Positions 1 through 64,000 of a stretch of 64,000 nucleotides of DNA are shown piece by piece. A model generated the notes under the pieces. The model had not been told where the DNA came from, did no database searches, and saw only the letters and a list, made by a program, of their open reading frames with translations. The position numbers were made by a program, and so were the translations under genes. Each line of letters opens with the position of its first letter. The first letter of the stretch is position 1. Source of the DNA: Azolla caroliniana (taxonomy: Eukaryota > Plantae > Polypodiophyta); the NCBI GenBank assembly GCA_043228905.1, contig JBHGNT010000017.1, positions 13,578,001-13,642,000 on the forward strand, written 5' to 3'.

Positions 1-2621
1 CCGTTTCTCCTTCGGCACATGCACGTACGTGATGCTGCCGAAAATCCTCAAGTGTGCCATGTTCGGCTTCTTGCCATAATACAACTCATGTGGCCACACT
101 CCTCCATTAGCAGAGGTCCGATTCTATAAGTAAATAGCCATCCTTACAGCTTCAACCCAGTACAACTTCAGCATATGCTTCTCTTCAAGCATTGCCCTAG
201 TAGCTTCTTCGATTGTCCGATTCTTCCGCTCAGCTACGCCGTTCTACTCCGACGTATATCTACACGAGAATTCGCGTCGAATTCCCTCCTTTTGTAGATA
301 ACTCGTGAACTAGTTGGAGAAGTATTCCTTCCCGCCATTGAACCGTAGACACTTGATCTTATGCCCAATTTCCCTTTCTGCAAGGGTTTTCACCTTCAGG
401 AACCATGCGAAGACTTCGCTCTTTTTCGCGATCAAGCATGCCCAAGTATGCCAAGGGAAGTCATCGATGAAGGTTACGAAGTAACGGCTTCCACCGAGAC
501 TCACATTCTATGTCGGTCCCCACACATTCGAATAGATCAAATCCAACGGATTTCGACTACGATTACGCTCATTGGGGAATGGAAGTCGGCACTGCTTACC
601 AAGTTGGCAGGCTTCGCAGACTTGGCCATTAGGGGCCCGAAATTTCAGCAAGCCGAAAACAATATTCTTCGTCTGCATTTCACGAAGCCGTGGGAAGTTG
701 ACATGGCCGCTTGTGCTAGAGGTCAATGTCCGACTCGACCTTCTATCCTTTCGCAAACAATGTGGTTCCAACTTGATTGGTGTCGAGGATAAACATCCTC
801 CCTTCACGACGCCCTTGCACAATAACTTGCCCTTCCTCTTCAATGTAGCACCTGAGGTGCGTGAATCGACGATCTGATTGACTGACACCAGGTTCTTGGT
901 TATTGTGGGGACGTGAAACACGTTCATAAGTTTCCCTTTTGCCCGATGTGGCTAAGAGGAATTTCTCCGACATGTTCGATGGTATGCGGAGTGTCCTCTC
1001 CCATTTCACCGCTCCTTGCTTTTCCGGTTTCTCCAAATACGAGAACCATTCCTCATGACTCGTCATATGATTTGACGTTGCGGAATCAACATACCACACC
1101 TCGCTCGATTTCGAGGTGTTCATGGCCATCAAATTGGCCTTGTGCTTCATTACGAAGGCTAGGCCCGATCCATTTCCGACTCGTTCGGAGCCTTCGGCGT
1201 AGTGTGATTTCTGACGCCTTCTTGCCTCTCTTCCGCTCGATTTGGCTTTGTCCAAATCGGTTCTCTTCTTCCAACACTCGCTCTCCCTGTGGCCTTTCTT
1301 GCCACAATACCAACATCCGTCGCGGTCTTCTCATGCCGACTTCCAGCACCACTATGACTCCCCCTGCTTCCAGAGGGTTCGGAATTGCTTCCGGAATTTC
1401 CATTATGCCTCATGTTCTGCTCTTTTCAACCGCCTCCATTGCGCGTTGATCCACCTCGTCCGCCACAACTACGGGGCCTATCTTCCTCCGTGTACAACAT
1501 CTTGCTATCGGTGCGCGTACTCGTTCACGCACCTGCGTGATTTTCCTCCTCGAGCAACATCGACTGAAGCTCGAAGAACGAAGGCATAATCTCCCTTGTG
1601 TAGACCGTTGTCCAGAACGCTCCGAACTTTGACGCTAACCCACCAAGAAAAACCTAGACCATTTCACGTTGACGGAGGTGAGAGAGTCGCAGATCTCCTT
1701 TATTCGGGTCGTGTAATCGGCCACAGACAGATCTTTCTATCGGACATTACTGAGCTCCTATCTGAGCTGCAGCTTCCTGGCCATTGTGCTAGCGGCAAAA
1801 ATCCTCTTGAGATTTCACCCACGTGTCCTTTGGCGTATTCGCATCCCGAATGTAGCTCAAGAGCTGGTCGCTCACACAGGACGCAAAGTAATAAAGAACT
1901 CTGCTTGTCGCTTGTTCCCAAGTCGAAAAGTCTCTGTGTGTCGATTCGAGTGTTGCATCATTAGCTCCATCGACATAACTCGAGTAGCCATGACCAAGCA
2001 GATACGGGTGCATCTTGTACGACCAAGATGCGTAGTTGCCCTTGTCGAGCTTCTTAGTCGGTAGCGAGCTTCCCATTCCCTTGTCCATATTGATGTCTTA
2101 TCCTTTCCAAAAAACAATAACTTAACTCTGTCTTTATCGCAAGCTTTTCTATCAGTTGCACAGGAGTATCAACCCTCACGCTTTGATACCATGAAAAGGA
2201 ATACGTGTGCGGAAGCGTATGCGTAAGAACATAGAGTACACGGTTCGGTAGTACGACACTTCGGTAGAACACAGAAACCATAGAGAGGGAGAGGGAGAGA
2301 CAGAGACAGAGACAGTAGAAAATACAAAACTATATTCAAAATAATTCTCTGTATGTTCTCTATGCATATTTCGTACTCAGTGAACACCTTTTATACAAGC
2401 CCCGACTATTGGGCTGACACAAGTACTGACAGTACTTGACCGCTCATAAATGAGCCTTCTACACTAACTCCCAAAACTATTCCTTACGAGGAATAATGTT
2501 CTAATGGCCTTTCAATTTAAATACCGCCACATTCATATTTTGCGTACGGTTTTACACACCCAGTCTACGTACTAGGTTACGTACCCGTTTACGCAACCAA
2601 TGTTGAGCTTGTCTCTCAATA
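1..2621 (-). mobile_element. Ty1/copia LTR retrotransposon, decayed, 5' half (runs off the window start)
   Basis: Minus-strand gag (KLDKGNYASWSYKMHPYLLGHGY), protease (WYVDSATSNHMT), GAG-pre-integrase and integrase (GGSRYFVTFIDD, KCLRFNGGKEY) pieces with frameshifts; PBS TGGTATCAAAG at 2181-2191; same family as the elements at 26664-37883 and 40623-42580. Confidence 0.92.
2192..2621 (-). repeat. 5' LTR of the copia element
   Basis: On the minus strand it starts TATTGAGAGACAAGCTCAAC (TG mutated to TA) and ends TTTTCA, directly followed by the tRNA-iMet PBS. Confidence 0.8.
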
Positions 2622-3170
2622 GTATAAGTGATAACCTAATGATTAAAACTTTATTATATATAATAAAGTTTATGGGCTCAAGTCTCCCTATGACCTTCTT
2701 ATGATGATTATGGTATTATATATATAGTGTTGGCATTCCATTAATGTTAATACGATGATATCATGTGGATTCTAGTCGATTGTCCAACATTTTAACATAT
2801 AGATAAAAGTTGGCCAAATTTCCAGACCAAGGCTCGAGCCAATGTTAGCCCACCATCATCATTACTTGTATATTATCACTTTAATCTAGTGTAAATGACA
2901 TTATCATTTTCACGACAGACATGTATTGTTTGGGTAGTGGAATCATATACTCAACACTAGAATGTTAAAAATAATCCATGTTGATGTCTGTAAGAATCTA
3001 TAATACAATTTTGCTACATTTTTTAAAAACACATATAAAGACGTTAAAATAATTAATAGGTGATATCTTGATCATAAGAGAAGTTTGTATTCCATTAAAT
3101 TACAAGTGGAACATGTATTAGTTTAGATACAATAGATGTAATTAGCTCAGAGGTCAATCACATCTTCGTC

Positions 3171-3397
3171 AAGGGTAATTAGTCACAATCTCATCCCCAA
3201 CATGTAATAATCTAGTGGTTGACACTATAACATAGACATTTACATCTAGACTCATATACTCATGTATATGGTTATTACTCATCATCAAGGGTATTTAGTC
3301 ACAATCTCATCCCCAACACTTAATGATCTAGTGGTTGACGTTATAACATACACATTTACATCTAGACTCATGTACTCATGTATATGGTTATTACTCA
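3171..3397. repeat. Tandem duplication, two copies of ~111 bp (period 116)
   Basis: AAGGGTA.TTAGTCACAATCTCATCCCCAACA...TATATGGTTATTACTCA occurs at 3171-3281 and 3287-3397. Confidence 0.9.
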
Positions 3398-4524
3398 AAT
3401 ACTTGTTCTATAAAGACACAATTAGGTCGTTTATGTCTCCCTCGACTGTGATTGACGAGGCCAACTATATTCCCTCAAGAGTACAATTTCCCATCTATAT
3501 ATATTCGTTCACCCTATCTATGTTCCACTCCATGCTTTGTTAGGGATGTGACATTCGCACAAAGACTATGTTTCCATGCTTCTAGTGAATTGAGCTAATA
3601 AATACCATGTAGTCCACGTATAAAGGACATTTATATGACTTTCTAATGGCCAAGGACATGTAGATCCTATGCTATGGACAATCCTTAACCAAAAGCCAAA
3701 AACACCCAATGTGTCTCTATTATGTGACCAACATGTATGAGATGTAATAATACATATTGTTCCAATTCATGGAGCTCGTCTTGACTGTGAACTTCTAACA
3801 TGACCATGAGAAGTTTCTTCAAAACTTTAATTTTTGTCATCATTTCCTCACATATTGTGACAGGTACCTCTAGGCTACATTATATCAATTAACCTAGAGT
3901 TGCCCATTATAAAATATGAAACTATAATATAACATATATTTAATAAAGGTCAACACCCACATTGATCTGGTGGTGGTGATGCATTTGGGTTCACTCCATT
4001 TTGGTACTCATGCTCATGAACTTGGATTTGTGGTGACTTCGCTCTTTTTCATGGGCCCGTTCTCTTGTGTATTGGCCCTTGTGTGTTTGAGGCCTTTCAT
4101 GGGCTCTCTTCAAGCGTTGACCCCCTTTGTTGGCTTGTCTTTGTGTGTTGGCAATTTTCATGGGCTCATCCTCACATGTTTGCAGCTTTTGTTGGCTCTA
4201 TTTGTGGTTCTTTTTGTAAGGTTCAGTCACGTAAAACACTTTGCTCCTCTCCTTTCTCTCCTCAAACCCCAAAAAACCCAAAATACAAAACAAGAAAACT
4301 TGTTTTTTGTATTATCTTCCCTTTCTATAATGAAAGGGTAGGGCAAGCCAATAAGATAAAACCCTAAGCATCCCTCCCTTCTTTAATGCACTTCCCCAAC
4401 CTATTTTATTGAGCTTCCAAAAATGAAATATCTCCTTTCGCTTTCTACTTGCACTTTTACTTTCTCCTTCATGGTAGCCAAGTCTTAATCGCGCCTTGGT
4501 TAATGTCATGGGTTTTAGTGAGTG

Positions 4525-4770
4525 TGTTACCACCACCAACATGAATTAACTAAAAAACATTGTTTAATTAAAGTAAGAATTACAGAAGTTTCATAAGTAT
4601 CACTAACTCCCAAAATTGGGGTCTGCCCCTCGAGAAAAAATAGGCTCCTATGCTCCTATTAAATAGGAATCATTGAAATGTCAAACGTTCACTAATTGAA
4701 ACGTTTGTACTTCCAAGGTTCTTTATTTATAACAATTTCTTTATTTTAGGTATACCTAACGAATGTAACA
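4525..4770 (-). repeat. 3' LTR of the chromovirus
   Basis: TGTTAC...GTAACA; aligns with 9081-9317; carries an extra 8-bp GCTCCTAT duplication. Confidence 0.93.
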
Positions 4771-4879
4771 CTCTATCACCAGGGGTGAGAGTTTCGACCA
4801 CGAAACTAATGCATGGTGACAACATTTAGCCCCCCGTGTTAACTATGGTTTAGTGGCTCCATTAACCACTCGAAACTTG

Positions 4880-7800
4880 CTTTCCGTAGCACCTCCTCAA
4901 TAACCCACGAAGCTTCCGCCAATGATCGCCCCTACCACTTGATCAGGTAGTGTCTTCTCCCTCTACGAACTTGTGTCTTTAATATGGCCTCTAGTTCATA
5001 TGGCATGTTATTGGTTGCCTCACGACCCCATGTTTATCTGTATGAAAATGCTTTAAAAGTAGGCTGACATGAAAAACATTGTGGATTTTGGAGGTTGTAG
5101 ATAGTTGTAATTTGTAGGAGACGTTGTTGATCAGTTTTGTTATCTTATATGGGCCATAGTAGCTGTGATTCAACTTCTGTGTGAGACCTTGAGAACGACC
5201 AATTAACCGCACTGACTAATACTAAGTCTCTTGGTAAAAACTCCACATGTTCACGTTAATCAGCTGAGACTTTGTCTTAGTCAAATGCACTTGTGTTACT
5301 TGCATTCTCTCCTTCCATTCTTCTAAAAACTTGACTACATCCAACTCTTCTACTTGTGTTTTGTTTGTAGTATGTAATAAGGCAATCGGCATGAGTACTT
5401 CTTTGCCCATTGATAGCTCGAATGGAGAGAAACCCATTGTTGACTAGATAGCTGCGTTGTAGCAGAACTCAAGTATGTCAAGATGCCCCACCCAATCTGC
5501 CTTGACGTAACAACGAATATAATCTTCGATGCCCTAATTAAGCCGCTCAGTTTGTTCATCAGTTTGAGGATGTGCCAATGTTGAGATACGGAGTTGCATG
5601 GCCAAAATCCACTTGTGAACCTAGGATCCCTATCAGACACGATGATTTCCGGTAATCCATGATACTTAAAAATATATTTGAAAAACAATTGAGCTATGTG
5701 ATTGGTTGTCAAAGGCAGCTTTGCAGTTATGAAATGAGCTTGTTTTGAGAAGAAATCCACGACCACCATCAACGTATTGTATCCTTTGGAGGGAGGCAGA
5801 TCAACAATGAAACCCATACTAATTACATCCCATGGGAGAGATGGAATTGGCATATGTTGGAGTAGACGGAAGGCTTTGCCTCGTCTTGCCTTCACTACTT
5901 GACAGACTTTGCATGAGCATACATAGTCACTAATTTCCTTCTCCATTTTAGGCCACACGAAGTACTTTTTTGGGTCCCTTAATGTTCGTTTTTGTCCTCC
6001 ATGTGTCAATCGTGTACTTCACGTAGTATTTTGGCCTTCAGTTGTATATTATTAGGAATTACTACCTTATCTTCACTCCATAATAGCCCATCTTGCAGCC
6101 TGTATAATCCGTGAGCCGTTTGTCCACTTTCTACTTCGTCTATTAATTGTTGTACTACTGCATCATTTTCTTGAGCTTGCCGAAACTCTTCGATCCATCC
6201 TTGAACCGTGATGACGGACATGTGATGAATCTATGGCAGCCTACTCAATGCATCTGGTAGTGTGTGCAACTTCCCCTTCTTATGCACAATTTCTATATCA
6301 AACTCAACCAACATGTCTTGCCACCATATCTGTTTTGTTGATAGTCTTGGTTGTGATTGAAAGTATTGTAGGGGTATGTTATCAGTCACTACCTTTGTCA
6401 AATTATCCTACACATAATGTCTCCACTTCCATAGAGCATATACTACAACGAGCATTTCTTTCTCGTGGGTAGGCCATCTACTTTCTATTTTTGAAAACGT
6501 TTTTGACTCGTACACAATTGGATGACCATCCTGCATAAGGGCGGCCCTATACGCATAATCCGCCTCCTTCAACGGGTCAAAAGCATGTTGTTCTATTTCG
6601 GACCACTTAAACACATGTGAGCTTTTGATAAGATTTGTGAGAGGAGCGGCAATTGCACTAATTTTTTAATAAACTTCCTGACATACTGTACATAACCAAT
6701 GAATTGTTGTACCTTGATTGCTTTGGTGGGTCATGGCCATTTCCGAACTACTTCCACCTTGGTGGGATTCATCTTTAGCCGACCCCTTCCTACTCGAAAT
6801 CCGAGAAACTCTAGCTCTCCCACTGCAAATTTGCATTTCTCGAGTTTGGCATACAATTGATGCTACCGTAATCTCTATAGAACTTGGGTGACATGTTGCT
6901 TATGCTCTTCCAATGACTTGCTAAAAATCAACAGATTGTCAATATAAATAATAACAAATTTATCCAAATGATCACAAAATATATCATTCCCAAGTCTACG
7001 AAAGGTTCCTGGTGGTCCGGTTAAGCCAAAACTCATCACAAGCCATTCAAAACTTCCATATCTAGTTCTAAATGTCGTTTTCTCAATATCTTTTCTGGCT
7101 ATTCAGATTTGGTGATATCCGATCGTAAATCAATGCGAGAGAAATATTGGGCTCCTTGTGACTGATCTAGTAGGTCAGGTATTAAAGGTAACGGATACTT
7201 ACTTTTTATTGTAATCTTATTGAGTGAACTGTAATCCATATACATGTGTAGTGTGTCGTATTTCTTAGCAACGAAAATTACAGATGCACCATAGGGTGAG
7301 TTGCTTGGTCGGATAAATTCACATGTTTCCAACTCTTGCAATTGTCGTTTAACCTCTTCTAATTGAGCAACACTCATGTGATATGGTGCTTTGGCAGGTG
7401 GTATGCTCCCTGGCACAATCTGAATTTTGTGGTTGATCGCTCTTTGTGGTGGCAGCGCTTTAGGTAATTCCCATGTTAGCACGTCATCGAATTGTTCAAT
7501 TATTTTTTGAAAACTGTCTTTGAACACCCAGTTGGACCTTACTTCTTGTCATTTGTGGCTTTGTGAGCAAGGCCATACAGAGTAAAAGTTGGCCGCACTT
7601 CCTCAAAGCTCTACCTGCCACCTTTGTTGTGCATAGCCTTGCTACCATGTATTTTGCTTTTGCCTTTGTGTTGTGGTTTGTATCCCCCTTGTGCTTTCTG
7701 TGCATGCTCACAATCACACCTACTTTTCTGTCCTCATTATCCAACAAAAGTTTATTCGTTTTTTTGCCAAATTGGTTAATGACAAATTTATCGATCCATT

Positions 7801-8790
7801 CCAGACCCAAAATTACCTCTAAGCCATCCATGTCGACTGCTAATAAGGGTGTTCGGCCCTTCCATTCCTCTGCTTCTATCAAGACATCAGCTACTAATGC
7901 ACATGTATTTATGAACCCCTACACAAAGTTGATGGACATATTGATTAGTGGTTGTAGTTCCAATCCCCACCTCGAATGAGTTGGACAAGTAATATAGGAC
8001 GTGGAGCATCATCGGCAAGCAATACCTCTTCCATGAGTGGAAGATGAATGAGTTGTCCCACGAGCGATTCCTCTTCCATTCGAGCTAATGGTTGCTGCCC
8101 AATTTCGATTACTAAACATACCTCCTTGATTGTTGTCGAATAGTCGAGAGCTTCCTTCAATGTCACCTATCCTTTAGACTGCGATCTTCATGGCTTCTTC
8201 ACACGTCTACGGGTTCATCTTCTCTACCTCCATCGTAATGTGAGGCCTTAATCCAAATAGGAACCCATGAAGCTTGGTAATTTGATGGAGATGCGGTAGA
8301 TGCAATGCCACTTGTTTGTACTTCTTTGCATATAAGGTAAGTTCCCCATTCCCCTGCTTTAACATCTTCCACTCATCCATGATGCGGAGGTGTTCATTTT
8401 GTGGGATGAAGTAATGGCGCAACTCTCGTGAATTCTGTCTAGGGTGTGAATTCGAACACACTTTCTCCGAACATGTACCAATGTTGTGTTGGCCCATCCA
8501 AAAAACTTATCGAGACCATTACCTACAAATCGGGTTCTACATGGCTTTGGACAAGAAATAGTTCGGTTTCTCTTATCCACCTTGTGAGTATTACAGAATT
8601 CCTCTCCCCTGAGTACATTCGAGGTTTGAGAGGCTTGAATGACCCCCAATTGTTGCGATGGTCACTCGTGTTGTCCAATTCCAACCTCTGTACCAACTCC
8701 TCTAATCTCCCCGGCCGACATTCTACGCCCATCCTTCCTTGTGTCTCCACCGTTTGCATAACCAATCCTTCTTCTTCTCTCGGCCATCTC
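4880..8790 (-). pseudogene. Chromovirus gag-pol pseudogene (gag, PR, RT, RNase H, integrase, chromodomain)
   Basis: RT ([32 protein letters not shown]), RH (HEKEMLVVVYALWKWRHY), INT (PWDVISMGFIVDLPPSKGY, IVSDRDPRFTSGFW, GPYKI), chromodomain at ~4890-5000 (YELEAILKTQVRRGRRHYLIKW*GRSLAEASWVIEE); many stops and frameshifts. Confidence 0.92.
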
Positions 8791-9080
8791 TAATCTTCTA
8801 AGTGGGTCCTCCCATTCTCCGCTTCCCTGCCATCTTCCTCACCTTTGTCTTGTGCGGTCTCCCCCAATAGGGATCCTCCTCCATCCCCAAGCTCATCCAA
8901 GTTGAATCCTTTTTGTCGCCTTCTCTGTGCCATCAATTAAGATTATAGCAAAAAAAAGAAAAAGATCTTTGACTTTGTGATTACCTTGACCTTCTCACAG
9001 CAATTGACTATTGCTTGTTCCACTGTATTGGTTTTTTTTGAACGCTTTGCCCTTAGATCTTACAACGCTCTCATACCAAG

Positions 9081-9317
9081 TGTTACCATCACCAACATAA
9101 ATTAACTAAAAGACATCTTTCAATTAAAATAAGAATTACAGAAATTCCATAAATATCACTAACTCCCAAATTTGGGGTCTGCCCCTCGAGGAAAATAGGC
9201 TCCTATTAAATAGGAATCATTGGAATGTCAAACGTTCACTAATTGAATCGTTTGTACTTCCACGGTTCTTTATTTATAACAGTTTCTTTTTTTTAGGTAT
9301 ACCTAGCGGATGTAATA
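9081..9317 (-). repeat. 5' LTR of the chromovirus
   Basis: Copy of 4525-4770, adjacent to the PBS. Confidence 0.93.
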
Positions 9318-11389
9318 GAGTGCATGGACTCCAATTTGTTGTTGTTTCTCTTCTAATTCTATTGTTTACACAATGCATATATGCCATCACAATACTAAGT
9401 TACCCAAAGGAAGAAAATTATGCAAGTCCAACAAGTGGAAGAGTTGCAAAAGTTGCCTACTAGACTAGACCATTAGCTCTACTAGTTCCTAGATCTTTCA
9501 TTGGCATGTCGCCATCCCACCATGTATCCTTAAAGGAAAATTTGATGGTTGATGAACCAACGATCATTGTCACTCTAAAAATGCAAACTTACTATTTTAT
9601 GGAACCTTTACTTCCTATCGTAGCTAATGTAGTATTATTTGGTTATATTATTACCTTTTAGTCATGTTCATACTTGCCAAATGGCCAAAAAGCTTTTGGA
9701 CTCACCAAAACGTCAAATAATTACACTATGCCTTGTTTCCGATAAAAAAATGATGGAGATACAAGAATGTAACACTTAGAGAGGAGTAACGAGTGCTTCA
9801 CACTTTAATTAGTTGTCAATGTATATCAATAAGAGAGTATAAATTAAGAATGGAGATATATAAATAACATTGAACAAATTAACATTAATCAATCTTTAGA
9901 ACCAATCACTCTTTTTATAAAGCTCCTATAGGAACAATGGAGTACCATTGGCAAGTGTCCATTGTATGCCACATGTTGTTTGAAGTCACACCTAGCCTTC
10001 TTTTAGAGTCATAATTTATACACCTTCACATTTAACTACATTACATAGTTATGCTTTGTAGGTGTTTCCACAGTCGCAAACTAGGATCATACATCATGAT
10101 TAGATGTGTAGTCATTGCCTTCTTAGATCCAATTAATCATTAATTTTGAAACCTCAACATTAATATTGTATCAATCACATCTAATTGAATGATGTGAAAT
10201 TTCCAATCCAAGTCCTCTAATATTTTAGGTCATGGTAATGTGGTCGTGTGAACAGTAGATGGATTATGCACTATGTGAACCATAATCAACTATGGCTTCA
10301 ACATCCACACCGATGTATATTTGGATAAGATTTCATCTATAATTGGGACTAACAACTTAACATAGGAGAAGAGGTTCCTAATGATGTGGCAAGTGTAAAT
10401 ATTCTATTATTTTATTGTGGTTCACATACGATCATGTACATGGACCTAGCCGATAGTTATATAAACCCAAATTTCTCAAGGGGATGTGGTCAAGTCAATA
10501 TTGGATTCATTTAAGCACAATCGTTGACGAATGTGAGTGTCATAACCATGGAGAGGGAGTTGTACTTTAAAATAAGGCACAACTCATTTATTAGAGACTA
10601 CTATCATCACTAGTGTGAGCTTGATATTATGAATAGCTTATGATGTCCACGTTGTAATGTAGAACTAAGTAGCAAAGTTGCATATGTATATGTATATACA
10701 TACATATATTTAAGGAACCACACCAAGGTTTGCCCTAAGTAAGTATGTACCATGTTTATCTTGATGAAATGTGGTGAAGACATAACATGCCAACAAAGTT
10801 TACAAATGAGGCAATTGTAATATATATATATATATAGCCTGGGATAGTGTTTCCTAAAGCATGAACATAATTCTAGGAAGATTGTTTCATGGGCCCCGCT
10901 GGGTTTTGTGATAAATCAAAAACATTATTTTCAATGCTTTCATGTCCCTCAAAAACGGTAGAGTACATGACTATGTAGCGCTTACTGTGGACACTTTTGG
11001 GATGCAAAAAATGTGGAAGGTTCCTATGGCCTCCTCCCTTGGAAAAAGGGAGGTTGAAATTTTGTGATCAATAAAATAAGAAACACACACACGTTGAGAA
11101 ACAAAAACCTAGTTATAAACATGGTGGGATGTTATGTTATGTTTTGTTGTTGTTTTTTTTTCGAACATAATCAGTTAAACTTTGCTTATGTTTGTTGGGG
11201 TTGTGGTTGGCCCCTTTGACTTGGAATGTTATATGATGGGTATTTAAAAGCAGCGAAAAACCAGAGCTAATACCATCTAGTAAGAAAGAGGAGGGAGGGG
11301 CGAGGAAATGTTAGGTGAGCGAGTGGCAACAATATCCAATGAAAATTTAACCCAAGGGAGAAGGGATGGTGCCATGTATATATTCATTC

Positions 11390-11413
11390 ACACACACAAT
11401 ATCTATCTATCTA

Positions 11414-11464
<51 letters not shown>

Positions 11465-12460
11465 GTATGTGTGTGTGTGTGTGTGTATGTAAATATATCA
11501 CCATCTATGGTAGCTTTACAAATGTGTGTGTATGAAAGAGTATAATATTAGATATTAGTATGGGAAGTAATATGTAGGTAGAGAGAAGGCCCTCCTTTTC
11601 CTTTCTCTTACTCAGCTCTCACTCACCCCACAAACACAAACATATATATATATATGTATGTATGTATGTATATATATACATATACACACACATATGTATA
11701 TATATGTATAGAGATGGATACATGCATGAGAAAACGGTGGGACTATAGGCCTAGCAAAATGAAGCCTTTGGGGATGGTTGTAAGAAATGTGTGAGTGAAG
11801 AGTATGTAGGGGGAGGGGGGGCAGACAAGCATGAATTATTAGAAAATGGGGGAGAAAGGAATAGAATATAGGGAGCGAGTTGGACAAGGTGCCTTCATGC
11901 ATGGGGCACCCGCAAGCATGGATCAGACAGAAGAAGACAGCGACCTACAATACTTACTTACTCCCTTCCAAAAGACACCAAAACCAAGTTGAAAATTCAT
12001 TTACTTTGAACACGGGATTTTAATTATTATTTTTTAAAACGGAAAGGAAGAAAGAAATAATTGGATCCACTTATCAACACACACGTTTTTTTTAATCCAA
12101 ACCCCCCCCCCCCCCACAACCCCCCTTCTTAAGTGGGATCATTACATTGCTTAATTGTTTGGAAAGGAAGGGATCATATCATCCAAGGAGATATAATATA
12201 TATATATATATTGAACGGATCATCCAGAGGAAGGAGGTAGTTTCAAATGATCTTATTTCTCTCAATTTATTATGATACAACACTAGGGTTCCATCCATTT
12301 TCATACCATACATGCACATCTATATTTATATATGAATACGTGTGTGTGTGTGTGTGGGGGGGGGGGGGGGGTTGTTTGTTTGGTTGGGTGGGTGGGTTGG
12401 TTGATGGAGTGATGATGAAACAATTTATATATACAGCTAGAAGTCCTGATCCCGTCCATT

Positions 12461-12495
<35 letters not shown>

Positions 12496-12970
12496 AATAT
12501 AAGGAGGAGGAATTGACTGGACTTGACTACTAGCGATTGAAAGTGATTTAGGTTCATGGCGTTGAACAACAAGGATAAGTAAATGAAGAATTGTTGTGGG
12601 TATGGCGCAGGTCATGGTGGATATACTACATATAAACCCACTGCATATAGGCGCATGCATGGATGGATGGATGGACTACATCTACATACATGCATGCATG
12701 CATCCATACATACTAGAGTATATAGAATCTAGAATAGTATAGTACATATTGGTATGTAGTATTATTATAGGCAGCTGTGTGTAATGTTGGTTCTGTATCA
12801 TGTAGAGTTTCTCCCCGGCTGAGGAGTGTGTGTGTGTACATACGGATGGATGGATGAGCGATCTGCTTGACATTGTTAGTTAATTAGCTCATAATTTGTT
12901 GTAGTAGTAGTAGTAGTAGTAGTAGGACGTAGTAAATGAAGCAGCATGCAATATGTATGTATGTATACAT
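11390..12970. repeat. Microsatellite-rich region downstream of the MS1-like gene: (CT)n, (TA)n, (TG)n, poly-C/G, (GTA)n
   Basis: Directly visible simple repeats. Confidence 0.85.
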
Positions 12971-13217
12971 ACATAAACGGATCGTGAGTGTCATTTGGTA
13001 TGTTATCATGATCTCCTGATGAGTCAGTCTCCTCTCCCCCACCCCCCCTCCCTTTTCTATTGTAGTTTACTAGTACATACATAAGTTTGGGTTTTTTGTG
13101 AAGGTTTTGCTAAGTTCAAAAGCCTCAGAAAAAGAACAGAATAAAACAAAGTTTTGCTGGCTAGAAAAATCAAATCCCCACAAAATGAAGGAGGAGGAGG
13201 TGTGGCTAGGGGGTTGG

Positions 13218-15243
13218 TTACACCCTATGCAGCATGCCTAGGACGGCGGATGGGGGAAGCTGATGTTGTTGAGCTATATGATTGCAAGTGGTGGTGGTGG
13301 TGGTGGAGGTGGCCGAAGAGGAGTGGCACACGGTACAGAGGAAGTAGTGCGGGTCGGGATGGGGACCGGGCCAGCTGGCCTCATACCGGAGCCCGGCGAC
13401 CGAAGCGTCCAGAACCCCGCTCCCGTAGACCACGACGTGTGCCCCCGACTCGATGTTCCCGAAGAGCAAGTCCTCGTCCTCCACCGCCTCGAGCGGCCCG
13501 ATGCCCTCCAGCCGGAACTCGCTCATGACACAGTAGGTGTCCCGGAAGGCGCGCTCCGCCTCCCTCTTCAGCTCCCCCACTGTGGCGTGAGGCGGGAGCA
13601 CCACCAGCTCCGCCATATCCACTGATGATGATGATGATGATGATGAGATTTGTACCATGTCTTCGGCCTGCACTCCCGTCCATGGAGCGCCTGGATCTCT
13701 CTTCTTCTTCGAATCGCTACCACCGCTGCAATGGCTCCTCTCCAAGCTCGCCTTTGAGCCTGCCAACGTGCCTCCTCCTCCTCCCTGCACCACCGCCATT
13801 GAACCTACTACGCTCATATTATTCCCTGCACCTTGCGTTTGCGTTTGCGTTTGGGAGCTCGACATAGCTGTAGCAGTGCTGCTGCTGCTGCTGCTCCCGC
13901 TCCCGCTGCTGTTCAATAGCATGTCCAATACATCCTCCAACAGACCCCCTTCTTGCAGCATGTAATTCTCCACGTTCTGTATCGCAATGTCTGTGCTACT
14001 CTTCACAGCTCCAGCTAATTCTTGTTTTGGACAATTATTATTATGATGATGATGATGATGATGAGGATGATCCGTCACGGATGAAGTTTGCCGAAAACTG
14101 ACCGATTCGCTATCCAGCGAGTTCTGCTGGATAATCTGAAGGCTACACATAATCCTCAGCATCTCGTCGTCATCCATGCCCCACTCTGTGTTGGCTGCGC
14201 ATTTTCTGGTCACTTCTCCTCTGTAATCTTTGATGAACTGTTTCGTATCCAAGATGATTCTTGTCGCCGTTGGAATGGCTAAAAGGACACTCTTCAGACT
14301 TCTCCTTGCAGGTTTATAGCTCTCCAGCACGTTCCTGTATAGGTACAGAATATCTCTGAGAACCTCAGCTCGGCCTACCTCGCAAATGTTGTCACTAATT
14401 AGGGAGCCTTTCGTCAAGGAATCGGGGAGCTGGACTATCCCCGAGTTCACGTCTTCCAGGCTGTACTCCAGAACTTTGGTGATGGGATTCACTGCTCTGC
14501 GAACCACATGATTCCCGACCACACGATTTCCTAGTGATTTGAGAACAAAATCAAGAAGACCAGTGTCCCCGATGTAGATCCTAGCCGCATCTCTCACGTC
14601 TTGCCGTGGCATCCACTTCTTTTCACAATTCTTCAGAGCTTCCACAATCACCTGAGTAGCAAGCTCCAGGCGTTTTAGGGACCATCGGCAAGGCATGTCA
14701 TGGGGGCCATTAGTAAAGCTGTGAGTCTGGAGAATGTTGCTGTTACTGTTGCTCCTGCTACTTGCCTGATGATTGCTATGCTGATGGTGATGGTGATGGT
14801 GATGGTGATGATGATGATGGCGATGATCTTGCTGGTCTCTTATCGTGAAGCTTACCTTAGGAAAGTTTTTATTGGAACTTCCTGCGGCTGTAGTACTAGT
14901 GTTACATGTTGCTATAGGATGCAATGGCAACCTTACCTTCAGCTCGATCATGTACCGGATAAGGTCCCCAACTGTATGAAGAGCATGGCCACTGATTCGT
15001 TGATATGTGGAGGCAATGGAGATGACATCTTGATCTATGCCTTCGAAGTGTTGGACCATCACGTTTAGAGGCATTCCACGGATAGCTTCTATGGCTTTCG
15101 CATACATCTGCTGTGTGATGCCGAAGCTTCCATTGCCAAACTTGTATCCCCATCGACCAAACCACGACTCACCATACGCCACACAGTGTAGGAGTCGGAA
15201 TTCAAGCGATCTCTTCTTTGCGATATCCTCCACGCTCACTTTC
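13218..15243 (-). CDS. MS1/MMD1-like gene, coding exon 3
   Basis: Acceptor TTTGCAG|G AAA GTG AGC; open frame to the stop at 13218. Confidence 0.9.
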
Positions 15244-16301
15244 CTGCAAACATAACCTTCATCATGAGGCCACATGTACTGAACTCAAACCGATCAATTT
15301 CTGCAAACAAATGGTGGACTTACGCTACAAATGACGAAGTAAGCTATTCAAGAAATATGTCGCGATTGTTTTTTTCTCTAATTATAACTATTTTAATTTC
15401 ACCTTGCTCGTAACATTGCGCAGATGCGATCCCATAAATCGACAATTTCTCTTCCAGAGACGTAGCGAGATCCTTTCTCTCTGCCGTTCACGCAGAGAAG
15501 GTGTCCAAAGCCATTGCAGTGCAGAACCCCATGAAGGAGATGGTTTGGCAAGTCAAGAATGTTGTGAAGTATATTTCCCTGCAGAGGTTCAGCGTTAAGC
15601 TCTGGTGATGGAATGATGAAATGGTAACACCTCTTGGAAACAAGATGATGGCTCCATCCTGCACAACATTATAAATTTCAACCTTTTCCATTAGCTTTAC
15701 TAACGATCACATTCCTGAGACATTTCTTGGCTATTCAGTTACCATAACTAGTTCTGACGACAGGGAAAAGAGGCGTACAGCTAGAGAAAGCAAGCATATT
15801 TCTCACTGCACAAGTCAAAACCTAAAGGTAAAACCCTAACCCTTGCGGCACTAATATGAATTATTACTACAACCTCAACGATTCAGAAGAAGTATGAATT
15901 ATGCATTCTGATATACCTATACAGCGGCAGTAGTCACAGTAAGGCAGACGAGGGGTGAACTGTATGTCTTCTTCTACAATAAGGAGAGGAACAAGAGCAC
16001 TTTGTGTTTCTTCTTGCAGAGAAATGCTCCAAACTATGGCGCCACTGCGACCTTCGTTCACTACATCATTATACAACAATTCGGATCGCTCTGCTACAGT
16101 CTGCAGAAAAGCTTTAATGTTGTCACGAAAGGCACCATCGTAATCACAAGGGCATCCTGGATCGCCAAAGGTATTGAACCTAAACAAGCGATCGTTGCTG
16201 TGTCGAGGACGTTTTCGAGAATTACTAGAATTGGTGGTGGTGTTCGGACCAGAGGGAATACTATTTGGTTCCACGATAGTTGTAACAGCCTTACAGAACA
16301 T
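13218..16301 (-). CDS. MS1/MMD1 (MALE STERILITY 1 / MALE MEIOCYTE DEATH 1)-family chromatin protein, 3 coding exons join(16301..15917,15658..15403,15243..13218), ~888 aa, PHD finger vestigial
   Basis: Family motifs KRPR..LFRFNTFGDPGCP..GAFRDNIKAFL, CDYCRCIGWSHHLVSKRCYHFIIP, HLLHGVLHCNGFGHLLCVNGREKGS, DLWDRICAMLRARKVSVED, LLHCVAYGESWFGRWGYKFG, RQDVRDAARIYIGDTGLLDFVLKSL, ELVVLPPHATVGELKREAERAFRDTY; GT-AG introns keep the frame (385+256+2026=2667 nt). Confidence 0.92.
15403..15658 (-). CDS. MS1/MMD1-like gene, coding exon 2 (absent from the ORF track)
   Basis: Acceptor TGTGCAG|GA, donor CAAG|GTGAAA; translates GWSHHLVSKRCYHFIIP...DLWDRICAMLRAR. Confidence 0.92.
15917..16301 (-). CDS. MS1/MMD1-like gene, coding exon 1 (start ATG inferred)
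   Basis: First in-frame ATG at 16301; donor ATAG|GTATAT after 15917; an acceptor TTTTTTCCACAG at 16332 suggests an upstream (probably UTR) exon. Confidence 0.8.
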
Positions 16302-16384
16302 CTTTCTTAACCAGAAGGATGGAAACTCCACCTGTGGAAAAAATATCAGAATAAAATACAGAAAAAGAGCGCACAGACACAGAC

Positions 16385-17090
16385 GAAGGAGAAGACGATA
16401 GTGATGATGATAAAGATGAAGATGAAGATGAAGATGAAGATGAAGAAGATGATGATGATGATGAAGAAGAAGATGATGATGATGAAGATCAATGGAAATG
16501 GCGATGGATAGTACAATAAGATTGAAGGAAGATCAGTTCTGGATCTCGGTAGCCATAGCTGGCGAGAATTCCTGTAAATTCATGGCAGAGGAGCTCCACC
16601 AAAGAGAGACAGAGAGAGAGAGAGAGAAAGAGAGAGAATCAATGGCGCCAATGAGCTGCTTCTTCTTCTTCTTCTTCTTCTTCTTTTATTTTTGTCGTTG
16701 TCATTTTTTTATTTCAATTTTATTTTACGATTGTGTGCGTGTGTTGTCTGGATAAAAAAATTATGAAATAAAAAAGGAATTAGGTGTGTGGTGTGTCATT
16801 TAATAAAATAAAAACAATTAAAATATATATAGATATACAAAAAATAATCGCCCCGGGTTTACGTAGATGATGGAATGCATACAACATGCCATACATATGA
16901 CATGGCATGTATGTATTGTATCTGTATGTATGTATGTATGTATGTATGTATGTATGCATGTGCATATTTACATATGTATGTGTGCATGTGTGTATCTATG
17001 TATGTATGTGTGTATGTATGCAAGCATGTGTGAATGTATGTCATGTGTGTGTGTGTGTGTACGTCATGTGTGTATGTATGTATGTATGGC
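16385..17090. repeat. Simple repeats upstream of the gene: (GAAGAT)n, (GA)n, (CTT)n, (TATG)n, (TG)n
   Basis: Directly visible. Confidence 0.85.
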
Positions 17091-19047
17091 CATTTTGTTT
17101 TTTCATTTGGCTTCTCACAATGAAAGAAAACATCTCTACATCTTGTATTTGTGCTACCCTTCGTTAATATCTGCTTGGTGCTAGAGTTTTTCCATTCTCG
17201 GGAGTCTGGCTATGCAATCCCGAACTTGGGTTTTGTAGCCTCCCTAGAAATCATGAAAGAGAGGGACAATGTCACGTTGGGGTAATAGATAAGTGCGCAC
17301 ACTTTCTAAGCATGAATACATGTCAAGCAGCCAAACTCTGACATATTGCACTTATTGCCCACGCAATGATGCGAAATAAACTTGCTTTATAATAACATTC
17401 TACCCGGGCCAAATCTTGATTCTATATACACATGGAAACTAGAGATGAGTGACGATTCGATTCTCTTGACAGTTCTTAATCATGTGAACTCAAAGTTCAA
17501 AGTTCTGTTGTTGTGAGCTAGCTTTCTACCTTCAGACTTTCTTAGACCACTTGATGTTTCCTATAACATGATTTGGCCTATTGACATATTGTTATGGGCA
17601 TAACAATAGGCACCCATTCTAAAAGCTAAATTTAATGGTTTAAGGTTGAGATAAATGGGAAACCTATTCTCAGTTATTGTTGGACTTGGGGCAAACCGAT
17701 AAAGACTTGTTACATGTTGTAGTTAAGTTGAGCTATATAAAGGGAACTAGGTACTACCTTATAGAGACTACTCACAAGTCAAAAGCTCTCAGTTGTTAGA
17801 TCCAATTTCATCTTGACTCTAAGGTAATTAAGCACCATTTAACCGTTCATTTCCTTAATCACTTCATTAATTGACTTTCATTGATATTCATTTGTGATAC
17901 CTATCTTTTGGTTATATATATTGCTAATAAACACTTCCTTGTTTTTCTAGAGTACCAATATTTGTTAGCATCATCACATGGAAATCGGCAACGAGGCTAA
18001 ATGATAGTAGTTTAATGTCATAATAATAAATTCTCAATACTAGTAAATTCATAGAATTATTGTTTGTGTGAAGTTTGTGGAGGGTTTTGTGACCTCCATT
18101 TTATGGGTGTAGTTTCAATCTATTTGATTCAAAATAACATTGTTACCCTTCATGAATGTCAAAGCATGTTCTCAATCTCGTGACCATGCACATGAGAATT
18201 AGAAGAATTAATAGTTCTTGATCTCGTCATAATAATATTTGCATATCAGCATTTCAATACAAATACAAGATTTCTTGATGGGCACAATGCTAAACATATG
18301 AAGTCGCAGTTTGAGACAAAAATCCTCAACTCATTTATGGATTTGACTATGTACTTTCTTAGCGTTGAGCACGTATTGTTTCTAAATAGAATCACCTATG
18401 TTGGTGTCAAATTCTTCGGTCACACTTATACTCGAGATAAGATGTTCTGTAGCATCCTTTTGTTCTTATAGTACCCTATACAACTCAAATCATTGCAATT
18501 CATTATTTACACAATTTACCAGGAGACGCTCAATAATTGGACGAATTAATATAGTTTGAAATCACAAATAAATATATTTGTAGATATTTAAAAAATGGGT
18601 GAACCCCTCCATTGTCATTACAAATTTTAGAAAACATGAATAAAAGAACAATTTAGGAACATGTTTCCATAAGGTTCTCATATAAAGACAAGAATTTAAG
18701 AAAGTTAATCTAAATTGAATGATAATAATAATCACACATGTATAATTGTGTTTGCATTTATTTAGTTAAAGAGAAGCTTAAACTAAATCAATAATTTTTA
18801 TTGAATATTAAGCTATAGATATCACTTCATAAACAAGGGAAGATATCATATATAAATTATTCAAAGTTTATTTGAATATTTGTTTTCATTTTGATATTTC
18901 TAATACTTTGTAGTAAACTCTAAGATTTATGGTTCATGAGTAACCTTGCCATATCGGAGAGCATTTTTAAGTCAATTCTTTTGGGCTACAACATATGGGG
19001 TTGATTTGAGTTGGCTAACTTCACTTTGCTTGATGGATATTTAAGGC

Positions 19048-19386
19048 TGAAAAGAGATATGTGCCCATACACAGAGTGCACAATCAGTTGTTCAAAAACA
19101 AAATCGTTAGATAAACACAGAGGTAGAGAGAGGGAGAGACAAAGTGAGCAGACAACAAAACTTTCTATTAGAAAAATGACTTTGTACATACAACTGTGCT
19201 CATAGAGCACTTTATATACAAATATTTGACATAGGCTAACTGAATGCTCACAATTGAGTGTCTAACACTAACTCCCACAAATATTCCTATTACTATTGGC
19301 CCTAACGGCCTATCAACTCCCCACTGATCCAGCCTAGCCTATCGGTCTCTGTCCAATCCGGCCCATATTGAGCTTGTCACTCAATA
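19048..19386 (-). repeat. Copia-type 3' LTR (element A) with PPT at 19387-19398
   Basis: TGAAAAG...GAGCTTGTCACTCAATA followed by CTCCCCCTCAAG (PPT on minus); termini resemble the LTRs at 2192-2621 and 26664-27099. Confidence 0.8.
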
Positions 19387-21448
19387 CTCCCCCTCAAGCT
19401 CAACTTGAGATCGGTTCCTCATGTCAGCATCCGCCGGTTCTCACACCCGACATCTCCTGGCTTCTTCACTCAGCTCCTCGTTTGGTCCGGTCCCGCGTTC
19501 CTCGACCCCTCCATGTCACATTCTCGACTCGAACCTCTAACCTATAATACACCCAGTACATAATGTTAGATAAACCATATGAAAACCCTTAAGTTACATG
19601 TGAACTTGTATATGGTTTAATATTGCATAGTTTAGCATATAGTAGTATATTCTAGAAATATTCTATGGTATATTCTAGACGGGCATATTCTAGAGATATT
19701 TCTCAGGTATATTCTAGAGATGTTTTTCAGGTATATTCTAAATATATTCAATCTTAGAACTTTTATAAATATGTGTGTTCCCCTAGATTACAATCAAGGT
19801 TAACAACACTAGTTACAGAGTCTTTCAATTAATCAACTCATCCTTTTGATTATCTTCTAGTCTCTTGTGCATATTATCTATCCATGACATTCTAATCCAA
19901 TGCTTCTCAACTCGTCTGGTTTCGGGTTTCTCGACCCCTACGGTTGGCTCATATGCTCCTCATGCCCTTGTTAGATCTCTTGTTGTTGCGGTATTGGCCC
20001 CCCTCGACCCATCGGCTCCTCCGTATCGGTGCCTGCTTCAATTACCTCCTTGTTCGCCTGGTTCAAACGGTTGTTGAAAGATCTGCAGGTGGAGGTTGTT
20101 GACCCGACAACGATCTATTGCGAAGAATCCCGTCTTCCACGCTCACACCAAGCACATAGAAGTGCATTATCACTTTGTGTGCGAGCAAGTTCTCAATGGT
20201 GAAGTTGAACCCCGATATGTTCAGATTGATCGGAAGGTGGCCAACATGTTTAAAAAGTTACTAGGACTAGAAAAGTTACGATGCTTCTCAGAAAGGCTTG
20301 ACCTGCAACATCTCGATGTGCCACACTTGAGGGGGAGCACTGACTATTGTCCGACCTTTCGGTCAGAACCTAAATCAACCATCCAATGCTGACATTGTTT
20401 TGTGACTCTCAAAGTGAAATTCACCTCATATGGAATCCAATATATCATGCTAAGACAAAGAATATTGAGGTGAGGTACCACCATATTCGAGAGCTCATCA
20501 CCGATAAGAAGCTTGACTTCTTAAAAGTGGATACTGAGGTGAACATCGCCGACAGCCTGATGAAGCCATTCCTAGATCAACACTTTGGCACACTAAGAGG
20601 ATTTATGGGAGTACAGAAAGCGAGTGAGCGAAGAGGAGCCGAACGAAAAGAATCAGAAGGTAAGTCAAAGATTGGCCCGACCAGACGAGCTGAAACGGCA
20701 AAGTCGAAGGAGTTGGGTAGTTGAAAGGCTACAAATGCAGCTGAGTGCGAAGCGACCGAAAGAACGAAAGGTGATTGAAGGACAAAATGGAGCCGAAAAT
20801 CGATCGTAGAACCTTTGAGGAGCACATGGTCTAGCATATTCGAGGAGTCGACGGTCTAGAGGCTGAAAACCGATTCAGACACCAGTTTATTCGGACATAG
20901 GCCGACTCAGATAAAGACTGACTACGCCTCTATTGATTCAGCTACCAACCGACGGGCTTGTAACATGCATAACATAGTTTAAATTTGATTTAATGTAATT
21001 TAAGTTTACTGGGGAGATAACCCCATTACATTGTATGTAAAATAGAGTAGTCCTTCTACAGGGGAGTTTGTTGGCATAAAAGGCCGACTCTGCCCAAACT
21101 TGTATATCTAGTGTGAACAAAGTTAACCTAACTATTTAAGTAGGTAATTATTCTTGAAAAGAGGGTTCAATGGTGAATGTAAAAATCTCTTTTGAGCTAA
21201 ACATCTCTCTTACTCTATGTGTAACTGTCTGTTCTTTTTGTTCTCCTCTGTAACAGTACACGAGTATCCTTGTTTCTAGATATCTATGTTGTCTTGCTTG
21301 ATTACACATAGGTCCTCAACAAGTTGTAGAAACGTCAACATTCAACAGGCCAACTGAGCCGTACATATTCGGCCTCGATCGTTGATGTGGTCGTGCACTC
21401 TTGAAATTGCTCTAGTGTCAAATCTGAACAAGTAGCCAATGGTCGACT
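19123..21448. repeat. Copy 1 of a ~2.3-kb duplicated mosaic of copia fragments
   Basis: Colinear with 26460-26663 plus 37889-39983; contains two plus-strand RNase H tails (KNPVFHAHTKHIEVHYHFV; NPIYHAKTKNIEVRYHHIRE), a PPT and an LTR. Confidence 0.9.
21069..21321 (+). repeat. Copia 3' LTR within the duplicated block (second copy at 39603-39856)
   Basis: Preceded by PPT AGGGGAG; TGTTGGCAT...CCTCAACA. Confidence 0.75.
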
Positions 21449-24400
21449 TGTTGAGAAGTAAGCTCAACAAAGGTATGTGATGCTTATTGAGAAATAAGCT
21501 ATATTAGCTAATTAGCTACTAGTGGACATAAAGGTGAAACAGTTATTTAGCTATGCACAACTATTTAGCTACTGACAACTATTTAGCTACAGATAACTAA
21601 TTAGCTACTGGAAGCTAATTAGCTGCATATATAAGTCACTTATAACTTAGGTAAAAAGAAAAAGTAAGAAAGTGAGTGAGAGTAGAGAGTAGAGAAGAAG
21701 AACAAAAAACAGAAAACTAACGAGAGCGAGTTGAGCTTTGCGTGTAATGAAGTAGAAGTTTTTGGATTGTGCAAAGGTAAGTCTCCTTCTCCTTTCCCTT
21801 TCTGTCCTGAGCACTAAATGATCCAGCACATCACGATCCGCTGTGCACACAGAAGAGCGGTAGCGCCTTTGTAACATGGTATTAGAGCTGAGTTGCTCAT
21901 AAAGAAGATCAGAACAATAAAGATTTGAGAAAGGTTGTTTCTCTATATGCTAATCTGAATCAGAGAGTTGTCTGTGAAGTTAATCATAGCAAAAGCCCTA
22001 ATTGAAAGAGAGAATGGCTGCTAAGAATGGAAGCCAAATAGTCACAGAAAAGCTGGATAAAAACAATTTCCCGGCATGGAAATTCAGAATGACAAATTTC
22101 CTGATGGGAAAAGGATATTGGGATTACATTGAAGGAGACCTAGAAGAGGCTCCAAAGATCCCTGAAGAAAATGCAATTGCTGCACAGATCAAAGCATTTA
22201 AGGAATGGAATCAAGGGGCAAGGAAAGTATTGCATTGGCTCTCACTTAGCATCTCAGATTCGATGCTTGGACACATACAGGATGCTATGCTTCCAAAAGA
22301 AGCTTGGGACAGTTTGGTAAAACTATTTGTAGTGAACACAAAGGCTAGAAAGCTTCAGTTAAAGACTGAGCTAAATACCTTGGAAAAAGGTAAGATGTTA
22401 GTGAATGAGTATGCTCTGAAAATAAAGAGCATATGTGAATCACTTGCTTCTATCAATGTGAAGGTAGAAGATGATGATAAGGTGGAAATATGCTTAAGAG
22501 GCTTAGGACCTCAATATAAAAGCTTCAAAATATCTATTCTCACAAGGGATAGCATCCCAAGTTTTCCAGATCTGATTTCAATACTTGTAGTGGAAGAAAG
22601 AAATTAGATGGATGATGTAAACAAAGGAAACTCTGAAACTGAGGGGCAAGCCCTCTACAATTGTGCTGGAAGAGGCCGAGGAAGAGGCCATGGAAGATTT
22701 GGTTCAGCTAGAACCAACAATAACAATCAAGGAAGAGGACAACAAGCTACAAGTGGAAGAAACGACATTAGAGGCAGGGGGAGCAATTGAGGAAGAGGTA
22801 AGCAAACTTATTTGAATGATGATGACTGTTGGTATTGTGGAAAACTAGGCCATACACAGGCTGAATGTTATAAAAAGCAAAATGATGAAAAAAGAGGGAA
22901 GAGACAGCAAAATAATTTTGCCTCAACTAGTGAAGACTGTGATAAAGATGGTGCATTTGTGGTGCAACATGAAACAACAGCAATGGCTGAATGTTCACAG
23001 AGATGTAATGAAGGCTTTATGTGGAATAGATTCTGGGGCATCTAATCATATGACAGGACATGCAAATTGGTTTCAAAGTCTAAGAGAACCAGAGATTCCT
23101 GGTTATGTACAAATAGGTGATAATACTACTCACCAAATAGAGCATGTTGGAGATATCCCACTGTGGGAAGAAAAAGGAAAAACGAAGTATATGTTGAATG
23201 TGATGCATGTTCCAAACCTTGCAAAAAATCTGATTTTTGTTGGATAGATAATGAGTGGAGCAAGGAATGCAAGTTAAGTTTAAGCAAAGTGGAAGCTTTA
23301 TAGAGAAACAGGGAAAGCTTATTGCAAAAGGAAAACGAGAAGGAATGATGTTTGTGTTAGATGTGGATATGCCTAAAAAGATTACAGCCATGTTTGCAGA
23401 AGGAATGAGTGTAATCTCATATGTGAAGATGTGGCATAAAAGAATCGGTCACATAAGCATGCAAACATTGAAAAATATGTTGAGGAAAAATGCAGTGGCT
23501 GGATTGCCTAAGTTAAAAGATTGTGAGATGAGCAAAATATGTGAAGCATGTCAATATGGAAAGCAAAACAGGTTGCCTTTCCCTTATGAAAGACATGTAA
23601 GCAAAAATTTGTTGGATTTGGTACATACAAATGTATGGGGACCAACAAAAAATGCATCAATTAGTGGATGTAAGTTTTATGTAACATTTATTGATGATTG
23701 CTCAAGGAAAACATGGGTTTACTTCATGAAGGAAAAAAACGAATTTGATTGCTTTCGTAAGTTTAAATGCATGGTAGAAAAGCAGGCTAGAACTAGAATA
23801 AAATGCCTAAGATCTGATGGAGGAGGAGAATACTTCTCAAATGAATTTTCTGATTTTCTGTGCAATTAAGGAATAAGCAGACAGTTTATATGTGGATATA
23901 CTCCACAACAAAATGGAGTTGCTGAGAGAAAAAACAGAACCTTAGTGAACCTAGCAAGAGCCATGATGACTGAAAAGAATATGCCATTGTATTACTGGGC
24001 AGAAGTTGTAAACACAACGAACTTTATTCTAAATAGATGTATAACATTTGGAGTACATGAAGTAACTCCTAAAGAATGTTTCTATGGAAGGAAACCTAGT
24101 TTAGGACACTTAAAAGTGTTTGGATGCCTTGCCTATGTTCATGTACCTGCTGAAGTAAGAAGTAAGCTTGATCCAAAAGCTGAAAAATGTGTTTTTGTTG
24201 GATATTCAGAGGAGCAAAAAGGGTATAGATGCTATAACCCTTTGACAAAAAAAATTGTGGTAAGTCGGGATGTAATATTTGATGAGTTGGGCAGCTGGTA
24301 CAACCCAAAACAAAATGTAGAAACTGATGAAGACAATGAAAATGAAGATAGGGATAAATCTGAAAATGTAAGATAGATAGATGGATAGATAGATAATCAT

Positions 24401-26459
24401 GATTAATTCGAATTGCATGACCCAAATTCCCCCATTCAGGGTGAAGAATCCGACCCAAGTAAGGCTAAGCATAAGAAAAGAACAGTTTGATGGTAAGATA
24501 AGTGCCCAATGTTGGACAACAAAGTTCAACATCGATAGCATGTACTAGACCATCTGGAAGCTCAGGTAGTAAATCTGAATCTAATGCATGGAGTGGAAAA
24601 AATGCAAGGAACAAAAAATATGATGATAGAAAGGGAAAACAGAAGATGCAAGAATATGAAATGCTTGATGATGGGTCTAGAAACATGGAAGATGTAGATT
24701 CAGATACATCATTGGATGATGAGATTGGTATAGGAGCTTTGAAAATCCCTAGTATGGAAAAGGAAATGAAAGATGCAAATCAAAAACTGAGAAGATCAAA
24801 TAGAGAGAAAAAGACAGTTGAAAGATTTGGTTATGATACATATATGGCTATGTATTATGCATACATATCTAAAGTGGTACAAATCCCTGATCCAAATAGT
24901 TTTGATGAAGCAAAATCTGATAAGAAATGGGTGAATGCAATGCAAGAAGAAATAGATGCATTGGCTGAAAATAGAACATGGGATTTGGTAAAGTTACCAA
25001 AAGGAAAAAATGTGGTAGGTTGCAAATGGGTTTACAAGAAAAAGCATGATTCAAATGTAAATGTTAATAGACATAAAGCAAGACTTGTGGCAAAGGGATA
25101 TGCCCAGATGCATGGAATTGATTATGATGAAACATTTGCACCGGTTGCAAAGATGGCAACATTGAGGACACTACTTGCTATGAGTGCAACCAAAAGATGG
25201 GTTCTGCACCATATGGATGTAAAAAATGCTTTTTTACATGGTAACTTAGAAGAAGAAGTGTATATGTGTCAACCACCAGGTTTTGAAGATAAGAAGCATC
25301 CAAAATATGTTTGTAAGCTAAAAAAGGCTCTTTATGGATTGAAACAAGCACCAAGGGCATGGCATAAAGAACTTTCAGAATCTCTGAAAAAAATTGCTTT
25401 CAAAATGTCAAAGGTTGATCCATCATTGTATGTAAAGAAGATAAATGATTGCATTGTTGTTATCTTGATATATGTTGATGACTTAATCATTGGAGGTCAT
25501 TCCATGGATGAAATAAGAAAGCTCAAAAAAAAAAACTGGAAATGCAATTTCATATGAAGGATTTGGGAGAGTTGAGATACTTTCTTGGCATTGAGATGAT
25601 CAGATCTGAAAGTGGTATATATATGTTGCAAAAACAGTATGCAACAACTATGTTGAAGAAGTATGTTATGCTTGGATGCAAACCTATTGGTGTACCACTA
25701 GATAAGAACTACAAATTGAGGGCTAATTTGGGAGCCAAAATAGAAGATGTAAATATGTACAGGTCTATGGTGGGTAGCTTCATATATTTGACCATAACAA
25801 GACCTGATTTGAGTTATGTTGTTGGATTAGTAAGCCAGTTTATGCAATAGCCAACAAAGCCACATTTGGATTGCATAAGAAGAATTTTGAGGTAGGTAAA
25901 AGCTACTCAAAATTATGGACTGTTTTACAAGGTAGATATGGACATAAAGTTGGAGGGATATACAGATGTTGATTGGGCTGGAAGCTAAACTGACAGAAGA
26001 TCCACAAGTGGATATATTTTTACATTGGGAAGTGCCGCTATTTCATGGAGTAGCAAGAAACAAACTACTATTGCACTATCAAGTACTGAAGCTGAATATA
26101 GAGGAGCTGCAATAGCCACTTGTGAAGAGGTATGGATCAGAAGATTGCTTTCTGATTTGGGAGAATATATAGATGGTGCAGTCACAATTTGCTGTGAGTA
26201 TATGAGCAACATTCAATTGGCAAAAAACCCAGTGTTCCATGCAAGAACAAAGCACATTGAAGTGCATTATCACTTTGTTAAAGAAAAAGTGATTGATGGA
26301 GACGTAGATCTGCTATATGTAAGTACAAATCAACAAGTTGTTGATATTCTTACGAAGGGATTGAGCATGGAAAAACATACACAGTTTAGAGACATGATGG
26401 GAGTTATAACCATCGGCATGGTAGCTGAAAAGCATGAAGAAAAGAAGATTGTAGATGAT
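21449..26459 (+). mobile_element. AT-rich Ty1/copia element B, decayed, lacking its 3' LTR
   Basis: 5' LTR 21449-21876 (TGTTGAG...GTAACA) with internal CTATTTAGCTAC repeats; PBS TGGTATTAGAGC 21877-21888; gag, zinc knuckle CWYCGKLGHTQAEC, PR, INT, RT (YVDDLII), RH (SSTEAEYRG, KHIEVHYHFVKE) across 22014-26430 with stops. Confidence 0.94.
24376..24492 (-). mobile_element. 117-bp retroposed insert (5'-truncated non-LTR element or SINE with a (TATC)n tail)
   Basis: 8-bp TSD GTAAGATA at 24368-24375 and 24493-24500; (GATA)n run at the left end; removing the insert plus one TSD (125 bp) puts ORFs 23945 and 24502 in the same frame. Confidence 0.75.
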
Positions 26460-26663
26460 GTAGAGAGAGGGAGAGATAGAGTGAGCAGGTGACAAAACTT
26501 TCTATTAGAAAAATGACTCTGTACATACAACTGTGCTCATAGAGCATTTTATATACAAATATTTGACATAGGTTAGGGCTATCAGCTCCCCGCCGATCCG
26601 GCCTAGCCTATTGGTCTCAGTCTAATCCGGCCCATATTGAGCTTGTCACTCAACACTCCCCCG
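26460..26663 (-). repeat. Partial second copy of LTR A plus the first part of its PPT
   Basis: Matches 19123-19394 with an internal deletion. Confidence 0.85.
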
Positions 26664-28247
26664 TGAAAACGATTACTTGCGGAAGTGTTAGACAACAGAG
26701 AAAGCAGAGAATACACAGAGTACATGGGAGAGACAAAGAGAGCAGAACGTAAAAGCTATATTCAAAACAATATAGACACTCTGTCATCTTACAACTGTGC
26801 TCAGTAGCACTATTTATACAAGTCCTCGTGGGACTGACAGAAGTACCGCGTACTTCACACACGAGCATCTGACACTTACTACGAGACTATAACTGCCTAG
26901 TAGTCTAAACTAATACTAGGCTTCCCGTTACCGATTGGATCCGGCTAACCGGCTCCCCAACTCACCGGCTCTGTTGCTTACCGGCTTGGTTGCTCACCGG
27001 CTTACCGATCCGTCTCGCTCATTGGCTTACAGATTCGTCTCGCTCACCGGCTCAGGCTTATCCAACTGATCCGGCTCCAGTTGAGCTTGTCGCTCAACAC
27101 TCCCCCTCAAGCTCAACTTGAGGTTGGATCCAAGTGTCAGTCTCTGTGGCAGTCGGTTCTTCCAACCGACTTCTCCTGGCGTCGCCCCGCCTTGCTCGCG
27201 CTCCTCGTCCGGTCCGGTTCTGTTTGCCGCGACCCCTCTTGTTCTGTGCACCTCGACCTCCTCGGTCGGCTTGTCTGCTCAACAGGCCCAATTCAGCTCC
27301 CTTGCTGCTGTGACTTTGGCACGTTCGGGTTCGCCGATTCCTTCATGTTGGCGTCGACTCTTGGCCTTGAATTGATCCGGTTCTTCTAAATTTGTCTGTT
27401 GAACCAAATCGATTGACTCCGATTCGTTCCAGCTCTTGTCTGAATCGGTTGCTCGCGATTCGTCTTCTGGTTCCAAGCCCTTCACCACATCGGACTATGT
27501 CCGGGTCTTGGCCTTCTTCCTTCGGTCGGCTTTGTCCTTCTTGACTCTGCCTCCACTGCTGCTTGTTCTGACTTGTTCGGACGTGTCGACATCCCTTGTC
27601 GACTCGACTCCTTTCTTCTTCTTGACTCTCCCTTCGTCGGTTCTTCCCTCACCGGCGCAATCGGCAGTCTCTTTGCCTTTTTTGCCCGTTCTGGTGTCTT
27701 TGCCCGTTCTCCCCCTCAAGTGTGGCACGTCGAGATGTTGAACACCAAGCATTTCGGTGAAGTGTTGCAACTTGTCCGATCCGAGTGGTTTGGTGAAGAT
27801 GTCGGCAATTTGCTGATCCGTGTGAACATACCGAAGTCCGACCTCCCCGCTCAGGACACACTCACGCATGAAGTGATAGTGCACTTCTATGTGCTTTGTG
27901 CGAGCATGGAATATGGGGTTCTTGGCGATTTGCATGCTGCTTATGTTGTCACAGTAGACTAGAATCGGGGTCGGTACCTCGATCCGTAGGTCTTGCAGCA
28001 GTCGCCGAAGCCAAATGGCTTCACAAGTGGCAATGGTAGCGCCCTGATACTCAACCTCAGTGCTCGACAAAGCAACTGTTGGCTGCTTTTTGCTACTCCA
28101 CGCAACAGCTGCGCTACCTAGGGATAACATGTAACTGGAGGTTGATCGGCGATCTGATGCATCGCCGGCCTAGTCGGCATCTGTGTAACCGACCAGCTCT
28201 TCAAGTATACCGTGCCGGTATAACAGGCCCCGATCCTTCGTGCAGCT

Positions 28248-28433
28248 TGTCGAATACAAGTGTATAATGGACGTATTCACACTATCCCTTTGTATAGATC
28301 AAGTTTGGGCCATTTGTGTAATTAGCATAAATGGTAGATGCCCTAAGTCTGTCACTATATATAGTGACCTTGTAACCTTCTTGTAAGGTTGGGTTGTATT
28401 ATTGCTTTATGGAATAGAAAGAGTCGTTTTGTG

Positions 28434-28472
<39 letters not shown>

Positions 28473-31400
28473 GTGCAACGACCTAGAAACTGTCATACGC
28501 AGGTACAGAAAAGAATCGAATGCTTCTTGATCTTCCGCATAGACGACCTCGTCTCCAACATCTGGTATCAGAGCCTGCACAGTATTCGGTTCTTCAATCC
28601 GCTGTCGGACGTCGTCTCAGCCTGCACAACATTCGGTTTCCTGCGTCATTCGAAGAAGAGAAAAGAAGAAGAAAAAAAAAACGAGGCTTGCATCTCATCG
28701 CGTTAGATCATCTTCGCTTGGAGTAAGCCAGCCGGTTGTACTCTGTTTCTTGTGATCGTAACCGCTCGAGGTGAAATCCCCTTGTGCAACATTGACACGA
28801 TTGTGCTCCACTCGGTTAAACGGCATCCGAAGAGGTCATCAAACGCCGCTCGCCGCTCATTGTAACCACTCGGTGCAGATCGGTCTCAAGACAACAACCC
28901 CAATTCGTGCTTCATCCGGCTGATCGACATTCGAGAGGATCAGTTGGATCCGTCTCTCTCGTCGCTGCAGTCACCCGAAGCAGAATCGGTCCAAACAATC
29001 GGATTCAATAATCGGTATTTGGCATATATATTCGGAAGCGAACCGGGCTCACTCCGACTCGGCAACATTCGGGAAGACCAGTCGGTTCTGTCCCTCAAGT
29101 TACCGGAGTCAATTCGAGGAAGATCAACAATACATATATTCGAAGCCGAACCGACTCGGGTTCAAATCCGACTAGAACGATACCGGGTGAGCCAACCGGC
29201 TGCACTCCAACAAGGTTCGTAGTCAACTCCGAACCGAGCTTCGTCAACCCAAACCAAATTTGATGGCATCAACATCCGGCTCGTCAGAAATGAGTCTACG
29301 AAAGTTCGATGGATCGAACTTCAACTTCTGGAAGGAGCAAATGCAGGACTATCTCATAGTCAAGGGGCAAATCGATCCCATCGAAAATGAAGAACCTCCA
29401 GAAGGATACAAACCAATTGAGTGGCAGAAGCTGGACAGAATCGTCCGCGCCACGATTCGGATGCACCTATCGGAATCGGTATACTTTACGGTGCAATCGT
29501 GTACGACAGCATTCGAACTGTGGAAAACACTGTCGGACACCTACGAAAAGAAGGTCGCTGCAACGAAGATGTTTCTGATCCGGCGCCTCTACAACTTGCG
29601 GATGAAAGAATCCGATTCGGTTCAAGCACATCTCAATGAGTACGAAAGCATAAGCTCCCAAATCTCGTCACAGGGGACGGCAATCGAGGATGAACTCAGA
29701 GCAATGATACTCATGAGCAGCCTTCCCTCATCATGGGAAACTTTCGTCACAACCGTGTGCAACGCGTCAACCACGGCTGTTAAATACTCCGAAGTCACGA
29801 GCGCAATCCTGACCGAAGCAGCTCGGAGAAAGTCTTTCGCCAAAGACTCAACAGACGACGCTTACGTAGTACAAGGTTCGACAGACCGATCGAACATATG
29901 AGGAAGAGATTCCTCACGGCCGCCGAACAATCAGCGAAGACGGAGCCAGTCACGGGATAATCGAATCTGCAACTATTGCAAGAAACCCGGACACATCAAA
30001 GCCGACTGCCGCGCACTCAAGAACAAGAACGACAAGTCTCAGAGATCAGACAAGAAGAGTGGCCGGCATGAGGAGATCAATTACGTCAGCTTCTCAGCTG
30101 ATGTGCTACCAAACGACCCGAATATACTATCAATCGAAAATCCAGTCGGATCAGAAGTTCTGCTCACGACTGAAGAATCGAGCACATGGCTCTTAGATTC
30201 GGGCGCGTCATTTCATGTGACTCCTCATCGATCCCAATTTCGGCAATATACGATCCGTCACTCCGACTCAGTTCGAGTCGGTAACTCGCAACACTGTGAC
30301 ATCATTGGAATCGGCACAGTAGAGCTCAACCTTGCAGGTGGCTCTACACTTGTACTTCACAATGTCCGACATGTACCCGAGCTCTCAAGGCCATTGATCT
30401 CAGTCGGACAACTAGATGAAGACGGCATTCGTGCCGGTTTTTCTTCGGGAGGGTGGACACTCCACAGGGGGAACCTCCTGCTTGCTAGAGGACCCAAGAT
30501 ACACTCACTATATCCGTTACATGTTACGCTCAGAGAGGGTAACCTGTTTTTGGTGGATATTCCTGTGTCATCACTATGGCACAGAAGATTAGGACACCTC
30601 AGCAAGGCCGGCATTACGCATCTATCTAGAGCCGGATACATCCCTAAACTCTCCTTCTCCGATCATCAATTCTGCGAGCATTGCCAGTATGGCAAACAAG
30701 CAGCCGCATCACACCCGACATCAGCACCAAGAGAAACGAGACCTCTCGATTTGGTCCACTCGGACGTCTGTGGCCCAATGCCGCATCAGTCTCTCGGCGG
30801 TGCCTCTTACTTCGTCAGTTTTATTGACGATTCGACTCGAAAGGTGTGGGCTTATCCAATTCGCACCAAAGATCGTGTCTTCTCGATCTTCTCCGATTGG
30901 CTCGCTATGGTAGAAAATCAAACCGACCGAAAACTGAAATGCTTTCGGACCGACAATGGGGGAGAGTTCAAATCAGAAGAATTCGTCAAATTCTGCCGAC
31001 AACGCGGCATCCGACGTGAATTTACGGCACCACACAGTCCGGAGCAAAACGGGATTGCCGAACGCATGAATCGGACAATCCAAGAACGGATAGTTTCCAT
31101 GCTCCAACACTCCGGACTGTCAGATGGCTTCTGGGCAGAGGCTCTACTCACGGCAGTACACATAATCAATATGTCGCCAAGCAGACCTCTAGGACTTCAA
31201 ACTCCTCAGGAACTATGGATCGGCAGTAAGCCGAATTACGACAAGCTGAGGATCTTCGGATGCGAGGCGTACGCCCTTATTCCGAAAGATGATCGCCGAA
31301 AACTTGCACCTCGGTCCAGGAAATGCATTTTCCTTGGATATGGATCCGACGGCGAAATGGGATACCGACTCTGGGATCCCGAACGCAGACAAATCGTCCG

Positions 31401-33643
31401 AAGTTCGGACGTTGTGTTCAACGAGTCGGCTATGAATCCATCAGTCAAAACACCGATCGAAGTCCGAAGGGTAACATTTTCCGATGTGCCGACCCTTCAA
31501 GAAGGCCCCTCTCTTAACACACGGTCAGCTTCATGGGTAGCTGAACCTTACACTACCGATTCGGACAACTCTGACTCGGCACAGCAGCTTTCGGACCATC
31601 CGACCTCGATACCCGATGCGACCAGTCCAATCATACCTCGACGATCCGAGAGACTGTCGCAACCTCCGGAGAGGTATTCTCCTGGAATTTTCTTCACCGA
31701 CGCCGGCGAACCGACGTCTTACGAAGAAGCATCGACATCTGTCGATTCCGCCACCTGGCATCTGGCGATGGAGTCGGAAATGCACTCCATTCGGGCAAAC
31801 AAGACTTGGGATCTGGTCGAATTACCTAGGAACCGACGTGCTCTTCCTTGCAAGTGGGTTTATCGACTAAAAGAGACGTCTGATTCGACCACCCCAAAGT
31901 ACAAGGCCAGATTAGTTGCGAAGGGCTTCCGACAAGAATATGGCGTCGACTTCGACGAGATTTTTTCACCAGTGGTGAAAATGCCAACCCTTCGTTTTCT
32001 ACTCGGCGTAGTGGCAGCCGACAACTTGGAGCTGATTCAGCTAGATGTCAAAACAGCATTCCTCCATGGTGATCTTGAAGAGGAAATTTATATGGAGCAG
32101 CCAAAAGGCTTCGTGGCAACTGGCCAAGAACATCTAGTCTGCCGACTCAGGAAGAGTCTATACGGCCTCAAACAGGCACCGCGACAATGGTACAAGAAGT
32201 TCGACGACTTCATCCAATTGATCGGCTTCTCAAAAAGCGATGAGGACCATTGTTTTTTTACCAACACAGCTCAAGATGGATCACCCATCTTCCTCATCAT
32301 TTACGTGGACGACATGCTAATTTCTGGACGCCACGCGGGCGAACTTGCCGATCTCATTCGGCAACTGCGGTTGAAGTTTGCCATGAAGGACCTCGGTCCG
32401 GCACGACACATACTTGGCATGAAGATTAGTCGGCATCGCGATCAACGACATCTTTTTTTGTCTCAGACCGACTATATCGGACGTGTCTTGGAACGCTTCA
32501 ACATGCAATCAGCCAAATCTGCTTCAACCCCGCTCCCCATGAATCTTCGGCTCTCTCAGCGAGACTGCCCGACATCCGGTCCGGAGGGGGAAGATATGAA
32601 GTCGGTACCGTATGCACCGGCAGTCGGCTCCCTTATGTACCTGATGGTCGCGACACGGCCTGATATTTCTCATGCCGTAGGAGTCGTTAGCAGATTTATG
32701 CACAATCCTGGCCGATCGCATTGGAACGCAGTCAAGCATGTGTTCAAATATCTGGCTGGCACAAAAGACCACGGCATTCTTTTCGGTCCGAACTCAACTA
32801 CAGGCGTAGTCGGTTACACCGACTCGGACTTCGCCGGCTGTATAGACAGTCGGAAATCAACAACTGGATACTGCTTCAAATTCGGCAATGGAGCAATTTC
32901 GTGGAAGTCGAAACTTCAGGAGTGCACAGCGACCTCAACGACCGAAGCAGAATATGTAGCTGCGTCCGACGCTGCAAAAGAAGCTTTGTGGCTCGGCCGG
33001 CTGGCGCACACGTTTCGACAAGTCGACCATGACTCGGCCCCAGTTGTCTATAGCGACAGTCAAGGTGCTGTTGCCTTGTCGAAAAATCCGGTTCACCACA
33101 ACGCCTCCAAACATATCGACGTTCGATATCACTTCGTTCGGGACTGCGTCATTTCAGGGAAAATCGGTCTAGAGAAAATATCCACAACCGACAATGTCGC
33201 AGATGGAATGACCAAGTGTCTTTCGGCAGACCGCTTTCGGTCCCTTCGGCATCAGATGGGCGTAACGACAAACCAGTCCGGTTAGAGCCGGACACATCGC
33301 AGGATAGTTTCCGACAATCGGCTTCAACTCTTCCGACCCGACCAGTTCGGTCTTCTGCCTTCGGACCCTGCCGACTCGAACAAAACCGATATGTCCGAGA
33401 ACCTAGGTTTATGCCTGTAATCTTAGATAACCCATGTATACGCCCATTACGGGGGAGTGTCGAATACAAGTGTATAATGGACGTATTCACACTATCCCTT
33501 TGTATAGATCAAGTTTGGGCCATTTGTGTAATTAGCATAAATGGTAGATGCCCTAAGTCTGTCACTATATATAGTGACCTTGTAACCTTCTTGTAAGGTT
33601 GGGTTGTATTATTGCTTTATGGAATAGAAAGAGTCGTTTTGTG

Positions 33644-33680
<37 letters not shown>

Positions 33681-33768
33681 GTGCAACGACCTAGAAACTG
33701 TCATACGCAGGTACAGAAAAGAATCGAATGCTTCTTGATCTTCCGCATAGACGACCTCGTCTCCAACA
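28248..33768 (+). mobile_element. Young full-length Ty1/copia element D (Tnt1/Tork-like)
   Basis: LTRs 28248-28560 and 33458-33768, identical by eye except one CT unit; TSD CAGCT (28243-28247, 33769-33773); PBS TGGTATCAGAGC 28563-28574; PPT GGGGGAG 33451-33457. Confidence 0.98.
29263..33285 (+). pseudogene. Gag-Pol polyprotein of element D with a single in-frame TGA at 29899-29901
   Basis: ORFs 29260-29901 and 30103-33285 are in the same frame and the stretch between them is stop-free (zinc knuckle CNYCKKPGHIKADC); PR WLLDSGASFH, INT, RT YVDDML, RH STTEAEYVA. Confidence 0.95.
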
Positions 33769-36700
33769 CAGCTTACATATCGCAGTATCCGTTGCGCGCA
33801 CTGAAGGTGCTCCATGGTCGGCTTCTGCATCAACTGACTTATCATTCCGATCGGATAGCTGATGTCGGGTCGCGTGATAGTCAAGTAAATAAGGCTTCCG
33901 ACAATTTGTCGGAACCGTTTCTCGTTGCAGGCTGGTCCGGAGTTGGGATGAAGCTTATGGTTCTAGTCCAAGGGTGTGGAGATAGGTCAGCATTCTGCCC
34001 TGCCGAACTTGTACAACATATTCAAGAAGTAATGTCGTTGTGAGAGCAATATGCCGTCGGGGGTTCGGATCACCTCGATCCCAAGAAAATAATGAAGGTC
34101 CCCCAGGTCCTTCATCTCAAATGCGTCCGACAATTGGGACTTGACGCGGTTGACTTCTGGAAGACCCGGTCTGGTGATGACTAAATCATCAACATACAAC
34201 AGGATACATACTGGACCGGCTGAGCCTTGCCGGATGAACAACGAAGAGTCGAACTTGGAGGCCGCAAACCCCATCTTGCGCAACTGGTGCGTGATCTTCG
34301 CATTCCAAGCTTGAGGGGCTTGCTTCAGGCCGTACAATGACTTCTTCAGCCGACATACCGCCGACTTGTTCATCTCTGATTGAAAACCGGGGGGCGGAGT
34401 CATAAAAACTTCTTCTTCAAGATCACCCTGAAGAAACGAATTCTTCACATCCATCTGGTGAGAGATGCCACCCTCTTGCTGCAGCAACCGCCAGCACCAC
34501 ACGAATCGTCGTCATCTTAGCTACTGGAGCGAAGGTCTCGTCGTAGTCAATTCCGTGGGTCTCCGCGTATCCCTTTGCCACTAACCGAGCCTTGTACCGG
34601 TTAACTGAACCGTCGGCGTTGTACTTTACCTTGTACACCCACTTGCATCCGATCGGTTTACAATGACGGGGAGGGTCAACTAGGTCCCATGTCTCGTTGA
34701 CATCAAGTGCCCGCATTTCTTCCTCCATAGCGGCACGCCAATTTGCGTCCTTGGCCGCTTCTGCGTAGCTCTCCGGCTCACGCACTTCCGCCACCTTAGT
34801 CATGTACGCATAGTGATGCGCCATGTACTCATTGTACCTGTACCACGTGACGGGATCCTTCTAGCGGGTGGACCGGCGTAACTCACCGTTACCCGGTTTG
34901 AGGCCCTTCTTGGCCGGTTCGGTCTTCGTTGCCGAGGATCCGCCTTTCTCCTTTCCAGAGTCAGATGCACACCGATCCGAATTCCGGCATCTTTTTCTTC
35001 CCTTTCTCTTTGCGCGTGAACCGTCTCCTTGGTTCCTTGCGCGGGGAGAGCACGGTAGAGTCTCCACTACTCGTCGGTTCCTCATTGGTCTCTCGTTCGG
35101 CCCGCTCAACCGAAATGATTCCGGACTCTCATCCTGAGTCCACGCTTCATCATCATCTACCTGGGCCGGTTTAGGCTCACTAGCCTCATCCTTCGGCATC
35201 GGATCGGATTCGGAAGTCAGAGCCGGTAAGGAGTACCACGATGCCGATTCATCGAACTCAACATCTCGACTAACTCAGACCTACTTTGTCCGGGGGTTAT
35301 AACACTTATAACCCTTTTGCTCTTGAGCATAGCCGATTAGGATGCATTTTTCCGATTTTGCATCCAGCTTCCTCCGTTTCTCATCTGGTACATGCACATA
35401 TGCAATGCTACCGAAGATTTTAAGGTGTCTCAAATTCGGCTTACGCCCGAAATACAGCTCGTGAGCTGACACCTTCTCACTGATCCGGTTCTAGATGTAG
35501 ACAGCTGTTCGGACTACCTCCACCCAGTAGAATTTGGGCATGCTCTTCTCCTCCAGCATTGCCCTTGCCACATCAATAAGCGACTGGTTCTTCCTTTCGG
35601 CAACACTGTTCTGTTGCAGTGTGTATCTGCAGCTGAACTCTCGCCGAATTCCCTTTTGCTGCAGATAACTGTTGAATTGGCCGGAAAAGTATTCTTTTCC
35701 GCCATCCAACCGCAGGCATTTGATCTTCCTCTCCGATTCCCATTCCCCCATGCTTTGGAGACTCAGGAAACACTCGAAGACTTCACTCTTCCGCTCAATG
35801 AGGTAGATCCATGTGTGCCGCGTATAGTCGTCAATGAAGGAGACGAAATATCGACTCCCGCCAAGACTAACATTCTGTGTTGGTCCCCACACATCCGAAT
35901 GGATAAGGTCGAGCTTGTTACGGCTTCGGTGTTGCTTCCCGAGTTGGCAAGCTTCACATACTTGGGCCTTCTGGCCGCTAAACTTTGGCAAACCGAAAAC
36001 AACTTGTTTCGTTTGCAAGTCTTGAAGCCTCCGGTAATTGACGTGGCCTATCCGCTTGTGCCACAGGTCGATGTCTGATTTGTCCTTCTGTCCTTTTGCA
36101 AATAGAGTGGTGCCGACGTCATTGGTGTCGAGGATAAACACCCTCCCGTCTCTGCGCCCTTGCGCAATAATCTGGCCCTCTTGCTCGATGAAGCACCCGA
36201 GGTGCGTAAACCGCACCTACATCCCTTGGTCGACGATCTGTCCGACCGACACCAGGTTCTTCGTGATTGTCGAAACGTGTAATACGTTCATAAGCTTCCC
36301 CTTCTATCCTACGTAGCTCAAAGGGACTTCTCCGACGTGCACGATTGGGTGAGGAGTGTCGTCTCCGATTTTGACTATTCATGGTTGATCCGGTTTGTCC
36401 AAAAAGGAGAACCACTCTTTGTGGCTCGTCATGTGGTTCGACGCATCAGAATCAACATACCACACTTCCTCCGATTTGGAAGTGGTCTTCTTCATCGAGT
36501 TCGCCTCGTGCTTCATCACCAAGGCTGGCTCGTTACCGTTCTTGGATCCTCCCGATCCCTTCGCGTAGTGCGAGCTTTGTCGGTCATCCTTGCCGGCCTT
36601 GCCAGATCCGGATTTGTCTAAATCGGCGCATTTTCTCTAGCACTCGCTTTCTCTGTGGCCCTTTTTGCCACAGTACCAACATTCCATTGTAGTCTTCTCT

Positions 36701-37888
36701 TGTCGTCTTCCGGTGCTGCCATGACTCCCCCTGCTCCCGGAGGGTCCAGAACTACTGTCGACACGTTCTCTGTGCCTTTGTTCCTGGTCTTGCCGGCCGC
36801 CTCCATTGTGTGCCAATCCGCTTCCGTGTATAGCATCCGGTTGTCAATGGGTGCGCTCGTTGATGCACCGGTGTGGTTCTCCTCCACAAGGAGCATCGAC
36901 TGTAAGTCGAAAAATGACGGCGTATTCTCCCTTGTACATACCGCCGTTCGGAACGCTTTGAACTTAGACGCCAGGCCCCCAAGACAGACTTGTACCATCT
37001 CGTCTTCCTCTACGGTAACGTTTATAGAGGCAAGCGAGTCACATATCTCTTTGATCCGAGCCGTGCAATCCACCACTGACATGTCCTTCTGTCGGACATT
37101 GCTCAACTCCTGTCGGAGTTGCAGCTTCCGGGCTGTAGTGCTCGCAGCGAAAACCTTCTTCAGGTTTCCCCAAGCCTCCTTCGGCGTCTTGGCGTCTCGG
37201 ATGTGGCTCAGCAGCTGGTCTCCGACACTGGATACGAAGCAGTACATCACTCTGCTTGCCGATTGTTCCCACACTGGGAAATCCTTATGTGCCGCATCAG
37301 GTGCTGTTTCGTTGGCTCCTTCGACGAAACGCCAGTAGCCATGCCCAAGCAGGTACTGGTGCATCTTGTACGACCAAGATGCATAGTTGGATCTGTCGAG
37401 TTTCTCCACAGGGAGCGAGCTAGCCATTCCTCTATCCATCACTTCTTTGTCTGTTGTTCTTACGACCTGTTAGGGTTTGCTTTCAAGCGTTTGTCGGCTG
37501 CAGAGGCTCTCAACCCTCGTGCTCTGATACCATGAAAATGATTACTTGCGGAAGCGTTAGACAACAGAGAAAGCAGAGAATACACAGAGTACACGGGAGA
37601 GACAGAGAGAGCAAAACGTAAAAGCTATATTCAAAACAATATAGACACTCTATCATCTTACAACTGTGCTCAGTAGCACTATTTATACAAGTCCTCGTGG
37701 GACTAACAGAAGTACTGCGTTCTTCAATGCTCACACGAGCATCTGACACTTACTACGAGACTATAACTGCCTAGTAGTCAAAACTAATACTAGGCTTCCA
37801 GTTACCGATTGGATTCGGCTAACCGGCTCCCCAGCTCAGGCTTATCCAACCGATCCGGCTCCAGTTGAGCTTGCCGCTCAACACCCCG

Positions 37889-50121: not shown

Positions 50122-52575
50122 TGTTGTGAATATCACGGCACCAACAAAGACAACAAGCTCAACCAACCATAGGAAAAATGGGGGGGGGGGGGGGGTTAGG
50201 ACAAACCAAAGGATCAATGTAGCCCACTAGGCATCCCAGAGTGAAAGGGAGATACTTACTTGTAAAAAGCTACAAAAGCCACCTTTTGTTGAAGGCCAAA
50301 CTTCATTCTTGAGAGTTCTCTTCCTATTAGCATATTAAGCTCCTTTATCTCTCGAATTCTTATTCGAGCAGCCAAACTCTAATCGTTGTCTCTTGTATGG
50401 TGTTTAACCTCCTTGTATCAAGAAGAATAGTTATTAATAAAGTACCTTTCTTGTGTTCATTTTGTCCATCTCCTAATCGTTAAGTGGTTAGCTCGCTAAC
50501 CATAGGTTTCACTACTAAACCAAGCATCATCTTTCCTACCATTTTTAAATCTTTTTGGTGCCACAAAACACGAACCTACAATGATCACAAGGTGACGCGC
50601 CTTCGACTCTTAAGAGCCTCCTACCTTCATCTAAAAATGTGAGGGTCTAACCAAGGGTGGACTGACATCTTTAAACCCCGCACCACACCACAAGTTGAAA
50701 TGGCCCGAATTGACACGAACATAGACGCCACCACTTCCAACAATCCCACAAGATATTATGGTGGTTGGTTGACACATGGAATACTCCCAAATGTAAAGCA
50801 TAGTCTCGGCCCACCAAGCAAGTGCACTTCCCGAAGCCACACCCAAGCAAGTAAGGACCCCTAAAAGGCATCAGAACCTCACATTTTTATAATATATATA
50901 TATATATATATGAATAACATCTGAATCATTCGTAGCGTCATCTTCGGGATAGACCCAACTAATGTCAATAATTCAACCTCTTCCACCAATAGGAACTTTC
51001 AAGCAACTTTCAATCAACACGTACATGATATTGCCCAAGAACTTCGGGATATAGAGCAAGAAATTGAGTTATGGACACATCAATTCACTAAAAACGAGCC
51101 CCCCTGGTCATTAATGTAAGTAATAGAGGTGGCTCAAGACATTACAAAACCTCTCATGATACATGGGTCATACTCACATACCCTCTCTAGTACAACTAGC
51201 AGCAACCCACACTTGGGGCAAGCTCGAGAATCACCTCACCCATGGAGCCAAGATGCTAACTTAGCAATACCACAACAACCTCTCCCACCTCCTAACATTG
51301 AGCTAATAGTTGCACTCCAATCTATCCAGACTTTAGTGTCGTTGCTGGAATGAGATGACTACGGCCAAAGGGCCAAGAAACCCCACAAAGGATAGTGGGA
51401 AAAGCACTTTCTCGGATTTTAGACATGCTTATGACCATGTCGAACACTTCAAGAAGATCCATCGAGCATACGAACCAATCTCGAAAGCTACAAAAGTCGC
51501 AGCATTTGGCTTCACACTCGATGACCAAACTAGAATATGGTTATGAACCCTCGTTGATAACATTGAGATAGATTTCAATTATGTCATTGAGGACTTCTTG
51601 ACAAATTTTGCTTGGCATGGAATCAAATGGAACCCGTTAGATCAGTTGTTCTCTCTCAAGCAAGATGCAAAGGAGACAGGTTGTTCACTATTATATACGC
51701 CACACCAAGAGCCTCCATAACATATGCAACACCAACGACAAAATGTCAGATGACAAGGTCATGAGCCGCTTCATCAATGGCCTCTATGATCGTACGCTAC
51801 AGAATTTCCTCATAGCAAGGATGTGTAGATGATTCACTAAGGCATGTTCGGTGGTGACGACATTTGAGGACTCTATGACCAGACTTGAAGTGTCTACTCA
51901 AGCACCAACTAACAAATGCGATTGTACCCCCAAAACACGCAGGTGGAGTGATCACAAGCTTATGCCACAAGAGAAAACATTCCTTGTCCAACATGCCAAG
52001 GACACCATACATGGCACAAATGTCCTCTCTTGCACCAACACCCTCAATATTGTAAGTGTTGCAAAGTTTTCGTCATGAACGCATAAGAAAATTGTTGGGA
52101 AGCCCCCATTGAACTATTTGGGCAAGGTCCACTAATTGAACATCGAAGATCACCCCCTAGACTAGTTCGCTCGACATCCCTGGCTATCCTTCCACAACAA
52201 CCACCCCTTCCTCAAATCATAACCCGATTAGCCAAACACGATAGAGATGACTGCATTTAGGTTGGGGGAGTGTAACTATGTACACTACTTATGAGGGGCA
52301 ATATCATGACTCCGAAGTCATAGAGGAAGTTCTCTCACATTTCATCGATATTGAAGGCGATCAAATCCCACGAGGATTTCCAATAGGATACCGCAAAGGG
52401 GCAAGGAGACCTGAGTTGAAGTGCTTTAATTGCCAAGGACCGCACATGGTGTTGAAGATTCAATCTTGACATATCTGGCCTCAAGGTTCTAAATCATAAC
52501 AATTGTAATAAGCAGAGTCCAAATTGGATGTCATCTATTCCCCTAAATCCCTCTTAAGAAATTCTTTTTTTTTTC
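50122..52575 (+). mobile_element. Highly decayed gypsy-like remnant (possible LTR ~50122-50580; gag with zinc knuckle)
   Basis: Gag-like fragments KVAAFGFTLDDQTRIWL and QLFSLKQDAKE, knuckle CFNCQGPH; LTR boundaries uncertain. Confidence 0.5.
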
Positions 52576-52779
52576 TTACATTCCCAGATCTTCTTTTTTT
52601 TTCTTCAAAGATTTTCCTCATTAGTATTAAGAAAAACATGTGAATGCTACAGCTTAAGCTTATGTGCACAAAAGCTTACAATTTTCATGTACAATGATAT
52701 ACGATAATCCTAAGACCAAAGCTAGAACTTTGTAAAAGGTAATTTATTTTATTTTATTTTTTTGCATTCTGTCATGCTT

Positions 52780-54660
52780 CATTGAGGGTCCAAGGAAGTT
52801 GATAGTTCCATTGAGGCCCTTGAGTTGACTCAGAGAATAGGGGTAACTTTTTCTATAAGTGAAGGAGCTTCTTCTTTCTCTTGTTCATAGTCTCTAGTGA
52901 ACCTTGCATGTTGTCATACTGGCCGCGGACTACTGCCATCAAGTTCTCCCATATCTCACGCAAGACATCTGAGAGACACTTATATGGTGCATCATAACGT
53001 CAGTTGCATCGACATTTCCATAATGCCCATAACGTTATTGTAGTCACTGTTTTCCATATCTGGGCAGATCACGCCTGCTTTCGAGGCTGTTGAAAGGGGC
53101 TGACCAATATCAATCTTCTATTATGTACCATCATTGCCTCTTGAACATCGTTTGCCTCATACAACATCAAACTGGAATGTAACACTCCCCACATTGCTTA
53201 TCCCCATGGAAATAAGCAACCAACATTGATTGTTAAAAATAACGAAAGAACGTCATTCCATACATGTTGAGCCAAGGAACATGACCAAAGGGCATGATGC
53301 TTGGTAGTCTCTTGCGCTTCGTGGCAAAAGTTACATTGTTGAAGATTAGGTGTTACATTCCCTTTCAATGAGTGACCAACTAGTAAGGCCATATGCACTA
53401 ATAGCCATCTGAAGAGAATAAATTTAGTTCGCCCCTTGAATGACCAAATCCATTTCCAATAGGTTTTCAAATCCAAAGTTGAGACCCCCCAAGTGGTCCA
53501 ATGTTTCTGAGTTGCTGGTATCCTTGCATTTCGAGAAAGCAATAGTGCTCTTCCAAGTTTTACTAAGTATTGAAAGAAAGGAACCTTTATGATCTATGCC
53601 CCCAAGGAATGTGACCAAAAGCAACCCCCTGGGTCCCATGTTAATCTTGCAACCGGGTCTTTTGCATATAACCACAACATATAACACGTATGAGCAATTG
53701 AAGGATAAGGATCGAGCATCCATTTCTTTCCAAATTTAGCAACGACTCTAATTGGTGCACTTCGCCAATGTTGTAGATAACTGCACTCTAAGGTGTAAGG
53801 TTGTACTGTATGATTGTCTAGGACCTTAAAGTAAGAAGGGCACCCGTTAGGTGAAACTGCCTTGACAGCCACCAATGTGTCATTTATGAAGCATCCAAAC
53901 CACATATGTTCCTTCATGGGTTGAAAGGTTGTAGAAAACGAAGAATGTGCTGCTGATATACTAGCGGTCATTATCTTGGCACCATGAACTAATTATAATT
54001 GTGCAAGACGATCTTCTTGTGACATTTGCTGAAAATGATTCCACATTCTTACAAATGCAGCAGGCCCATTATCCAATATTCCTCAGGCAAGTTCTTAGGC
54101 CCAACACTTTTCCTGCATTATCCCGAAATAAAGAATTGGCAAGAAGAGGTTGATTAAGTAGCGCATCCCACGTAGAAGCCTTGTCCTTAAGCAAGAATGA
54201 CTTAATCACATCCCATGCCCTTATGATTCCTTGCAAAAATCTATTGGATGCAAGATCCCGCCTTAGTGATTGTACATCATTCAGGAATAACCATTTTAAA
54301 GAGGGTGACCAAACACCGCCCGTCTTAGGACTTAACTACATCAACTGATTTAGAAATATCTCTTTCCAAGATTCTGATCCTGGCAGCAATCCTCTAATCA
54401 CAAACTTAGTCAAAAGGGCTCTTGACTACATTAAAGGGTCTATCAAACCCAAACCTCCATTGCTTTTAGGTTATATTAACACATTCCAAGCAACTTTGGC
54501 TACTGTTGGAGATCCTTGTTTTTCCCCCTAGAGGAAATTCTGGGTCAAACTTTGCACTTTCATTATTGCAAAACTAGAAAATAGCCAAACGGATGCTATA
54601 AACCACATTGAAGCCAGCAATACAGAGTTGGCTACAACAACCCAACCTGCAAAGGACAAT
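52780..54660 (-). pseudogene. LINE ORF2 C-terminal part (post-RT region, zf-RVT)
   Basis: LSFAGWVVVANSVLLASMWF, AKVAWNVLI..KSNGGLGLIDP, WKWIWSFKGRTKFILFRWLLVH..CNFCHEAQETTKHHALWSC. Confidence 0.88.
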
Positions 54661-57600
54661 TGTTGGGCATCCCAATGTATAAGGGCTTACCAAATCAATG
54701 TTTTCGATGTTTTGGATTTGGACATTTGGCAAAGAATTTCCCAAAACTTATTAAAGATATTGATAAGCATTTCCCTATCACAAATATAATGTCATCTCAA
54801 GATAGATCTGATGGTTGGACTGAGGTGGGGCGTAGGAAGACACCTTCACAAGTATATCATGATAAACCTCACCATGTGGCTAGTAATAGTCTAAAGGAAT
54901 TTCCTCCCTTACAAAATAGGTATTCTACTCTGTATGTAGAACAAGACCGTCCAAATGAGGTGAATGTTTTAGACCACTCATCATCCCATCTTCCTCAACA
55001 GAGGCTTGACCCAGTTTCTTCCTCACAAAAAATGGATCTACATTCCATCCAGTTGCTTAAGTCCTTTCCGAGGTTAGTAGTAGGTCAACCACCCTTGAAA
55101 ATTGTGGAGAATCAACAGTTGTCGTTACATCTGTTAATTTGGTTTCTTCTCAAAAATCAAAGCAAAAGGTTGTTTACACTCAACATATGTTGGGTGTAGA
55201 AATGCCTCAAAGTGTCACGAGGAGTGGAGCGAACCAACAGCTCCAAGTCTCTGGTAATTCAAATCTTGTCAATAATCTCTCAGGACAACTTTTTTCTGGG
55301 TCAACCAAACAGTGTAGACAAACTACCTTGTGCTGGATTTCAATTTACAGTTTCACAAGATTCTTTGACAACTCAAACCACTCAAAAGCAAGTTAAGGAA
55401 CACACGGTGCATAAGTATGTAGGGAATTCTTGATTTTAAAAAGACAAGCAAGAGCTCAGGAGGATGCTCAGAAAGGTTGTCAGGAGGCTTTGTTTGAGAA
55501 AAGGACAACACTAAAACCTAAGTAATATGGACACCCTCCATTTTCTTTCCTAGAATGTTTTCGTAGAGTTAAAGGACTCTTACGATCAGATTTACACAGT
55601 TCTACTGTTGGTATTATTGATATTTTGTTTCTACTAGAGCACCACATGTGCATGGATAGGATTCAAAAATATGGTTCCATTTTACCAAGACGGTGGACTC
55701 ATTTCTAGGTTCCTGCATTTGGCCCTAATGGCCGTCATGTTGGATTATGCATTGCTATTAGACAACAATTGGAGTCTAACATCGTGTCAACAGCTACTAC
55801 TATGAATAAACGAGCACAATTCCTTATTTTAAAAAGAGGATCACAGAAGGTTGGCCTTATGAATCTTTATGCCTCTAATTCTGCGTCAGAAAGGGCAAAT
55901 TTATGGTTATCTCTTTCTGATTATGTGGATTTAGCAGATTGTTGCTTAGTGGGAGGTGACTTCAATATGATTGAGGATGCCACTGATAGATTGGGAGGTG
56001 TAGATACTACTATTTCAGGACGGGAAGCTAAATGTTGGGATTATTTTTGTTTTGCCTTTGGGTTGCTTGATTTATGGAAGGTGCACTCGTTTTCACGCAT
56101 ACAAGGATCCCTTCAGTTCTCTCGATCATATGGGAGTGTGGTTGTTACAAATTTGTCTTCACTAGATAGATTTTATGCTAGTAGTGTATTTTGGGAGGCC
56201 GGTGGGTCCCTAGGAATTATTCTGGGTTCAGTTATCTTCGACCATGATCCTCTGAAGCTACATGTTACATTTACCAAGAGGTGATACTCCAAGAAATTGT
56301 GTATCCCTCCTTCATCCCAATCTAATGATAATCGCAAGATGTCAATCACTCAGATATGGTCCCGTTACAACTTTTCAAACAATTGTTTGCTTCAATATGG
56401 TTCATGCCATACTCAATACAAAGACTCTATTCACAAAAATAATTGCAACATTAGTTAATCATTGTAACTCAGAGATTGCCAACCTACGTCGTGCTCTTGC
56501 AGCAGTACAACAACTGTTGGAAAGGTATCCAGCTTCATCTATGTTACATTGTGACTTGCAACAAGTGAAAAGCGTTTTAAAAGATAAACAGGAGGAATGC
56601 TCAATGTTCTTCTACTAACGTAATGTTGCTCGTTGGTCACAAAGGCAAGGTCAGGTCAACAAAGAATTTTTTAATCAATTTAAACGGAAAAATAAACCTC
56701 TTTCTATTACCTCTTTGAAGCGGCTTGATGGATCCTACATATGAGATGAATCTGAGATGCAAGATATAGTCTCGGATTACTACCATCAGCGGTTGTGTGC
56801 AGAATCTTTTTCAGCAGATAGTCTTTACAAGAGACAAGTTGTTCTTGCAACTGTTCAACTAAAGGTTACATATTGTTAACTCTTAGGGCCAGACAATGGC
56901 CTAACACAGGGTGTCTACGGAAGACACTTCACCAAAGGGGTGTTACGGCAACAGGATTAGACTCAACGATTAATCCGACTTAATTAGGTTACTTAGCATG
57001 ATCGTCTTTAATAATCACACACGTAAGATATAACAATGAATGCAGAACGGCAATTAACACAGAGAGATAACAACACTAAGCTTTATTAATTAACCGTTGT
57101 TCATTACATTGTATCCGGGCCTTTAAATAGGTTTCCGGTCTGTATTACAAAACGGTGCCATCCGCACCTGTTCGGGATCGGTCCGGATCCGGAACGGCAT
57201 ACCGATTCTGGTCCGTCCATCCACACTCATAGCTTACTTACAACCATTCCTACTAATTAAATAACTCCCCGTTTCACACTCTGGACTCCTTTGCCGGCCA
57301 GTAACACATGGCACGCCCGTGGGACAGTACCTTGTACGTCGAATCCACAACCGACCCTTGCTATTCTTCGTCCAAAATATCCAGAATGCTTTGTTCGAGA
57401 GTCTCCAATGGTTCATCTGGAATTGGTTGTTGTTGTTGTTGTTGCTGCTGCTATTGCTGCTCTGTTGATGTCTGCTGCGATGTGTCCGTTGGTGGCTGCT
57501 GCGGCTGCTACCGTCATCCGGGTGCGATGTTTGTTGTAACCAGAGGGAGTCCTCCGCTACTCTCCGGATTACGTTGGAAAACGAGCGATCCGCTCTAATT

Positions 57601-58805
57601 TCCTGCGCCGCTTGCTGGAAAGCCTCACGTCTCCTTTGCCTTTCGGCAAGGCGTCGAGTTCGATCTATAACCAGGTCATGCGTTGATCTAGTCATCCATC
57701 CGTGCCATCGTTCGCTGCAAAAACAGGAATCGTGGTCGCCAAAAATTGTGTTAACTCTTAGGGTCGGACAATGGCCTAACACAGGGTGTCTACGGAAGAC
57801 ACTTCACCAAAGGGGTGTTACAGCAACAGGATTAGACTCAACGATTAATCCGACTTAATTAGGTTACTTAGCATGATCGTCTTTAATAATCACATGCGTA
57901 AGATATAACAATGAATGCAGAACAACAATTAACACAGAGAGATAACAACACTAAGCTTTATTAATTAACCACTGTTCATTACATTGTATCCGGGCCTTTA
58001 AATAGGTTTCCGGTCTGTATTACAAAACGGTGCCATCCGCACCTGTTCGGGATCGGTCCGGATCCGGAACGGCATACCGATTCCGGTCCGTCCGTCCACA
58101 CTCATAGCTTACTTACAACCATTCCTACTAATTAAATAACTCCCCGTTTCACACTCTGGACTCCTTTGCCGGCCGGTAACACATATGTAATGGCATCTCA
58201 TTTATTGCAACCATTCACACCACAGGAGGTCTTTTCTGCAGCTAAATCCTTAGGAAAGTATGTCTGTTCGGGAAAAGATGGAATAGGAGTTGGTTTATAT
58301 TTGCATTATTGGAATTTTCTGGGTCCCCTACTTACTAGAGCGGTTAATTTAATATTTTCAAGCGGTAGTATGCTTGCGGAATGGACAGAAGGAATCATAT
58401 ATATGATCCCTAAGTCGGATGCCCAGTGTGATGAAGTTGCCAAGTGGAGGCCAATAGCATTGCTTAATGATGTGTACAAGATTGTGGCAAAAACCATTGC
58501 TCTCAGACTAAGTTCAGTGTTGTCGTCTATTATTCATGACACTCAATCTGGCTTTTTGCAAGATAGAAGCATTTTTTATATCATCTTTTTGTTTTGGGAA
58601 ATGGTTGCTTTAGCTCAACAAAATAAACAATAGCTTGCAATATTTTTGCTTGACTTTGAGAAGGCTTATGATAAAGTAGATTGGGACTTTCTTGAGGAAG
58701 TGCTGTCAAGATTAGGCTTTCCTGTTGCATGGATAAAAGGTGTCTCTGCCCTATATATGCATGCTTCTAGTCCCGTCTTGTTTGTTGGAGGATATGGGCC
58801 ATTAT
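54661..58805 (+). pseudogene. Inverted LINE segment: ORF1 zinc knuckle, APE endonuclease, N-terminal half of RT
   Basis: CFRCFGFGHLAKN; NLYASNS, GGDFNMIE, LDRFY, FDHDPL; SGKDGI, WRPIALLNDVYKIVAK, QSGFLQDRSI, LDFEKAYDKVDWDFL. Confidence 0.9.
56874..58181 (-). mobile_element. Small non-autonomous LTR retroelement (TRIM-like/internally deleted, probably non-chromovirus gypsy-derived)
   Basis: 433-bp LTRs 56874-57306 and 57749-58181 (TGTTA...TAACA; 12 transitions counted); TSD CATAT (56869-56873, 58182-58186); 442-bp interior; orientation inferred from TATA-like CCTATTTAAAG followed by AATAAA on minus. Confidence 0.95.
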
Positions 58806-61800
58806 TTACATTTCCAGATCTTCCTAAATTAGATGTGACGAATATTCAAACTTGAGATATCTTGTCTCAAATGTTCTAAATCGCATCAATGTAATAAGTA
58901 TTGTTGGTGAACCTTATTTAAAATACTAAATTTCTGATTTTGGGTTATCTACTTCTCAAATTGGTACAAGGACAATCTTTCCCTTTGCATCATCATAAGT
59001 CTCACACGGAAAATTGTCTCTTAACACTTTAAACCCCTTTCCTTGCCACCACCACCCAATAACCTTTTGAGTGTGCTAGCCCTACCATGGCCAATCACCT
59101 CTACCATAGCATTAAAATTTGGGGAGTCATCTTCAACAATGGGCATTACCATAGTAGAGGCTAAAGAAAACGCCATTTGTGTCTTTCTAAATGACCAACA
59201 TAAAAGGGAGCTTATATGGATGTGAAATAAAGAGTTATAGACTAAAGACAATGGATATTATCATAGAAGTGGTTGAACTAGCCATTGTTGGCACATCCTT
59301 GAAGGGTCAACGCAAAAGGGAATTAATATGGTTGCACAATAATGGCGAGTACACTAAACTAACCATCCCCTCCACTGCTCAAAAATCCTTGAAAATAATA
59401 CAAAGTGGGCATATAACCCTTTACCAGATAAAGTGGCTTGTAGACTAGCTCATCCAAGCTACTCACAATATGAGACAAAAATATGTTGAGTGGGAAAAGG
59501 TGATAATCAAGTTTTGCCAATAAGAATAATAAAAAATTGATCACCTTTGTGTTGAACTCAAAAAAGTGTACAAGTCAGAAACACTTCATATGTATCAAAG
59601 TCGCCACATGACAAGAATTTATCTTCTTAGCACAACATCATGTGCTCCTTCAACATCTCCCTCATCGAAGCATAGAAGAAGGTCGTTGATGCAATCCAAT
59701 GGATAGTTGAGCTCATGAATCGGCCCCATGTTGTCATGACACGAGCCAAGATTCAATAGTTCAACTCACCATTGCAGAAGCTCCTCTCAAGATGCTTGCT
59801 ATGAAGCTCTATGAGGCCAAGGAATGTAGCAAGGCCTCCAAAGTACATGTCCATCTAGAAGATGATGTCATTGTGCTAGACATCACTACAATTATTAGCG
59901 AACATACACATGTTGCAAGTCAAACCTTTAGAACCACTACATATGGTTTAAGGCCAAAAAAGAAAAAGGCATGAGAGGCATTTATAAAACAAAAAATGTT
60001 GGGGCAACACACCTCGTTGGCCCAAGACTGAGTTGTTATTATGGACCACCAACTCATGTGGGCGATGGACCTCCTGTAGAGATCCATTACGGAAACTCTA
60101 GCCACTTCCAAAAATGTTGATGTGGTAGAGCAAAACATTGTCACCACTTAAACCAAAGCCAACGCAATGGACATTATAGTAACATAACTAGAAAAATAAT
60201 TAGCCACAATTTAGATTGCATCCAACCATTGGGAGAATAAACCATGATGCAAAGTTGAGAGTAAAACACTTTCCATGCTATTCTGCAAGGAATAACAACA
60301 TTTTAGTTTGGTGACAAATGAGTTTGTCATTGACCAACAACATTAATTGAACTCCAAAAATTGTCACGAGTACAAACAAGGACACTTAGATATATTATAA
60401 TATTAATCAATAGTTTATTTCTATTTGTAAATTTTTATATTATAAACATACTTCTTCTCCTTAATACTTATAATAAAAATTTCTTTTTCCTATTTTCCTT
60501 CTTGATTCAATATTGTTTTTGGCTTCAACCATTGTCTACTTCAAACAAAATTCTCACCTCTAAAAAAAGTCAACGTAGTTGAAGTCATTGTGGACCATAC
60601 TTGCAAGTCTAAGAACATGACAGATATGGAAACATTGCAACCGCAAAATCTTCCAAGGGAAACCCATCCCGCCAATAGAGGTAATCATGGAACTTTGGGA
60701 CTTTTATAGATGTATCCCCCATATATGCTACGTGTGAAAAGGCCAAAACTAGTCTTCCACTTAGTTGTGTGTGGAGAGTTTGGTGTGCGTGTGAGCGAGT
60801 GTGTGAGAGACTTCTTCCTCTCTATTGTTTTTCCCCCCCTCTCTCTCTATTGCAGAGATTCACTACCTTTCCGCTCTGTTGTAACCTCCACCCTCCTGTT
60901 GTATAGAGTGTCGTCTATTGACCCCTTCTTCGTCCTTGTTGTCCTTGCATTACGATTAAGAGTAGAACAAAACAATTCTCCCTTGGTTCTCTACTCTACC
61001 TACTCGTAATACGGATCACCTCATCGCCTTCTCATCGCCTTCCGTGGTGGGTCAAATGAAGATTTTCAAGGTGAAACATGCAGCCTTCATTTTGAAATGG
61101 AGTGGAATGTCAATGTTGCGATTGCAAGGCGTCAATATACAATGGTGCTATCTCCCACCGAAATGGCTCTTCCCACCGAGGACTACCCTCATGCGACATT
61201 CCCTCACCATCCTTGGATTGTAGAAGGATCCCTCCAGGCTTCACGTTTTTAGAGTTAATCAAAGCCAAGGAGCTCTATATGAAGCGTGGCCCTTGTACAT
61301 ATGATATCTCTTGTATTTCTTCCTAACTAATGGGTAGCATATTTTTTTGGAAAAATAAAAAAATAAAAAAATTATCACTTCCTCCATTCAAAGAATCTTC
61401 AATAGCTTTCCTTGTAACGATCGAGTATGCAAAAATACATGCACAAATTGTCAAAGGTTGAGTGCTTTACAACTACATTTGTGGCAATAGGGCACGAGCA
61501 TTAGAGGCCTCTTGGTTGGTTGCAACACATGAATGTTGATGTCAAATTATATATGTTCTCCAACTAGATAGTCAACAAAATGTGCAATGTATAGCACTTG
61601 ACCTTGTACTTTCCTAGCTCAAGCCCTGTTTAGCTTGCCTATACATGACATACATTGAGCCAAAAATAAGTCTTTTAGGTAATACGTTGACCTCCTAATC
61701 TTGTTTAGTATCTGACTTTGTTGCACTGTCTATTCTATAGTCAAGCTTACAAGATAACCATTTTCATTATAAAATTGAATTATAACAGCTTGTCAAACTT

Positions 61801-62149
61801 TGAAAAATGTATTTTAAGATCAAGACATAGTGAGAAATTGATATATTTATATCTATGTATGTAATACATATTTAACCTTCATGACTGTCAAATTATGGAT
61901 AGACAGTTAAGAGTGAGAGAATTAATATGAATTATTGTATAAATACTTTGATTTTTTTAACTTAAAGAATAAAATTATTGATAAAAAACTTTGGTTAGCT
62001 ATCATTAATTGTGAGAATGATTTCTAAACATATGGGAAACTTGTTAGTAAGACAAACTTTAAAATAAAAAAGTAAAGAGATTATGAGAAATCCTTCTTGC
62101 ATATCTCCTTTGGATCCACCAATATAACAAGTAGGTGTTAATGGTACGA

Positions 62150-62700
62150 CACTTGTTAGTGGTTGCACTAGAAGGATCTATACAAATTTTACTTGATATG
62201 TTTGAGAAGTTCAAATATCAGTATTTTATTCAGAATTTATATGAAATATATAGCATCCATGTAGTCAAATCGTTCTTTGAGAAACAAGAGGATTGGAAGA
62301 TACTTAACACAAAGTCTCAAGGTATAGGCATCGACTAAATACTATGGGTGAGAAAAAAAGAAGACATGATGTTGAAACAACTAAACCATTCTTAAGGGAA
62401 CTGAGTGACATAGCAGATATTAGGCTGACGCATAACATGTTGTAACATTTTCAATAGAATATCTACTTTCGTAATGGCAATGGCACACTTTATGGGATAC
62501 TTTAGAAAAGAAAGCCTAATGTCACGATCCTTGAATTATATGATAGTTGTCTTTGCTACTTTCATGTGGACGATTGGTTGTGAAAAAAGCTAGATGCCAA
62601 AACCATAGAAATGAATTTTTCTAGGAGATTGATACAACAAAAAAATGTAAAGATAATACGATCAAAAGTTTATTCCATGATGTGAATGAACCGTATTACT
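62150..62700 (+). pseudogene. Very decayed copia integrase remnant
   Basis: CLCYFHVDDWL*KKLDAKTIEMNF resembles the copia GC.AYVHV..RKKLD.K motif. Confidence 0.45.
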
Positions 62701-64000
62701 GTCGAACATTGGGAATCGTGAAAACCAACTTTCAAAAGAACATGAGTCGTCGACATCAAAATGTTAGAACAAACACACAAAAATAATCAACAAGGCATTC
62801 CATGTCAAAGCACAATAGAGAATAATTCTCTTTATAGTAGTATATACATCATGTATAAGATAATAAGCATGCTCGCCAACTACAACATGACTACTTGTAG
62901 GTTCATATGCTCAAATTTTTCCTCGGTTTAAACATATTGTAGGTTCAATTCTTGTTCAATGGTTTCGATATTTTGTCTGCTATAAAATTTCTTCATGGTT
63001 TCTATGGGCACTACTTGTTTATTCCTAATAATATTTCTTTTCAATTCACATTGGTCTACCAAGGGTCGAAAAATACCATTCTCTTTAGCAAGTAATAACC
63101 AATGTTAATCATGTGAAGTTCATGCCCAAATCATGTACGATTAAAAATGTAAAACAACTAATAAGTGACTTTTGATACATTTTTAAGTCAACATTTATGT
63201 GTATGTAAAAAGATTAAAAAAACTCAACATTCTTGCTATGAGAATACAAATGATTTTGTGAATGCATTATAGAAGGAGAGCTCACAACTACTGTTCATGC
63301 CTAAATATAGGAAATGTTTTGGTTGTAAGGGCTTAAAAGAGCCGGAAGAAAAGAAGATTGGCCCAAGTGTTTTGGGTTCTAAGACTTTTCATGAAAATCA
63401 CACCTACATAATATATTTGCTTGAGAAATGTCATGTTCAAACATATGCCATGTATAAATTGGTAAAATGTGGAGAATGAAATTCCAAAACACTATAATAG
63501 GATGGAGATAATCCTACTATACTATGTGTTTAAAACAATGTGAGTCATTATGGGAGAAAATGGAACCCCCATAGAACTTGTTATCCCCTTGGCTAGAATA
63601 TGGACATACATGTATGTATGTATGTAATAATGTATGTATGGGGTGTAGGCATGTGTATTCAATGTAATTTGTATGTAGTATACATGAACATATGGAATCA
63701 TTGGAAAGTATCGAAATATATTCATATTTGATCATCCAAGACTCTAAACACTTAAACTCTTCGACCTTATGTGCACGAGCATCGATAAAACACCCTTCAA
63801 CGCTTGGCATGGGTAGATTCAATAGAGGTGCATGTCACATCCTTGACATTAGAATATGCCATTTGATTCCATCATACTCTAGAACTTTCCAAGAGTGCCA
63901 AAACAATAACTTGACCATACCAAATACCAACACAATAATGTGCTCTGACATTTGGAGCTAAGTTGACAATCCCAACTGAGAAGAATCAAATTCAAATTTC

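Follow-up and report, generated by a model that had tools for sequence, protein, structure and literature searches.

Second-strand priming from a polypurine tract (PPT) is presented as general to retroviruses and LTR retrotransposons in the available portions of PMC5371799, PMC3185511 and PMC10886601, and our comparisons with these sources and with PMC6317226 extend as far as such portions do. In canonical Ty3/gypsy elements such as yeast Ty3 (PMC5371799, PMC3185511), the plus-strand primer is an RNase H-resistant purine tract. The element described here shares their LTR-PBS-gag layout, a putatively tRNA-primed first strand, a Ty3-type Gag with CCHC knuckles and a primer end adjoining the 3' LTR, but has an opposite-strand tRNA site (site 1) instead of that tract. 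In the split PBS of Ty1 and Ty3 (PMC5371799), acceptor strand and T-arm are bound in two segments, as in site 1, and between the Ty1 segments lies a small internal loop, closely comparable to the 13-nt insert of site 1. Those PBSs, however, are carried by the genomic RNA, where tRNA-iMet uses them to prime the first strand, whereas site 1 is found next to the 3' LTR on the strand opposite gag, and its tRNA is not the one matched by the element's PBS.

Plant non-chromovirus OTA elements (Athila, TatI-III, Ogre, Retand; PMC6317226) also have a 5-bp TSD, a 3' extra ORF and a Gag followed by a protease-like region, but their norm is a PBS plus a polypurine tract, and the available portion of that source makes no mention of a second tRNA site. 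There, tRNA-Arg PBSs dominate in TatIII (64%) and Ogre (89%) and reach 30% in Retand; our element has the arginine PBS and 5-bp TSD of these three OTA/Tat groups, which is insufficient for membership. Its Arg(UCG) PBS differs from the Asp/Asn/Ala types of Athila (PMC6317226), and Phygy/Selgy, as described, have a 4-bp TSD and a tRNA-Trp or tRNA-Ala PBS, unlike this element. TRIMs (PMC10886601) are likewise short non-autonomous LTR elements, but are <1000 bp, non-coding and equipped with PBS and PPT, whereas ours has 1308 bp, coding remnants and no PPT. Helenus/TRIMp3 contains tRNA-derived sequence, as our element does, but inside the LTR, where it forms a Pol III promoter and where its author found no priming role (PMC10886601, available portion); the match reported here lies outside the LTR.

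Anatomy and coding sense

Within the window (the whole 64-kb stretch of DNA analysed), positions 56874-58181 hold an intact ~1.3-kb integrant that reads on the minus strand and is present in one copy, with the following features.

55709..58633, plus strand: host, a decayed LINE ORF2 split by the insertion, endonuclease-like part upstream and RVT_1 downstream (extent covers only the ORF pieces scanned)
56869..56873: left TSD copy, 5 bp, CATAT (repeat comparison and empty-site joints)
56874..57306, minus strand: 3' LTR (gag sense), 433 nt, AATAAA at 57087-57082 (LTR alignment, motif search)
57307..57308, minus strand: 2-nt spacer from the tRNA-like CCA end to the LTR (sequence)
57309..57325, plus strand: site 1 block A, complementary to tRNA-Arg(UCU) bases 76-59 apart from base 66, which is skipped
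57326..57338, plus strand: looped-out 13-nt insert with a 4-bp hairpin, 57327-57330/57334-57337 (predicted tRNA duplex)
57339..57348, plus strand: site 1 block B, complementary to tRNA bases 58-49 (T-loop, 5' T-stem)
57361..57426, minus strand: C-terminal remnant of the 3' extra ORF, stop 57363-57361 (comparison with P0164-P0166)
~57415..57494: triplet-repeat stretch across the internal deletion junction (57415-57462 masked by the tool)
57495..57695, minus strand: gag N-terminus, 67 codons, 49/67 (73%) identical to P0152
57731..57741, minus strand: site 2, ordinary first-strand PBS for tRNA-Arg(UCG), 10 Watson-Crick pairs and one G.U
57742..57748, minus strand: T-rich 7-nt spacer from the 5' LTR to the PBS (sequence)
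57749..58181, minus strand: 5' LTR (gag sense), 433 nt, TATA-like motif at 58004-57997, its left-LTR position transferred by +875 (LTR alignment)
58182..58186: right TSD copy, CATAT (repeat comparison)

The first-pass annotation had described an intact integrant with a clean TSD and 97% LTR identity, and this holds: beside the CATAT duplication, the LTRs are direct repeats with TG..CA ends, identical at 421/433 positions, and the 12 differences are all transitions (K2P 0.029). Empty-site joints from 56868/56869 to 58185 were seen in LINE paralogues, for which 24 of 904 loose-end rows were listed. The interior spans 442 nt, gag-pol is not intact, and the minus-strand order is tRNA-Arg(UCG) PBS, gag start, deletion and 3' extra ORF end, with no polypurine tract. 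The element thus combines the TG..CA LTRs, TSD, PBS inside the 5' LTR and lack of an intact gag-pol of non-autonomous LTR retrotransposons with a Ty3-type Gag, recognised through the relative P0152; judged from its sequence, it is a non-autonomous LTR element of the Ty3/gypsy type with an internal deletion.

P0152 matches PF03732 (Retrotrans_gag) above cut-off and PF19259 (Ty3_capsid) below it, and its Gag is of the Ty3 type with CCHC knuckles and a protease-like tail; a PDB search with it gave weak matches only, to zinc-knuckle and Arc capsid entries. The minus-strand ORF itself matched no Pfam family. P0165 and P0166 terminate at the same residue as the 3' ORF remnant and P0164 is 73% identical to it, while Pfam and Atlas both returned no match for this ORF. 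The TATA-like motif and AATAAA are correctly ordered on the minus strand only. Gag, the P0152 protease-like tail, the 3' ORF end and the TATA/AATAAA order all place the coding sense on the minus strand, the orientation that the first-pass annotation had chosen. Because of this coding sense, site 2 is an ordinary PBS and site 1 stands at the PPT position; to call the latter 'downstream of pol' rests on the 3' ORF remnant and the orientation, since no full-length partner with RT, RNase H and integrase was retrieved.

No pol-bearing relative emerged from the viral, prokaryote or metagenome searches. A loose LTR-plus-PBS pattern matched at least 120 loci in the viral collection, none of those listed extending the tRNA match or aligning to the element, and the same collection contained neither the exact 17-mer (0 matches) nor a Gag relative. 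Four matches in bacterial records among prokaryote genomes were taken as chance. A metagenome scan keyed to the LTR end, not to the site, gave three loci, none testing the junction: L121 had no further likeness to the element, L123 passed from the LTR end into unlike sequence, apparently host DNA, and L122 had an apparent purine tract adjoining the LTR on the minus strand. We read the latter as an insertion flank and not as a PPT-bearing family member because the stretch translates like what we take to be another gypsy element's RT-RNase H region.

Two arginine tRNA matches and the polypurine-tract position

As first noted, no purine tract adjoins the LTRs in either orientation: the 12 nt preceding the LTR hold 7 purines either way, no 12-nt window near either LTR contains 11 or more, and within the last 60 nt no purine run exceeds 5 nt. 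The element therefore departs from canonical PPT-primed LTR elements, in which a PPT stands just before the 3' LTR.

Site 2 reads 57741-57731 on the minus strand, 7 nt inside the right LTR, and had been assigned to the end of tRNA-Arg(UCG). Ten Watson-Crick pairs agree with that, but the remaining pair is a G.U, and the available PMC8662596 supplement, whose rows of published plant nuclear tRNAs, not host tRNAs, formed our comparison set, contains no exact 11-nt match. An equivalent site lies upstream of gag in the relative P0117. The references for both sites come from flowering plants and a phage, and against these non-host sequences both sites match plant tRNA ends, as the annotation had stated.

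At site 1, the claimed match to tRNA-Arg(UCU) at 17/18 positions was borne out against plant references: block A pairs with 17 of the final 18 nt of plant tRNA-Arg(TCT), position 66 missing. This 17-nt core stands, but the site is longer than claimed. In the predicted duplex over 57309-57348, 27 of the last 28 tRNA bases are paired, the match resuming over T-loop and T-stem once the 13-nt hairpin is looped out after base 58, and this continuation strengthens the idea of plus-strand priming by a tRNA. The duplex was computed with a stand-in tRNA that is identical to the plant reference over its last 28 nt except for the bulged base 66. The 12,792 40-nt windows used as background gave -14.1 +/- 4.5 kcal/mol and the best unrelated 40-nt window -35.1 kcal/mol, while the duplex reaches -47.9 kcal/mol. 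Site 1 is also the only place in the window where the 10-nt complement of the tRNA end is found. The match is not due to chance. It ends in CCA 2 nt from the 3' LTR, the usual distance between primer end and LTR, so that the stronger tRNA match sits exactly where the PPT should be, as had been proposed. Block B includes one G.T wobble, at 57344, where many relatives have C. Base 66 is C or T among plant Arg(TCT) isodecoders (PMC8662596 supplement, available rows), and its bulging would accept every one of them. The window contains no tRNA genes, and ARAGORN and Rfam gave 0 matches over the element.

The match is far stronger at site 1 than at site 2, a puzzling difference if the main PBS is site 2.

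Conservation of the site 1 block

The block (~57303-57348) forms a conserved island: runs under four species labels contain it in contigs whose flanks are unrelated. Summed contig depth over it was 9.5, 19, 24 and 70x that of the next inner bin in the four runs (4/4), contig depth not being equal to copy number. Among the best 24 of 333 loose-end rows, groups of 14-40 contigs diverge from the block at 57301-57303 and 57346-57349, with agreement of 0.49-0.72; as they leave it into unlike sequence, families with different LTRs and interiors share it. No variant fell in 57303-57343 among the matches listed (40 of 51; cut-off 8% or more), no indel row lay inside the block (0/6), and the spacer 57742-57748 likewise had no indel rows in the contig alignment. 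The only variant within the block among the rows listed, 57344 T>C (25, 27, 61 and 74% of depth), turns the G.T wobble into G-C and so keeps pairing with the tRNA, although T and C fit a same-strand hairpin as well as the tRNA duplex. P0164, from a separate assembly, spells the entire block in frame. The site is thus kept across many related contigs, the check on which the first-pass annotation had made its reading depend. Contigs were recruited by likeness, and because such recruitment selects for it, PPT-bearing sister copies could hide among rows beyond those listed.

Priming of the second strand

The anatomy, the minus-strand coding sense, the two tRNA matches and the block's conservation among relatives are established. 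To these we add a proposal, namely that the conserved opposite-strand match to tRNA-Arg(UCU), in the PPT's place, probably serves as the site at which a second host tRNA primes plus-strand DNA. Since the PPT is absent and a conserved arginine tRNA-end match stands there, host tRNAs likely start both strands. Minus-strand RNA would be packaged by an autonomous partner and first-strand cDNA primed as usual by tRNA-Arg(UCG) bound at site 2; after strand transfer RNase H would clear the RNA, with no PPT to remain, and tRNA-Arg(UCU) could anneal to the exposed cDNA via bases 76-67, 65-59 and 58-49, leaving base 66 as a bulge and the 13-nt hairpin as a loop. RT would then extend the CCA end, and the two extra bases past the LTR would be trimmed by integrase, resulting in a normal 5-bp TSD.

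A one-off rearrangement, or a chance match in one decayed copy, is extremely improbable. The window does hold a single copy, but the conserved island recurs in 4/4 runs, P0164 brings the block from an independent assembly, the duplex energy lies far outside background and the clean TSD indicates that the layout integrated as a unit; because the block is an island across unrelated flanks and its common variant keeps pairing, we discount this origin. It is also unlikely, if less so, that the plus-strand primer is the element's own RNA, a tRNA-like 3' segment ending in CCA that survives RNase H and is cut 2 nt from the LTR, with RT accepting its likeness to a tRNA end, so that a tRNA mimic replaces the PPT and a second tRNA is not needed. 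In the gag-sense RNA, the block reproduces tRNA bases 49-76 in the sense direction and is already hybridised in place, and ordinary RNase H chemistry suffices; PPTs lack a common consensus and may include non-purines (PMC3185511, available portion), and the conservation data fit equally. The acceptor-stem partner, however, is absent from the element (7- and 6-nt complements, 0 times), the common T at 57344, a tolerated wobble against the tRNA, makes an A.C mismatch in the T-stem of the mimic, and on neither strand does the block fold better than shuffled sequence (z -0.66 to 0.90), folding moreover being impossible while it is hybridised to cDNA. Self-priming by the 3' tRNA-like end on the element's own PBS was considered and rejected (-11.4 kcal/mol, broken pairing).

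Roles would be swapped, with both strands still tRNA-primed, if the packaged genomic RNA were the antisense (window plus-strand) transcript and proteins came from the opposite one, site 1 being the first-strand PBS and site 2 priming the second strand. The geometry of site 1 (2-nt spacer, 18-nt core, extended T-arm pairing round a small loop) is that of a strong PBS and resembles the Ty1 split PBS (PMC5371799, available portion), a G.U wobble suits RNA-RNA pairing, and the PPT is missing in the antisense orientation too. We nevertheless find an antisense genome improbable: gag, 3' ORF and TATA/AATAAA order are all on the minus strand, the G.U pair of site 2 suits minus-strand RNA, and site 2 precedes gag in a related family. 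No RNA run containing the stretch was found among the runs listed. Nor do we give much credence to a block that binds tRNA or tRNA fragments for packaging, strand transfer or regulation, the plus strand starting from a non-purine RNase H remnant or an upstream site. In Ty3, a second tRNA-binding segment near the 3' end aids first-strand priming (PMC5371799, available portion), and priming at site 1 is itself deduced from sequence; but the Ty3 segment is complementary on genomic RNA, whereas in this element the strand of genomic sense copies the tRNA and forms a poor duplex with it (-22.6 vs -47.9 kcal/mol), and a CCA end fixed 2 nt from the LTR would be relevant only for a primer end. Priming by a second tRNA is directly testable, since the two main models, this one and the element's own RNA, predict different RNA remnants on plus-strand cDNA.

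The first-pass interpretation thus stands for orientation, the two tRNA-Arg sites, the missing PPT and the intact integrant, but not for actual copying from either strand, for which symmetry alone speaks while the coding remnants and promoter/polyA order are all on one strand. Literature searches on the layout found no description of it, as the annotation had supposed; the REXdb per-element table, outside the search, may bear on novelty. The site motifs were absent from the five REXdb additional files searched, 11 of 20 supplementary files of a grapevine paper contained nothing, and a motif search of papers gave unrelated primers only, among the matches listed.

It seems fairly likely that a whole successful plant Ty3/gypsy lineage has dropped the PPT and has its two strands primed by two different host arginine tRNAs, the second on single-stranded cDNA via a three-block site. 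If so, PPT priming would have its first natural exception among LTR retroelements, and the element would be formally copyable from either strand. Annotation tools that score PBS plus PPT may mis-orient or drop such elements. A high-copy PPT-less lineage would show that RT and RNase H can use another second primer, and one would then have to ask how a structured tRNA anneals to cDNA and is later removed; both replication steps would come under the control of tRNA supply and tRNA fragments.

Element anatomy and coding sense

The element spans positions 56874-58181 of the window and, as the first-pass annotation had claimed, is an intact integrant, with one copy of the TSD CATAT on each side and LTRs identical at 421 of 433 ungapped positions (97%), all 12 differences being transitions (K2P 0.029). 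It splits a decayed LINE ORF2, recognisable from an RVT_1 match downstream (E 1.7e-7) and an endonuclease-like match, below its cut-off, upstream; contigs of other LINE copies connect 56868/56869 directly to 58185, with the element absent. Its main features are:

56874-57306, left LTR, 433 nt, TG start and CA end
57749-58181, right LTR, 433 nt, TG start and CA end
from 57309, plus strand, site 1 (tRNA match), starting 2 nt inside the left LTR
57741-57731, minus strand, site 2 (tRNA match), 7 nt inside the right LTR

Neither LTR is bordered by a purine tract: 7 of the last 12 nt are purines in each orientation, and within the last 60 nt purine runs reach at most 5 nt, so that the proposed absence of a PPT at both LTRs holds. 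No further copy of the element was found elsewhere in the 64-kb window, which also carries a young Ty1/copia-type element (28248-33768; 313-nt direct repeats 99.4% identical; nearly open polyprotein at 29191-33285, with one stop) and, as the main cellular gene among its long ORFs, a host gene that encodes an At1g33420-like ubiquitin-like domain (PF25565) and long His/Ser runs (13218-16532, minus strand).

The minus-strand frame from 57695 shares 73% identity over 67 residues with P0152, a protein of 601 aa that combines Retrotrans_gag with a sub-threshold Ty3_capsid match, CCHC knuckles and a protease-like tail. Its nearest Atlas cluster (gag 86%, Asp_protease_2 29%) is mostly from Streptophyta, and its Gag family is a large one, with 359 representatives at E ≤0.001. 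P0117, from a related family, is collinear with 57842-57480 and reads through the end of the LTR, then site 2 and the beginning of gag. A second minus-strand frame, with its stop at 57363-57361, corresponds to the C-terminal end of a 3' ORF that larger relatives carry; of these, P0165 and P0166 stop at the same residue while P0164 continues through the entire conserved site 1 block up to the LTR. This 3' extra ORF (57361-57426, minus strand; P0164-P0166) is acidic, Gln/Glu-rich and at least 181 aa long, and gave no Pfam or Atlas match. Only on the minus strand does a TATA-like motif come before AATAAA. Gag frame, 3' ORF end and TATA/AATAAA order thus agree with the minus-strand sense suggested earlier and make the element an internal-deletion derivative read on that strand, with site 2 as its ordinary PBS and site 1 in the PPT position. 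On the minus strand, the 5' LTR end and the T-rich pre-PBS spacer (57741-57760) can form an 8-bp stem, with a region z of only -1.29, and 26 nt of the gag remnant (57624-57649) are 69-73% like the LTR tip, probably by chance.

tRNA complementarity of the two sites

Against plant nuclear tRNAs from the accessible part of the PMC8662596 supplement, which may differ from the host's own, site 1 is complementary to the 3'-terminal 18 nt of tRNA-Arg(TCT) apart from the absence of a partner for base 66, bearing out the match first proposed; for site 2 and tRNA-Arg(TCG), 10 Watson-Crick pairs stand and the eleventh pair is G.U. Beyond site 1 come a 13-nt insert and then a stretch complementary to tRNA bases 58-49. 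A full PBS usually extends no further than the base adjoining A58, and it is there that the 18-nt core stops. As a stand-in for duplex calculations we used tRNA-Arg(TCT) of phage-contig locus L128 (298-391, minus strand), which has a long extra arm and differs from the plant reference over its last 28 nt only at base 66. Of these 28 nt, 27 pair with 57309-57348 in a duplex predicted at -47.9 kcal/mol (RNA parameters), the 13-nt insert closing a 4-bp hairpin, against a background of -14.1 ± 4.5 kcal/mol (12,792 windows, both strands), -35.1 for the best unrelated window and only -22.6 for the opposite strand of site 1.

Conservation across relatives

The compared stretch or part of it was present in 20 of the 24 runs listed (species labels A-D, plant or leaf metagenomes); contigs came from five of the 20 and depth ratios from four. 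Summed depth over 57311-57328 exceeded that in the inner bin 57347-57364 by factors of 9.5, 19, 24 and 70, and the site 2 ratios were 7.6, 9.0, 17 and 63, summed contig depth being distinct from copy number. Among 24 of the 333 loose-end rows, groups of 14-40 contigs diverge from the block at 57301-57303 and 57346-57349, edges that coincide with the LTR tip and tRNA base 49, and agree mutually at only 0.49-0.72 beyond them. PPT-bearing sister copies may exist, since these 24 rows are part of 333 and the compared stretch holds just 32 nt of LTR. Among 40 of the 51 variant rows at ≥8%, none falls within 57303-57343 or 57708-57785, and the only one of these 40 inside the block, 57344 T>C, turns a G.T wobble against the tRNA into G-C. 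None of the six indel rows lies inside the block, and the skipped base 66 and 13-nt insert are therefore family traits.

The near-palindromic GC-rich motif within the LTR (57179-57196 and 58054-58071) lies in a bin with contig depth as high as that of the tRNA block, perhaps owing partly to double placing, and could represent another element that the families have conserved. One unbiased scan for relatives gave three loci, none informative on the site. At locus L122 (950-1226), an LTR-like end has only its last 21 nt in common with the family's LTR. An apparent purine tract there was rejected as that of a PPT-bearing member, because it lies in a stretch whose translation resembles coding sequence of a different element, which we take to be the RT-RNase H region of another gypsy element. 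Locus L123 (1-54 and 1528-1896) has a family LTR end ~1.5 kb from exon-like sequence, possibly of a splicing-factor 3a subunit.

Priming and comparison with known elements

We favour, as the likeliest mechanism judged from sequence, a scheme in which tRNA-Arg(UCG) at site 2 would prime the first strand in the ordinary manner, tRNA-Arg(UCU) would anneal at site 1 on cleared first-strand cDNA, and extension would proceed from its CCA end, 2 nt off the LTR. Its main rival, that a tRNA-like remnant in the element's own RNA serves as primer, requires no new annealing step and is nonetheless considerably less probable: the element has no acceptor-stem partner, self-folding of the block does not exceed that of shuffled sequences, and the T allele common at 57344 would be a mismatch in the mimic but a wobble against the tRNA. 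Antisense genomic RNA, with the roles of the sites swapped, would account for site 1 being the stronger tRNA match, but every coding and promoter sign lies on the opposite strand and we consider it unlikely; equally improbable is a non-priming role for site 1, which leaves the fixed spacing unaccounted for. A chance match or one-off event is largely excluded.

In the accessible texts, the PPT primes the plus strand in Ty3 and retroviruses (PMC5371799, PMC3185511, the latter without the word 'tRNA'), split tRNA sites on the genomic RNA of Ty1 and Ty3 serve first-strand priming (PMC5371799), and a PBS plus a PPT is the norm in the REXdb survey (PMC6317226). TatIII, Ogre and Retand appear with tRNA-Arg PBSs in Additional file 5 of that survey; the PBS types listed for Athila, by contrast, do not fit the Arg PBS found here, and a 5-bp TSD together with an Arg PBS rules out Phygy and Selgy. 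TRIMs and Helenus, unlike this element, keep a PPT, and Helenus has a tRNA part inside the LTR (PMC10886601, available portion), whereas here the matches lie in the interior, just inside the LTR boundaries. According to the part of PMC2864245 at hand, ferns and a lycophyte have yielded Athila-like RT clones and the Selaginella Tcn1 element carries a PPT; the accessible text of PMC7472051 holds nothing on tRNA-primed second strands. An exact-phrase search of the open-access literature found, among the papers listed, no description of the two-tRNA-site layout lacking a PPT, which is moderate evidence given that scope, subscription papers and Repbase reports lying outside it.

The two-site layout is genuine and conserved within a plant Ty3/gypsy-type lineage of high copy number. 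The copy here is minimal and non-autonomous, stripped of almost all but the two tRNA sites, whose retention hints that both may be needed in cis, and the proposed priming route is likely new.
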